IMG/VR virus record: IMGVR_UViG_3300022848_000777
Coordinates: 64,001-128,000 of that record
Origin: a virus
Length of the DNA stretch: 64,000 nt
Direction: 5' to 3' (one strand)
Shown here one piece after another: positions 1 through 64,000 of this stretch. Position numbers and translations under genes: made by a program. The notes below the pieces were generated by a model. That model had not been told where the DNA came from. It saw only the letters and a program-made list of their open reading frames with translations, and made no database searches. Positions within the stretch are counted from its first letter, which is position 1; every line of letters begins with the position of its first letter.

Positions 1-209
1 CATTTTTAGATGTTGCTAAGGCATTGCGAAAATGGTATGATACCGATGAAAGTGTAAGAATTGAATGTGGTATTGAGGGATCTGAATACGTAAAATTAGC
101 AGAAGTTGGAATGAGTGCAGATCTTATGGGTGATAGATTTATAAATGCAATGGATACCGTTCTAAATGAATGGAAACCCAAAAAATCTATAGTAATTTGG
201 AAAATATGA
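1..209 (+). CDS. C-terminal end of a probable GT-B (GT4-like) glycosyltransferase, truncated by the window edge
   Basis: Frame is open to position 3 (FLDVAKALRKWY...); helix pattern resembles GT-B C-termini; next to the GT cluster. Confidence 0.5.
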   Translation, partial: FLDVAKALRKWYDTDESVRIECGIEGSEYVKLAEVGMSADLMGDRFINAMDTVLNEWKPKKSIVIWKI

Positions 210-239
210 AATTAAAAGAAATAGATAATATTAAAAATA

Positions 240-1562
240 ATGGATAAGAAATACGTAGTTATATCAGCACCAGTAGCAACCAGAAGTGGTTATGGTGCAA
301 GAAGTAGAGATTTTATAAGAGCATTAATTGAGGCAAAACCTGAATGGGATATTCACATCTTACCGCAACGATGGGGTTCAACACCAATGGATGCATTGGT
401 AGAAAATGTTGATAGTGATTTAATCAATCGATTAATCCTAACTGGGAATTTACCTAAAAAACCAGATGTTTGGTTTCAGATAACAGTACCTAATGAATTT
501 CAAGCAGTTGGTTATTATAACATCGGTGTAACTGCGGGTGTTGAGACTAGTATAATGCCTCCTGAGTGTATTGAGGGTATTAACCGAATGGATCAGATAA
601 TTGTATCATCTGAATTTACTAAAACCGTTATTGAGCAAACTAACTTTGATAAAAAGGATAAAAATAGTGGCAAGATTGTTGGTAACTTGAAATCATCTAC
701 TAAAATTGATGTCTTATTTGAGGGTATTAATACCGACATATATGATAATAAATCCGATAGTGAGCCTAGAGTGAATGATGCACTTTCTACTGTTAGTGAA
801 GATTTCGCATTTCTATTTGTAGGCCATTGGTTGAAAGGTGATTTCAGAGAAGATAGAAAAAATGTAGGTGGTTTAATTTGGACTTTTCTCGAAACATTCA
901 AAAATAAGAAAAATAGACCAGCTCTTATTTTAAAAACAAATAGTGGTGGAACATCATTGGTTGATCGTGTCGCAATTGAGAAGAAAATAAAAATTATAAA
1001 AGAAAGTATCGATGCTAGAACGTTACCAAATATATACTTAATCCATTCAGATTTGACTGATTCTGAAATGAATGCACTTTACAATCATAATAAAGTAAAG
1101 GCCCATGTTTCATTTACTCGTGGTGAGGGATTTGGTAGACCTTTGTTAGAAGCAACTATAAGTGGGAAACCTATAATCGTATCACAGTGGTCGGGTCCTG
1201 TTGATTTTTTACACCCAGAATATGTAACATTTGTAAAGGGAACATTCGATAAGGTACATTCATCAGCAGTTGATAATTTTATACTGAAAGATTCAGAATG
1301 GTTTACAATCGATTACAGTGAAGCTGGTGGGTATATGAGAGATGTAGTTAAAAATTACGATAAATACCTTGCATTATCAAGAAAGCATCGAAAATTCACT
1401 AAAGATAACTTCACATATACACATATGGTAGGTGTTATTTCTCAGTTAATACCAAACGAAGTTGGTGATAACGTACCAAAAAACGTACCGTTGCAATTAC
1501 CTAAATTGAAAAAAACAGAAACACCTAAGATACAATTACCTAAATTGAAAAAAATAAAATAA
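240..1562 (+). CDS. GT4-family glycosyltransferase
   Basis: N-terminal SGYG motif, RKN and EGFGRPLLEA (EX7E) motifs. Confidence 0.85.
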   Translation: MDKKYVVISAPVATRSGYGARSRDFIRALIEAKPEWDIHILPQRWGSTPMDALVENVDSDLINRLILTGNLPKKPDVWFQITVPNEFQAVGYYNIGVTAGVETSIMPPECIEGINRMDQIIVSSEFTKTVIEQTNFDKKDKNSGKIVGNLKSSTKIDVLFEGINTDIYDNKSDSEPRVNDALSTVSEDFAFLFVGHWLKGDFREDRKNVGGLIWTFLETFKNKKNRPALILKTNSGGTSLVDRVAIEKKIKIIKESIDARTLPNIYLIHSDLTDSEMNALYNHNKVKAHVSFTRGEGFGRPLLEATISGKPIIVSQWSGPVDFLHPEYVTFVKGTFDKVHSSAVDNFILKDSEWFTIDYSEAGGYMRDVVKNYDKYLALSRKHRKFTKDNFTYTHMVGVISQLIPNEVGDNVPKNVPLQLPKLKKTETPKIQLPKLKKIK

Positions 1563-1565
1563 ATA

Positions 1566-2006
1566 ATGGGGTATTATACTGAGCATTTAAGTAAGACTAA
1601 AGAACCAAAGGTAGTGGCTACCAGTCGATTGGAGAGGGGTATGGTTGTTATTCTCAGATACAAACCAATCGATGAGATGGTATCAAAACCATACTTATTG
1701 TTTGTTTTACAACCTAAATTTCCGAAGGATTCTAAGGGAAAATTACACGCTCTTTCATTAGACAATGTAAAGCCTGAGGATTTTATGAAATTCGCAAAAG
1801 ATTATAATGAGGTAATGGCCACATCTACAAGAGTACGTAAACTAAACATACCAAAGTTAAAGATAGATAAATCTTCACGAAGATTCTATATTACAGAGAT
1901 AAAAAGTAACCCTGAATTTAAAGGAGCTTATAGGGTATTTGATTTAAAGAGAGTGGGTATCACATCAGCAGTTAATTACGATTACGGAAAATACGATAAT
2001 ATATGA
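1566..2006 (+). CDS. hypothetical protein
   Basis: 146-aa ORF tightly packed in the operon. Confidence 0.7.
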   Translation: MGYYTEHLSKTKEPKVVATSRLERGMVVILRYKPIDEMVSKPYLLFVLQPKFPKDSKGKLHALSLDNVKPEDFMKFAKDYNEVMATSTRVRKLNIPKLKIDKSSRRFYITEIKSNPEFKGAYRVFDLKRVGITSAVNYDYGKYDNI

Positions 2007-2620
2007 AAATCAGTTACGCAATTACAGTCCACAATGAATTAGATTCGATACGAAATCTAATACCATATCTTTTAAAGAGAATCAAAAATTCAGATGAAAT
2101 AGTTGTTCTTATGGATGATAAGGGCCCTGAATCAGTTTGGAACTTTCTAATATCAATAGAACATTCTTTGGGGTGTTTAAATCGATTGAAATTTAATGAT
2201 GATTTTTCAGAGTGGAAGAATAAACTAAACTCAATGTGTTCGGGAGATTACATAATAAACATAGATGCAGATGAACTGCCTAGTGGGTTTTTAATTGAGC
2301 ATATACATGATGTATTAAAACTCAATAAAGATATTGATTTGATAGCAGTTCCTAGAATTAATATGGTTAGTGGGATAACCACAGATCATATCACCCAATG
2401 GAATTGGAAGATAAACGAAAAGGGTTGGATAAATTTCCCCGATTATCAGATGAGAATCTATAGAAATGATCCATCTATAAAATGGATCAACAAAGTGCAT
2501 GAAAAAATAGATGGGTATAAGACATCATCACTTTTACCAATGGAAGAAGTATGGGCATTTTTTCATTCAAAGGATATTGATATACAGGAGAAACAAAACA
2601 AATATTATAATGAATTATGA
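2003..2620 (+). CDS. GT2-family glycosyltransferase
   Basis: ISYAITVHNE, DADE, PDYQMR and VHE motifs. Confidence 0.85.
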   Translation: MKISYAITVHNELDSIRNLIPYLLKRIKNSDEIVVLMDDKGPESVWNFLISIEHSLGCLNRLKFNDDFSEWKNKLNSMCSGDYIINIDADELPSGFLIEHIHDVLKLNKDIDLIAVPRINMVSGITTDHITQWNWKINEKGWINFPDYQMRIYRNDPSIKWINKVHEKIDGYKTSSLLPMEEVWAFFHSKDIDIQEKQNKYYNEL

Positions 2621-3459
2621 TATTCTGGAGAACTTATAATAATAAAGTGTACTCAATTCAGGAAACCGACAAATTGGGATTCTCTACTAACGATCCATCA
2701 TATATACCTGATGAATATTTAGAAAATGGTGAATTTGTAATTCTAAGGACTGCATTTGGTGTGGGTGATTGGGGAATATTATCAGCTTTCCCTTTTAAAC
2801 TTAAAGAGAAATATCCAAACTGTAAGGTTTTAATACCATCACCAAAATTACTTAGAAATCTTTTCGGTGGACTGGAGAAAAACTGGAGTTCATGGGATGA
2901 TCCATTTAATGTAGTTCATACTATATTTGACAATAACCCCTACGTTGATGGGTTTATTGATTCCTTTGAAGGTGATGTTTTCAATGATCACTATCGAATA
3001 TATGGCACTGATGATGTGCCTTTAATGGAAGAAATCCTTCGATTCTGGCAGTTTGACAATTTCGATAATATCGAACCAGAATTATATTGGTCAAAAGAAG
3101 AATGTGAACTTGGTGATAAGATTATTAAAGAGCATTCTGATGGTATATTTGGCACTCTCCTTATATCGAATCGGTTTGATGGTGTGGGTATTGATAGAAT
3201 CCAAGATGTGATTGATCAATATGATTTACCCATGTTTTATTGGATTAAATCGCCTGAAATTGAAGGATTGGAATTTACAAAAGCTCTAGATATGAGGCAT
3301 GTGAATATTCGTATTCAATTATACATTAAAAGAAAAGCACAATTCAATGTAGGTAATCAATCAGGTGTTAATGATACGATTGCAAATTACACACCAACCT
3401 TCACGGTGGCACGGCCTAATCTCGGTTCTAATATAATCCATAATCAGAATTATTTATGA
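2617..3459 (+). CDS. GT9-like glycosyltransferase
   Basis: GVGDW, FDNNPYVD and VGNQSG motifs resemble heptosyltransferase-like GT-B enzymes. Confidence 0.55.
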   Translation: MIFWRTYNNKVYSIQETDKLGFSTNDPSYIPDEYLENGEFVILRTAFGVGDWGILSAFPFKLKEKYPNCKVLIPSPKLLRNLFGGLEKNWSSWDDPFNVVHTIFDNNPYVDGFIDSFEGDVFNDHYRIYGTDDVPLMEEILRFWQFDNFDNIEPELYWSKEECELGDKIIKEHSDGIFGTLLISNRFDGVGIDRIQDVIDQYDLPMFYWIKSPEIEGLEFTKALDMRHVNIRIQLYIKRKAQFNVGNQSGVNDTIANYTPTFTVARPNLGSNIIHNQNYL

Positions 3460-4157
3460 AAATAGTAGTTTATACAGCAATTATAGGTGGGTATGATACA
3501 TTAACTGACCCATTGGTGAAGCCAGATGGTGTTGATTTTATTTGTTTTACTGATAGAGATATTAGTAGTGATGTATGGGAAATCCGAAAAGTTTTACCTT
3601 TATATGATGATAATACTCGAACTGCCAGAAAATACAAAACACTATCACATCGATATTTGAAAGGATATGATTGGTCAATTTGGGTAGATGGTAATATAAA
3701 AATAAAGTCGGATATTACAGAATTATGTACTGGTAATTCGTGTAAGACTTACGATCATATGAAAGTGATGGACAAGTGGAATTGTGTATATGATGAAGCT
3801 AATATGATAATTCAATATGGTGAAATTAATTCAAAAAAAACACCAGATCGGGGTATTTCTAATTGGAAAGATGACCCTACTGTAATTGAGAAACAAATGA
3901 GGTTGTATAAATCCATCGGATATCCATCAAACAACGGTCAAGCCACCACACCAATAGTAGTTAGAAATCATAATGATGTTGATGTAATAAAACATAACGA
4001 AGATTGGTGGGCTGAGATAAAGTATTATTCAAAACGTGATCAATTAAGTTTTAACTATGTTGCTTGGAAAAATGATTTCAATTTCACATATTTAGAAGGT
4101 GATTCTCGGTCTAATAAATACTTTATGAGTATGGGAAAGCATAGTGGTAGACAGTAG
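3456..4157 (+). CDS. DUF616/TOD1-like glycosyltransferase
   Basis: VYTAIIGGYD, FICFTD, WVDGN and RDQLSFNY motifs. Confidence 0.8.
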   Translation: MKIVVYTAIIGGYDTLTDPLVKPDGVDFICFTDRDISSDVWEIRKVLPLYDDNTRTARKYKTLSHRYLKGYDWSIWVDGNIKIKSDITELCTGNSCKTYDHMKVMDKWNCVYDEANMIIQYGEINSKKTPDRGISNWKDDPTVIEKQMRLYKSIGYPSNNGQATTPIVVRNHNDVDVIKHNEDWWAEIKYYSKRDQLSFNYVAWKNDFNFTYLEGDSRSNKYFMSMGKHSGRQ

Positions 4158-4162
4158 TTAAT

Positions 4163-5155
4163 ATGAAACGTATATTATTTATAACATCACAATATCGGAC
4201 TGGTGAGAGAATTTATCCAATAATACCAAATCTTGCATCTGAGTATAATATTGATTTACTAAAAGTGTATCAGATGGCTGGTAATCATAAGTGGGTTGGT
4301 GATATTGACATGAGGCAAGTGTTTGATAAAAAATATTCAGAATACTTCCAGAATATATATCAACATAAGTGTGATGTATCAAACTATGATCTTATTATAT
4401 CCGATGATAATAGAAATAATGCAAAGACTAATCTAAAAGATGTGTATTCTAAAAAGAATTGTAAACTTATAGCGTTTGAGCATGGTAACTCTGAAAAACC
4501 CTATTTTAAACAAGGGCATATGGTTGTATTTGATAAATGTATGGTTTTCGGTAAAAAAGACATCATCCATAGTGATTGTATAGCTAGTGGTATACCCGCT
4601 AATGACACTCTTATTAACTATAAAAATATACCCAAAAAACATATATTAGTTATAGTTAACTTCTTAGGTAATAGAAGTTCACCGTTTAAGCAAAACTTTG
4701 ATGAATCCTTTTTCAAAAAGATTGATATATTAAACATACAAAAGCATTTTAATCTTATCGTAATTATAAAATTAAAGAGTAGGGCTAATGATGGTGGTTA
4801 TGCAGGAAATATCACATACCTACGTAAAATACTACCAGTTGGGTTAGATTATAAAATAGTAGTTGATACTGATAATGATAATAAACTAATATCGGAAAGT
4901 AAATGTGTTATTTCAGCACCATCGACTCTTGCATTTAAACCAATTCAGATTGGTATACCTACTGTTTTAATAAAAGGTACGGGCCAAGAGGGTAGCTTTT
5001 CTGATTACAATTATTTATTTGATATTAATACAAATATATTACCGCACCTATCACATAATATTAATAATAATGATTGGATATTAAATTCAATCGAAGGTGG
5101 TTTATTATTTAATAGTACTGATGTTGTGATTAGCACTATAAAGCAATTTATATAG
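4163..5155 (+). CDS. GT-B fold protein, possible polysaccharide or sialyl transferase
   Basis: EHG, STLAF and GIPTVLI motifs; upstream of neuA/neuB. Confidence 0.5.
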   Translation: MKRILFITSQYRTGERIYPIIPNLASEYNIDLLKVYQMAGNHKWVGDIDMRQVFDKKYSEYFQNIYQHKCDVSNYDLIISDDNRNNAKTNLKDVYSKKNCKLIAFEHGNSEKPYFKQGHMVVFDKCMVFGKKDIIHSDCIASGIPANDTLINYKNIPKKHILVIVNFLGNRSSPFKQNFDESFFKKIDILNIQKHFNLIVIIKLKSRANDGGYAGNITYLRKILPVGLDYKIVVDTDNDNKLISESKCVISAPSTLAFKPIQIGIPTVLIKGTGQEGSFSDYNYLFDINTNILPHLSHNINNNDWILNSIEGGLLFNSTDVVISTIKQFI

Positions 5156-5171
5156 TAAACAGTTAAAAAAT

Positions 5172-6134
5172 ATGAAAGAAAGTATAATAGTGTATGTTTC
5201 ATCTAGAAATAACTATGATATGGTTGAGGGTGCAGTTTTAAAAAATATTAAATTAAATGGTTATGAATTTGTCAATGTAGATGATGGTAGTAGTGATATT
5301 GAGATATCTAAAGGTAAAGAGCAATCAAAACGAATTGGATTCACATTCCTAGAAAATAAGAAGTGTGGGGTACAATACGCAACTCAAACAGTGATCGATT
5401 GGGTAAATGAAAATAGACCTAATTGTAAATACGTAGTTTGTTTTCAACATGACAACTACCCAATAACTGATAATTTCTTTGATTCGATGGAACATCAGGT
5501 TAAATTATTGGAAAATGAAAAAGTGGGTTTAATTGGATTTAATCACTTAGATAATGGATCTTACACAGGAGATGCATTGAAACGATATAATCGAAATGAA
5601 GATAATGTTAAGGGAATACTTGGGTTATGCCATTTAAGCATAAAGGATAATCGCAAACGATGGTTATGTCCCGTTAGACAGCCTGAGTTAATTAAACACA
5701 TTAAATTCAACCGACCATTTGCAATAGAATTCCCGATGTGGGCTGCACTTGGTATTAATGTAAAAGCATGGAATGATGTAATTAATCCCACAGAGGATTA
5801 CCAATTTCATTTATGGGCTCCTGATGTAGCATTTCAATTCAATTTCAAAAATTACATGTCAGTAATTCTGCCAAATTTATATTGTATGAATGATCAGAGC
5901 TTGAAATTGAAGTTTGGAATAGATGTGAATAGTGCTCATGGTGCTAAAGCTGGTAATAATTATCATTTTGGGGAATACGGCCCCCATTTGATTAATTTCA
6001 AAAAAAGATGGGGGTGGGATTATGAGAATGTAAAAGGAACATTCCCAATCGTAAAACATAAATATACTGGTACTCTAATAGATCAGTACTATACACACAA
6101 TATAAAAAACGGACCAATATGGGTAGGATATTAG
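5172..6134 (+). CDS. GT2-family glycosyltransferase
   Basis: VDDGSSD and QHD motifs. Confidence 0.7.
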   Translation: MKESIIVYVSSRNNYDMVEGAVLKNIKLNGYEFVNVDDGSSDIEISKGKEQSKRIGFTFLENKKCGVQYATQTVIDWVNENRPNCKYVVCFQHDNYPITDNFFDSMEHQVKLLENEKVGLIGFNHLDNGSYTGDALKRYNRNEDNVKGILGLCHLSIKDNRKRWLCPVRQPELIKHIKFNRPFAIEFPMWAALGINVKAWNDVINPTEDYQFHLWAPDVAFQFNFKNYMSVILPNLYCMNDQSLKLKFGIDVNSAHGAKAGNNYHFGEYGPHLINFKKRWGWDYENVKGTFPIVKHKYTGTLIDQYYTHNIKNGPIWVGY

Positions 6135-7066
6135 TAACAGGCTGCGCAGGCCTGATTGGAAGTCATGTAGTAGAAACGCTTTTAAAAGCAGATCATTATG
6201 TGATCGGAGTTGATGATTTAAGTTATGGATCGAATATGAATGGGCATCCGAACTTTAAATTTGTAAAAAGTAAAGTTCAAGATTTTACAAACGTAGGTGA
6301 ATTGGATGCAGTTTTCCATTTAGCAACACTAAAGAAAACATTCAGTGGGGTGAAATGTGATGCATCCGAAGTTATGATAAATAGTGTTACAATGGCAGAG
6401 AGGATTAAATCTATATGTAAATCAACGGGTGCATTCCTCATATTTAGTAGTACATCTGATGTGTATTCAAATTCAACCACATTCAATGAAACTGATAGAT
6501 TAACAATTGGCCCACCTAATATAAAACGGTATAGTTATGCTGTAACCAAATTATGGGAAGAACAGTATTATATGGATTTATTTAAAGAGGGTTATATTGA
6601 AGGATCAATTGCAAGAATATTCGGATGTACTAGCCCCAGAGCAGCCAAAGGGTGGAGTGGTGGTCATATCCCATTATTTTTACATAAGGCAATGCAAGGT
6701 GATGATATTATCATACATGGTGATGGTCTTCAAACGAGAAGTATTTGCCATGCAGAAAGTATATCTACTGGATTAATCCGAATGTATGATCGGAAGCAGT
6801 TGACCCGATCTGAGATATTTAATTTAGGTTCTGATAAACAAATGTCAGTTCGTGATGCAGCGGAATTAATTAATACAATCGCAGGGAATAACTCAAAAAT
6901 AAAATATATAAGTACCACTGAGGCATTTGGTGAATATCCTGAAATTCAGATAAGATTTGCCGACACGGATAAGGCTCGGAGAGTTTTAGGTGTTACTTTC
7001 GATGAGGAATTAATTGATATAGTAAACGAAATGATCAATATCTGGTCAGTTAGTAGTACCCACTAA
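6119..7066 (+). CDS. NAD-dependent nucleotide-sugar epimerase/dehydratase (extended SDR)
   Basis: TGCAGLIG, SSTSDVY, YAVTK and GDGLQTR motifs. Confidence 0.9.
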   Translation: MGRILVTGCAGLIGSHVVETLLKADHYVIGVDDLSYGSNMNGHPNFKFVKSKVQDFTNVGELDAVFHLATLKKTFSGVKCDASEVMINSVTMAERIKSICKSTGAFLIFSSTSDVYSNSTTFNETDRLTIGPPNIKRYSYAVTKLWEEQYYMDLFKEGYIEGSIARIFGCTSPRAAKGWSGGHIPLFLHKAMQGDDIIIHGDGLQTRSICHAESISTGLIRMYDRKQLTRSEIFNLGSDKQMSVRDAAELINTIAGNNSKIKYISTTEAFGEYPEIQIRFADTDKARRVLGVTFDEELIDIVNEMINIWSVSSTH

Positions 7067-7088
7067 AATTTAAAGTAAAATTAAATTG

Positions 7089-8015
7089 ATGATAGATAGA
7101 AAAATAATAGTAATAACACCAATAAAGCATATAGTGGGTGCAGTTGAACTTTTACAATCAAAGGGTGATGTGATTTTTTATGAAGAAGCATCAAAAATGG
7201 ATGTGAGATCGATATTACTAAGTAGTGGTGTTAATACCATCTTATGTAATCCAAATCAACAAACGTATAAAATTGATAAGGAGTTATTAGATGGTACTGA
7301 TATTGATCTAATCAATACGTGCTCAACAGGAATGAACCACATCGATATCAAATATTGTGAGGATAGTGGTATTTTAATATATTCATTAACCAATGATATG
7401 GGGCTTATTAATGATTTACCATCTACATCTGAACTTGCATTTGGTTTACTTTTAGATTTGATGAGAAATATCACAAAATCAAATAATATTACAAAACGTG
7501 ATCTGAGTTGGGATTACCTACCATTCGTAGGGCAGCAGATGAAAGGTTATAGAGTGGGTATAGTGGGGTATGGTCGGCTTGGGAAGATGATGGCTGGGTA
7601 TTGTAGATCGTTTGATGCTACAGTGGATATCTACGACCCATATTCAAACGAATCAACTGTTGATACCTTAGAATCGTTATTTGATAAGTGTGATGCTGTG
7701 TCATTGCATGTCCATGTTAACGATGAGACTAAATATATGATCGATTACAAATTACTTTCCCGTAATGTTAAGTTTTTAGTAAATACATCTCGTGGTGAAA
7801 TTGTAAATGAATCCGATGTTGTCAGATCATTACAGGAATCTAAATTAATTGGATATGCATCTGATGTCATTGAAGATGAATTTGATGATATTAAAAATTC
7901 ACCACTCTTTCATTTGGAAAATTCAAAATTAAATTGTATAGTTACACCTCATATTGGGGGTATGACTATACAAGGACAAACAAAAGCCTATATGTGGGCA
8001 ATTAACAAACTGTAA
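7089..8015 (+). CDS. D-isomer-specific 2-hydroxyacid dehydrogenase
   Basis: GIVGYGRLG, NTSRGEIV and TPHIGG motifs. Confidence 0.9.
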   Translation: MIDRKIIVITPIKHIVGAVELLQSKGDVIFYEEASKMDVRSILLSSGVNTILCNPNQQTYKIDKELLDGTDIDLINTCSTGMNHIDIKYCEDSGILIYSLTNDMGLINDLPSTSELAFGLLLDLMRNITKSNNITKRDLSWDYLPFVGQQMKGYRVGIVGYGRLGKMMAGYCRSFDATVDIYDPYSNESTVDTLESLFDKCDAVSLHVHVNDETKYMIDYKLLSRNVKFLVNTSRGEIVNESDVVRSLQESKLIGYASDVIEDEFDDIKNSPLFHLENSKLNCIVTPHIGGMTIQGQTKAYMWAINKL

Positions 8016-8020
8016 ATAAT

Positions 8021-8584
8021 ATGAAAGTATTAGTAATCATACCAGCAAAATTAGATTCCACTAGATTAGAAAAAAAGAATATCCGTGAGATTAATGGAAA
8101 GACATTAGTTGAGCATTCTATAGAATATGCATTGAATAGCAAGAATCAGATCCATGTGGTTGTTTCATCGGAAAGTTCGGAAGTTATGGAATCATTTGAA
8201 GGTAAGTATGGTGATATTGTGCAATTTCATAATAGAGATATATCCCTCTGTGGTGATGTGGAAGTTGTGGATGTGTATATGAGTGTACTTGCCGATAAAC
8301 CCACTGTTAATTATGATTTGGTAGTTGGATTGCAACCTGATAATCCTAATAGATGGCAGACATTAGATGATTGTATTGACTATATGTTGGAAAATAATTA
8401 CGATGATTTAGTTACTGTTAACCCTGAATATAAGAGAAGTGGATCAGTTCGTATTTTCAAATACCATTACTTAAAAAATGGGCAGGTTAGTAAACGACTA
8501 GGTTGTATAATGGACTCGGCTATTGATATACACACTGAGAGTGACCTAAATAAAACAAAACTAAAAATGAAAAATAATGATTAA
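8021..8584 (+). CDS. neuA: acylneuraminate cytidylyltransferase (NeuA/KdsB family)
   Basis: IIPAKLDSTRLEKKN, LQPDNP and DIHTESDL motifs. Confidence 0.8.
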   Translation: MKVLVIIPAKLDSTRLEKKNIREINGKTLVEHSIEYALNSKNQIHVVVSSESSEVMESFEGKYGDIVQFHNRDISLCGDVEVVDVYMSVLADKPTVNYDLVVGLQPDNPNRWQTLDDCIDYMLENNYDDLVTVNPEYKRSGSVRIFKYHYLKNGQVSKRLGCIMDSAIDIHTESDLNKTKLKMKNND

Positions 8585-9374
8585 AGTAATAGCAGAATTA
8601 GGATGGAATCACGGTGGGGATATGAACCTAGCCAAAGAAATGATACTCGCTGCAAAAGAAAGTGGTGCAACATATGCGAAGTTTCAAAGTTGGTCTGTTA
8701 GTAAATTAAAACCAGGCAAATGGGATGTAGATGGTCGCCGTGAAATATATCAAAAAGCGGAACTAACAAAAGATCGACATATAGAGTTAATTGATTATTG
8801 TAACAAAGTTGGTATTAAGTTCTTATCAAGTGTATTCAGTATTAGAGATGCTGAATTATTATTTTCATTGGGATTGAAAGAAGTTAAAATTCCAAGTTTT
8901 GAATCTAGAAATATAGATCTTATAAAATATTGTAATGATAACTTCGATACTATATTCATGTCGACTGGTACATCGGAGCATCAAGAAATCGTATTCAGTG
9001 TTACACATATTAACAAAGCAAAGTTATACTTACTTCATTGTGTTTCAACGTACCCATGTAAACCAGAAATGGCTAACATATCACGGATGGGTGAATTCAA
9101 ATACCTATCAACGGTTGGATACTCAGATCACATTCAAGGAGTTGAATCGGCAAAAATAGCAATTGGTGAGGGTGCAATGGTTATCGAAAAGCATTTTACA
9201 ACCGATAATAACCTACCAGGTCGAGATAATGAATTCGCAATATTACCACATGAAATGAAAAACTTAACGGATTATATTAATATGAGAGATAAAATGTTAT
9301 TTCCTTTAGGGTCAAACTACCAATTGAGTGAATTGGATTCTAGGATAAATTATACTGGTAGATTTGATGCATAA
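8577..9374 (+). CDS. neuB: N-acylneuraminate / nonulosonic acid synthase (lacks the C-terminal SAF domain)
   Basis: IAELGWNHGG, KFQ, STG, HCVSTYP, GYSDH and IEKHFT motifs. Confidence 0.9.
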   Translation: MIKVIAELGWNHGGDMNLAKEMILAAKESGATYAKFQSWSVSKLKPGKWDVDGRREIYQKAELTKDRHIELIDYCNKVGIKFLSSVFSIRDAELLFSLGLKEVKIPSFESRNIDLIKYCNDNFDTIFMSTGTSEHQEIVFSVTHINKAKLYLLHCVSTYPCKPEMANISRMGEFKYLSTVGYSDHIQGVESAKIAIGEGAMVIEKHFTTDNNLPGRDNEFAILPHEMKNLTDYINMRDKMLFPLGSNYQLSELDSRINYTGRFDA

Positions 9375-9394
9375 TTTTAAAAAAAATAATTAAT

Positions 9395-10030
9395 ATGGTT
9401 AGTATTATACTTAGAAATAAAAATGAATTCAATCATATAGGATTTGCATTACAATCCATATGTGATTATATTCCCGATGCAGAGGTAATTGTTATTGATA
9501 ATAATTCAACCGATGATTCATTGGATTTGGTTGCATTATTTAATGATAGATTAAACATATCAGTGGTTGAGATATCCAATTATACTCCAGGTAAATCAAT
9601 TAATACGGCAGTTAAGATGTGTTCTAATGAAACTATATTGATTTTATCAGCACATTCTCAGATTACAGATATGGATGTTCCGTATGTGGTTGAGAAATTA
9701 AAAACCCACGCCGCTGTCTTTGGAAATCAAACACCAATTTATTATGGGAAACGGATCTCAAAACGATACATATGGTCTCATTTTACAGAAATTGAGACGG
9801 TAAATATGTGGTCATCAATTGAAGATAGACCATTCTTACATAATGCATTTTGTTTCTACAATAAAGCAGATTTAATGGATATTCCATTTGTTGAGAGTTA
9901 TTCTACTAAAGAAGATCGATATTGGGCCATATCCGCCTTATCAAAGAAAAAATCATATTTATATACACCATCAATAGGAGTGAATCATTATTATACCACC
10001 AATGGTGCAACGTGGAAGGGGATTGACTAA
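9395..10030 (+). CDS. GT2-family glycosyltransferase
   Basis: SIILRNKNE, IDNNSTD and ED motifs. Confidence 0.85.
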   Translation: MVSIILRNKNEFNHIGFALQSICDYIPDAEVIVIDNNSTDDSLDLVALFNDRLNISVVEISNYTPGKSINTAVKMCSNETILILSAHSQITDMDVPYVVEKLKTHAAVFGNQTPIYYGKRISKRYIWSHFTEIETVNMWSSIEDRPFLHNAFCFYNKADLMDIPFVESYSTKEDRYWAISALSKKKSYLYTPSIGVNHYYTTNGATWKGID

Positions 10031-10580
10031 TCATAAAGATGTAAGGGTATTGCAATCACTTATGATAAGTGATGCTGTACCAGATGATATAATGAGGCCT
10101 GATGAACGTACTGGTATTATGATAGGTGGTAATATGAAATCGTGGTATGGTGGATTTGATTCGTTTATGTTAGCTAGTAGTGTTACTGATGATATACATC
10201 AACCTATGATGGGTCGACGTGCAGAAAGTGAAACATCACTGGGTATTAACCAATTACCTTATTTAGTGTGGCAGGATTGGATCACTGAATTGTCAAAAAG
10301 AAGGTTAGGTATTCATATGATGAGAACTCATGCAGCTGGAACTTTTTCGTTAAACTGTAGTTTCTTAGGAATTCCATCCATTGGATATGATACATTAGAT
10401 ACACAACGAATATTACACCCTAATTTATCAGTTAAAGATGGTGATATGGTTACTGCAAGACGGTTAGTAGATAAATTGTGGAATGATTTAGATTTCTACG
10501 AAGAAAATTGTATTTTAACAAAAGAATTATACATAAAACATTACAGTGAGAGTGTATTTAAACAGAAAATGAAGTTATGA
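10002..10580 (+). pseudogene. probable N-terminally truncated GT-B glycosyltransferase (C-terminal lobe only)
   Basis: AAGTF..NC..LGIPSIG and terminal HYSE pattern; ORF start overlaps the upstream gene and no N-terminal lobe is present. Confidence 0.4.
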
Positions 10581-11791
10581 TAAGTAAAAAAGATATAAGT
10601 TTTATTCAACCCAGTCGAAATAATTTAAAATATCTGAAATGGTCATATGATTCGATCAGAAAGAATGGTGGGCCCGATCCACATATATGTGTTGCAGATG
10701 ATTTTTCATCAGATGGGACCTGGGAATGGTGTCAATCTACAATGAAAATAGATCCAAACTTTCTAGCTATTAGAAATGAAGGGCCTGATAGATTAGGACA
10801 TACTATATTATATGATAGATTGATTAATGAAGTTGCACCTACAAAGATAGTTGGTATTTTCCACGCTGATATGTATCTTTGCCCAGGATCATTGGAATCT
10901 GTAATTGAGAACATAAAACCTAAAACAATTGTATCTTTAACTAGAATTGAACCACCATTACATCCTGATGGCCCTGAGAAGATTTTATTAGATTGTGGAA
11001 CTGAGCCAGAAACTTTTGATGAAGAAAAGTTATTAAATTCATTAAAAATCCCCGCCACTGGTAAGATCACAAATGGGATATTTGCCCCTTGGTTTTTGTA
11101 CAAAGATGATTTTCAAGAGATAGGTGGGCATGATGTATTATATGCACCACAATCTAAAGAAGATTCTGATATTTTCAATAGGTTTCAATTAAATGGGTGT
11201 GAGTTTGTACAAACCTGGGATGGGTGTGTGTATCATATGACTTGTAGGGGAAGTCGATTTAATCCAACAATCACCGAAGTTGGAATTGCATCGGATGAAT
11301 GGCAAAAGCAGAATATAAAATCCACAAGAAACTTTATTAGGAAATGGGGGCACTTTGTCAAACATGATACAATGATGAAACCAATCATACCACCTAAATA
11401 TGATATAGCATTTATAGTGGATAATTGTAGTAGTGAATTGATATCTTTATTGGAGCCGTGGTGTTCTGCAATATATCTAAAAGATAATAATGTAAAGTTG
11501 GTGGGTGATTATATTACATTAGAGCAACCAAATACTAAATTTAATCTAAAGACTCGGGTATCTCAGTTAGGTATTAATGATCCACATACTGAGCATGATA
11601 TTGTTGTAGAATTCGATTGTATGGGTGTGAGTAATTATATGTTTGAATTAATTACACAATTTTCAGAAATCTTAAACAGATCGGATTTAGAATCTGGTGA
11701 ATTTATTCTTGAGATATTTAAATTTACAGTGAATAGTGTAAAAACATATGAAACTGACCTGATTAATATAAATTCTAATATTTATAGGTAA
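10577..11791 (+). CDS. GT2-family glycosyltransferase
   Basis: ADDFSSDGT, HADM, GGHD and EDSD motifs. Confidence 0.85.
   Translation: MISKKDISFIQPSRNNLKYLKWSYDSIRKNGGPDPHICVADDFSSDGTWEWCQSTMKIDPNFLAIRNEGPDRLGHTILYDRLINEVAPTKIVGIFHADMYLCPGSLESVIENIKPKTIVSLTRIEPPLHPDGPEKILLDCGTEPETFDEEKLLNSLKIPATGKITNGIFAPWFLYKDDFQEIGGHDVLYAPQSKEDSDIFNRFQLNGCEFVQTWDGCVYHMTCRGSRFNPTITEVGIASDEWQKQNIKSTRNFIRKWGHFVKHDTMMKPIIPPKYDIAFIVDNCSSELISLLEPWCSAIYLKDNNVKLVGDYITLEQPNTKFNLKTRVSQLGINDPHTEHDIVVEFDCMGVSNYMFELITQFSEILNRSDLESGEFILEIFKFTVNSVKTYETDLININSNIYR
11779..11790 (+). promoter_or_regulatory. candidate late promoter TATTTATA (also at 13103, 18139, 28219, 33721, 58818)
   Basis: Same octamer within about 45 nt upstream of six + strand starts; three copies extend to TATTTATAGGTA. 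Confidence 0.5.
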
Positions 11792-11807
11792 ATAAACGGT
11801 AATAACT

Positions 11808-12599
11808 ATGAGTGAATATAATTGGAAACATTGGATTTCCGAAGCTAACAATAGAAAACTTTACGATGAAAACCCACAACAAGCTTTAAGAGAGTACGGG
11901 TTTCAATTAAGTAAACGTCAACAGAAGTTTGATTATTATAAAACTTTAAATGAAGTGGCAAATGAAAATCAAACCGTACAGAATAGTGTTGGTATTGGTG
12001 GTAACACCTTTCTACCAGTTCCGCATTCAGGATATGGATTACTTTATAATTGGTTCGCCAGTGCAGATAGTCGTGGTATTGCACCCATTGGTTTTAGAAT
12101 TCCAACAGAAAGTGATTATGACGATATTATAAATAATTTCACCGCAGAAGAATTGAGAGCAGTATCGCCAATTTGGGATGGTACTAATTCATCGATGTTG
12201 AATTTATATCCATCTGGAATAAAAAATACTAATGGTTCTTTTGGTAATTTCACAAACGGATCTTTTAATTGGGCATCCAATGATGATGGTGATGATGCCG
12301 AAGTTTGGGGAACCGCAGCCACCTCAACAGTTGCAGCTGTTACTTATGACAAAAACGTTGGAGCCACAATTAGATGTGTATCAAGCAATGAGCCAGGAAA
12401 TGATGTGATCGAAGATGCATCAGGAAATGTCTATTCGTGGATTAAAATAGGATCTCTATATTGGTTGCAGCAGGCTTTGAAAACGACCAGATATAATAAC
12501 ACTGATGAAATTATAACAAATCTAAGTACATCTGATTGGGGATCGACATCAGTAGGTGCGTGGGATTATACAAATGGGGATAGGGATTTACTAACATAA
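11808..12599 (+). CDS. Fibrobacter succinogenes major paralogous (FISUMP)-like domain protein
   Basis: YGLLYNW, PIGFRIPT, GATIRCV and DASGNVY..IKIG..YW motifs. Confidence 0.7.
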   Translation: MSEYNWKHWISEANNRKLYDENPQQALREYGFQLSKRQQKFDYYKTLNEVANENQTVQNSVGIGGNTFLPVPHSGYGLLYNWFASADSRGIAPIGFRIPTESDYDDIINNFTAEELRAVSPIWDGTNSSMLNLYPSGIKNTNGSFGNFTNGSFNWASNDDGDDAEVWGTAATSTVAAVTYDKNVGATIRCVSSNEPGNDVIEDASGNVYSWIKIGSLYWLQQALKTTRYNNTDEIITNLSTSDWGSTSVGAWDYTNGDRDLLT

Positions 12600-12603
12600 T
12601 CTG

Positions 12604-12825
12604 ATGAAATATTATATAGAAGTAAAAGATGGTAATCATTTATCTATTGGAGAAAAATCATTTAAAAACTTTTGGACAGATCAGGGATATGATTTACTAT
12701 TAGAAATAGTTTTCAAAAAACCACATCTTATTGAATCAATGAAGATAAAAGATGAACAATCAAAAGAATATAATGTAGAAGAATTTATAGATTTTTTGGT
12801 AAATCTAAACGTAATACAAAATTAA
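12604..12825 (+). CDS. hypothetical protein
   Basis: 73-aa ORF in operon. Confidence 0.6.
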   Translation: MKYYIEVKDGNHLSIGEKSFKNFWTDQGYDLLLEIVFKKPHLIESMKIKDEQSKEYNVEEFIDFLVNLNVIQN

Positions 12826-13038
12826 ATGGGAAAGATACCGATTAATATTGACTATGATCAAATTGATGATGAGTATGGTGGTACAGAGCCAATTAAAAAA
12901 TCCAAAAATGATGGTGGGGTGTATAAAGAAGATCCGTATGATCAAAACTTTCACGAATCACAAAGGGAATCTACTAGAGGTCGAAAGGGTGATACTCACA
13001 TCGGTATAGAAAAGAAAAGACGGAATTGGAACGGTTGA
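12826..13038 (+). CDS. hypothetical protein
   Basis: 70-aa ORF abutting the previous gene. Confidence 0.55.
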   Translation: MGKIPINIDYDQIDDEYGGTEPIKKSKNDGGVYKEDPYDQNFHESQRESTRGRKGDTHIGIEKKRRNWNG

Positions 13039-13135
13039 GGTAAAAATCCCATCAATGAGGTGCCATCCATCATAGACCAGTGCGTTAAATAAAAATGTTC
13101 TATATTTATACTTAGGGTATTATTTAAAGGGTGAT

Positions 13136-13297
13136 ATGACATCTAAATGTAAATTATCGAAAGATCAATGGGAGTTTGTGTTATCTGTTAAGTTAGGACA
13201 CATACCACGTTCATCAGTGAGTATGCTTCAACGGAAGTTAGCTGATTCTACTGATGTTATTGATTTACGAAGGTACATAAAAAGTGCGGAAAATTAA
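13136..13297 (+). CDS. small protein with an LSKDQWEF motif (not in the ORF track)
   Basis: 53-aa ORF translated by hand; follows TATTTATA; N-terminus resembles the 37.5-41 kb family. Confidence 0.5.
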   Translation: MTSKCKLSKDQWEFVLSVKLGHIPRSSVSMLQRKLADSTDVIDLRRYIKSAEN

Positions 13298-13308
13298 AGA
13301 GATATCTT

Positions 13309-13908
13309 ATGAGTTATTATAGTTTAAAATTGATAAATAGAGCAGTGAAATCAAAAGGATATTCTTTTTTTACTGGTAAAAATTACGATGTAAATGTAAT
13401 TGGTGTACGTCGTAATCGAAGTAATGATATCACAAATGTATTTGATGATGTATTAACTATTTCATACAGAGGTTCAAATGGTAAGTGGAATTACCACGAA
13501 TATAAAGCAACTACTGATCCAGGAAAACATTGGATGAATCACCCGTTAAATTCAGATGGAACTGCAATTCTTGTTCCAGGTCAATATAGATCATCATACA
13601 AAATAGCCTTACATCAAGGTAAATATGAAGCATTATGCCAAAGAAAGCCCGTAAAGGTTTATAGGGATAATGATTTAGATAATGAGTATGATTTAGATCC
13701 AGATACTATTCAAAATGGATTGTTTGGTATAAACATACATAGGTCAAATCCGTATTCAGAATCATATTATGTAAATAAATGGTCGGCAGGTTGTCAGGTT
13801 TTCAAAAGAGTTAGTGATTTTGATAGATTTATGGGTATATTACATAACGCGGCATCTTTTTACGGTAATTCATTCACATACACATTAATAAACCATAGAG
13901 ATATATAA
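13309..13908 (+). CDS. L,D-transpeptidase (YkuD)-like cell-wall enzyme, possible lysin
   Basis: GINIH...WSAGCQV His/Cys catalytic pattern. Confidence 0.6.
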   Translation: MSYYSLKLINRAVKSKGYSFFTGKNYDVNVIGVRRNRSNDITNVFDDVLTISYRGSNGKWNYHEYKATTDPGKHWMNHPLNSDGTAILVPGQYRSSYKIALHQGKYEALCQRKPVKVYRDNDLDNEYDLDPDTIQNGLFGINIHRSNPYSESYYVNKWSAGCQVFKRVSDFDRFMGILHNAASFYGNSFTYTLINHRDI

Positions 13909-13917
13909 GGTATTCTA

Positions 13918-16900
13918 ATGAATAAGATAGAACAAATAAAAAATATAATTGAAGAGGAATTAAATAATTTCAATTTCAATTTCGATGAAGTAACCATACT
14001 TGAAGCATATATACTATCAGAGGGTGATATCAGCAGAAAAAACATGCCACAGGTTGATAGTGATAATTTACCACAAGCTATTAAACTTGCATCCGATAAG
14101 GTTAAGGTTAGTAGTGAGAAAATAGCAGTTGGGAAATTAAAGAAATCACAGAAAGAACTTCATAAGAATAAGATAATTGGTATATCCAAATCATTCAAAA
14201 ATGCTAAAGATTTAAAACCATTAGTGATATCTTCTGATAATTTCATAGTAGATGGGCATCATAGATGGGCAGCTGCTATTTACAAATGGGGTGATGATGT
14301 ATTAATTCCTGTCATTAGAATAGGATTACCTAAGATCAAAGCAATTACATTATTTAACAACATAGCTGTTAAATTAAAACAACCGAAAAAAGAATCTATA
14401 GTAATTGAATCTATATCAACTTCTGATAAATTAAAAATCTATAATAATTTAAAGAAAGGTGACTTTGTTGACATAAAGTTTGATTCATCAATTAGAAAGG
14501 GTGATGATTACAAAACTTTCATAGTATCAAAGGGTAAAACCACAGTTGGTAAACGAAAAGTTGAACGAATTTCTCTTAAACTAAAAAGTGGAATTGCAGG
14601 TGGTAATCGATGTTTTCTCTATCACAGAAAAACAAACAACGGAAAAGATATGATTGAATTAGCCATTGGTGATATGGCGGCTAGCATAGTTGATATGAAA
14701 GCATCTGCAAATGAATCTCTTAATGAAGATGATCCATGTTGGGATGATTATAAAGTCGGATCTCCTAAAACAAAAACATCCTCTTCATCTGGTAAAAGAG
14801 TTAATAACTGCGTTCCTAAAAATGAATCTAAAAAAAAAAGCATAGTTGAGAATAATCGACGAATAAAAGTATTAGATGGGCACTTAACGGCACATGATAA
14901 GAAAGTTATTAACCAAATGATGGATAATAATATGGATTCAGGCAAAGTTGGCAAGAAGACATTCATCATTAAAGATTTAGGTGATGGTAAATATCACATT
15001 ACTCAAAAGATAAAAGACCGAGGAATGATTCCTGTTCCAGGATCAGCATTTAGAATATCAACACATATATCTAATATTATAGTTAAAGAGGCCATAACAG
15101 TACCAATTGAAATTGGTGATACTGTTCTTGGTGGTAAGTTCAAAAATAAGAAAATTGTGGTTAAGACTATAGATACGAATGAAAAAGGTGATATCACTAT
15201 AAATGGTAAGCCATTTATGAAATTCAGAATCCTAAAGGAAAGTAGTGGTGAATCAATTCAATGTCAAAGTTGTGATCATAACTGGGAACTTGAATTTGAT
15301 GATGATAGACCTTATCTATGTCACTCTTGTGGGTATGATCAATCAATGCAAAAAATAGATATTGTAGCATTTGAAGATTGGAAATCTCAAAACAAACAGA
15401 TATCAGAATTAAACGAAGTTCAATCAAAATTAAAATTGAGTATTCCAAAGAACGTATTAGATATACACAAGGCATTCAAAAAGGAAGGTAGGAAGTTATA
15501 CATTGTGGGTGGTGCAGTAAGGGATGCGATTCTAAAGCAGACCCCTAAAGATTTTGATTTAGCAACTGATGCTAAACCTGATGATGTTTTAGATATCGCT
15601 AAGAAGTATGGATTTAAAACAGCAGAAGTTGGTAAACAATTTGGTGTTGTCATAGTAAATGGTGAAGAGATCGCCACATTTCGAAAAGATATCGGTAAAG
15701 GTAGGCGGCCTGATGCAGTAGATTACACTGATATATATGGTGATGTTAAACGTAGAGATCTAACTATAAATGCACTATTCTATGATATAGATAGAAAGCA
15801 AATAGTTGATTTGGTAGGTGGTATCGCTGACTTAAAGAATAAATCGATTAAAACTGTCGGTGATGCAAAGGATAGATTTGATGAAGATCCATTACGAAAG
15901 TTAAGGGCTTTACGTTTTACTGCAAGAATTGGTGGTAGAATGGAAAAAGACACGGTTAATGCTATAAAAGATAACCCCGATATTAGTGGTGTCTCAGCCG
16001 AACGTATCCGTGATGAGTTTATTAAATCAATTAAGACTGCTAAATCATCTAAATCTTACCTAAAGATGGTAGATTCATTTAAAATGCTGAAACAGATACT
16101 ACCAAATGTCCGATATAATACGGACTTTATAGAAAATGGCAACTATAAATTAGTAATAGCAAATTTACTAAGAAAGAACACCGATGATTTGGTGTATAAA
16201 GTACTTAAAAAGTTAAAATACACAGATAAAGAATCATTAGATATCGCATTCTTAATAAAATTAGTGGGATTAAAATCCGATGATGTGTATAAGATGAAAA
16301 GGGCTCAGGTTAAAACAACATTAGAAATTGGCGAAATTATAGAATGGGGTAACATCATAGGAAGTGATTTGAAAAAGTTCGCTAATTTTAAATTAAGTTA
16401 TGGTGGTAACGATGTTAAATCACTTGGATTGAAAGGAAAGGATATTGGTGATAAAATTGAACAAATGGAAATTGAAAAGTACATAAATGAATCACTTAAA
16501 TCAGCAGGTATTAAAAACTTTAAAGATTTATTCAAAAAGATGCCATCTGATTTACAAAAGAGAGTTTATAACTTAAAGAATAGTGATCAGAGACGTGACT
16601 TTCATCCCGAAGGTAACGTATTAAAGCATACTATTGTGGTTGTCAATAGAGCAATAAAAGATGATGATATTGATATAGCATTGGCGGCAATGTTCCATGA
16701 TATAGGTAAAGATGAAACTGCATCTTCAAGTCTAAAAACACGTGGTACACAGCACTTAGGGCATGAGGCGGTTTCAGCATCATTGGTTAAGAAACATAAG
16801 AAATTTATTGAAGATGTTGGTGGGAATGCAGCTAATGTATTCTATATAGTTAAAAATCATATGAGAATAAAGAAAATGCCTGATATGCGAAAGAAAAAGC

Positions 16901-17328
16901 AGGATAAATTGAAATCATTTAGAGCATTTGATAAACTAAACAAATTCACTAAACATGATAGGGGTGGTTTCGATGAATCGAATATTAACGAAATGCCAAA
17001 AGCTGATCTAGAGAAAATAGATAAGTTTGCCGATACGCAGTTAAAACCAATTGATGTTGATTTAACAGGTGCACATTTCTTTGCAAGATTGAACGATCCT
17101 AGAAATAAAAAAGAGATATCCGTTGCGGAGTTAGTACGATTTTTCAAACAATTGGGTAGAAATAAAAAAGAATTCCTATCTCTACTTGATAAATATAAAT
17201 CGTTGGTAGCTACTGATGATAAGACCAACATAAACATACCATTTATGAAAAAATCCAACAGAGCTATAGCAAAAACGGTTATGAGGAAGCGGGACTTTAA
17301 ATCATCTGATAAGAAGATAACAATTTAA
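13918..17328 (+). CDS. cca: multidomain protein: ParB-like + small modules + CCA-adding tRNA nucleotidyltransferase + HD phosphohydrolase + C-terminal domain
   Basis: VDGHHRW; GGAVRD, DFDLAT, RRDLTINAL, EDPLRKLRALRF; HPEG..LKHT, FHDIGK, GHE, NHM. Confidence 0.85.
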   Translation: MNKIEQIKNIIEEELNNFNFNFDEVTILEAYILSEGDISRKNMPQVDSDNLPQAIKLASDKVKVSSEKIAVGKLKKSQKELHKNKIIGISKSFKNAKDLKPLVISSDNFIVDGHHRWAAAIYKWGDDVLIPVIRIGLPKIKAITLFNNIAVKLKQPKKESIVIESISTSDKLKIYNNLKKGDFVDIKFDSSIRKGDDYKTFIVSKGKTTVGKRKVERISLKLKSGIAGGNRCFLYHRKTNNGKDMIELAIGDMAASIVDMKASANESLNEDDPCWDDYKVGSPKTKTSSSSGKRVNNCVPKNESKKKSIVENNRRIKVLDGHLTAHDKKVINQMMDNNMDSGKVGKKTFIIKDLGDGKYHITQKIKDRGMIPVPGSAFRISTHISNIIVKEAITVPIEIGDTVLGGKFKNKKIVVKTIDTNEKGDITINGKPFMKFRILKESSGESIQCQSCDHNWELEFDDDRPYLCHSCGYDQSMQKIDIVAFEDWKSQNKQISELNEVQSKLKLSIPKNVLDIHKAFKKEGRKLYIVGGAVRDAILKQTPKDFDLATDAKPDDVLDIAKKYGFKTAEVGKQFGVVIVNGEEIATFRKDIGKGRRPDAVDYTDIYGDVKRRDLTINALFYDIDRKQIVDLVGGIADLKNKSIKTVGDAKDRFDEDPLRKLRALRFTARIGGRMEKDTVNAIKDNPDISGVSAERIRDEFIKSIKTAKSSKSYLKMVDSFKMLKQILPNVRYNTDFIENGNYKLVIANLLRKNTDDLVYKVLKKLKYTDKESLDIAFLIKLVGLKSDDVYKMKRAQVKTTLEIGEIIEWGNIIGSDLKKFANFKLSYGGNDVKSLGLKGKDIGDKIEQMEIEKYINESLKSAGIKNFKDLFKKMPSDLQKRVYNLKNSDQRRDFHPEGNVLKHTIVVVNRAIKDDDIDIALAAMFHDIGKDETASSSLKTRGTQHLGHEAVSASLVKKHKKFIEDVGGNAANVFYIVKNHMRIKKMPDMRKKKQDKLKSFRAFDKLNKFTKHDRGGFDESNINEMPKADLEKIDKFADTQLKPIDVDLTGAHFFARLNDPRNKKEISVAELVRFFKQLGRNKKEFLSLLDKYKSLVATDDKTNINIPFMKKSNRAIAKTVMRKRDFKSSDKKITI

Positions 17329-17341
17329 TAACATAGTATGG

Positions 17342-17372
17342 TTTGATTTATCAAAATACTTTCGTATATTGT
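17342..17372 (+). promoter_or_regulatory. Bacteroidota-type promoter
   Basis: TTTG ... CGTATATTG upstream of 17398. Confidence 0.6.
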
Positions 17373-17397
17373 TATTCAAATTGATATATATTTGCAT

Positions 17398-18099
17398 ATG
17401 TACGATAAAATTACAGGAGTAATCACAAAATCAGTAATGAGACAGATACGAAGGTGTATAGAACATAAACCAACAAAAATGGGTTGTTATCTTATCAGAA
17501 CTGACCCACCGATGGGTAAGGGGATTCATTATCTACTATCACATGATAATGATTCGATACACATAGGTGATTTTAAAGACAAAAAATCGAAGTTATCATT
17601 ATCAAGTTCACTAAAGATTAAAATATCAGATACGGTTCCTTCGGGTGATTTCTATATAAATGCATTCGCTGATGAAGGACTTTGGTGTGATTTGCAATTA
17701 TTAATTGCTGTAAACCCAACCGATGGTCATCAAATTCTAAGTAAAATAAATCCATATATAAGAGAAGCAGTGCGGCATGAAATAGAACATTTCACCCAAC
17801 GTGGTGATAATCTTAAAATTTCAAAGAAAATAAGACATAATAATTCCATACGGGCTAAGATCAATTCGGGATTGCTACCAGTGTATAGGTATCTAATACT
17901 ACCTGATGAGATTGATGCTAATATACATGGGTTATATGCTAAGGCTAAGAGTATTAAAGAACCTTATCAAATTGTAGTTGATAATCATTTAGATTTATTT
18001 GTAAAGGATGGTGATCTTACAGATCGTGAGAGAAGTATTGTGTATAGATCGTGGAAAAATCGAATTCCAAAAATAGGTGGAATTCCAAAATTGAATTGA
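17398..18099 (+). CDS. HExxH zincin-like protein
   Basis: VRHEIEH plus a downstream EIDA motif. Confidence 0.55.
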   Translation: MYDKITGVITKSVMRQIRRCIEHKPTKMGCYLIRTDPPMGKGIHYLLSHDNDSIHIGDFKDKKSKLSLSSSLKIKISDTVPSGDFYINAFADEGLWCDLQLLIAVNPTDGHQILSKINPYIREAVRHEIEHFTQRGDNLKISKKIRHNNSIRAKINSGLLPVYRYLILPDEIDANIHGLYAKAKSIKEPYQIVVDNHLDLFVKDGDLTDRERSIVYRSWKNRIPKIGGIPKLN

Positions 18100-18162
18100 T
18101 TTAAAATCAGTATTGGTGAGTAATTAAATTTATTAACATATTTATAGACATAAACAAAAACT

Positions 18163-18387
18163 ATGGATTACGAGAATCAAGCAATGTTAGTTACATATGG
18201 TATTTTGAAATCACCAGATTTTAAATGGGATGGTGATTGGCCTAATGAAATGAAAATAGCTTTACTTAAAATTCTGATTAACTATTTTGAAAAATCACAA
18301 GAATACGAACGATGTGTTCTTCTTCAAAATATGTTAGTTGATAGGGAGAATGATGGTGAATATAATGATAAAGCAATTGCAGAGTGA
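18163..18387 (+). CDS. small protein with a UVR-like helical motif
   Basis: YFEKSQEYERCVLL. Confidence 0.45.
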   Translation: MDYENQAMLVTYGILKSPDFKWDGDWPNEMKIALLKILINYFEKSQEYERCVLLQNMLVDRENDGEYNDKAIAE

Positions 18388-18523
18388 TGTAATTAGAAAT
18401 GGTGATGATTTGATAGTATACCTTCGAACTGAAAATGATGTCAATATTGAGGCTCACCTTTGTAATGGGAGTGGGTTAATTGAAATAGTGCAGAAATTAC
18501 GTAAAAAGATACAATCTATATGA
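18365..18523 (+). CDS. hypothetical protein
   Basis: Short ORF overlapping its neighbours; start moved to ATG 18365. Confidence 0.4.
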   Translation: MIKQLQSDVIRNGDDLIVYLRTENDVNIEAHLCNGSGLIEIVQKLRKKIQSI

Positions 18524-18750
18524 AGTTAATAATGTTAAATGATGATATACATAGTTTCGAAGAGGTGATCTACCTGTTGGGTTCTTATTTAACATATCCC
18601 AAATCACAACTAATATCAATAGTATCTTTGGTGGATAATGTTGGGTGGTGTTCTGTAATGGAAAGTGAGAATACTGCTAGTATATCAGATGCAATGTCTT
18701 ATTTAACTAAACAGGGTTTATCTTTAAAAATAGAGGATTCGGATGTCTAA
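18520..18750 (+). CDS. ClpS-like protease adaptor
   Basis: LIMLNDDIHSFEEVIYLL matches the ClpS NDD.H/T signature; size fits the ClpS core. Confidence 0.65.
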   Translation: MKLIMLNDDIHSFEEVIYLLGSYLTYPKSQLISIVSLVDNVGWCSVMESENTASISDAMSYLTKQGLSLKIEDSDV

Positions 18751-18901
18751 ATCAAAAGGACTAGGTGATGATATTAAAAAGATAACTAAGTTTACTAAAA
18801 TAGATAAACTTGCCGAATCAATTGCTAAATATATGGGTAAGGATGATTGTGGTTGTGATGGAAGGGCTGATAAACTAAATACTTGGAAACCATACAAATA
18901 A
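18743..18901 (+). CDS. small phage protein (SKGLGD...DCGC), not in the ORF track
   Basis: 52-aa ORF translated by hand; fills the gap between genes. Confidence 0.6.
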   Translation: MSKSKGLGDDIKKITKFTKIDKLAESIAKYMGKDDCGCDGRADKLNTWKPYK

Positions 18902-18919
18902 AATTAATTAGGTGTAAAA

Positions 18920-20182
18920 ATGAAAATAAGCGAATATATTGAACGTGGGGTATTATCTAGGATAGTTGAGGAAACTGTATCTGTTAATTATATGAATAAG
19001 GATAAAGGATTTAAAGCTGATAAGAAAATATTCAAAGGTAAGAATGCATATGATAAAGCAGTGGCTTGGGCAAAAACGAACTTAGAAAAGTTTAATATGG
19101 ATAACATCAAATATGAATCATCAAATGTTGTCGAAGCTAAATCTGATGAGTATGCACTTGATTATAATGATGACAGACGACGATTCGCAGTTTATAAAGT
19201 AAATGGTGGTAAAGTAGTAGAATATTTCAAAAACGAAAAAGATGCTATAGACCATATGGATAAACTAAACTCATCAAAGAATGAATCAAATGATCGTATT
19301 GATGAAAAGTTAATTACATTTTCTAATAGATCACCGTATGGTCAAATAGTACTCTTAGCAGGTGGGGCTGGAAGTGGTAAGGGATTTGCAAGAGATAAAT
19401 TTATTGATTCAACGGGTTTCAAAGTCAGAGATGTTGATGAGATGAAAAAGGCACTTGGTAGGTTAGATAAACTAGGTAAGGTATCAATAGATGCCGTGTA
19501 TAAGAAATACGGTGGTAATTTAACACCAAAACAAGACAGACATATTCAAGAATTCGTTTTAAATAAGAACATGTCTATTTCAGATTTAGCTGACAACCTG
19601 AGCAACCCTGATAATGTAGCATCATTACATGCTATTGTTGATGCAATGGGTCTTAAAGATAAGTGGTTGGTTAATATGTTGAATGGAAAATCGAATAAAG
19701 AAACATTACCTAACTTAATGTTTGACATGACCGCTAAAAAGATAACCTCAGTAACCAATCTGATCAAACCTCTGGTAGATCGGGGTTATGATGCAAAAAA
19801 TATTCACTTAATATGGGTTCTATCAAATTACGAATTGGCAGTGGAGCGGAACAAAAAGAGACCTAGAGTAGTGCCAGATGATATGCAATTACAAACACAT
19901 GAAGGTGCAGCTGAAACAATTTGGGGTATATTAACTAAGGCAATACCAAAGGGATTAAATGGTAGAATTGATGTGATATTGGGTAACACCGAACATACTA
20001 TCAGACATAAAGATTCCAACGGTGATGAAATAGAAGATTCTATTAAAGGTTTTCTAGCATTACCAATCAAACCACAAGGAAAATCTATATTCCCTGAAAA
20101 GAATTGGAAGATGAGATTATATAGATGGGTACTTAAAAATGCACCTAAGAGTGTTGATGTACGATCTGATTCAGATAGTTAA
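18920..20182 (+). CDS. P-loop kinase (zeta/PNK-like) with N-terminal extra modules
   Basis: AGGAGSGKG Walker A, DVDE, and lid RNKKRPR motifs. Confidence 0.7.
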   Translation: MKISEYIERGVLSRIVEETVSVNYMNKDKGFKADKKIFKGKNAYDKAVAWAKTNLEKFNMDNIKYESSNVVEAKSDEYALDYNDDRRRFAVYKVNGGKVVEYFKNEKDAIDHMDKLNSSKNESNDRIDEKLITFSNRSPYGQIVLLAGGAGSGKGFARDKFIDSTGFKVRDVDEMKKALGRLDKLGKVSIDAVYKKYGGNLTPKQDRHIQEFVLNKNMSISDLADNLSNPDNVASLHAIVDAMGLKDKWLVNMLNGKSNKETLPNLMFDMTAKKITSVTNLIKPLVDRGYDAKNIHLIWVLSNYELAVERNKKRPRVVPDDMQLQTHEGAAETIWGILTKAIPKGLNGRIDVILGNTEHTIRHKDSNGDEIEDSIKGFLALPIKPQGKSIFPEKNWKMRLYRWVLKNAPKSVDVRSDSDS

Positions 20183-20273
20183 CAATTCCTTAACATACTA
20201 AATTAGGATTAATCAAATCAAAACAGTACCTTTATTTTGTTGGGTTGAGGAAGTAACCTCACCAATTTAAAAT
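20178..20273 (+). repeat. promoter-hairpin module, copy A (96 bp identical to 20525-20620)
   Basis: TTAACA-N5-TTAACA, TTAGG, TACCTTTA, hairpin TTGG-GT-TGAGG-AAGTAA-CCTCA-CCAA. Confidence 0.95.
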
Positions 20274-20302
20274 TATGATATTTGAATCAAATTAATATCA
20301 AG

Positions 20303-20518
20303 ATGAAAAAAGGGCAAACGTTTAAAATAAAGCATTCAGATGGGATCATTATCACCGAAGTTGTGGATATTGTTAAAAATATAAGAGAATTAAAAGCGGT
20401 TAATGTTTACCATCATATCCGAAAAAATAGTATAATACACACCTATTCAGAAGTTCTAAAAACTACTCTAGTAGTTTGTGAATCTTGCGCTGTTTACGAT
20501 TTAAAAGAAATAGTATAA
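20303..20518 (+). CDS. hypothetical protein flanked by 96-bp direct repeats
   Basis: ORF; start moved to ATG 20303. Confidence 0.6.
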   Translation: MKKGQTFKIKHSDGIIITEVVDIVKNIRELKAVNVYHHIRKNSIIHTYSEVLKTTLVVCESCAVYDLKEIV

Positions 20519-20524
20519 GAAAAC

Positions 20525-20620
20525 GTTAACAATTCCTTAACATACTAAATTAGGATTAATCAAATCAAAACAGTACCTTTATTTTGTTGGGTTGAGGAAG
20601 TAACCTCACCAATTTAAAAT
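20525..20620 (+). repeat. promoter-hairpin module, copy B
   Basis: Exact repeat of 20178-20273. Confidence 0.95.
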
Positions 20621-20628
20621 CCAAAGAT

Positions 20629-20844
20629 ATGAATTTGATTAAAAAAGAAGTTGTTGATTATTTGAAAATGATCGATGTACAACTGTCTAATAGAATGCAA
20701 GAATTATCAGAATTGGTTATAGAAAATAACATTGAATATGTTACTATCTCCGTACTTCGAAATACACTTCCTATTGATATAGTAAAGGAAATGCAGTGTA
20801 ACGTAGTTAGTTATCTATTTCAAATAGATAATAGTAATTCTTAA
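20629..20844 (+). CDS. hypothetical protein
   Basis: 71-aa ORF downstream of the module. Confidence 0.6.
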   Translation: MNLIKKEVVDYLKMIDVQLSNRMQELSELVIENNIEYVTISVLRNTLPIDIVKEMQCNVVSYLFQIDNSNS

Positions 20845-20895
20845 CAATTCCTTAACATTGAATTTTTGATTATTCAGATATATTTCGTATCTTTA
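20841..20895 (+). promoter_or_regulatory. TTAACA-N5-TTAACA promoter module
   Basis: Tandem hexamer, TTTG and TATCTTTA. Confidence 0.8.
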
Positions 20896-20931
20896 CTATG
20901 TAATGATTGATAACCCCCAAATGATAAAAAT

Positions 20932-23046
20932 ATGATGAAAACCGATAACAAATATAGTTCCTTTTGGGCTGATTGTTTCAAACGAAATGGCAGTGGATTG
21001 GATGATGCCGAATCTAAATCGAATGATTTGATTCAAATGGCATCTTATAAAAAATCCATTGCGAACTTTGTAGCAATAACAACCAATCAAAATATCCCTG
21101 TTGAGTTCAATCTTAGAGGTGATGGTTCTTATACTGATGGTAAGGTTGTTACTATTTCAGCTAAAATGGATAACAACCATTTTGATTCTACAGTAGGATT
21201 GGCATTGCATGAAGGTAGTCATGTTAAATTAACTAATTTCGAAATATTAGTAGATCTAAATTGTAGTAGATTTCCATCGAAAATTACCGATGATTTTATT
21301 TCTGATTTGCAAGTAAAATATGGACTTGATTTATTTAAAACTAACCGTTATATAAAAGGTATTGTAAAGAACCTTTTGAATGTAGTTGAAGATAGGCGTA
21401 TTGATAATTACATCTACTCTACGGCCCCTGGTTACAAAGGATACTACCAAGCAATGTATGATAGGTACTTTAATGACCCACTTATTGATAAGGCACTTCA
21501 ATCGAATTCGAAACGAGATTTGGATTGGGATTCTTATATGTTCCACATCATCAACATTGTTAACAAAAATAGAGATCTAGATGCGTTACCAGTTCTCAGA
21601 GATGTTTTTAACTTAATTGATTTGAGAAACATCGATAGATTAAAATCCACCACCGATGCCTATGAATTGGCAGGTGAAATCTTTGTGATGATCGAAAATA
21701 GTTTACCAACCCCCGATGAAGGTGAAGGTGAAGGTGAAGGTGAAGGTGAAGGTGAAGGTGAAGGTGAAGGTGAAGGTGAAGGTGACGGTCAAGGTGAAGG
21801 TGAGGGTGAAGGTGATGAACTAGACAAATCTACTGGTAACAGTGGTGGTGGTGGTGGTGCAACTTCCAAAAATGATTCTGATGAATTAGATGATTCTGAT
21901 GGAGATTCTGATGGGGGTAAAGCTAAAACCGAAACCGAAATTGGTAACGGTAAATCAGGTGGTTCTGGTTCAGATTTGCGTGATCTAAGTAAAAGGCAAG
22001 AATCTCAACTTGAAAAAAAGATAAAGAAGCAACACGAATTTCAGAACGGTGCTGTTAAAAAAACATCAGTTACTGCGGCTGAGAAAAAACGATTGGATGT
22101 GTTATCCGAAGCTGACATTACTCAAAAAATAGCAGGTAAGGATTATGATTCTAATCATCCGTCAAGATCCAATTCAACTCCAGTTTTGATTGTTAATAAC
22201 TTAACTAAATCACTTGTTAATGGTGATGTGATTGGAATGTTATCAGATGGTTATAAAACACCTGACATGATAGAGGCGGTCAATAAAGGTGTTCAATTGG
22301 GTATGGCACTTGGGCGAAGATTGAAAGTTCGATCTGAATCTAAAAGTTTGTTTACTACTAGATTGAATGCAGGTAAGATTGATAGGCGGTTAATAAATGA
22401 AATCGGTATGGGAAATGATAAAATATTCTCTACACTGAAAGTCGAGAATCGCAAAAAGGCATTCATTCACATTAGTATTGATGCAAGTTCCTCTATGAGT
22501 GGCGGGTTGTTTAGATCAGCACAAACGACCGCAGTGGCCATCGCAAAGGCAGCTTCGATGACTAACAATATGGATGTTGTTATTTCTTATAGAGCAGTTA
22601 AGTATAATGGTTCACATGAATATCCATTGGTATTGATGGCATATGATTCTAGAAAAGATAAGTTTTCAAAAATCACATCACTTTTTAAATATATTTCACC
22701 ACATGGTACAACTCCAGAAGGTCTGTGTTTTGAAGCTATTAAAAAGCAAATAACATCAACTGTTAATCCTGATACTGATAGTTACCTATTGAATATTTCA
22801 GATGGTATGCCTGGGTTTTCAAATAAAGATGTTTACTATACAGGCACCAACGCCATTGCACATACCAGATCTCAAATTAAATCTATTGAAAGAACTGGTG
22901 TTAAGATACTATCATACTTTGTTTCCTCTTATGGTAATAATGCTCAACTTCCCGCATTTCAACAAATGTATGGCAAGGCAGCAGAAGCAATTTCTCTTAA
23001 TGAACTTCAACCATTAGCACGGTCGCTGAATAAATTGTTTGAGTAA
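20932..23046 (+). CDS. vWA-domain protein with N-terminal HExxH domain and acidic linker (CobT-like MoxR partner)
   Basis: ALHEGSH, EDRRID, MIDAS DASSSM, GTTPE and SDGMP motifs. Confidence 0.8.
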   Translation: MMKTDNKYSSFWADCFKRNGSGLDDAESKSNDLIQMASYKKSIANFVAITTNQNIPVEFNLRGDGSYTDGKVVTISAKMDNNHFDSTVGLALHEGSHVKLTNFEILVDLNCSRFPSKITDDFISDLQVKYGLDLFKTNRYIKGIVKNLLNVVEDRRIDNYIYSTAPGYKGYYQAMYDRYFNDPLIDKALQSNSKRDLDWDSYMFHIINIVNKNRDLDALPVLRDVFNLIDLRNIDRLKSTTDAYELAGEIFVMIENSLPTPDEGEGEGEGEGEGEGEGEGEGEGDGQGEGEGEGDELDKSTGNSGGGGGATSKNDSDELDDSDGDSDGGKAKTETEIGNGKSGGSGSDLRDLSKRQESQLEKKIKKQHEFQNGAVKKTSVTAAEKKRLDVLSEADITQKIAGKDYDSNHPSRSNSTPVLIVNNLTKSLVNGDVIGMLSDGYKTPDMIEAVNKGVQLGMALGRRLKVRSESKSLFTTRLNAGKIDRRLINEIGMGNDKIFSTLKVENRKKAFIHISIDASSSMSGGLFRSAQTTAVAIAKAASMTNNMDVVISYRAVKYNGSHEYPLVLMAYDSRKDKFSKITSLFKYISPHGTTPEGLCFEAIKKQITSTVNPDTDSYLLNISDGMPGFSNKDVYYTGTNAIAHTRSQIKSIERTGVKILSYFVSSYGNNAQLPAFQQMYGKAAEAISLNELQPLARSLNKLFE
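21718..21783 (+). repeat. (GAAGGT)x11 in-frame microsatellite encoding an EG linker
   Basis: 11 perfect units, degenerate continuation to about 21816. Confidence 0.95.
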
Positions 23047-23071
23047 TCTGATGGGGGTTAGATTATAAATC

Positions 23072-23102
23072 AATGAGGACATCTTCGGATGTTCTCATTT
23101 TT
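23072..23102 (+). terminator. intrinsic terminator with cUUCGg loop
   Basis: AATGAGGACATC-TTCG-GATGTTCTCATT followed by a T run. Confidence 0.85.
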
Positions 23103-23177
23103 AAAAATCTCTTAGCATTGAAAATTGGGATTAATCAAAGCAAACCCGTGAAACGCTTTATTTAAATTAACACTTAG

Positions 23178-24668
<1,491 letters not shown>

Positions 24669-24671
<3 letters not shown>

Positions 24672-24881
24672 AAGTGGGTTAAACCAAGTGAACGAAATCC
24701 AGATGGTGTTTATTCATTTAAAACTATAAGTGAATGGGTGGCGGTTAAGTTCTTTAGTGAGTACAATAAAAAAGAGGTTACAGGAAGTGCAAGATACTGC
24801 CATGACAGAAATCAGTGGTTTATATCTGGTGGTCACGTCAATGGTGAGAAAATCGTAATTGAATGGTTAGATGAGGTATAA
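24669..24881 (+). CDS. small phage protein (MKWVKPSER.P, DUF551-like)
   Basis: True start is ATG 24669, after the repeat module. Confidence 0.55.
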
Positions 24882-24911
24882 GCAATGTTAACGAATTAAA
24901 AAATTAATACT

Positions 24912-25478
24912 ATGAAAAAGCACTTTTATTTTATGTTTGATGGGATGAAATTCAAACTTGGTACGAAGCACTTAATTCTATCACCAACGAGGTCAATTTG
25001 TATTAATCATGTAGCAGCGGCAAGTATCATTAAACAATACGTTAAGGCGAAGTTCCCTGATGTGTTAGTTTCTACCGCAAGTGAGAGTTATAGTATGGGT
25101 TGTTCAGCCAGAGCTTATATTTCTCACAAAGATGGTCGAGGAATAAATAAATCTGCTTACGATGATGTTCGTAATTTTGCTAAAAAGTTTCAAATGGGTA
25201 ATTTCAATGGAATGACCGATTCATATGAGTATAATGCAGATACTCTAAGCACTGATAGTGGTATGCATATTGATGCTTACACAAAATACATCAGCGTTGA
25301 AAATGAACCAAAGTTTGGAACTGTTGCACACATTATGAACTCTATAAAAGAACGTACTTCTATTAGTTCACAATATGCAGGTGGTGCTGTTTCTTTAGAC
25401 CAAGCAATCAAGGATTGTTCTTCATTCGCATCTGATAAAATAATTCAAACCGCAGTAGCAGAACTAGAAAAATTATAA
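24912..25478 (+). CDS. LPD29-like (large polyvalent protein-associated) domain protein
   Basis: KAKFPDV..S..SE.YSMG and GNFNGMTDSYEY patterns. Confidence 0.55.
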   Translation: MKKHFYFMFDGMKFKLGTKHLILSPTRSICINHVAAASIIKQYVKAKFPDVLVSTASESYSMGCSARAYISHKDGRGINKSAYDDVRNFAKKFQMGNFNGMTDSYEYNADTLSTDSGMHIDAYTKYISVENEPKFGTVAHIMNSIKERTSISSQYAGGAVSLDQAIKDCSSFASDKIIQTAVAELEKL

Positions 25479-25664
25479 AAATATGATAGAGATAACAATT
25501 TTAGCAGCAGTAATTATTGTAGTTGTACTAAACACTATACTAGATCACTTATTTAATTGGTGGATACGGGAATGGGACGATGATTCGTGCATCGTAGTAA
25601 TTAGTGTTTATATGTTTAAATTTGTGATTTTATTTGGAATTCTATTCGAAATATTAAAATAGAT

Positions 25665-26117
25665 ATGAATATAGATACATCTGTAGAATTTGAGGTAGCT
25701 AAATTAGCAAAAGAACATGGATTTGATTGGAGAACCCGATGGTATTATCAGCATGCATTAACAGAACGGATTCATCCCGAAGATGGTGCAGCAGGGCCAT
25801 TTGGATGGAAACTTGGTGAAACTAGCCTACAGATTGGGCATTTTATTAATTTCTGTAAACTTAGTGATTTAACTAATGAAAGTTGGTTTCAATGTTCAGC
25901 ACCATATAGGCATGAAATTGAAAATTGGCTTAGAGTAGAATGTGGTATTCACTTGATGCATCGACCATTTTTTGATTCCATAGATGGTGATAAATATGTA
26001 TGTGATGTTATCAGACGATGTGATGGTAGGGTAATAAAATCAAGTCGATATGGTGATTATGTAGATGCATTTGATGAGGGATTGTTGAATTCATTCAAGC
26101 TGATTGCATTAAAATAA
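25665..26117 (+). CDS. hypothetical protein, paralog of 43585-43992
   Basis: Shared FE.A(K/R)LAKE.GF, AP...WLR and Y..A..GL motifs. Confidence 0.7.
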   Translation: MNIDTSVEFEVAKLAKEHGFDWRTRWYYQHALTERIHPEDGAAGPFGWKLGETSLQIGHFINFCKLSDLTNESWFQCSAPYRHEIENWLRVECGIHLMHRPFFDSIDGDKYVCDVIRRCDGRVIKSSRYGDYVDAFDEGLLNSFKLIALK

Positions 26118-26157
26118 CATTCTAAATTAGGAATTCTAATCTATAATTCGTATATTG
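26115..26157 (+). promoter_or_regulatory. Bacteroidota-type promoter with a single TAACA
   Basis: TAACA, TTAGG and CGTATATTG at module spacing. Confidence 0.7.
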
Positions 26158-26192
26158 TACTTGTAATAAGTGATGATAACGAAACAAAATAA

Positions 26193-26663
26193 ATGAAAAA
26201 AATTGTATATTTCGACATGGATGGCGTACTAGTCGATTTCAAATCCGCCATTGATAAACTAAAAATCAGAGATGAACTTATCGTTCAAAAATATGGAGAT
26301 GATGTTGATAATATACCTGGCATTTTCTCAATGATGGAACCGATTGTGGAAATGGTTGATCTATTCAACCGTATGGTATGTGATGATAAATTCGATTGTT
26401 ATGTACTTTCTACACCACCTTGGGGCAATCCCTCTGCTTGGACTGACAAACTAATTTGGATTAAAAAATACCTTCCTCTAGCTCACAAACGACTAATACT
26501 ATCACATAATAAAAACCTATGTGCTGGTGATTATTTGATAGATGATCGAACGGCAAATGGGGTAGGTCAATTCAAAGGTAAACTTATTCAGTATGGTGCA
26601 TCTGATTTCCAAAACGCATCTCACGTCGAAGATTATATATATAGCAATGAAGAAGCATATTAG
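26193..26663 (+). CDS. 5'(3')-deoxyribonucleotidase (HAD, NT5C-like)
   Basis: FDMDGVL, LST, K..W and YLIDD motifs. Confidence 0.85.
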   Translation: MKKIVYFDMDGVLVDFKSAIDKLKIRDELIVQKYGDDVDNIPGIFSMMEPIVEMVDLFNRMVCDDKFDCYVLSTPPWGNPSAWTDKLIWIKKYLPLAHKRLILSHNKNLCAGDYLIDDRTANGVGQFKGKLIQYGASDFQNASHVEDYIYSNEEAY

Positions 26664-27687
26664 TTACCCAAAAATTCCTCAATTTAGAAACATAGTTTCA
26701 AATATTAATAGAGAAGTTGCATTTACTGGCTTAGATGCAAATGGTGATGCTATTTACGATCCATCAATTAAAAAACCCACTTTAACATTTAAAGGAACCG
26801 TTAAATTACATGGAACTAATGCAGGTGTTTGTTTTAATTCTGAAAATGGATTTTGGATACAATCCAGAGAGAACATAATTACAGTTGAAAAAGATAATGC
26901 TGGTTTTGCATTTTTTGCAGAAGGCTATAAAATACAACTATGTTCTTTATTAGATGATTTAATTGATGAAAACCAAATAGACACTAAAATATATACGGTT
27001 TCCATTTATGGTGAGTGGGCAGGAAAGGGTATTCAAAAAGGTGTGGGTATATCTCAATTAGAGAAAGCATTTTATGTGTTTGGTGTGAAAATATCCAAAA
27101 CAAATGATCCTAAGTTTAATGCATATTGGATTGATTCAAGTAATGTTAGAAATGTAGAATATCGAATATTCAACGTAGAAGATTATGAAACATATTCTGT
27201 TGATGTAGACCTTAATATGCCGCAATTGGCTCAAAATAAGTTTGCTGAGATAACTAATACGGTAGAAGATGAATGTCCAATATCTAAGGCGTTTGGTATT
27301 GATAATGGATTAGGTGAGGGTGTCGTATGGAGTACTGAATACAAAGGAACCGTTCATAGATTTAAAGTAAAGGGTGATAAGCATTCAGTAACAAAAGTTA
27401 AAAAGCTTGCCAGCATCGATGTCGAAAAGTTAAACTCAATTCAGGATTTTGTTGAATATTCTGTTACTGAAAATAGATTTAATCAAGCCATCGAAATCGT
27501 TTTTGGTAAGGAACCATTGGATGTAAGAAAAATGGGTGATTTTATAAGGTGGGTTGTTAATGATATTTCATCAGAAGAAATGGACACAATGATAAAAAAC
27601 GGATTAGAGCCGAAAGATGTGAATAAGTACATATCTAATAAAGTTAGAGAAATGTTCTTTGAAGCACAAAATTCACGTGAATTTTAA
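26647..27687 (+). CDS. Rnl2-like ATP-dependent RNA ligase
   Basis: KLHGTN (motif I), QSR, YGEW, GEGVV and FKVK; start moved to ATG 26647. Confidence 0.8.
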   Translation: MKKHISYPKIPQFRNIVSNINREVAFTGLDANGDAIYDPSIKKPTLTFKGTVKLHGTNAGVCFNSENGFWIQSRENIITVEKDNAGFAFFAEGYKIQLCSLLDDLIDENQIDTKIYTVSIYGEWAGKGIQKGVGISQLEKAFYVFGVKISKTNDPKFNAYWIDSSNVRNVEYRIFNVEDYETYSVDVDLNMPQLAQNKFAEITNTVEDECPISKAFGIDNGLGEGVVWSTEYKGTVHRFKVKGDKHSVTKVKKLASIDVEKLNSIQDFVEYSVTENRFNQAIEIVFGKEPLDVRKMGDFIRWVVNDISSEEMDTMIKNGLEPKDVNKYISNKVREMFFEAQNSREF

Positions 27688-27727
27688 TACTTAACTACAT
27701 TTTAAATGGCAGTTATAAAATCAAAAA

Positions 27728-28207
27728 ATGAAAGTAGTTAGGAATGTAAATAAAGGTAAACGTAGGACACGTAAGCACCATTACACCATTGGCACCGCAG
27801 TTGTTTTCAAATGGGATGGGTTTAGGGATTATGGGTACATCGGTGATCTAACTAATACCAACGATGGTTATTCGACATACACAATTAGATCAACTGGTTC
27901 AATTGGTTGCATATACCATGAAATGGAAATGGATGATGCGAGTGATCCATATAGCTATCTATCATCAATTTTAACTAAATCAATATCGCAGAGGGAATTG
28001 GATAATATATCCAAACATAAACAAAATCGAATAGAACTCACAAAATCTGGTACTCCAGGTGAAATATTCACAAGATTTAAAGTTAAAAAGAACTCAACTA
28101 CTAAAAAGAAAAAAACTATTAAAAAGAGCACCAAATCGGAGTTAGATGCGGCCATTCAAAAGCAGAAAGATTTTATTGATGGTAGTGTCAATAAGTTTTG
28201 GAATTGA
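27728..28207 (+). CDS. hypothetical protein
   Basis: 159-aa ORF. Confidence 0.65.
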   Translation: MKVVRNVNKGKRRTRKHHYTIGTAVVFKWDGFRDYGYIGDLTNTNDGYSTYTIRSTGSIGCIYHEMEMDDASDPYSYLSSILTKSISQRELDNISKHKQNRIELTKSGTPGEIFTRFKVKKNSTTKKKKTIKKSTKSELDAAIQKQKDFIDGSVNKFWN

Positions 28208-28231
28208 TTTAATTTTGATATTTATAGGTAT

Positions 28232-28837
28232 ATGAGTGAATGGAAAAAAGGACAAATACTATCTAATGGGTATGTTATAGGTAAAGGTAGGACACCACTG
28301 AACCTAACAGAAGCTCAAATTAGATATGCTATGAAGAATAGTAAATCAAACTCAGAGGCAGCTAGGTTTCTTAATGTATCGACATCTACGTATTGGAAAT
28401 ATTCAAGACAATATACAGATGAAGAAAGTGGAGAAACTTTATGGGCAGTCCATAGTAATAAGACAGGTAAGGGTGTAAAACGAACGTATATCAATTCTAA
28501 ATACAACTTGAATGATATATTAGAAGGTAAGCATCCAAATTACCCTGTTTATAAATTGAAACAACGGTTAATAAAGAATTCCCATGTTATAAACTTCCCA
28601 TATGAGTGCCATAATTGTAGGTATAATGAAAAAAGAATCATAGATGATAAAATGCCATTGGTGTTAGATCATTTAGATGATGATTGGCATAATCATAGAA
28701 GAGAAAACATCAGATTTCTATGTTACAATTGCTATCATAATTTAAAAGGTAATTTGCGTGGAAGTCAACCACAATGGAGAATCGCGCAAATCACACAAGC
28801 AAAGAAAACATCAGAAAACAAAAATAAAAAAAGTTAA
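28232..28837 (+). CDS. HNH endonuclease with N-terminal HTH
   Basis: SNSEAARFLNVS; CHNC, LDH..D..HN, NIRFLCYNC. Confidence 0.75.
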   Translation: MSEWKKGQILSNGYVIGKGRTPLNLTEAQIRYAMKNSKSNSEAARFLNVSTSTYWKYSRQYTDEESGETLWAVHSNKTGKGVKRTYINSKYNLNDILEGKHPNYPVYKLKQRLIKNSHVINFPYECHNCRYNEKRIIDDKMPLVLDHLDDDWHNHRRENIRFLCYNCYHNLKGNLRGSQPQWRIAQITQAKKTSENKNKKS

Positions 28838-28843
28838 AATAAA

Positions 28844-28874
28844 TTTGGAAAATCGGAATAGATTCCGTATATTG
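28844..28874 (+). promoter_or_regulatory. promoter for groEL
   Basis: TTTGG, then CGTATATTG at module spacing. Confidence 0.7.
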
Positions 28875-28921
28875 TGAGAAGAATTTAATACTTATTAATA
28901 AACAACAAAAAAAGAAGTTAT

Positions 28922-30550
28922 ATGCATAAACAAGTTATATCAGGAGATTCAGCGAGAGCTAAGCTATTAGAGGGTGTTAATGATTTAGCAAATACCGTAG
29001 GTGGTACATTAGGGCCCAGAGGGCGAAATGTTATTATACAAAAGAAAAACGGAAGTCCGTATATCACCAAAGATGGTGTAACTGTAGCTAAAGAAATATC
29101 ATTCGAAGATGCAGCTAAGAACTTAGGTTCTGAGGCGATTAAGGAAGCTGCACAACAAACCGCAGATGCAGCGGGGGATGGAACTACAACCTCAACTGTT
29201 TTGGCTCAAGCAATATTCAAAAATGGTTTTGAACTGGTTGAAGCTGGTGCAAACCCAATTGAACTTAAACGTGGTATGGATATCGCAGTATCTCATATTG
29301 TTAGAGAATTGAAGTCGATGTCTAAGAAAATTGATTCAAATGATTTCTTACAATCAATCGCTACTATTTCAGCAAATAATGATTCTGCAATTGGAGAAAT
29401 GATCGCAGAAGCACTTAGTGAAGTTGGAAGGGATGGTATCATATCAGTACAAGAGGGTTCTTCTAATGAAACTGAGTTAGAAATCGTAGAGGGGCTTGAA
29501 TTTGATAGGGGATATCTTTCACACTTTTTTATGAATGATAAAGATAAGTTGGCTTGTATACTATCCAATGTTAAGGTATTGTTATTTGATGGATCTATAT
29601 CAAATATGGATGATGTTATACCATTATTAGAAACATGCCACGGTAAGGGTGATGCAATTGCAATAATTGCACATAATGTGGAAGGGCAGGCACTCGCTAC
29701 TATGGTAGTAAATGCAGCAAGGGCTGGATTGCAAGTTGTAGCCGTAAAAGCTCCTGGCTTCGGATCAGATAGAACTGAGATTCTAAAGGATATGGCGGCT
29801 CTCACAGGTGCTACTTTAATATCAAAGGAAATTGGTATAGGGATGGATGAGGTAACGTATGACCACTTAGGGCAATGTGATAGAATTGTATCACAAAAAA
29901 CTAAGACTGCTCTTATCGGTGGTAAAGGTACTGCCGATTCTATTAATGATAGAGTTGAATTTATTAAGAAACAAAAAGATAAATCAGATTCAGATTTCGA
30001 AAAAGGTAAGTTGGAGAGTAGATTATCTAAGTTAGTTGGTGGTGTTGCTATAATTAAAGTCGGTGCTCAATCTGAAATTGAAATGAAGGAGAAGAAAGAT
30101 AGAACTGATGATGCTGTTTTAGCAATCAAAGCTGCTATCGAAGAAGGAATTGTGCCAGGTGGTGGATCTGCCTTACTTCATTGTATGCAGTGTGCAGATG
30201 GGAGTTTATTAACACGAGATAAATTAAAGGGATATGATATCGTATTCGAAGCATGTAAGGCTCCATTTAAGAGAATAATGGAGAACGCTGGGTTAGACTC
30301 TTCCCAATTACTCAATGAATTTGATTTAATTAATCGAAGTCTTGATAGTACTAATTCAATGGGTTATGATGTTGTATCTGAAAAGTTTACCGATTTAGTG
30401 GTATTAGGTATAATCGATCCAACTAAAGTGACTCGTACTGCACTTGAGAAAGCAGTGTCGGTTGCAGGTACATTGCTAACTACCGAATCGATGGTAATAT
30501 TCGATAAAGAATCAGAAGAAAAAACAAATAACAATTCAATAGATCAATAA
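28922..30550 (+). CDS. groEL: chaperonin GroEL (no GGM tail)
   Basis: TLGPRGRNV, ITKDGVTVA, AGDGTTT, KAPGFG, GIVPGGG and IIDPTKVTR motifs. Confidence 0.97.
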   Translation: MHKQVISGDSARAKLLEGVNDLANTVGGTLGPRGRNVIIQKKNGSPYITKDGVTVAKEISFEDAAKNLGSEAIKEAAQQTADAAGDGTTTSTVLAQAIFKNGFELVEAGANPIELKRGMDIAVSHIVRELKSMSKKIDSNDFLQSIATISANNDSAIGEMIAEALSEVGRDGIISVQEGSSNETELEIVEGLEFDRGYLSHFFMNDKDKLACILSNVKVLLFDGSISNMDDVIPLLETCHGKGDAIAIIAHNVEGQALATMVVNAARAGLQVVAVKAPGFGSDRTEILKDMAALTGATLISKEIGIGMDEVTYDHLGQCDRIVSQKTKTALIGGKGTADSINDRVEFIKKQKDKSDSDFEKGKLESRLSKLVGGVAIIKVGAQSEIEMKEKKDRTDDAVLAIKAAIEEGIVPGGGSALLHCMQCADGSLLTRDKLKGYDIVFEACKAPFKRIMENAGLDSSQLLNEFDLINRSLDSTNSMGYDVVSEKFTDLVVLGIIDPTKVTRTALEKAVSVAGTLLTTESMVIFDKESEEKTNNNSIDQ

Positions 30551-30563
30551 TTAAACAAAACAC

Positions 30564-31157
30564 ATGAAAGCTTTAAAACAAATAGTATCTTACATTAATT
30601 GGCAACAATTCGCAATGTCTGACTCACACTATAAATTACCTAAAACACTATGTTCAACCTTTTGGTTAACATTGATTGGGGTAATTACAATACCACTAAC
30701 TTGGATAGGTAATTTTTGGAATCTCATACGATGTAGATTCAGAATCGGATACCAAGATAACGACAAAATTAATTTTGTGGCAGGGGCTGGTATTAATCTT
30801 GTATTAGTCGCGTTTGGAAAACTTTTAGATATTCTAGCATATCCCGCCTATAATATAATCACAGAGGTTGAGTTTTTGGCGAGCCCATTGTTAGGTTACT
30901 TTAAATTAATTGGAAGTGGTCTTTTATTTTGTATTCCATTTGGTATTACTATACTATTACTTTATCTTTTTATTGCAGGTATAATATCTATTGCAAGCTG
31001 GATATCTAATTTCTTTGAAGATAAGAATATCGGTTCCAAATCAGATAAAGATAGTAATCTAATTGCATCTACTTTAAAAGGAATGCATTCCATTAAGAAT
31101 AAATATTGTCCAATTATTGAATGGGATGATGTTATAAAGAGTGATAAATACAAATGA
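30564..31157 (+). CDS. membrane protein
   Basis: Several long hydrophobic segments. Confidence 0.65.
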   Translation: MKALKQIVSYINWQQFAMSDSHYKLPKTLCSTFWLTLIGVITIPLTWIGNFWNLIRCRFRIGYQDNDKINFVAGAGINLVLVAFGKLLDILAYPAYNIITEVEFLASPLLGYFKLIGSGLLFCIPFGITILLLYLFIAGIISIASWISNFFEDKNIGSKSDKDSNLIASTLKGMHSIKNKYCPIIEWDDVIKSDKYK

Positions 31158-32215
31158 ACAATTTAGATGAAACATATCAAATCCTATTAACTGACATCTT
31201 AGAACATGGTGTTACTAAAGAAGATAGGACTGGTACAGGAACTCTTAGTGTATTTGGAAGGCAAATCAGACATAAAATGTCTGATGGCTTTCCATTACTT
31301 ACTACTAAGAAAATGGCTTGGAAACAAATCGTAACTGAATTGCTATGGTTTTTAAGAGGTGATACAAATATTCAATCTTTACTGAAAGATGGTAATAATA
31401 TTTGGGTAGGTGATGCTTATAAGAAATACCAAGGAAATCAATTAAAAGGTAAGAATGTAGATAAAGTATTATCAAAAGAAGAATTCATTAACAAAATCAA
31501 AACAGATGATGAATTTGCAAAAATGTGGGGTGAATTGGGCCCTATCTATGGTAAGCAGTGGAGAGATTGGGGAAGTGGGATTGACCAAATTCAAAATCTA
31601 ATCAATGATCTAAACAACAATCCTGATAGTAGAAGAATGGTGGTTAATGCTTGGAACGTATCTGATATCGATAAAATGACATTACCACCATGTCACTATG
31701 GTTTTCAAGTTTATACAAGGGAATTAAGTACTCAAGAAAGATGGGATTATTATAGAAATGGAGCTCATGGTAGACCTATTAAAATGGTTAATTTCATTAT
31801 CAACAGAGATGAAAAAGATAATTCCCACATTCGTGTTTGGTTAGATAGATATGCTGACTTTGCCCCAACAAGAGCAATATCCTTAATGTGGAATCAACGG
31901 TCAGTTGATACATTCTTAGGTTTACCATTTAATATAGCATCTTATGGGTTGTTATTAGAGATTTTGGCTAAAATGGTGAATATGGTACCCGAAGAATTAA
32001 TTGGTAACTTAGGTGACACGCATCTCTATTCAAATCACATAGATGCTGCAACAGAATTACTTTCTAGAAAGAATAAATATAAATTACCTAAGTTAGATAT
32101 TAAACTTCATATGCTAAATGTTCCCTCATTCAAACCTGAGTGGTGGGTGTATGATGATTTTGAAATCCAAGGTTATGAATCATATCCGTCTATTAAAGCA
32201 AAGTTATCTAACTGA
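31154..32215 (+). CDS. thyA: thymidylate synthase
   Basis: DRTGTGT, FPLLTTKK, LGPIYGKQWR, LPPCH and QRSVDTFLGLPFN motifs. Confidence 0.97.
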   Translation: MNNLDETYQILLTDILEHGVTKEDRTGTGTLSVFGRQIRHKMSDGFPLLTTKKMAWKQIVTELLWFLRGDTNIQSLLKDGNNIWVGDAYKKYQGNQLKGKNVDKVLSKEEFINKIKTDDEFAKMWGELGPIYGKQWRDWGSGIDQIQNLINDLNNNPDSRRMVVNAWNVSDIDKMTLPPCHYGFQVYTRELSTQERWDYYRNGAHGRPIKMVNFIINRDEKDNSHIRVWLDRYADFAPTRAISLMWNQRSVDTFLGLPFNIASYGLLLEILAKMVNMVPEELIGNLGDTHLYSNHIDAATELLSRKNKYKLPKLDIKLHMLNVPSFKPEWWVYDDFEIQGYESYPSIKAKLSN

Positions 32216-32219
32216 TATA

Positions 32220-32672
32220 ATGAGAAATATATTATTAGTTATTTTAATGGCATTTAATGTGACATTAGTTCAATCACAGAACACAAGTGTAATACATCTT
32301 CCACAAATTGGAACAGTGTATAGTGAAACCAATGGGGAACTTACTAAAATTCTCACATCAGATATATTGAAGTTAGAATACCAATGGTGGGTATTGAATG
32401 AATTTGATTTGACTTTATTTGTCGCCTACGATTCAAGTAAATATCAATTATTGAGGTTAAAATCAGATTACAACCTCAATAATTATGAGGGATATCCTGA
32501 TAGCATATCCATTGAACCAATCGATACCATATACCTTGCTAAAACATATCCATACATCTCATTAACATATAATACATTTTATGAAGTTTGGTTATTTACG
32601 AGAGAAACTAAAGTTGATTCAATTAAGAGATGGTGGTTTATTACCGAATCAAATAAAAATAAATTAAGATGA
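32220..32672 (+). CDS. secreted hypothetical protein
   Basis: Signal-peptide-like MRNILLVILMAFNVTLVQSQ from ATG 32220. Confidence 0.55.
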   Translation: MRNILLVILMAFNVTLVQSQNTSVIHLPQIGTVYSETNGELTKILTSDILKLEYQWWVLNEFDLTLFVAYDSSKYQLLRLKSDYNLNNYEGYPDSISIEPIDTIYLAKTYPYISLTYNTFYEVWLFTRETKVDSIKRWWFITESNKNKLR

Positions 32673-32911
32673 AAATAGAAACACTTAGATTACAAATAGA
32701 GAAAATAAAGATTACATCAATAGACCAAAAGCGAATTCAATCTGAAGTCTTAGGTCTATTGGATATGTATGAACTTGATAATAGAGAGGCCATTGGGCCA
32801 GAAAAAGTAAATCCATTTAATTTTATAGATACCACCGATGATGGGAATCGTGATTGTACTATGGATAATTACTTAGTTTTAGAATATAAATTAGAAGATT
32901 ATAAAAAATAA
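32669..32911 (+). CDS. hypothetical protein
   Basis: ORF in operon. Confidence 0.55.
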   Translation: MKIETLRLQIEKIKITSIDQKRIQSEVLGLLDMYELDNREAIGPEKVNPFNFIDTTDDGNRDCTMDNYLVLEYKLEDYKK

Positions 32912-32915
32912 TAAT

Positions 32916-33206
32916 ATGAGATCAGAAATAGAAGTTCACAATATATTCGGGAAGAGTATAACACATCAATTAGTTGATAATGCAGCTTGGTTGGTTGTAA
33001 GTGAGGGTAGGTCTACATGGGCTTACACTAATGATAAGAGAAAATGTCTAGGTATTATGAAAAATGGAATGCCTGATATTGCCACTTCGGTGAACGTAGA
33101 ATCCGTATCAAACCATGATATGATAACATTACTCAATCACTTTCATTGCTCTGTTAATAACACTAAAAAATTCAAAGAGAATGTTTTTCGATTACACAAT
33201 ATTTGA
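32916..33206 (+). CDS. hypothetical protein
   Basis: ORF in operon. Confidence 0.55.
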   Translation: MRSEIEVHNIFGKSITHQLVDNAAWLVVSEGRSTWAYTNDKRKCLGIMKNGMPDIATSVNVESVSNHDMITLLNHFHCSVNNTKKFKENVFRLHNI

Positions 33207-33333
33207 TAACCGATATGTAGCAAGGCCGCATGATTTCTTTGAGTATATAACTATCATAGGTGCATTGACATTTTACACCGATGTGACTGTTGAATCATGG
33301 GCGAATTTAATTGAATCTGTATCTTAATTTGAT

Positions 33334-33711
33334 ATGAATGCTACTTGTGGTATTTTAATAAACGGAGATCGAATATTGATAGTTAAATTATCGGAGCAAA
33401 CTGATTGGTTATTACCATGTGGTGAAATCACCAATGGTGTTGATGATTCTATAAAAAAGTTAATGTTAGATAAATTAAACATATCAGTCCGACCACTTCA
33501 TGCCATTAGACCACATGAGAAAAATAATCTAATAACTCACCCGATGGTATTGGAGTATATTGAGGGGGCTCCTGAGTTTAAGGGGTACACTCATTTGAAA
33601 TTTGTGAATAAATCAGAATCAAAGAAAGTGCGAATTGATATCCTACACAGGAGTATTGTTGCAACTTTCTTTGATTCATATAGTATCTTTCTAAGAAAGG
33701 ATAGAAACTAA
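33334..33711 (+). CDS. degenerate Nudix-fold protein
   Basis: GILINGDRILIVK...WLLPCGEI resembles MutT, but the REUXEE box is absent. Confidence 0.45.
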   Translation: MNATCGILINGDRILIVKLSEQTDWLLPCGEITNGVDDSIKKLMLDKLNISVRPLHAIRPHEKNNLITHPMVLEYIEGAPEFKGYTHLKFVNKSESKKVRIDILHRSIVATFFDSYSIFLRKDRN

Positions 33712-33745
33712 TAATTTTAATATTTATATAAAAGGACATATCATT

Positions 33746-34069
33746 ATGGCAGAAATAACATTAACAATATATCAAGCACAAATATTCAATATGGTTGAAG
33801 GGTACTTTTCTTCAAAGGGGTATCTTGGTGAAGATTTGTTTGAGGATACCTATGTATTACAAAAACGACTTGCCGATTATATAACAAATAACGTATCGCT
33901 AAATAGTGGTAATGATGATTCTGAGATTGTAGCTAATAGAGTATACAATGCGGTATTAAACATTCAGTTTGATAGGCCAAATGCAGGTGGTGGTGTGGAT
34001 GATCGTATAAATCCAAATCCAACGGGTAATGATAATCCAACCGAAGAATCATCAACGAATCGAAACTAA
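33746..34069 (+). CDS. hypothetical protein
   Basis: ORF after TATTTATA. Confidence 0.6.
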   Translation: MAEITLTIYQAQIFNMVEGYFSSKGYLGEDLFEDTYVLQKRLADYITNNVSLNSGNDDSEIVANRVYNAVLNIQFDRPNAGGGVDDRINPNPTGNDNPTEESSTNRN

Positions 34070-34087
34070 CTTAAAAAGAAACTTGCA

Positions 34088-34678
34088 ATGTCAACTCACC
34101 ATATTGCTACACCGCAGGTTAAATACACCTATGGGTGTATAATGTTATATGTAAAGTATTATAACCTACAGTTCACTCACACATGGATACCTGAAAAGCA
34201 CATATTTAATGATACTTCTAATATGTATGGGCTTGAATCATACCCACACATTACACTTCTAAGTAATGTTTTGGCTGGGGTTAGTAGAAGTACAGTAGAG
34301 AATGTCTTAAATAAGATTAACCTACCACCGAATCTCAAACTTGAAACAAAATTGAGCAGGTTCGATGCAAACTCAAAGGGGGCAGTTCCGCTGAAATTTG
34401 ATGTAATCGAATCAGATACCACTAATCAGTTGAATGATATTCATAAACTCTTAAAAGAGGAAATTCCAAATGAGTGTGAATATGATGAGTATCACCCACA
34501 TATGACAATTGGATATGTAAAGGATAGGCATAGTAATCATTATGGTAATAATTCAGATGGTAAAAATATCATATCCCATACACTCAAAGCAAAGAACAAA
34601 AAGTATCAAATATTAGATACCATATACCCAGTCTATTCGACACCCAATGGTGATGTTTGGATAATTAATAACAATTAA
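34088..34678 (+). CDS. 2H phosphoesterase (T4 57B/Acb1-like)
   Basis: Two HxT motifs: PHITL and YHPHMTIGY. Confidence 0.75.
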   Translation: MSTHHIATPQVKYTYGCIMLYVKYYNLQFTHTWIPEKHIFNDTSNMYGLESYPHITLLSNVLAGVSRSTVENVLNKINLPPNLKLETKLSRFDANSKGAVPLKFDVIESDTTNQLNDIHKLLKEEIPNECEYDEYHPHMTIGYVKDRHSNHYGNNSDGKNIISHTLKAKNKKYQILDTIYPVYSTPNGDVWIINNN

Positions 34679-34722
34679 TTAACATTAGACACTTGGAAAT
34701 TTCATTCTTTTTTCGTATATTG
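34668..34722 (+). promoter_or_regulatory. TTAACA-type promoter module
   Basis: ATAACA-N5-TTAACA, TTGG and CGTATATTG. Confidence 0.75.
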
Positions 34723-34772
34723 TTACTGTAATAAAAGATAGGATATAAAGAAACAACGAGAATAATAAAGTG

Positions 34773-35276
34773 ATGACAAACAAAGAAAGAGCATTAATGG
34801 TGGCAGAAGTAGCACACCGCAATCAAACCTATGATATATACCCATACACATATCATGTTAAACGAGTTGCAAATCGAGCTGAATCTTTAGGGTATGATGA
34901 GGCTATTGTGATTTCATGTATATTACATGACACATTAGAAGATACTGATCTTTCGTATAAAGATCTTAGAAAGGCATTTGGTGTGGAAGTGGCGGAGATT
35001 GTATATTGTGTTACTGATGAACTAGGCCGTAATCGTATTGAAAAGAAACAAAAGACATTTCCGAAAATAAAATCTAATTGGAAGGCCACAGTTGTTAAGA
35101 TATGTGATCGAATTGAAAATGTAACTCAATCACTGCAATATAATGAAGCAAAGCTTAAAATGTATAAAAGTGAGCATAAATATTTTGTTGAGGCAATATC
35201 CAATCCACATCACCCACAAGATGAGGTGGGTAAGGCTTGGGGAGTGTTAAATGATTTAATGAATACAAATAAATAA
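34773..35276 (+). CDS. RelA/SpoT-type HD hydrolase (Mesh1/SAH-like)
   Basis: AH..Q, PY..H, LHDTLEDT, FG..V and VKICDR..N motifs. Confidence 0.85.
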   Translation: MTNKERALMVAEVAHRNQTYDIYPYTYHVKRVANRAESLGYDEAIVISCILHDTLEDTDLSYKDLRKAFGVEVAEIVYCVTDELGRNRIEKKQKTFPKIKSNWKATVVKICDRIENVTQSLQYNEAKLKMYKSEHKYFVEAISNPHHPQDEVGKAWGVLNDLMNTNK

Positions 35277-35292
35277 TAAAAATAATAAAAAT

Positions 35293-35565
35293 ATGAAAAA
35301 GGTAGTATTGTTTGCAATGGTCGTAGCAATGACCGTATTGGGATCATCTTGTACGGAGAATACAAGAGCACGTTCATTTGGTGGAACTCAGGAAATTGAA
35401 CTAAAAGAAAATGAACGATTTGTGAATATAACTTGGAAAGATTCTGATTTGTGGGTGGTGACCGAAGACACTTTAACTGGTATTGGATATGCTAGAGAGA
35501 GATCAAGGTATGGTGTGTTAGAAGGCACGGTTATTATAAAAAGAAAAGGTACTACAGGCCTATAA
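35293..35565 (+). CDS. lipoprotein
   Basis: Signal peptide with lipobox GSSC. Confidence 0.7.
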   Translation: MKKVVLFAMVVAMTVLGSSCTENTRARSFGGTQEIELKENERFVNITWKDSDLWVVTEDTLTGIGYARERSRYGVLEGTVIIKRKGTTGL

Positions 35566-35771
35566 CTAAAATGATTGAAACTGATGTTTAACGAAAACCC
35601 GTGGCACGAGCACCCCACTACGATACCATACCTAATAGATAGACAGTATGAAGTGATGTTAAAGGGTGGGGAAATTGAAGAAGACACCTTTACAGGATTT
35701 AATTGGTACAATTATGATTGGACTGATATAATCGCATGGCGATACTTAACAAATTCTTAATAATGATAATA

Positions 35772-36005
35772 ATGAGAGGACTTATAATGGCATTTATCAT
35801 CACATTTTTTGAAATCATAATTGTAATTATGATCACCTTAATTATATTAATGATTATCTGTTTTGTGGAATGGAATACTGATTCAGTCGATTGGGTTATT
35901 AATTGGTTAACCGAACCGTGGGGTAGGGGTGCTAGAATTAGTATCTGTATTCTATTTGCATTTAATTGGTTTATCGGATTTGTCAGTGCAGCATTTGTGG
36001 ATTAA
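35772..36005 (+). CDS. small membrane protein
   Basis: Two hydrophobic segments. Confidence 0.5.
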   Translation: MRGLIMAFIITFFEIIIVIMITLIILMIICFVEWNTDSVDWVINWLTEPWGRGARISICILFAFNWFIGFVSAAFVD

Positions 36006-36030
36006 AATAATATTAACATAAATAAAAAAT

Positions 36031-36570
36031 ATGAATAAGTATAAGAAGTTTGTTAAGGAGTTATTTAATAGCTCAACTGAGTTGAGAAATAGTATTAATG
36101 ATAAATTTCCAGGGGAATTTTCATCTAATGGTTTGATATCAAATAAGTGGCATGAAATACTACACTCTGGTGGTGCATTGTTTTATTATAATGGTGATTC
36201 AACCAATTACGGTTTCAGATCTAATGGTGCTTGGACATCATACGTTGTTGATCTTGGTGATCGGGTAGAGGCTAATGTAGTTTCAACTGATATAGTATTA
36301 CCCAAACTAATAAAATTGGCAACTCGATTGGGGTATGTAGAGGGGGCTAACGTAGATCTATTTGAACTTACTGGTGATACACTGTTAAGAAATTGTCGCA
36401 TCACATCAAATGAAGTAAACTATGATGAAGATAAGGATATACTTGTGATTGGTGGTTCGACGGTTTACCGACAAGGTAGATGGATGCCAAAAATAATGAC
36501 AGATATTAGAATGTCAGAAATATCAGAGAAGTTTAAGGTTCCCGTTTTATCTATAAACATCATACCTTAG
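36031..36570 (+). CDS. hypothetical protein
   Basis: 179-aa ORF. Confidence 0.65.
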   Translation: MNKYKKFVKELFNSSTELRNSINDKFPGEFSSNGLISNKWHEILHSGGALFYYNGDSTNYGFRSNGAWTSYVVDLGDRVEANVVSTDIVLPKLIKLATRLGYVEGANVDLFELTGDTLLRNCRITSNEVNYDEDKDILVIGGSTVYRQGRWMPKIMTDIRMSEISEKFKVPVLSINIIP

Positions 36571-36575
36571 TAACA

Positions 36576-36962
36576 ATGAGAATATTAGCAAATTTAATTA
36601 TGTGCCCCGATGGAACCATACTCCAGTCACACCATCGGCATGATTTTAAATCACATATAGATGAAAATGGTCGATATAGTATGGTCGATGGTGGAATTGA
36701 TTATCTTAAACGTGGTGGTGAGTTTATTGAGATGTCGATACATGAAGGTGACCCTTTCATATTAATACGTAGGTATATTTGTAGAATAAATAAAGACAAA
36801 GACGGTCTAGGTATACCAGTACATACCCCACTTTTCCAAATGGATATTGAGTGGTTAAAAACCCTAGTCGATTGGTTAGAGAGAAATCAACCCGACAATC
36901 CTTATAGAGAATATTACATAAAGGAGATTGAATGGCGGGAAAATGAACCTACATCTAAATAA
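36576..36962 (+). CDS. conserved-looking phage protein (C...S.HRHDF...VDGG..Y)
   Basis: Motif pattern recalled from phage proteins of unknown function. Confidence 0.6.
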   Translation: MRILANLIMCPDGTILQSHHRHDFKSHIDENGRYSMVDGGIDYLKRGGEFIEMSIHEGDPFILIRRYICRINKDKDGLGIPVHTPLFQMDIEWLKTLVDWLERNQPDNPYREYYIKEIEWRENEPTSK

Positions 36963-36984
36963 AAATAACGAGCAATTTTAAATA

Positions 36985-37305
36985 ATGAAACGATTCAATA
37001 ACCTATTTGCCAACACATCTATTGTTAGGGAATACAAAGCTGAACCAAAGAGTTCATTATACACATCTATGTTAGAAAACTTTGTATACGGATTACTAGG
37101 TTCTATATTGGTGGTGTTTATATCACAGAAGCAAGATATGATGGTTCTGATTGGATATATGATGTATTATTTCTACGTTGGTAAGGTCATCAATCGACCG
37201 AAGTACGTAACATCACTTGGTAAGTTCATAGTATTTCCAATACCAACTACATTAGGAGCCTTCATAGGGTATAAATTAGCTTATTTACTAACAGATTTTA
37301 TATAA
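36985..37305 (+). CDS. membrane protein
   Basis: Three hydrophobic segments. Confidence 0.6.
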   Translation: MKRFNNLFANTSIVREYKAEPKSSLYTSMLENFVYGLLGSILVVFISQKQDMMVLIGYMMYYFYVGKVINRPKYVTSLGKFIVFPIPTTLGAFIGYKLAYLLTDFI

Positions 37306-37489
37306 TGAAAAAGATAATAATTTACGAATATCAGTTAAAACTAATTGAACATGCATTAAGAATGACATCTAATATTCATAAGAGTTCGGATGGGATTACA
37401 TCATTTGATAGGGTAGTACGAAACGCATGGGGATTTTCCCAAAATGCATTGGCAGAATCGGATACGGAATAAGTAAGATTCATCTAAAT

Positions 37490-37544
37490 TTAACAATTCC
37501 TTAACATTAAAAGATTGATATATCAGTCTTTTTTCTTATATTGT
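37490..37544 (+). promoter_or_regulatory. TTAACA-N5-TTAACA promoter module with palindromic spacer
   Basis: Tandem hexamer; TATATTG ends 4 nt before ATG 37548, so the mRNA may be leaderless. Confidence 0.75.
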
Positions 37545-37547
37545 AGT

Positions 37548-37880
37548 ATGGATTTAATAACAAAAACTCAGTATGATTACTTATATAAACTAGCAACAAA
37601 AGGCAAACGTAGGCGGAATCGGTATTATTTGAATGTGCTTTCAAAAGTTAATCCTCAATCCATTATGTTTGAAATAACGGATGTAGATGCTCATATAACG
37701 GATGCAGATGCTCATATACGTGATACTGGAATCAATGTAGTATTCGAATCGGATGTGTGTATTAATTCAAGGTGGCTTTTCAGATTAACTGACGTTGGAA
37801 AACGAACTTTGCCATTAGAATGTCGAAATGCACTTCGTGAAGTATTTGATAGTGAAGAACATAACAGATGTGGATTTTAA
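37548..37880 (+). CDS. LT..Q(W/Y)D family paralog 1
   Basis: LITKTQYDYL...LREVF. Confidence 0.6.
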   Translation: MDLITKTQYDYLYKLATKGKRRRNRYYLNVLSKVNPQSIMFEITDVDAHITDADAHIRDTGINVVFESDVCINSRWLFRLTDVGKRTLPLECRNALREVFDSEEHNRCGF

Positions 37881-37904
37881 ATTTACTTTAAATAAGGAAA
37901 TATA

Positions 37905-38306
37905 ATGACATTACTTTGGCTTGATGATATGAGAAACCCATTCATTGATAACTGGTTGCGAGATTACGCACCACGATTTATTGATGAAGAAGTGATTTGG
38001 GTTAGGAGTTACTTAGAATTCACCGATTGGATCAATACTAATGGATTGCCTGATATGATATGTTTTGATCACGATTTAGGTGAGGACGTTGCTAGAGATA
38101 AAGTATCCAATGGACTGAGTAAACGACAAGCTAGGATTCAAAAACGTGAAACAATTAGTGGATTTGAGTGTGCCAAATGGTTAGTTGATTATTGTATTGA
38201 TAATAATGATGAATTACCACAATGGTCTGTGCAAAGTGCAAACCCCGTAGGAAGGGATAATATAAATGGGTTGCTTAACAATTACCGTAACCATTGTAGT
38301 GAATGA
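37905..38306 (+). CDS. cyclic-phosphate-processing receiver-like domain protein
   Basis: LWLDD.R.P, FDHDLG, G.ECAKWL and SANPVG motifs. Confidence 0.7.
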   Translation: MTLLWLDDMRNPFIDNWLRDYAPRFIDEEVIWVRSYLEFTDWINTNGLPDMICFDHDLGEDVARDKVSNGLSKRQARIQKRETISGFECAKWLVDYCIDNNDELPQWSVQSANPVGRDNINGLLNNYRNHCSE

Positions 38307-38312
38307 TACGAT

Positions 38313-38624
38313 ATGATAAACCATAGCAAAAATATACTCTTAGATAATACACAGTGGGAATTTCTATATGGTCTAGTAGAACATAGCGGGCCCACTTATG
38401 TAAAAGATCTCACAGGTAATTCTTCAATTAAATTTAATTATCACGGTTTTGGTGTAGATAGTATCATAAAACCTTATATATGGATGTATGTGTACAAGCA
38501 CGGTCAGTCATATCAGTATAAAATTAAACAAAACCATGCCCAACGCCATATAAATGGATCTCAAATCCCACTTTTACTTAAATACACATTAAGAAGTCTA
38601 TGGAACAAAAAACATTTAAATTAA
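38313..38624 (+). CDS. LT..QW family paralog 2
   Basis: LDNTQWEFL...LRSLWN. Confidence 0.65.
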   Translation: MINHSKNILLDNTQWEFLYGLVEHSGPTYVKDLTGNSSIKFNYHGFGVDSIIKPYIWMYVYKHGQSYQYKIKQNHAQRHINGSQIPLLLKYTLRSLWNKKHLN

Positions 38625-38664
38625 CTGAGGAACAATTTCTAAATAAGGTATAATAATTACAGAT

Positions 38665-38931
38665 ATGCTCACACAAATCCAATGGGATTATATGGAAAGT
38701 TTAAGTAAATCAGATGGTCGAAGTCATGCTTATATATTATCAAATAATAAACGTGTCTATTTAATACAATCCACTAATGAACCCCATCGATTAACGTTTT
38801 ATATTGATCAAGGAGCCGTAACTGGACCATCATACTCAGTTGTAAGTAGATCGGTGAATCACCACGCCCTCACACGGGAAGTTAGAGAAATAATGCATGA
38901 AATTTGGGAACTTAACAATAAAGATGAATAA
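38665..38931 (+). CDS. LT..QW family paralog 3
   Basis: LTQIQWDYM...MHEIWE. Confidence 0.65.
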   Translation: MLTQIQWDYMESLSKSDGRSHAYILSNNKRVYLIQSTNEPHRLTFYIDQGAVTGPSYSVVSRSVNHHALTREVREIMHEIWELNNKDE

Positions 38932-39217
38932 TTCAACATTATTAACAAAAAAACAATATGATTGGATGTCTCAGATGTCTAAAGTGTATAATGTAGAACC
39001 ACCACTTATCCAATTCAGCTCTTTCAAATTGGGTATATTTACTGGATTATCGGGTCGTATTTACGTTAGAATCGAAAAAGCTGATCATCAGATGTTGTTA
39101 TATTCATTCGAAGAAGATCAAATTGGAGACCGTAGAATGCCACCAATCGTGAAATCGTGTTTAAATGAATATTGGACTCGTTGGAAATTTAAATTAAAAT
39201 TAAAACAAATATTATGA
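38924..39217 (+). CDS. LT..QW family paralog 4
   Basis: LTKKQYDWM...LNEYWT. Confidence 0.6.
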   Translation: MNNSTLLTKKQYDWMSQMSKVYNVEPPLIQFSSFKLGIFTGLSGRIYVRIEKADHQMLLYSFEEDQIGDRRMPPIVKSCLNEYWTRWKFKLKLKQIL

Positions 39218-39555
39218 AAATTGTAACAACAGATTACCCCTGTGGAATCAACACAGATGGTCAGAATTTTTATGTAGAGACTGAAATGGTTCGGGATTTA
39301 GATGGTGGCTTTAATGCATGGAAGATGAGGAAAGAACGATTTATAGATGCAAATGAAACTGTAGACGGAATTATATTGTATGATATTACACCTATTACGA
39401 TAGATCATTACAATTACAATACGGGTCTTCAAATTAGATATGCGTACAGTGTAGTTGATGTTAAAGATAAAGTGGTAACGGAAACAATTACAGAAACAAC
39501 GACCGTGACTGAAATCACATATGAATCTAAACCTTCAATAGTGAGCCTCAGATAA
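39214..39555 (+). CDS. hypothetical protein
   Basis: 113-aa ORF. Confidence 0.6.
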   Translation: MKIVTTDYPCGINTDGQNFYVETEMVRDLDGGFNAWKMRKERFIDANETVDGIILYDITPITIDHYNYNTGLQIRYAYSVVDVKDKVVTETITETTTVTEITYESKPSIVSLR

Positions 39556-39710
39556 AAACTAAGGTAAATAATCCAATCAAACCTGTGTGGGATGAAGATG
39601 AAGTATATACATTATGCTTAAAGTCATATCTACGGGGTCTTTCAGATGCATCATCACATTTCTTTAAAGAAACATTTAGTAAACTTATAGAAGTTCTTAT
39701 GTCGAAGAAG

Positions 39711-39765
39711 TTAACAAAATCTTAACATAGGAGATTTGGATACCTCATTTAAGTTCCGTACATTG
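39711..39765 (+). promoter_or_regulatory. TTAACA-N5-TTAACA promoter module
   Basis: Tandem hexamer, TTTGG and CGTACATTG. Confidence 0.8.
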
Positions 39766-39802
39766 CCTCTGTAATGATTAATAATCATCTAATAATAAAG
39801 AT

Positions 39803-40108
39803 ATGGTATTAAATGATATGGTGAATACGATTTTAACAAAACGACAATGGGATTTTATAAAATGGGCCGCTGATAACGATCACAATCAATTCTATAGTGG
39901 TGATTTCAGAGTAGAACTGAAAAACACACCCATCTTTCTACCAACCGAAGTCATAGAAATTAGATTAATATCTGGTTCTGGAGAAAAAGAACGTAGTTAT
40001 ACCTTTTACGCTCGTGATACAGAGTATATCGATTCTCTCATTAGATCTGACATGATATTCGCACTAAAAAGAATGTGGAATTATCATCGAAGAAATGGAA
40101 ACATATAA
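39803..40108 (+). CDS. LT..QW family paralog 5
   Basis: LTKRQWDFI...LKRMWN. Confidence 0.7.
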   Translation: MVLNDMVNTILTKRQWDFIKWAADNDHNQFYSGDFRVELKNTPIFLPTEVIEIRLISGSGEKERSYTFYARDTEYIDSLIRSDMIFALKRMWNYHRRNGNI

Positions 40109-40119
40109 TTAATTATATA

Positions 40120-40416
40120 ATGACGGTAATGCCTGATTTAACAAAACGACAGTGGGATTTTATAAATAGCAACCACCCAATGTGCTTGCCACCTTACTTT
40201 GGCCGTGATTTCGATTTGATCTCCAAGATTAAATATTTATCACCCTTAAACATAAGGGTTATAGAACTTGAATTAAGAATTGGCACGGGGGAATATGAAT
40301 CTAGTAGAACACTCATTACTGCCGATCCAGTAGATGGAACCACTCATATTCCAGATAATTTCAAAACAGCACTAAGAGAAATGTGGGATTTTCACAACCT
40401 ATATGGTAACATATAA
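40120..40416 (+). CDS. LT..QW family paralog 6
   Basis: LTKRQWDFI...GTTHIPD...LREMWD. Confidence 0.7.
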   Translation: MTVMPDLTKRQWDFINSNHPMCLPPYFGRDFDLISKIKYLSPLNIRVIELELRIGTGEYESSRTLITADPVDGTTHIPDNFKTALREMWDFHNLYGNI

Positions 40417-40732
40417 TAATTTTATGAGCATGGTAATGAGTACTCCTTTAACAAAACGACAGTGGGATTTTATAAAGAACTATCATAAAGCGACACATAA
40501 TAGTGGTGTTTACTATGGTGTTGAGTTCACTCTAATCTTTAGGATTTCACATACACCAACCAATTATAGCTATATGGTGGAAGTTGAATTAATAACTGAT
40601 GGTAATGGTAGTAAATTCAGTAAAAGACTGAGTTTTTGCGATCCCACTCAAGGAACCACTCATATTCCAGATGATATGAAATCCGCCCTAAGAAAAATGT
40701 GGGATTATCTTAACCCAATTTTCGATAAATAA
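40403..40732 (+). CDS. LT..QW family paralog 7
   Basis: LTKRQWDFI...GTTHIPD...LRKMWD. Confidence 0.7.
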   Translation: MVTYNNFMSMVMSTPLTKRQWDFIKNYHKATHNSGVYYGVEFTLIFRISHTPTNYSYMVEVELITDGNGSKFSKRLSFCDPTQGTTHIPDDMKSALRKMWDYLNPIFDK

Positions 40733-40742
40733 TAGTTTTCTT

Positions 40743-41036
40743 ATGAATGATAGAGCAACAGCTGAATATTTAACCTCAACACAGTGGGATTTCTTAGAGA
40801 TGTTGATGAAGAGTGGTTGGAATTTCCTTCCTCTAAATGGTAATGAATATATTAAAATAGAATGGGTCGATTTCCCCCCAACTGAAATGATGTTAGATAT
40901 TATTTTATTAATTGATGGTGTAGTTAAATATCAATGGAGAATAGGCCGATATTTGGCCAATTCTAATCAATATCTGGAGCATAATTTGAGAATGACACTT
41001 AGAGACTTATGGGATGAAGTTAATGGTAATAAATAA
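40743..41036 (+). CDS. LT..QW family paralog 8
   Basis: LTSTQWDFL...LRDLWD. Confidence 0.7.
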   Translation: MNDRATAEYLTSTQWDFLEMLMKSGWNFLPLNGNEYIKIEWVDFPPTEMMLDIILLIDGVVKYQWRIGRYLANSNQYLEHNLRMTLRDLWDEVNGNK

Positions 41037-41053
41037 ATGAAAACAAAGTTAAA

Positions 41054-41296
41054 ATGGAAATAATAGCAGAATTAATGGGAATTGGTATTGGGGCAATTTT
41101 AGTTGGGGTGGTATTTCTAATATTCATCCCATATCGAGTGGGTGAATTTTTAGTATATAATTATATTGGTAAACCGCATGGTGCAAGCGATAATATGAAG
41201 TGGATATATAAATACTTAATAGGATTGGTCGCGGTTGTGATTTTAACATCAGTTTGTTTGGGTGTTGGGTATGGATTAATAGAATTAATAAAATGA
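41054..41296 (+). CDS. small membrane protein
   Basis: Two hydrophobic segments. Confidence 0.6.
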   Translation: MEIIAELMGIGIGAILVGVVFLIFIPYRVGEFLVYNYIGKPHGASDNMKWIYKYLIGLVAVVILTSVCLGVGYGLIELIK

Positions 41297-41586
41297 GCGG
41301 ATTAAAAGAAAAAATAGAAAGGCACCTTGAGTGGGCAAATAAAAGGCTTAAACTTCAAGGAAAAGAGTTAGATGAAACTCAGATTGAGATATTGCAGTTT
41401 GCTATAGTAAGTGGGTTCACATGCTTAACAGATAAGCAATTCAGTGAGGATATTGAAGAAGCAATTCGAGATGGTGAGATGGTTTCTTACGGGCCCGAAG
41501 GGGCCTACGACTATTTTAGTCAAGAAATTGCATTGGATAATGTTATGGGAGCGATCAATGATCGGTTAAGTGGTACAAATGAATAA
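41293..41586 (+). CDS. hypothetical protein
   Basis: Start moved to ATG 41293. Confidence 0.6.
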   Translation: MSGLKEKIERHLEWANKRLKLQGKELDETQIEILQFAIVSGFTCLTDKQFSEDIEEAIRDGEMVSYGPEGAYDYFSQEIALDNVMGAINDRLSGTNE

Positions 41587-41604
41587 ATTTAAAAAGAGTC
41601 AGAA

Positions 41605-41814
41605 ATGAAAAAGTATTATTTCATAAATTATGCAATTGATATACCAGGTCAACGTATTTACTATGGTAGGGATTTGGTAGATCAAACCCCATTCCAATAT
41701 GCGATGCATTATACAGAGCTCAATGGTCTTTCTAAAAAAAGAATCATCCTATCCTCTTATGAGATAGAACCTAGTGAATATAGAATGTATAAAGAATTAA
41801 TAAACGATGAGTAA
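41605..41814 (+). CDS. hypothetical protein
   Basis: 69-aa ORF. Confidence 0.55.
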   Translation: MKKYYFINYAIDIPGQRIYYGRDLVDQTPFQYAMHYTELNGLSKKRIILSSYEIEPSEYRMYKELINDE

Positions 41815-41995
41815 AATGGAGAAAGTAATAGAACTTAAAGAGACCCATCTAAGACGAATTAGAACAGTTAACAAAATGATAGATAACCCATTGACTCCAA
41901 AAGAACGTAGAGATAGATTGGAAGCAAAACTACACACTTACAAATGCTTTATAGTAGAACTAGAGGATATATGTGGGGATCAATAAGAAGATTCC

Positions 41996-42080
41996 TTAAC
42001 ATAACCTTAACATTGAAAATTAGGCTTAGTGTACTCAATTTCGTATTTTTGTCTTGTTGGGTTGATAACGAAGTCAGCTC
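41996..42080 (+). promoter_or_regulatory. TTAACA-N5-TTAACA promoter module with 5' hairpin
   Basis: Perfect TATTTTTG -7 box; GGGTTGA/TCAGCTC stem. Confidence 0.8.
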
Positions 42081-42095
42081 GTTAATTTAAGAATT

Positions 42096-42302
42096 ATGAT
42101 AGTAGATCAAAAGCAAAGTGCCATTAAAGAAATTAGAAGTAAATCAATTCAGACGGAGGCGGTTGTAGAATCTATACATCCTGAACGTTATACTCATGAA
42201 GATGAGGAACTAAACGAAATATACGATGATGTCATCATATACGATGACTTTCCTGAACTCTACGAAGATGATGGGTATCTAGGATTGGATACCGATTACT
42301 AA
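42096..42302 (+). CDS. acidic hypothetical protein
   Basis: 68-aa ORF after the promoter. Confidence 0.55.
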   Translation: MIVDQKQSAIKEIRSKSIQTEAVVESIHPERYTHEDEELNEIYDDVIIYDDFPELYEDDGYLGLDTDY

Positions 42303-42328
42303 TATTAGTAACCCAATAAAAAGAAATT

Positions 42329-42841
42329 ATGAAAGCTAATAAAATAAAAAAAGACGTAAACTCATTTCGATTGAAAGCAATCAATGTGGCTTGTGCTACT
42401 TCGGGATATCAACCATCGTGTGTTGAATATGTATCACTCGATGAAGATGGTATTCGTGTGGTTTTCGACAACCCATTTGGTTTTGGTGATGATGACTACG
42501 ATACAGATACTATCGGTGTTTTATATGAAGATTTAGATAGAGATATCTTCGAACTTATTATAGAACGTATCAAAAATGAGGAAGAAACAAAAGAGCTTGC
42601 TAAAGAAGCAGAAGTGAGTACAAAGATGAATACTAAAGAGAATGAAATAATGCTTCTTAAAGAAGATTTAGAATGTGTTCATATGTACTTAGATGATATG
42701 GACACACCGAGGAAGGATGTTAATGGTAATGTGTATAGTATCGTTGGTAGAATTGAATGTAATAGGAGTGAGCAAATATCAAAAGATAATTTTATAAAGG
42801 CGGTACATACCCTAGGTTTATTTTCATATAAAACGAAATGA
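42329..42841 (+). CDS. hypothetical protein
   Basis: 170-aa ORF. Confidence 0.6.
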   Translation: MKANKIKKDVNSFRLKAINVACATSGYQPSCVEYVSLDEDGIRVVFDNPFGFGDDDYDTDTIGVLYEDLDRDIFELIIERIKNEEETKELAKEAEVSTKMNTKENEIMLLKEDLECVHMYLDDMDTPRKDVNGNVYSIVGRIECNRSEQISKDNFIKAVHTLGLFSYKTK

Positions 42842-42842
42842 T

Positions 42843-43103
42843 ATGACACCATTAGAAAAAGCAAAAGAGCTAATAGAGCACTATAAGCAGATACATGATA
42901 CTGATTATGAAATGGAAGCTTATGGAATGATCCCTTTAATGAAGAAACATGAACTTAGTGAATGTGCTAATATATGTGTGGATATGATAATAAAGACATT
43001 AAATGGGCCACAGTTCCAATATAAAGTGAAATCCGAGATAGATTATTGGAATGAGGTGAAGGTGGAGATATCAACTTTTGAAGACCGTTTTACATCATTG
43101 TGA
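42843..43103 (+). CDS. small phage protein (MTP.EKAKEL...YW.EVK.EI)
   Basis: 86-aa ORF in operon. Confidence 0.65.
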   Translation: MTPLEKAKELIEHYKQIHDTDYEMEAYGMIPLMKKHELSECANICVDMIIKTLNGPQFQYKVKSEIDYWNEVKVEISTFEDRFTSL

Positions 43104-43309
43104 AATTGCAGGGAATGATAAAAAGAATAAATTGTAAACACAATGACAATGGGGCTTGGTGTACTAACATCAATGTTAAACGATCATTATTTGGTATTGG
43201 AGCAAGATGTTGTTCAGAGTATAATGATAAAGAATGTAATCTAAAGGAGTTAAGAGCAAAGAAAGGAAACCCACCACCAAGACCGACATCAATTAAAATA
43301 GATAAATAA
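43100..43309 (+). CDS. Cys-rich hypothetical protein
   Basis: 69-aa ORF with GTG start. Confidence 0.5.
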   Translation: MKLQGMIKRINCKHNDNGAWCTNINVKRSLFGIGARCCSEYNDKECNLKELRAKKGNPPPRPTSIKIDK

Positions 43310-43341
43310 AAGAATAAAAACTAACATAAAAACAAAGACAA

Positions 43342-43572
43342 ATGGGAAAAGTTATTTTTATAGGTGAAGGGCCTACAGGTGAAAAGCCAGTTGAGTTTAC
43401 GCATCGTTCAAATGGAACGACGGGTTGGGTTAAATTGAGTACCACACCAATAATTCGTGGGCAAGTAATATACCTTGGCGCGTGTGATTATGATGGTGAT
43501 ATGTTTGCGGTGAAATGGGATTCAGGGTCTATTGACATTTATAAAGGACACCTCAATTCAGGAAATTTCTAA
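43342..43572 (+). CDS. hypothetical protein
   Basis: 76-aa ORF. Confidence 0.6.
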   Translation: MGKVIFIGEGPTGEKPVEFTHRSNGTTGWVKLSTTPIIRGQVIYLGACDYDGDMFAVKWDSGSIDIYKGHLNSGNF

Positions 43573-43584
43573 GCAAAAGATAAA

Positions 43585-43992
43585 ATGAAAGATACACTTA
43601 TAGAATTTGAAACCGCAAGGTTAGCTAAAGAAAAAGGGTTTAAAAATAAAAGTAATTATTACAATGGTGCTGGAGAGTTAATAATTCCTAATCATAACCA
43701 TTCTAATAATATGATGCAAAGATTTAGATTTGAAGCACCAACTCAATCATTATTACAGAAATGGTTAAGAAAAAAATATGATATTTATGTTGAAGTAGCT
43801 CTAGATTATGGATACTATAACGATGCCGATGTAAAAGAAACCTATGGCATTCATGGATTTGTGTTTGAAATAGTAAATAAAGGCAAGGAAAAAACCGAGG
43901 ATTCTCAGCTTTATAAAACATACGAAGAAGCATTAGAGAAAGGATTAATGGAAGCATTAAAAATAATAGATATTCAAACAAATAACAACTAA
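43585..43992 (+). CDS. hypothetical protein, paralog of 25665-26117
   Basis: FETARLAKEKGF, APTQSLLQKWLR and YEEALEKGL motifs. Confidence 0.7.
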   Translation: MKDTLIEFETARLAKEKGFKNKSNYYNGAGELIIPNHNHSNNMMQRFRFEAPTQSLLQKWLRKKYDIYVEVALDYGYYNDADVKETYGIHGFVFEIVNKGKEKTEDSQLYKTYEEALEKGLMEALKIIDIQTNNN

Positions 43993-44003
43993 CAACTAAC
44001 AGT

Positions 44004-44216
44004 ATGGACAAGTTCAATCAGTTAACAGATGAATGTATATCAAGATCCCTTAATTGTTCAATAACTTATCAAAGGATAAACGACTTCTCAGTTGAAATAT
44101 ACAAGGGTTATGGATCTAACTATGGAATAGTATTTTACACCGATGGTCATATTAATCCAAAAAAGGCTATTAAAAAAGCATTACAATTTCTTTCGAAGCG
44201 AACAGGAGTAGAGTAG
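44004..44216 (+). CDS. hypothetical protein
   Basis: 70-aa ORF. Confidence 0.55.
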   Translation: MDKFNQLTDECISRSLNCSITYQRINDFSVEIYKGYGSNYGIVFYTDGHINPKKAIKKALQFLSKRTGVE

Positions 44217-44810
44217 AGAGTGCATCGGAATTAGCAGATGGGGACATAGTTGTAGCATAAATCAACGATATCTATCAGAATACATACATATACCACTCAT
44301 AAAGAGATATTACGAAAACGAGTCATATATGTGTGTTTACGTTATTCATAATTTTAGGGGATTGTTATTATCAGACTAATAATATATCAGTACATTCATT
44401 GCGGATATGACAATCTCCATTAAAAAACAACAAAGGGTATGGTAAGGGTGGGAACACTAAACCATTCAGGAATAGGGTAGCATACTACACATTCTTTTCG
44501 ATTTGGCAAAAAAAATCCAATAGAAAAACTCTATTAGCTGATAGACACCCTCTATCACGTCAATTTACATAGATATTATCTATCACATAGACAGCCTCTA
44601 TGGATATTCCCGTGCCGCAAATCCTGTATTGATAGTATGTAACTGCTGATTATCAGTGAGTTAGACTACTTTGATGGCTTATAGGGATAGAATCAAAATC
44701 GCAATTAGGGCCATCCAGTGGGGTTTCGGTGCATAATTCACTATTTTGGGGTGATTCATATAGATAAATAGTATGAGAATCTGAGCCATCAAAAGAAAAT
44801 GGCTTAATAA

Positions 44811-45610
44811 TTTGGCTATTTCAATTATTATTCGTACCTTTGTAGGGAATTTGGTGTTAATTTTCGAAAATCGGTAGGAATCCAATAATGACTAAAGATT
44901 AATTTGGCCATTTCAACTATTATTCGTATCTTTAGAGGGGGGCTTGATGCTAAATTTATTATAAAACAACCAATACAGGCGATCTATTGGGGTGGAGACT
45001 ACTTTGATGGCTTATAGAGACGAGGAAATTGTTTAGAAATCCAAAATGGCTATATATCACCCTCTGACTATGCTGCGACATCAATAAAATCTATTAGAAA
45101 TCCAATAGAGTGGTGTGATTATCAGTATATTACAGTAATCAGAATGGCATAAGAATCCAATAGTATCTCAGTGCGCCGTAGGAATCCAATAATGACTAAT
45201 TATTGATTTGGATATCTCAATTATTTTTCGTAACTTAGGATGGGATGGTCATGCGACTGAATTATTAATATGGCATGGGAATCCAATAATGACTAAAGAT
45301 TAATTTGGCCATTTCAATTATTTTTCGTAACTTAGGATGGGATGGTCATGCGACTTAATTTGTGATCTGCCGTAGGAATCCAATAATGGCTAAAGATTGA
45401 TAGGAATCCAATAGTGGTTATCTATTAATAGGAATCCAATAATGGCTAAAAATTGATTTGGCCATCTCGATTATTTTTCGTAACTTTGGATGGGACGGTC
45501 ACCTCACGTGTCCAGTTGGGAATCCAATAATGGCTAAAAATTGATTTGGTTAATTCAATTATTTTTCGTAACTTTGGATGGGACGGTCACTACCCGTATC
45601 CCGACCGATC
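44811..45610 (+). repeat. tandem array of six promoter-like units with GGAATCCAATA repeats
   Basis: TTTGG at 44811, 44903, 45207, 45304, 45457 and 45545, each with a -7-like box 24 nt downstream; ten exact AATCCAATA copies in 44514-45529. Confidence 0.9.
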
Positions 45611-45792
45611 GATACATAACAAATTATAATATTATATAACATGAATATATCGATATCATCTATTCGCATTATAAATTAGGTAATTATTGATATTATCCGT
45701 ATATTGCAATGTAAGATTGAGAAATCGTTAAGAGAGAAAGTTAAGAGAGTGTTATTAAGTTTATAAACCACACTAACTAAATTGATTAAACT

Positions 45793-45969
45793 ATGAGAGT
45801 AACAATATCAATCGGAGATCGAATTTATGAGCAAGGAACTCATCGATCAGCACTCATATATGAAGTGATTAGTCCAACTCATAGTGTGCCAGTCTTTGAT
45901 CCTACAGTGGAGCAACGAAGATTATTAAGAATTGAAGTATTGAATTTAGAAACTAATCCAAAACGATAA
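45793..45969 (+). CDS. hypothetical protein (not in the ORF track)
   Basis: 58-aa ORF after the promoter at 45676-45706; TAATG-coupled to the next ORF. Confidence 0.5.
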   Translation: MRVTISIGDRIYEQGTHRSALIYEVISPTHSVPVFDPTVEQRRLLRIEVLNLETNPKR

Positions 45970-46151
45970 TGAACACTCCAAAACTTTCATTAAACCAACT
46001 CAAGTCTAATTACCTTTTGTTACGAGGTCAATACCTTTCCACTGCACCAATGAATGAAATCGAAATTGACACTCTATGGTCAACATGGGCAGAACTTCAA
46101 AAGTTAGGTTGGAATTGGGCTAAGATCGAAGATAGCCAACTAAGAGATTAA
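45969..46151 (+). CDS. hypothetical protein
   Basis: 60-aa ORF. Confidence 0.55.
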   Translation: MNTPKLSLNQLKSNYLLLRGQYLSTAPMNEIEIDTLWSTWAELQKLGWNWAKIEDSQLRD

Positions 46152-46240
46152 TTAACAATTTGGTAACATACTAAATTAGGATATCATATCATCTATTATT
46201 ACCTTAGTGGTGTTGGGTTGAGAGAGTAATCCTTCCCAAT
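46152..46240 (+). promoter_or_regulatory. promoter-hairpin module
   Basis: TTAACA-N5-GTAACA, TTAGG, TACCTTAG and a TTGGG...CCCAA stem. Confidence 0.85.
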
Positions 46241-46257
46241 TAAAAATCATCAGAATT

Positions 46258-46578
46258 ATGGAAAAGCTAATGAGATCATCAAATGGAGATTACAACTATC
46301 ACTTTCGATGGTGTAACGAAGAAGGTTTCTACGTTGGATTTAATGATGTATGGGCACCTAATAAAAAAGTGGCTGTGAAATTAGCGAGGGCTATGGAAAC
46401 CAAAGCACATTGGGCAGCATGGGATGGGATGAAATACATTACAGTTCCAAATGAAATTGTGAATGGTGAGCATTGCTTCCGTATGAAAGGGATGTATGTA
46501 GTGACTAGCTCGATGAAGCGAGCAACACACAAACATTCAAAATTGATGACTCGAATAGGTAATATGTTAACTTATTAA
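46258..46578 (+). CDS. hypothetical protein
   Basis: 106-aa ORF. Confidence 0.65.
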   Translation: MEKLMRSSNGDYNYHFRWCNEEGFYVGFNDVWAPNKKVAVKLARAMETKAHWAAWDGMKYITVPNEIVNGEHCFRMKGMYVVTSSMKRATHKHSKLMTRIGNMLTY

Positions 46579-46585
46579 AACAACT

Positions 46586-46774
46586 ATGATAAGATATATA
46601 GTAAAGGACGTTGAAAAAAACAAGTATTACGCTGGGGATAGTTACGGCTGTGGTTGGTGTGATAGGCAGAGAATGGCTGACACATTTGAAACTAAAGAAC
46701 TTGCAATGATTTTTTTAGATGGAGAGCCTTACTCATGGTATGCAATTGAAGAAATTTACATAGTATGTCGTTAG
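46586..46774 (+). CDS. hypothetical protein
   Basis: 62-aa ORF. Confidence 0.55.
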   Translation: MIRYIVKDVEKNKYYAGDSYGCGWCDRQRMADTFETKELAMIFLDGEPYSWYAIEEIYIVCR

Positions 46775-46782
46775 TATTAAAC

Positions 46783-46870
46783 TTAACAATTTGGTAACAT
46801 ACTAAATTAGGATATGATAACAGCTACCCGTACCTTAGTGGTGTTGGGTTGGGGAAGTAACCCCCTCATT
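46783..46870 (+). promoter_or_regulatory. promoter-hairpin module
   Basis: TTAACA-N5-GTAACA, TTAGG, TACCTTAG and GGGG-AAGTAA-CCCC. Confidence 0.85.
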
Positions 46871-46885
46871 TAAAAACTATCAGAT

Positions 46886-47125
46886 ATGAATTTTAAACCA
46901 CTATATCAATTTTGCGACAAGTACGATATTCCACTATCCGAAGCGACTTCTATTACCAACTTGACACTTATCGTAAATAACCGAGTGATGTCAAATCTAA
47001 GTGATATGCACGGTCTTATACCAACACACAGTAAGCTAAATGCAATGAAGGATTTTATTTCAGCATTTAACACAGCAATCAAAGTAGCAACGTGTACCAA
47101 CATATACCAACGTTCACATAATTAA
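46886..47125 (+). CDS. hypothetical protein
   Basis: 79-aa ORF. Confidence 0.6.
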   Translation: MNFKPLYQFCDKYDIPLSEATSITNLTLIVNNRVMSNLSDMHGLIPTHSKLNAMKDFISAFNTAIKVATCTNIYQRSHN

Positions 47126-47137
47126 AAATTCAAAAAT

Positions 47138-47410
47138 ATGACATTTAAAGACTTTTTAAAAAAGCATGATTTTACTCCAATGGATTTAGTAAATCCTGAG
47201 TTGATGGATATCATAGTAAACAGTTACGGTGCTGAGTGTAAAAATGAAGGCATGGTGGCGATATTAGATATTGTAGAGGAAAAGCAAACAGAAGTAGAGG
47301 CGGTATTAGATATTGTAGAGGGAAAGCAAAACGACCTAAAGGAAATCGAGGATACTGAGATATTCGATGATGATGCGGATTCAGCAATGTATAATCACTA
47401 CGTCAGTTAA
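47138..47410 (+). CDS. acidic hypothetical protein with an internal LDIVE.KQ duplication
   Basis: 90-aa ORF. Confidence 0.6.
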   Translation: MTFKDFLKKHDFTPMDLVNPELMDIIVNSYGAECKNEGMVAILDIVEEKQTEVEAVLDIVEGKQNDLKEIEDTEIFDDDADSAMYNHYVS

Positions 47411-47495
47411 CAATTTGGTAACATACTAAATTAGGATATATCGAATATATTCATTATCTTTATTTTGTTGGGTTGAGAGAGTAATCCTTCCCATT
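47407..47495 (+). promoter_or_regulatory. promoter-hairpin module
   Basis: TTAACA-N5-GTAACA, TTAGG, TATCTTTA and a hairpin. Confidence 0.85.
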
Positions 47496-47509
47496 TAAAA
47501 ACCCCCATT

Positions 47510-47680
47510 ATGAAAGAAGTTATCAATAACATTGAAGTTGAGTTAAGTGGTTCGATAGTTTACATCAACAATCTCAATGGTGATTTGCTCAGAGCAATCG
47601 ATGTTAATCCCAATTCAGCGGTCACTGATTATAAGAACTTGGTAATTCGATTAAAGAAAGCTAACAAGCATTACATTTAA
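47510..47680 (+). CDS. hypothetical protein (not in the ORF track)
   Basis: 56-aa ORF between two promoter modules. Confidence 0.55.
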   Translation: MKEVINNIEVELSGSIVYINNLNGDLLRAIDVNPNSAVTDYKNLVIRLKKANKHYI

Positions 47681-47732
47681 CAATCTATTAACATTGGAAA
47701 TTAGGATATGATAGTAATTATGCGTATCTTAG
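47677..47732 (+). promoter_or_regulatory. TTAACA-N5-TTAACA promoter module
   Basis: Tandem hexamer, TTAGG and CGTATCTTAG. Confidence 0.8.
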
Positions 47733-47917
47733 TGGTGTTGAGTGAGTGACTAACCCTTTAAAGATATTAATTATGATAGACTATAATTTACTAAATGATG
47801 AAGATGATGATTTAACAATCAGTAAGTTTGAAGCGGCCACCGCAATTGGATTGGTGGTATTTTTTGTAGTAACGACAATATTAAATAACATAACATAACC
47901 CAATTAAAAATTTAATT

Positions 47918-49243
47918 ATGAAATCACAAAGATTTGTTTATTTAAAAGCAGTACGTGAAAATGATATCATCTATTTGGTAGATGAGGTCGGTCACCAATA
48001 CAACGTTCCTATTATCAATGAATTTGGTAGTAAGGAATATAAACGTGCAGTAGCAGCTGTTAATTCTCCTGATCGGTTCTGTATTAAGGCCCGATGTAAA
48101 GGTACACTATCCAGCGGCGAATTGACATTTGGTAAATTTCCAGCAGCCAAGTATACTGAGTGTAATGTAGTTTCCAATTTTGATTTACCAGCAGGTGGAC
48201 TTGATCAATATTTGGTTGGTGAAAAGGTAGTTGAAACCGATGAAGTGGAAACACCAACAGAACCAATAGTAACTACAGCAGTAGGTGTTGGTGAAGATGT
48301 ATTAGGATTCATTCATAATGAAGCTAGCAAATTGAAACCCGAAATGCTTTTCATCGATGAACTGAAATGGAAATACCTGATAAGAAATATTATCAGAGGT
48401 AAGAACATTATGATGACTGGCCCCGCAGGTAGTGGTAAGACAATGGCAGCAAAGGCAGCGGCATCAGCAATCGAGGGGTATAACACTGAAATCTTTAACT
48501 TAGGTTCGACACAAGACCCACGAGCGACTCTAATTGGTAATACCCAATTTGAAGCTAAGACAGGAACCGTCTTTAACCAATCACCATTTGTTAAAGCAAT
48601 TCAACGACCTAATACAGTAATCGTATTGGATGAGTTGAGTAGAGCACATCCAGAAGCTCACAATATTCTGATGACAGTATTGGATCAAGAACAAAGATAC
48701 CTTCGATTGGATGAGGCACCTGATGCACCAATCATCAATGTAGCAGATGGTGTATCATTCATCGCATCAGCAAACATTGGTAATGAGTATACTGCCACTC
48801 GACAAATCGATGCAGCACTACGAGATCGTTTCACAGTAATCGAAATGGAAACGTTGACCGCAGCAGAGGAAACGGCACTACTCAAAATGATCTACCCTGA
48901 TGTTAGAGTTAAGACATTAGAATCGATTGGTGAGATAACCAGTATGACTAGAGCAGAGGTTAAAAAAGAATCAGCTAAGTTATCATCAGGTCTATCAACT
49001 AGAACAGCAGTAGAGATAGGTAGTCTAATCTCAGATGGGTTTACTTTAGAAGAAGCAGCAACCATCACAATATATCCAGAGTACGAAGATGTAGGTGGGG
49101 CAGAGATGAGTGAGCGAGTATACATTAAGCAATATGTTCAAAAGTTTATTGAGGCAGATGAAGAAGATCTATTCGCAATAGGTGAGGGGTATGCAGTTAA
49201 ATCACCATCAGTAGATGCGGGTAATCTTAATAATCCTTTTTAA
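47918..49243 (+). CDS. MoxR/CobS-like AAA+ ATPase
   Basis: GPAGSGKT, VLDELSRA, SAN and DAALRDRF motifs. Confidence 0.9.
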   Translation: MKSQRFVYLKAVRENDIIYLVDEVGHQYNVPIINEFGSKEYKRAVAAVNSPDRFCIKARCKGTLSSGELTFGKFPAAKYTECNVVSNFDLPAGGLDQYLVGEKVVETDEVETPTEPIVTTAVGVGEDVLGFIHNEASKLKPEMLFIDELKWKYLIRNIIRGKNIMMTGPAGSGKTMAAKAAASAIEGYNTEIFNLGSTQDPRATLIGNTQFEAKTGTVFNQSPFVKAIQRPNTVIVLDELSRAHPEAHNILMTVLDQEQRYLRLDEAPDAPIINVADGVSFIASANIGNEYTATRQIDAALRDRFTVIEMETLTAAEETALLKMIYPDVRVKTLESIGEITSMTRAEVKKESAKLSSGLSTRTAVEIGSLISDGFTLEEAATITIYPEYEDVGGAEMSERVYIKQYVQKFIEADEEDLFAIGEGYAVKSPSVDAGNLNNPF

Positions 49244-49284
49244 TTATTATAATATTACAATTGGGTTGTGATAAATAACGTAGG

Positions 49285-49320
49285 TGCCACTCCCCCCAGT
49301 AAGTAAGGGGGGGGGCGGCA
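49285..49320. other. GC-rich inverted repeat with C6/G9 runs
   Basis: TGCC-ACT-CCCCCC-AGTAAGTAA-GGGGGGGGG-C-GGCA. Confidence 0.7.
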
Positions 49321-49502
49321 TTAACGTGTAACCAAAGAAAAAAAGACGCGAACCAAATCGGGCATTATCGACCCCCGTTGTGAGGCTACTTTTTCTCCCT
49401 AGGTAAAACCCTTCTGTAAAGCTTGTGTATCACACAAGCAGTATTTAATTAACAAGCAGAAGCCTTAAAAATAGCCTAAACTAGCTTTTGTTTTTATATT
49501 TT

Positions 49503-49683
49503 GTTAGGCACAGTTTATTATGGACTACGAAGAAAGAGCAGAACACGAAATTGAACTGATAGAACAAGACGAAACATTAAGTGAAAAGAAAAAGTCTCAA
49601 GCAATAGAAGATGTTATACAAGAACTCCGAGAAGAACTCGAAGACCATAAAAACGGTAGGTAATAATTTTTATTGTGCCTAAC
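49503..49683 (+). mobile_element. cassette C1 carrying a 47-aa acidic ORF (49520-49663)
   Basis: GTTAGGCACAGT ... ATTGTGCCTAAC. Confidence 0.8.
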
Positions 49684-49697
49684 ATAAAATAACAGAT

Positions 49698-49982
49698 ATG
49701 AAAAATAGTAATTTAGCATTATACGGAATACAGTCAAATATGGTAGGAGCAGAAACCTACGCACAAGCTGGCGACTTTGAGTTGTCTACGAAAATACATA
49801 TCGTTGATGTCTTATTAGCCAACGGAAGTCATTTACATATAGAATGTAATACTGAGGCACAAGCTAGAAGTATCTTGTCGACTTTATACTACTACTCTGT
49901 TAACGGTAATGATAACAACGTTGTAGAATTTGACTTTGACTTTACATTAAACTACTTGCCGATTGAACTTGCACTCAAATAA
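49698..49982 (+). CDS. hypothetical protein
   Basis: 94-aa ORF. Confidence 0.6.
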   Translation: MKNSNLALYGIQSNMVGAETYAQAGDFELSTKIHIVDVLLANGSHLHIECNTEAQARSILSTLYYYSVNGNDNNVVEFDFDFTLNYLPIELALK

Positions 49983-50363
49983 ACAAATAAACACAATAAA
50001 TTTTTAAGATATGGAAGAATTGCTATTAAAGAATCAATTAGTTATAATGGAAGCTATGGTTAAGAATAGATTCAATCAAGACAAAGATGGATTGATAAAA
50101 CAGATTAAAATAATAAAAGAATTCTTAATTAATATTGAACAAATTTGAATTATGGGTAAAATGACAAAAATGACAAAAATTGATGCGGCAATAAGAGATA
50201 CCACATTATATTTTAGGAGAGCAGAAGAGAGTATAATGTTGCTAATGAGAGAGAAGAAAGTTTTACAAGAAAGGCTTAGTGCTCTTGAAGAGATAAAAGA
50301 TAGCGACCAATATGAATAATTTTTTTGTAACTTTAACGGATTGAATAATAACAAAACTTAATT

Positions 50364-50771
50364 ATGAAATTACACGAAATTATTGAAGTACACGACAAAC
50401 CTTATTTTAGAAAAATGAGAGTAGAGAGTGGATTTATGTACAATTTTTGGGATGTAGAAAAGGATGACTACCAACAAGAATGGACTTTTGTGCCATACTC
50501 AAGCGAACTGGTTAAAAATTTCGAACACCGCATAGATACAACGGTAGGACTTTGGGCAACCGATGGGCCTGATTTAATCACAACTAAAAATACGAGAGAA
50601 GAATCAATAAAATGGTGGGATAGTTTAGGTTCAAACCCATTACTAGGGTTAATTGAAAAAGGTGAATTAACTACTAAGTATTTTGGCCCTGATAGAATCC
50701 CTGAATTATTAACTGGAAGAGAAATTGAAAAAATGTACGTATCTGAAAATGAAGATGACGTATATGTGTAG
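50364..50771 (+). CDS. hypothetical protein
   Basis: 135-aa ORF. Confidence 0.6.
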   Translation: MKLHEIIEVHDKPYFRKMRVESGFMYNFWDVEKDDYQQEWTFVPYSSELVKNFEHRIDTTVGLWATDGPDLITTKNTREESIKWWDSLGSNPLLGLIEKGELTTKYFGPDRIPELLTGREIEKMYVSENEDDVYV

Positions 50772-50799
50772 TTTTTACCCGACTAAATAAAACCGAATT

Positions 50800-51108
50800 A
50801 TGGAAGAATTATTAAAAAAAATAGGGCAGTTGCAGTATGAAATCAGTATATTAGATATTGATGAAGAGACATTAACAGGTGTTGATATTAGAACAGAAGA
50901 ATTAAAAGAGATGATAATCCAAGGGCAAGCATTACCTATAGATAGTGTTAACGTTTCGTTTGAATACGAAATGTTTATAAATGATAAAGGAACACCATTT
51001 GAAATGAACACTTGGATACCAATATCCAACGATAGAATTAAGGATGTTAGCAGGATAGATGAATACATTGAAAACGGTTTATTAAGAAAAATAGTTAATA
51101 AACGCTAA
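50800..51108 (+). CDS. fusion ORF reading into cassette C2 (50947-51109)
   Basis: GTTAACGTTT at 50947 pairs with AAACGCTAAC at 51100; stop lies inside TAAC. Confidence 0.65.
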   Translation: MEELLKKIGQLQYEISILDIDEETLTGVDIRTEELKEMIIQGQALPIDSVNVSFEYEMFINDKGTPFEMNTWIPISNDRIKDVSRIDEYIENGLLRKIVNKR

Positions 51109-51294
51109 CGATTGGGCTATGAATTTTAAAAAATACGGTTATGGAAACTAAATATTATATAGCGATTGGACTTTTATTAATATCGATGGTGCTAACTTTT
51201 TTTGTACCGCTTTGGTTTGAATTAAGAGAGCACAAAAAGTGGATGAAAAGGAACGATTTTTAATTTTTACCCGACTAAATAAATAACTAAACAA

Positions 51295-51567
51295 ATGGTA
51301 GCAATAGAGTATTTTGATAGATATAGTAGCACAGCAAATGAGCCCGATATAATGGGTAGATGGGCAAGAACGGCCATCTATAAAAACATCAGAATAGCTT
51401 GGATAAGTAGAATAGAAAATAAAGATGAAATTATTTTTAGTGTTTCTTGCCATTTCCCAACAATGCAGAACGATACAGCAAACGAACATAAACTATGTTT
51501 TAGTTTGGATGAAGCAAAAGAGTTTGTACAAGATCGCTGGGAATGGTTCTTAAATGAGGTTTCTTAA
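51295..51567 (+). CDS. hypothetical protein
   Basis: 90-aa ORF ending at a left half-site (TAAAC GTTAAGGCTATG). Confidence 0.65.
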   Translation: MVAIEYFDRYSSTANEPDIMGRWARTAIYKNIRIAWISRIENKDEIIFSVSCHFPTMQNDTANEHKLCFSLDEAKEFVQDRWEWFLNEVS

Positions 51568-51642
51568 ACGTTAAGGCTATGTGTAGTGCCAAAATTTTAA
51601 AATAAAATTAGGTAGTTCAACATATTATTCGTATATTTACAA

Positions 51643-51980
51643 GATGTATAGAAGTCGGCAGCGAATCGACTAATACATTACAGACATTCTTGTACGTCCA
51701 ATAGCCTTTGTGCTGTATCGCTCGGAATGTTTAATTGAAAGCCGCTAGAGAGGGTTCTTAGAAAGCGGCACGGGTTTGCGAAAGGAACGCCCACTAAGAA
51801 GGTTTATTACACAACCTATAGAGTTCTGAGCATCGGATTGTAATTAAACGAAGCACCTAATAACGAAGGCTCAATGAAGGTTAAGCATATCGTTTAAAGG
51901 TATCGCCCTACGTAGTTTCGCAACGAACTTCTTAGGGATTGCTATACCTTTAACTCAGGTCTAAATCAGGTATAGCATAG
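51643..51980 (+). ncRNA. candidate structured non-coding RNA
   Basis: Promoter (TTAGG 51608, TATATTTA 51632), no ORF of 60 aa or more, raised GC and at least seven helices. Confidence 0.6.
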
Positions 51981-52129
51981 TATTTAAAGTGTACACTAAC
52001 TAGTTTTTCTTTAGATTGGGTGGTAATTGTAAAAAATTACAACAATAAACTTGTGTAGTATAATTTAATTGATTACATTGGTCAAAGATAAGGGGGAAAC
52101 TTAACCCAATAGTGAATTAAATTAAATAA

Positions 52130-59841: not shown

Positions 59842-60942
59842 ATGGCAAAATTCGGTTGGAATACAAAGGGAACTCTAGGAGTTCCAAAATTGAAATCTTT
59901 TAGTGATTTTCTTAAAGATAATGATATAAAAGATATATGGTTACGAATACAAGGTGGTACTATATCTCAAAAAGAATATAACGTAGATTGGAAAGATTCA
60001 GATATTCAAGCATGGGGGGATTTATATAAAGCAAATCCAACAGTTAATCTAGTGTTTGTTATTAATATGAATGAACTTCCTGAGAACATAAAATTACTTT
60101 TTAATAGATTTTTAGCAGTAGGATGTAAGTTTGCTTTTATTGAATTTGGAAATGAGCAGTATCAACATAAATATAGACTTTCTAAAGACAAACCCGAAGT
60201 GACACCCCGTACAAAAGCAATGACTCCTGAAAAGTATTTAAATTTATGCGATCAATACCTTGCACAATTCATTGGATATGATTTAGCGTTTCAACTCGCA
60301 CCAAACAAAGGTACAAACATAGATCAGTTTTACAATAACTGGAATGATGTAGTTCTTAATTACACAAAGAATATGCCTACAGTAAATTATACGATGCACG
60401 TGTATGCAAATGCTGGCTTTCGTTGGGAATTAATTTCTGAAATACAAGAAAAAATTAAAAATAAGTTCTTAGCTATTACTGAATTTGGTGCAGCCGATGC
60501 TGCTGATGGTGAGCAAAATGATCTATCAGAAGAAGAAGTTTTTAAAATGATTCAAGATGTTGCTAATATTCTAAGCGAAGAATTAAGAATTCAAGACATT
60601 GCATTTGATCAAGTACTATGGGTTCCTTGGGAAACTACTGCAATTGCTTTTAAAGATGGACAACTTACACCTAAAGGACAATTAGTTTTAGATGCATTTA
60701 CACCAGAAGTTGTTGATGTAGAGGAACCAGTAGAACCAACTATTATTGTATTAACTTCATATTGGTCAACTTATCAAAGAACTTTTTGGGGTAGATTAAA
60801 AGTATATCAAGAATTAAGCTTTTCAGATGATTCCGTTATCCATAACGTTGTTAAATTTAATAGAAGAAAGGGTAACGGTAAAGTAATAACTAATAAGCAT
60901 TTAGGGAAAACATTTGAAGAAATAGAAAAATTAATATCGTAA
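59842..60942 (+). CDS. clan GH-A-like glycoside hydrolase
   Basis: EFGNE (acid/base), HVY and ITEFG (nucleophile) motifs. Confidence 0.6.
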   Translation: MAKFGWNTKGTLGVPKLKSFSDFLKDNDIKDIWLRIQGGTISQKEYNVDWKDSDIQAWGDLYKANPTVNLVFVINMNELPENIKLLFNRFLAVGCKFAFIEFGNEQYQHKYRLSKDKPEVTPRTKAMTPEKYLNLCDQYLAQFIGYDLAFQLAPNKGTNIDQFYNNWNDVVLNYTKNMPTVNYTMHVYANAGFRWELISEIQEKIKNKFLAITEFGAADAADGEQNDLSEEEVFKMIQDVANILSEELRIQDIAFDQVLWVPWETTAIAFKDGQLTPKGQLVLDAFTPEVVDVEEPVEPTIIVLTSYWSTYQRTFWGRLKVYQELSFSDDSVIHNVVKFNRRKGNGKVITNKHLGKTFEEIEKLIS

Positions 60943-60949
60943 ATAAACC

Positions 60950-61055
60950 TTAACAATTCCTTAACATTAAAAGCTTGGACATCCCAAGCTTTTTTCGTAT
61001 CTTTATTTTGTTGGGTTGGGGAAGTAACCTCACCAATTTAAAATTCAAAGATATG
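60950..61055 (+). repeat. promoter-hairpin module (near-identical to 24566-24671)
   Basis: 106 bp with 6 mismatches. Confidence 0.95.
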
Positions 61056-61220
61056 ACATTTTATTTAGCTAATTATGATGGTAAATCGTACTTGAAGCGT
61101 GGTAAACGTGGGGTTATAACTGAGGTAACTACTGGAAAAGAGTTCACCAGTTTAGGTGAAAATCCAATTTCATATGGAATGGCAATGGCATTTGAAACAG
61201 CAGTAAAACTTAAAATATAA
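61053..61220 (+). CDS. hypothetical protein
   Basis: True start is ATG 61053. Confidence 0.6.
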   Translation: MTFYLANYDGKSYLKRGKRGVITEVTTGKEFTSLGENPISYGMAMAFETAVKLKI

Positions 61221-61224
61221 TATT

Positions 61225-61620
61225 ATGAGAACGATAGTAACTAACAAAATTCAATCAGTGGATACCAGACCACCAAGATTAATTTATTCTTTATTGGAGT
61301 GTGAAACTGTTTTTCGTGAGTATAAGAAAACCGCATGGTATCGATCTGACATCAAAGAGGGGTTTTACAAAGTAGAGATATTTCACAGTGGGCAATCTTA
61401 TTTAGGAATCGAAAATCCGCTCGGGGAAAACGAATCTGTTTATTTTGATAAAATCAAAAGAAAAGTTATGAGAAAACCAACTACTATTGTTACTATGGTA
61501 TCAGGCAAATCTTATACTTTTTCGTTTTTGACGGAAACCGATGCAAAGGATTACTCAGATTTTGTAAAAAAATCCATCTCCAATGGAGATATTACGTTTT
61601 TGGAATTACCTAAAAGATAA
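61225..61620 (+). CDS. hypothetical protein
   Basis: 131-aa ORF. Confidence 0.65.
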   Translation: MRTIVTNKIQSVDTRPPRLIYSLLECETVFREYKKTAWYRSDIKEGFYKVEIFHSGQSYLGIENPLGENESVYFDKIKRKVMRKPTTIVTMVSGKSYTFSFLTETDAKDYSDFVKKSISNGDITFLELPKR

Positions 61621-61626
61621 TGTGTT

Positions 61627-61908
61627 ATGAAAAATCAAACAAATAAAATAGATTTAAGAAACTGTGAGACTGGGGATTTGTTATTTAGCTCATTAGGTGC
61701 TAGATTGGTGTATATTCGACCTACTAATGATGATGAGTACTTAGATCACTTAGTTAAGTATATCAATATTCCAAATGTGAAATGTGGTTATAACTGTTTT
61801 GGAACTAGAACACATGATGGATTCACTTTCGCAAAGAATAGAAAGCCCGAAACTGATCACGATATTATTGAAGTAATTAAAGTAAAGGACTTATTTGGTA
61901 AAAATTAA
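61627..61908 (+). CDS. hypothetical protein
   Basis: 93-aa ORF. Confidence 0.65.
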   Translation: MKNQTNKIDLRNCETGDLLFSSLGARLVYIRPTNDDEYLDHLVKYINIPNVKCGYNCFGTRTHDGFTFAKNRKPETDHDIIEVIKVKDLFGKN

Positions 61909-61913
61909 AATAT

Positions 61914-62441
61914 ATGAAAAAATTAAGAAAATTAAAAGTGGGTATGTTAGTAGCATCAACTAGACCACTTAGGGAATGTGGGGATCGGTATTGCATTGGA
62001 ACTGTTTTTAGTATAACATCCAATTTTATTATGATAGATGATGTTTCATCTGGAGAATCAATATGCCGTAGATTGCCCATAGTTTATACGCGTGTATTGA
62101 AGAAACTCAGTACTAAGAAATTCGCACGACGATTGTGTGATTCTTTGGTTGATAATCAACCGATTGGGGTAGATTTGGGTGAACTTACTGTAATTGAAGA
62201 TGAAATTCCTAAATTACAATCAACTTTAGCGGATTCATTTCAAAAGTATACTGATCGGAATATTGGAGTCTCTATGGACTCAGATAGACTTGGTGATGGT
62301 AGTGGTGGGTGGATTGAGATTAAAAAAGATGATATTACATTTGTCATCAGTTTTGATGGTGATGGTAAAGAAGTGGATGGAATGGCAGTTTTTAAGGATA
62401 CTGTCGAAAGTGTTAGTACTGATGTAGTTTATAAAATGTAA
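61914..62441 (+). CDS. hypothetical protein
   Basis: 175-aa ORF. Confidence 0.6.
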   Translation: MKKLRKLKVGMLVASTRPLRECGDRYCIGTVFSITSNFIMIDDVSSGESICRRLPIVYTRVLKKLSTKKFARRLCDSLVDNQPIGVDLGELTVIEDEIPKLQSTLADSFQKYTDRNIGVSMDSDRLGDGSGGWIEIKKDDITFVISFDGDGKEVDGMAVFKDTVESVSTDVVYKM

Positions 62442-62451
62442 AAATAGCAAA

Positions 62452-62766
62452 ATGAAAAAACGTAAATTAATTGAAGTAGATCAAGAATGTGGTGTTGTTT
62501 GTGATAATCCTGTTTGTGATTTTGAAATCAAAAACGAAACTGGAGACCCGAATGTCGATATAGATATGTATCTAAATGTACCTTGCCCTCGATGTGGTGA
62601 TAACTTACTAACAGAGGGTGATCTATACCGATACAAGAAATTTTTGAGAGTTATTAATTTTATAAACAAATGGTTCAGTTGGTTGGTAATATTCTCAAGT
62701 GGTAAAAATTATAAAGAAGTTAAGGTGTCGGTGCATAATGAAATAAAATTAGAAATCGAGAAGTAA
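62452..62766 (+). CDS. zinc-ribbon protein
   Basis: CDNPVC and CPRCG motifs. Confidence 0.65.
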   Translation: MKKRKLIEVDQECGVVCDNPVCDFEIKNETGDPNVDIDMYLNVPCPRCGDNLLTEGDLYRYKKFLRVINFINKWFSWLVIFSSGKNYKEVKVSVHNEIKLEIEK

Positions 62767-62767
62767 T

Positions 62768-62822
62768 TTAACAATTTATTAACATATCATATTTGGATAT
62801 TACAACTATTGTTCTTATATTG
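62768..62822 (+). promoter_or_regulatory. TTAACA-N5-TTAACA promoter module
   Basis: Tandem hexamer, TTTGG and TATATTG. Confidence 0.8.
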
Positions 62823-62859
62823 TTTATGTAATGATTAATAACCCTCTAAAGATAAATAA

Positions 62860-63117
62860 ATGACCACAGTAAAAGAAATGAGTAAATGGTTAAAACAATT
62901 CCCTGATGAAACTGAGGTTAAAGTTGGGATTCAAACCAATGGTGGGAATTGGGAACCCTTCGGCCCCGTTAGTTTTGAGGATATAAATATCACATCTGAG
63001 GAAAATAACTCAGATGGTACTGGTTGGGAATTTTTTGATTCGACTCAAAATAGGTTCATAAAAAACGACCATCCATTATTTGGTAAAAAAATACTATTCA
63101 TTGGTGAATCTTGTTAA
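62860..63117 (+). CDS. small phage protein (MTTVKEM..WL..FP.E.EV)
   Basis: 85-aa ORF. Confidence 0.65.
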   Translation: MTTVKEMSKWLKQFPDETEVKVGIQTNGGNWEPFGPVSFEDINITSEENNSDGTGWEFFDSTQNRFIKNDHPLFGKKILFIGESC

Positions 63118-63444
63118 ATAAAAAATAAATTAATATGGTAGATCAAAAAGATTTTGAAGCATTAATAATTGTGGTATCATTTGTATGTACAATTATGTAT
63201 GTTATAGCGTCGGCATACTTACTAGGACTTGCTATTAAGTACATTCCACAGTTGGGTGATATTAAGAAAAAAGAAGATGATATTTAAAATATAAATATAT
63301 TATGAAGGGATTAAATTTAATTGATGTAATTGGAACGTGTGGTTTAATCGCAATCACAATGGCATTGATTTATTTCGATAAATCAGGGGCTTGGTTCCCT
63401 ATTGCAATATTAGGAATCGTAACAATTTTTAATAAAGAATAAAT

Positions 63445-63696
63445 ATGAGTCCAATTGCTGTATTTGTATATCGAATGAAGCGAGTTGGTATTGATGTTAA
63501 ACTTATAGGGAATCTCCCTTGGATCTACATCAACGAAATTAATGGAAAGATTGTAACTGAAAAGTATCAAGGTGATCATGGATTTACTTTAGCCCTTGGA
63601 TCAATCAGAGAAGCGGGGAAAACTAAATTCACAAATATATCCAAAATTTTCAATCTAATTAGAAAATATCGTAAGTATGAAAAATGTAAGAGTTAA
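63445..63696 (+). CDS. hypothetical protein (GN.PWIY...HGFT)
   Basis: 83-aa ORF. Confidence 0.65.
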   Translation: MSPIAVFVYRMKRVGIDVKLIGNLPWIYINEINGKIVTEKYQGDHGFTLALGSIREAGKTKFTNISKIFNLIRKYRKYEKCKS

Positions 63697-64000
63697 TGTG
63701 GTAACACAAGCCTATGAAAATTACAATCCAGATCACTCAGATGAATTTCCGAATGATGTGTGGAAACCTAAAGGTTTTCAAACATTCCAAGTTGATTTAG
63801 ATAATGATGATGTGTTATTCACTGGCATTAATGTACTTATAAGTGCAATTAAAGATTCTATCAAAGATAAATCTGATGAGCATTGGAGATATACGTATAT
63901 CAAACATGAAGTTCAGTGGACATCTGCTATAGAACTATCATCTGAGGTAATTACTGAAAAATTACGTGAACATTATGAATTAGAGCGATCCATTGCGAAT

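Follow-up and report, generated by a model that had tools for sequence, protein, structure and literature searches.

What is the function of an array of six tandem promoters that lies in the largest gene-free interval of a phage genome? The DNA analysed here (the window) is a stretch of 64,000 nt, bases 64001-128000 of a 174,750-bp IMG/VR virus contig of 33% GC, on which essentially all genes of the phage lie on the + strand. From position 44217 to 45792 the + strand of the window holds no ORF of at least 45 aa, and these 1576 nt, to which we refer as the control hub, rank first among the ORF-free, tRNA-free gaps of the genome; the next-largest ORF-free gaps are tRNA regions. The short ORFs of the gap, on either strand, gave no PHROG or family match. 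Based on our results, we propose that the most likely role of the array is to drive or regulate early transcription, and that it could also be a replication origin. The specific reading that we favour, with a probability of about one half, is a tandem battery of early promoters with regulator sites, which would read into a block of small ORFan genes.

The source is an uncultured T4-type phage of ~175 kb with Bacteroidota-type promoters. It encodes GroEL, RtcB, an RNA ligase, a CCA-adding enzyme and an SSB of the T4 gp32 family. No related isolate was found among GenBank phages, and megablast of the array region against the same phages returned no match. With the neighbouring AAA ATPase as query, 260 related IMG/VR contig stretches were confirmed at ~57-64% identity, several of the contigs from this search being 160-187 kb long. 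The hub occupies the syntenic interval from the GroEL block to this ATPase, matching the hubs of three relatives (G001, G004 and G005), and on either side of it is a block of small ORFan genes. The ORFs flanking it are all lineage-specific ORFans with no homologues in the relatives, and downstream of the array stand eight small ORFan genes (45793-47898, + strand, 50-106 aa) for which neither Pfam nor PHROG gave a function. The region around the hub is a hyperplastic ORFan region. The idea that the hub is a tRNA remnant, raised by relatives that carry tRNA arrays upstream of the same ATPase, was rejected: ARAGORN finds nothing in the window, and the 27 tRNAs and the tmRNA of this phage are located 22 kb downstream of the array.

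The original prediction had described six tandem TTTGG-N19-TAnCTT promoters, and these are borne out far above chance. The sites begin at 44811, 44903, 45207, 45304, 45457 and 45545, all on the + strand, and make up six of the seven matches in the window, where shuffled sequences average 0.30 matches and none attains seven; genome-wide (174,750 bp) the pattern occurs seven times on the + strand and never on the - strand. The ten exact + strand copies of AATCCAATA reported in 44514-45529, several of them without a promoter, were counted again and confirmed, against seven in the rest of the genome's + strand; on both strands of the window there are 13 copies, where shuffles have 2.3 on average and at most 7. 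The element GATGGGAYGGTCA, noted in four units, has four copies and none elsewhere in the genome, and the stated lack of a + strand ORF in the array also holds at the threshold of 45 aa given above. The 19-nt element GGAATCCAATAATGRCTAA, with six copies, is likewise confined to the array within the genome. To this earlier list we add a seventh, weaker promoter and a degenerate box. All units of the array have the same orientation, the boxes are spaced 28, 28, 29, 55, 88, 97 and 97 nt apart, and five to six boxes in the array region have no promoter.

The locus begins with a distal box at 44514 and imperfect ATAGA..TCTAT palindromes (44514-44614), which are further candidate protein-binding sites. 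Unit 1 (44785-44876, +) consists of TTTGG at 44811, N19 and TACCTTTG, an exact TAHHTTTG -7 element, with 0 mismatches to the core consensus; upstream it has only AAAATGGCTTAATAA, without the AATCCAATA box. Unit 2 (44877-44943, +) joins the box GGAATCCAATAATGACTAA to the promoter at 44903, and its predicted transcript start falls in GGGGGG. The spacer that follows (44944-45180, +) contains decayed units, with promoter-less boxes at ~45037 (degenerate), 45099 and 45154, and it also holds the 25-nt repeat AGACTACTTTGATGGCTTATAGRGA, of which a second copy lies at 44663, and TGATTATCAG palindromes; it folds no better than its shuffles (z -0.23). In units 3 and 4 (45181-45374, +), which recur with a period of 97 nt, the box is followed by a promoter (45207 and 45304) and by the constant start GATGGGATGGTCA, after which the tails diverge. 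Next come GGAATCCAATAATGGCTAAAG and GGAATCCAATAGTGGTTATCT (45375-45430, +), two boxes without a promoter that repeat at 28 nt, and then units 5 and 6 (45431-45615, +; 88-nt period), in which the box, an exact TTTG-N20-TAACTTTG (45457 and 45545) and the constant start GATGGGACGGTCA precede an unrelated tail. Directly 3' of the last unit is an A+T-rich stretch (45616-45695) of 16% GC, which belongs to the lowest 0.3% of the genome's 80-nt windows by GC, yet is not the lowest; this stretch may serve as a DNA unwinding element, or may be no more than an A+T-rich leader. The seventh, weaker core promoter, TTAGGTAATTATTGATATTATCCGTATATT (45676-45705, +), is a regex match at genome position 109676, and the first start codon downstream of it is 88 nt away.

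In Bacteroidetes, the promoter consensus comprises TTTG at -33 and TAnnTTTG (TAHHTTTG) at -7, with a G at -5 (PMC6847099). Taking as -33 element a TTTG placed ~19-21 nt upstream of the -7 element, all six units of the array have it, as TTTG-N20-TA; the -7 element is exact in units 1, 5 and 6 (TACCTTTG, TAACTTTG) and has one mismatch in units 2-4. As judged by this match, the array units are near-consensus promoters of the Bacteroidota sigma-A (sigma-ABfr) type. The Bacteroidota -7 rule then places the predicted transcript start at the first G of GGGAYGG. Mini-ORFs opening at the ATG of GATGGGA were considered and rejected: under the same rule the predicted transcript begins downstream of this ATG, and the peptides show no conservation. 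Using TTTGGnnAnTTCAAnTATTnTTCGTAnnTT, a 23-position consensus built from the array units and searched at up to five mismatches, we found 19 matches on the + (gene) strand but none on the other, the best being the array copies with 0-2 mismatches. A looser core pattern gave 22 sites genome-wide on the + strand and again 0 on the - strand; seven of the 22 fall within the 866 nt from 44811 to 45676, and outside the array no two sites in the genome are less than 150 nt apart. In relatives, the core promoter is also found on the gene strand only (12/0, 5/0 and 0/8), directly before start codons, and G001 has core promoters as a tandem pair before its gp32 gene. The core promoter class is phage-wide, strictly strand-specific and common to the relatives.

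Upstream of this shared core, the array has an element of its own. The private box GGAATCCAATA, 11 nt long, lies at about -62..-52 from the predicted start, and AATCCAATA at -60..-52. Many other core promoters of the genome carry TTAACA-N5-TTAACA just upstream, at about -61..-45, and in the array GGAATCCAATA occupies the place of this motif, a replacement that the original prediction had recognised. The same prediction had named the box a "private operator", of which the private upstream motif stands and the operator does not, since the box is located upstream of the -33 element, in the position of an activator site or UP element rather than of a repressor operator overlapping the core. The TTAACA-N5-TTAACA promoters of the phage, which are putatively activator-dependent, have an identical core and an upstream element at the same position as the array box; the latter differs in having another sequence, in being a single box rather than a direct repeat with an 11-nt period, and in being found at one locus and amplified there. 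Pfam and PHROGs gave no DNA-binding or Rep domain among 30 neighbouring ORFs, most of which have no family at all, and a phyletic-pattern search for a protein that accompanies the GTTATYMACA boxes found in relatives (see below) returned too many candidates to be informative. An exact search with the 19-nt element gave two matches in IMG/VR, 15 in the JGI metagenomes and 12 in the GTDB genomes, all of them single copies; those in IMG/VR lie inside coding DNA, and those in metagenomes have no adjacent promoter or second box. In none of 185,579 prokaryote genomes is the box repeated (the 12 single matches compare with ~9 expected by a rough estimate), and no close relative with the array was found in IMG/VR, the JGI metagenomes or the GTDB genomes.

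The units themselves record how the array evolves. In units 3-6, the first 71 aligned columns, which span the box and promoter and reach ~10 bases into the predicted transcript, are 89-93% identical, whereas the next 26 columns are 15-35% identical, which is the random level, with units 3 and 4 as the exception (heads 92%, tails 69%); in units 5 and 6 the heads are 93% and the tails 35% identical. Promoter-less boxes and degenerate copies separate unit 2 from unit 3, and unit 4 from unit 5. The contrast between heads and tails is compatible with constraint or homogenisation limited to the box and promoter, and the whole pattern fits a cassette-like mode of evolution, in which homogenisation or selection would be confined to these parts while units are born and decay.

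A gene-free hub is also present in six related phages (G001, G004, G005, G006, G008 and G009). Its syntenic interval was checked in the first three, where the hub lies between the GroEL block and the ATPase, being the largest tRNA-free gap in G001 and in G004 and a gap of 349 nt in G005; the hubs of G006, G008 and G009 were recognised as box-marked regions. Among nine related genomes, these six have a recognisable hub, with one hub promoter each, and G002 and G003 have no hub. The six hubs open with a clear intrinsic terminator, and hubs of the relatives contain C-rich CCCACTTT / TTTACCACAAT motifs, TGACA-N5-TGTCA palindromes and a TTAACA-type promoter for the next genes. Instead of AATCCAATA, they carry GTTATYMACA boxes, which in many cases form a palindrome whose end is 14 nt upstream of TTTGG: four per hub in G001 and G004, where 0.04-0.07 are expected, a pair in G005, and clusters at one or two sites in G006-G009. 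Perfect TTATCCACA DnaA-box 9-mers are among the boxes in G001, G005 and G009, and GTTATCCACA palindromes are present in G001 and G009. The genome with the array has no GTTATYMACA or DnaA-box cluster anywhere, and no phage-encoded DnaA. The hub core promoter of the relatives has its predicted start in a G cluster, which is a run of G6-7 in G001, G006, G008 and G009 and weaker in G004 and G005. Directly after this start stands TATATAAAAAAA in G001, G004, G005 and G009; in G008, a comparable A-run comes ~70 nt later. We considered TATATAAAAAAA as a general late promoter and discarded this idea, as there are only 1-3 copies per genome, located in the hub (G001, G004 and G005). A search of four of the relatives' hubs with Rfam gave nothing above noise.

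These hubs reveal where the array is likely to have come from. Unit 2 aligns with the hub promoters of all six relatives, and its TTCGTATCTTTAGAGGGGGG is identical to the hub promoter of G001 at 19 of 20 positions; by this alignment, unit 2 is the ortholog of the relatives' single hub promoter. Furthermore, AATGGCTAAA, a part of the 19-nt element, also stands before the promoter of G009, and in this genome, the one relative in which the position was aligned, the right half of the GTTATYMACA palindrome lies where AATCCAATA stands in the array. As the relatives have a single hub promoter, we infer that the single promoter was the ancestral state, and that the phage with the array amplified this promoter and swapped its box. 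In every genome examined, the hub lies inside the contig rather than at an end of it. One of these genomes, G009, has a completeness score of 100%, its contig being bounded by direct terminal repeats, and the contig ends of the phage with the array fall in a coding tandem repeat, away from the hub.

How would such an array act? Between 43500 and 46500 we found no intrinsic terminator-like site, although the hubs of the relatives have canonical ones, so transcripts from the array should enter the genes at 45793-47898. The six or seven adjacent sites would load host RNA polymerase, which would read through into the downstream genes, giving very strong, fast and probably early transcription, comparable to that expected from T7 A1-A3 or from the early-promoter cassettes of T4-type phages. 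The box may dock one sequence-specific protein that tunes all copies together, via activation or local recruitment, and the array itself may have been built in the hyperplastic region as promoter cassettes recombined unequally, some units being already in decay. This early-promoter battery, which is essentially the RNA-polymerase battery listed among the alternatives of the original prediction, is favoured by the strand-specific core, its match to the published consensus, its presence before genes of the relatives, the orthology of unit 2, the absent terminators, the conserved heads and the hyperplastic setting. A hyperplastic ORFan region in a phage with a gp32-type SSB is also the setting in which PeSL early-promoter cassettes occur (PMC2839356), which again favours a battery. 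Some observations weigh on the other side. The first downstream gene has a proximal promoter (45676), and six more are not obviously needed; no candidate for binding the box was recognised among the 30 neighbouring ORFs; no close relative with the array was found, and the array may be a neutral by-product of recombination; and, as anatomy, promoters with direct repeats and an A+T-rich stretch also fit a replication origin.

A transcription-activated origin, in which the AATCCAATA boxes are iterons, the G-cluster RNA forms an R-loop or primer and the A+T-rich stretch is the unwinding element, is possible, though we think it unlikely; it is compatible with a promoter battery, and the element may double as both. 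The hub is the largest non-coding region of the genome, it contains 10-12 direct repeats of one box (at least four were sought, and ten exact copies of AATCCAATA were found, all direct), and the last unit is immediately followed by an 80-mer of 16% GC. In this genome as in six relatives, the predicted start of the hub promoters falls in a G cluster, which sets them apart from other promoters; such transcript starts would, we infer, favour RNA-DNA hybrids. In four relatives (G001, G004, G005 and G009) the start is followed by TATATAAAAAAA, which is otherwise rare (as counted in G001, G004 and G005), relatives' hubs have clusters of GTTATYMACA / DnaA-box-like sequences, and the phage encodes a T4-type SSB. 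There is also the precedent of T4 (PMC3016281): together with the relatives' hubs, T4 oriE and oriF lend anatomical support to the transcription-primed origin that the original prediction had offered as an alternative. On the other hand, the box spacings (28-97 nt) are neither even nor helically phased, in contrast to T4 oriE and to the iterons of plasmids. None of the 30 neighbouring ORFs was recognised as an initiator gene, the phage has no DnaA and its genome no DnaA-box cluster, and more extreme A+T-rich stretches than the one after the last unit exist in the genome. GC skew gave no signal, and it is uninformative here because all genes are on one strand. In its most complete form, which we put forward tentatively and hold to be rather unlikely, the hub would be the replication origin of a lineage of T4-type Bacteroidota phages, in which the G-cluster transcript of the conserved promoter primes into the A+T tract and the boxes are lineage-specific initiator sites, DnaA-box-like in most relatives and AATCCAATA here; in the phage with the array, the priming promoter would have been multiplied six-fold to give a multi-promoter R-loop origin. 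If true, this would be the first origin architecture defined for the group, and it would include a natural switch of box specificity at a fixed promoter.

The array could instead be a neutral or selfish by-product, in which unequal or PeSL-like recombination left "empty" cassettes whose promoters may fire, their copy number and the extra boxes being unselected. We regard this as quite unlikely, even if decayed units and promoter-less boxes do lie among the intact ones, the heads are ~90% identical over random-level tails (69% in units 3/4), as if only the cassette recombined, and the array is unique to one genome while six hub-bearing relatives have a single hub promoter each. Insertion and deletion of ORFans mediated by PeSLs is documented in T4-type phages (PMC2839356), but the units lack the stem-loop that defines a PeSL. 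Moreover, the box is perfect in 10 copies, including promoter-less ones, which cassette recombination alone leaves unexplained, and a useless stretch of 1.6 kb would be unusual given the compactness of phage genomes. The original prediction had itself put forward an array of small RNAs that share a constant 5' handle and serve as decoys or antitoxin mimics; the handle would read GGGAYGGUCA, the variable segment after it would have 17-26 nt, and a role as guides can be considered as well. Its layout, constant-variable-constant with one promoter per unit, is reminiscent of type II-C CRISPR arrays, in which each repeat has its own promoter, and the random-level tails of units 3-6 beside heads of ~90% could be read in the same way, save for the 69% of units 3/4. 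We nevertheless consider this account very improbable. The array has no terminator or processing signal, and the gap has no match in Rfam. Several transcript starts had been thought to fold, and this did not hold: the minimum free energies of the unit transcripts and of a 245-nt unit-2 transcript are no better than those of shuffles (z -1.5 to +1.0). The variable segments, for which a search had been suggested, yielded no targets, the tails having no match of at least 12 nt in the phage genome beyond A+T-rich chance matches and three segments having no exact 22-nt match in IMG/VR. There are only ~5 variable segments, those of units 3/4 being related (69%) and parts of those of units 5/6 too; the conserved "repeat" of 71 nt is far outside the sizes of CRISPR repeats (23-50 nt), and no effector gene was recognised nearby. 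Finally, 10-12 boxes and a third of all consensus promoters of the genome are concentrated within 1 kb, and might titrate RNA polymerase or a DNA-binding factor of the host away from the host genome. The chance that the array is such a protein sink seems next to negligible, as seven promoters per phage genome are few against the host promoter load before phage replication, and as the box is nowhere repeated among the 185,579 prokaryote genomes.

The early-promoter battery thus remains our preferred reading, and it has implications beyond this locus. The hub is a probable control centre, for early transcription and perhaps for the start of replication, of a large, widespread and uncultured group of aquatic Bacteroidota phages. 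For this group, our data point to a promoter grammar in which the core, of host type, is constant and the upstream boxes are interchangeable, and in which one lineage is seen swapping the box and amplifying the promoter. The array units are, in addition, candidate strong promoters for the genetics of Bacteroidota.

How does the array compare with systems that are already known? In coliphage T7, the strong host-polymerase promoters A1, A2 and A3 stand head to tail before the first small early genes. Both T7 A1-A3 and the array extend over a few hundred bases in one orientation, with no gene in between and small genes downstream. The array has six to seven copies instead of three, which are clear recent duplicates of one another, a specific upstream box for each unit, additional promoter-less boxes and Bacteroidota -33/-7 promoters. 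The early promoters of T7 are at the end of the genome that enters first; in the genomes examined here, the hub is located within the contig. In T4-type phages, PeSL cassettes combine a consensus host-type early promoter, with conserved flanks, and a stable stem-loop, in or next to the promoter, that works as terminator or attenuator, in hyperplastic regions (Arbiol et al. 2010, PMC2839356), where they are recombination substrates for inserting or deleting small ORFan genes (PMC2839356). The array resembles them in its host-type early promoter, its conserved A+T-rich upstream part and its hyperplastic region. It differs in that its units have neither stem-loop nor terminator, and in that PeSLs are dispersed, one per ORFan, whereas the array units adjoin without genes between them (only the last units precede a gene) and the box-bearing form is found at one locus. 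As for replication, T4 oriE depends on an early promoter and has a cluster of direct repeats with an unproven role, and oriF and oriG consist of a promoter and a downstream unwinding element (PMC3016281). The array, with T4-type replication proteins encoded in the same genome, has promoters, direct repeats and a downstream A+T-rich stretch; compared with oriE, its repeats are unevenly spaced, and it has six promoters rather than one. In conclusion, the array is not a new kind of element, but a variant of tandem early promoters, of PeSL-like cassettes and of oriE-like repeats as found in T4.

In six related phage genomes, the conserved gene-free control region (the hub) carries clustered GTTATYMACA boxes, several of which are perfect DnaA-box 9-mers (TTATCCACA). 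In the coordinates of the individual sequence stretches, these hubs lie at L119 5600-6600 (G001), L152 1000-1800 (G006), L154 650-1850 (G008) and L151 1540-2310 (G009), and on the minus strand at L136 9230-9985 (G004) and L144 16870-17230 (G005). The boxes frequently form a palindrome immediately 5' of a promoter, whose predicted transcript would start inside a G cluster (a run of G6-7 in four of the six relatives) that is followed by TATATAAAAAAA in G001, G004, G005 and G009. In this T4-type phage lineage, the hub of the relatives could serve as an origin that depends on host DnaA, or alternatively as a sink for DnaA. Downstream of it, G008 (L154 1440-1760) and G006 (L152 1950-2160) share a conserved GC-rich block of the pattern ...GGGGGTATTTTCrnGnAAnCCA...GGAAAGTCCCCTCTrAG..., which gave no match in Rfam and is possibly a phage RNA so far undescribed.

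Tandem core promoters also occur in G001 immediately upstream of the gp32-type SSB gene, as a pair (L097 1405-1530, G001 43904-44021) lying 88 nt apart, the same distance that separates array units 5 and 6.

The array-bearing genome itself has two other ORF-free stretches that look like structured RNAs. One, relatively GC-rich and 693 nt long (window 51568-52260, genome 115568-116260), lies directly 3' of a core promoter at window 51608 and resembles a non-coding RNA; the other (841 nt, genome 138820-139660), outside the window and within the tRNA region, is preceded by TTAACA-type promoters, and tRNA calling found none within it. A tmRNA is located at genome 137241-137635. At the contig ends (genome 1-300 and 174451-174750), the same coding tandem repeat of about 120 nt (...ATAATCCCTGACATTTCAGCACTTAATACTTTCACAAG...) is found, so the contig probably closes on itself, the assembly having broken within the repeat.

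Among the proteins encoded in the window, three are candidate RNA-repair or anti-signalling (anti-CBASS-like) factors: a 2H-phosphoesterase/Acb1-like protein (34088-34678), an HD-domain protein (34770-35276) and a protein with a receiver domain of the cyclic-phosphate-processing type (cREC_REC; 37905-38306).

Finally, two 85-nt promoter cassettes of the window (24565-24650 and 60949-61034), about 90% identical, each combine TTAACA-N5-TTAACA with a stem-loop, GCTTGGAyATCCCAAGC, placed between the -33 and -7 elements. This layout is the same as that of PeSL, the promoter-early stem-loop cassette of T4-type coliphages (PMC2839356).

Follow-up and report, generated by a model that had tools for sequence, protein, structure and literature searches.

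A candidate structured non-coding RNA gene in the cassette array of a T4-like phage genome

Within an array of integron-like cassettes in a phage genome, a promoter is followed by several hundred nucleotides of DNA that can pair with themselves in many ways, raising the question of what this locus encodes. It belongs to a window of 64,000 nt taken from a virus record of 174,750 bp (G000; ~90% complete), where the window occupies bases 64001-128000. An initial annotation had taken the locus for a novel non-coding RNA, possibly a conformational switch and possibly cargo or machinery of the surrounding cassettes. The reading we prefer, and to which we give an even chance, is that of a stand-alone structured non-coding RNA gene, rare and accessory, that would have inserted into the hypervariable region of a T4-like phage of the Bacteroidota.

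The phage and a promoter followed by no gene

The record encodes capsid, portal, sheath and terminase proteins of T4 type, and all long ORFs of the genome lie on the plus strand. The closest cultured matches to its capsid are Mel-JY01 (61%) and Flavobacterium immuto phages (52.5%), and the relatives, together with the promoter type, indicate that the host is probably a member of the Bacteroidota. The nearest cultured capsid match (L239, PP395634.1) was deposited as a Microcystis phage and groups by capsid similarity with Bacteroidota-type phages; its host label may deserve checking. The genome carries 27 tRNA calls (one of them within a GOLLD RNA), a tmRNA at G000 137241-137635, which is the sole tmRNA position returned by ARAGORN and Rfam, and the GOLLD RNA itself, found by the RF02032 model at 184.7 bits, along with RNA repair genes for RtcB, an RNA ligase and a poly(A) polymerase-family enzyme. 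The GOLLD RNA spans ~880 nt (L115:12267-13146, G000 139267-140146) and has an internal tRNA-like part.

Other RNA-like features were seen in this phage and in the records compared with it. A ~75-nt tRNA-like unit, often in two or three copies and uncalled by ARAGORN, recurs at L022:4307-4782, in L061, L070, L075, L078, L082, L083 and L086, and at G000 ~138910-138990. Two related phages (L021:4211-4740 and L025:4056-4481) hold in their tRNA islands an unannotated RNA-like stretch of ~430 nt with an internally repeated module; the same promoter type lies upstream of it as upstream of the candidate RNA at 51644-51980, and a search of Rfam at the gathering threshold, made in L021, gave no match. 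A short motif with two CCCGAA words recurs in tRNA islands, and one copy lies within a cassette site (L167:6370-6500; G000 ~135890-135920; L022:3605-4039; L075:2164-2884).

The promoter at the locus of interest (51608-51639, plus strand) is of the Bacteroidota sigma-A type, with a -33-like box at 51608 and a -7 box at 51632-51639. Its initial identification is supported genome-wide: it belongs to a motif family with 26 matches on the plus strand versus 4 on the minus strand, 24 matches share an identical 30-nt span and spacing, and the tRNAs and GOLLD of this phage are preceded by a promoter of the same family. As the flavobacterial -7 box is located at -12 to -5 (PMC9723704), transcription is predicted to start at 51644. 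Position 51608, previously given as the start of the element, therefore marks the promoter, and the RNA itself would start at ~51644, where its first hairpin begins.

From this predicted +1, the candidate RNA extends on the plus strand to 51980 (~337 nt), with a 3′ end that probably falls between ~51954 and 51985. The stretch contains no ATG-started ORF of useful length, as had been noted before, and each of the six frames holds 6-11 stops of mixed type, which shows that it is neither recoded nor an obviously decayed frame; the decayed coding sequence that the initial annotation had offered as the alternative has left no trace. GC content is indeed above that of the flanks (41.8% versus 26-34%), at a level that ~1% of genome windows reach. 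Downstream of the promoter no ORF occurs for 650 nt, and the next one lies ~320 nt beyond the candidate RNA, past a cassette site, and has a separate promoter at 52243. Five further assemblies of this phage carry the sequence without any variation, which excludes an assembly artefact.

Self-complementarity and predicted folds

All nine helix pairs of the initial annotation are present in the sequence, eight as perfect complements and one (51682/51725) with a G-U pair. The candidate RNA contains six perfect Watson-Crick helices of at least 8 bp versus 0.79 in dinucleotide shuffles (p 0.0005), and none of 518 genome tiles is as extreme, by a statistic that was picked post hoc. Two overlapping helices of at least 10 bp, also a post hoc statistic, arise at a rate of 0.04% in shuffles, and 4 of 3476 genome windows contain such a pair. 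The folding z-score is modest (-2.1 on the plus strand, -2.2 on the minus strand and -1.5 for 51643-51980), and it does not discriminate, since it is similar on both strands and similar to the scores of the tmRNA (-1.5) and GOLLD (-1.8) of the same phage, two RNAs that have no excess of perfect helices. Strong helices number 10 on the plus versus 6 on the minus strand, a difference that is owed to G-U pairs and is weak evidence. These statistics show non-random self-complementarity, not RNA function.

In folding ensembles, whose models leave pseudoknots out, the RNA opens with a 5′ hairpin of two stacked stems (51643-51679; pair probabilities 0.65-0.94, local z -3.3). Helix 51720-28/51823-31, with closing pair probabilities of 0.5-0.67, encloses hairpins at 51741-69, 51772-92 and 51800-17, whose stems reach 0.9-1.0 and one of which bears a GAAA tetraloop, and a long-range helix of 9 bp with one G-U (51703-11/51863-71) closes the compact fold, state A. 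The initial annotation lacked these two stronger pairings and also a loop match of 8 perfect pairs between 51776-83 and 51916-23 (duplex -8.1 kcal/mol) that may form a kissing, or loop-to-loop, contact; two of the annotated helices, although correctly located, are minor in the ensemble (51682/51732 at ~0.3 and 51844/51897 at <=0.14). Segment 51794-801 can pair with 51755-61 or with 51928-35. All of these elements lie on the plus strand, as do the two helices at the 3′ end.

There, two helices of 10 perfect pairs compete with each other: helix A (51894-903/51944-53), which encloses a hairpin at 51906-51937, and helix B (51940-49/51968-77), a terminal hairpin with a weak U-rich tail, at which no canonical terminator was called. 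For chains that end at 51954-51970, helix A has a probability of 0.8-0.9 and the long-range helix 51703-11/51863-71 one of 0.76-0.96; the latter falls to 0.01-0.02 once the terminal hairpin is complete, and helix B stands at 0.87-0.99 in full-length chains. When folding of a growing chain is modelled, helix A and 51703/51871 form together until B is complete, and a local hairpin at 51855-51901 then replaces both. The full-length ensembles with A forced (-91.7 kcal/mol) and B forced (-93.5 kcal/mol) lie 1.8 kcal/mol apart, in a class of predictions, those for 340-nt RNAs, where near-equal alternative folds are common. The models predict, then, two global folds within 2 kcal/mol and competing 3′ helices that are coupled to the core. 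The conformational switch proposed in the initial annotation is computationally possible and would be more global than was noted there, but the 3′ hairpin may simply be a terminator or the 3′ end.

Such coupling resembles the way in which an aptamer is joined to an expression platform, and it could place the locus among cis-acting two-state leaders of the attenuator or riboswitch kind, a reading that we consider rather unlikely. The core with helix A would then be the read-through state and hairpin B the terminating one, and a ligand or protein that stabilises the core would let transcription enter the downstream cassette array or a gene since lost. The joint formation of helix A and the long-range helix in transcript prefixes, their collapse upon completion of B and the small gap between the full-length ensembles are all consistent with a leader. 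However, the stretch up to the next cassette, itself served by a promoter of its own, holds no ORF, the U-rich tail is weak and no terminator was called there, known riboswitch and T-box families gave no match, and alternative folds so close in energy are frequent at this length. More doubtful still is a phage RNA of a new family with two global folds, in which a relay of overlapping helices would switch during transcription, the RNA serving either to sense a ligand and control the cassette array or to act in trans in two states.

Under the stand-alone RNA gene that we prefer, host sigma-A polymerase would start at ~51644, at a promoter whose match to those typical of this phage is clear and whose use we infer. 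The transcript would fold as it is made into the 5′ hairpin, a three-hairpin junction (51720/51831, 51703/51871) and a 3′ arm closed by helix A, a fold that the 51776/51916 loop contact might lock, and terminal hairpin B with its U-rich tail would mark or protect the 3′ end. By analogy with GOLLD and ROOL, for which such roles have been proposed, the stable RNA would act in trans during infection, most likely serving a factor of the host or the phage as scaffold or decoy.

The surrounding cassette array

The integron-like cassette array at window positions 49470-57270 is real, and a half-site profile was built from 45 sites. The candidate RNA is flanked as initially described. On its left, a site half at 51563-51582 (plus strand) scores 11.2 bits by the left-half profile, within the range of array half-sites, and has no right half. 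On its right, a complete attC-like site at 52129-52190 (plus strand, both halves 17 bits) opens the mobile cassette 52187-52659. Both sites lie outside the RNA. Half-sites of the array score 11-21 bits (left) and 12-18 bits (right), whereas the best inside the RNA reach 6.6 and 2.9 bits, and no right half-site occurs between 51567 and 52129, where 2.9 bits is again the best.

Units of this array open with GTT and a short word and close with the complement of that word and AAC. Because a right half-site and complementary ends are both missing from the interval 51570-52128 (there is an end at 52129 and no matching start), it is not a cassette by the rule of the array. Moreover, the cassette 52187-52659 is present in many other phages with the same start base, behind different unrelated genes, 11 phages have different sites and genes after the upstream 90-aa ORF, and the candidate RNA never adjoins either of them in other phages. 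Its lack of complementary ends, its position behind a truncated left half-site and the occurrence elsewhere of both neighbours without it argue against the proposal that it is cassette cargo. Rather, the promoter-plus-RNA unit seems to have taken the place of the right-hand part of the site at 51567. The site hairpin 52129-52190 itself travels with the downstream cassette in L161, L171, L173 and L175 and is replaced in L163, L166, L167, L169 and L170, and this comparison of arrays suggests exchange at both ends of a site.

Being situated between a left half-site and a full site of an integron-like array, the RNA might still serve the cassette recombination machinery in a guiding or structural role, or be carried in a genuine gene cassette. 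We regard this as highly improbable. The longest match between the RNA and a site is 9 nt, a length that >90% of shuffles reach, and the rest of the genome holds no match of at least 13 nt. No tyrosine recombinase, IS110, TnpB or reverse transcriptase was found in G000 (~90% complete), 38 other cassette-bearing phage records have no match to the RNA, and its ends are not complementary. The role in cassette machinery that the initial annotation had suggested thus found no support in site complementarity, recombinase content or co-occurrence, and the RNA would stand outside the cassette recombination system.

A link of another kind to the array may lie in hairpin B. Both of its arms match the inner box of the cassette sites, ranking in the top 0.4% and 0.09% of genome positions (as one event), and if the hairpin is a decayed site, then the competition between A and B would be incidental. 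This leads to an alternative that we hold to be unlikely, in which the locus is a decayed or composite non-functional remnant: a phage promoter placed before the leader of a lost gene, an unselected foreign RNA gene or pieces of cassette sites. Hairpin B would be a degraded attC-like site, with the overlap of A and B accidental or derived from a local inverted duplication. In keeping with decay, the stretch comes after a half-site that is truncated, in an array where broken sites abound, the overlapping helices share a short palindromic A/T word, and no conservation was found. Yet hairpin B is without the outer AAC/GTT boxes of cassette sites, the half-site scores inside the RNA fall short of those of real half-sites, the promoter is intact, several perfect GC-containing helices persist, and none of the frames bears the mark of a former gene.

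Apparent rarity of the element and its possible likeness to known phage RNAs

Homologs of 51644-51980 were found in none of ~100 related phage records, cultured phages, plasmids and 401 Bacteroidota genomes, by searches of limited sensitivity, as exact patterns miss diverged copies and most phage records are fragments. BLAST gave no match in cultured phages (INPHARED) or plasmids (PLSDB) and matched only the promoter in sets of 48 and 55 phage records; the 401 genomes, from the class of a Bacteroidota MAG, had no match either. The RNA was not found by nhmmer in 2.9 Mb of fetched loci, and pattern scans of viral contigs, metagenome contigs and GTDB genomes returned only chance matches in unrelated or coding DNA. 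Three single-sequence covariance models, barely more sensitive than BLAST, were run with the 5′ part against 59 records, the core against 77+27 and the 3′ part against 80, and matched only the phage's own genome, also over three INPHARED relatives. One weak covariance-model hit (E 0.025) was rejected, as it sits in a reading frame. The genome itself contains no paralogs of the candidate RNA.

The closest relative, 75% identical in the neighbouring AAA ATPase, could be followed for ~41 kb, from 10 kb upstream of the ATPase to beyond GOLLD. It retains the tRNA order, the tmRNA (73%), GOLLD (83%) and, behind the ATPase, a non-coding element, and its syntenic stretch gave no match to the candidate RNA and few to the surrounding small ORFs. 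From the absence of homologs at this search sensitivity, the element appears to be accessory and rare, or to have diverged beyond the reach of the searches.

The non-coding element directly after the AAA ATPase (window 49244-49500; also L118:9600-9870 and L123:1760-2020) is conserved: nhmmer finds it in both closer relatives (E 2e-18 and 1e-5). It contains a conserved GC-rich hairpin with some two-sided changes across the three sequences, with no Rfam match. It is a better-supported candidate for an ncRNA or DNA element than 51644-51980.

The distribution also bears on whether the locus acts as DNA. A transcription-primed origin or a single-strand folding signal, with the promoter supplying an RNA for a primer or R-loop in the manner of T4 origins, would account for a promoter and an ORF-free structured stretch in a T4-like phage, and the DNA fold has a z-score of -1.9. 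We find this very improbable: the locus is absent from the syntenic interval of the closest relative, which is unlikely for an origin, its long G-U-containing helices and tetraloops fit RNA better, and a better candidate for an origin exists in the conserved, repeat-rich non-coding DNA at ~44200-45800. This long non-coding region (window 44217-45792) contains clustered direct repeats that look like promoters, is conserved in part in the closest relative and is a candidate replication origin or genome end region.

Among known RNA families we found no home for the element. Rfam at the gathering threshold and at E up to 10 gave only chance hits on the bare stretch. There was no match to RNase P RNA or a group I/II intron core (E up to 10), to any riboswitch or T-box family or to HEARO in the stretch, and the GOLLD model RF02032, which covers the conserved 3′ domain, and the ROOL model did not match the candidate RNA, which at 337 nt is also shorter than the ~580 nt of ROOL. 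A T-box-like word at ~52020 was dismissed, since it comes with neither the remainder of that motif nor a match in Rfam, and tmRNA identity was rejected, as there are no tRNA-like ends and the tmRNA of the phage lies elsewhere. Among partner proteins of RNA-guided or RNA-binding systems, RT (retrons), TROVE (Ro60 Y RNAs), TnpB and IS110 (bridge RNAs) were not found in G000, at ~90% completeness. With its own promoter, no ORF, non-random self-pairing and no Rfam match, the novel ncRNA of the initial annotation is plausible but unproven.

For the stand-alone RNA gene speak the promoter family of the tRNAs and GOLLD, an ORF-free stretch structured from +1, GC in the genome's top 1%, the post hoc helix excess, a z-score like those of the tmRNA and GOLLD, and a phage that already carries many RNA genes. 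Against it stand the lack of a homolog, the absence from ~41 kb of the closest relative, the location outside the tRNA island, the want of a canonical terminator, a z-score of only -1.5 to -2.1 that is alike on the other strand, and many mutually exclusive helices, for which one fixed architecture has no need.

If expressed, the RNA would add a smaller, uncatalogued example to a standing puzzle, that of GOLLD and ROOL, large folded phage RNAs that are abundant and ornate and have no known job. It would do so in a phage that carries GOLLD itself, and could be made and probed in vitro, where two coupled folds are the prediction. Drawn from a single sequence of an uncultivated phage with no homologs found, its value is that of a lead. 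A screen of intergenic regions in IMG/VR returned 10,006 viral candidate RNAs, with motifs of only 30-151 nt (PMC10690425).

Several known systems invite comparison. The terminal hairpin resembles the inner box of attC-like sites (integron attC, CALIN), but the candidate is without their outer boxes, three times longer and multi-branched. With attenuators and riboswitch platforms it would share a 5′ fold linked to a pair of mutually exclusive 3′ helices, of which the final one is followed by a U-rich tail, and it differs from them in having no downstream controlled gene, a weak tail and no match to a known aptamer. Phages can also carry pseudoknotted RNAs of 300-400 nt, namely tmRNA, RNase P RNA and group I introns, which the candidate may resemble in size and in a possible long-range pseudoknotted core; unlike group I introns, it is not inserted in a gene. 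The closest likeness may be to GOLLD (RF02032) and ROOL, large pseudoknotted RNAs that phages carry, frequently close to tRNA islands, and whose function is unknown (PMC5737381; 10.1101/2024.12.08.627333). Unlike them, the candidate matches neither model, measures ~340 nt where ROOL averages 581 and GOLLD often exceeds 800, and lies within the cassette array, outside the tRNA island and ~15 kb upstream of the first tRNA; unlike this phage's GOLLD, it is not kept in the closest relative. Like them, it is phage-encoded and ORF-free, with multiple predicted stems and candidate pseudoknots and loop-loop contacts, and it shares its promoter family with the GOLLD of its own phage. By this analogy, it would be an RNA of the GOLLD/ROOL kind and a member of neither family.
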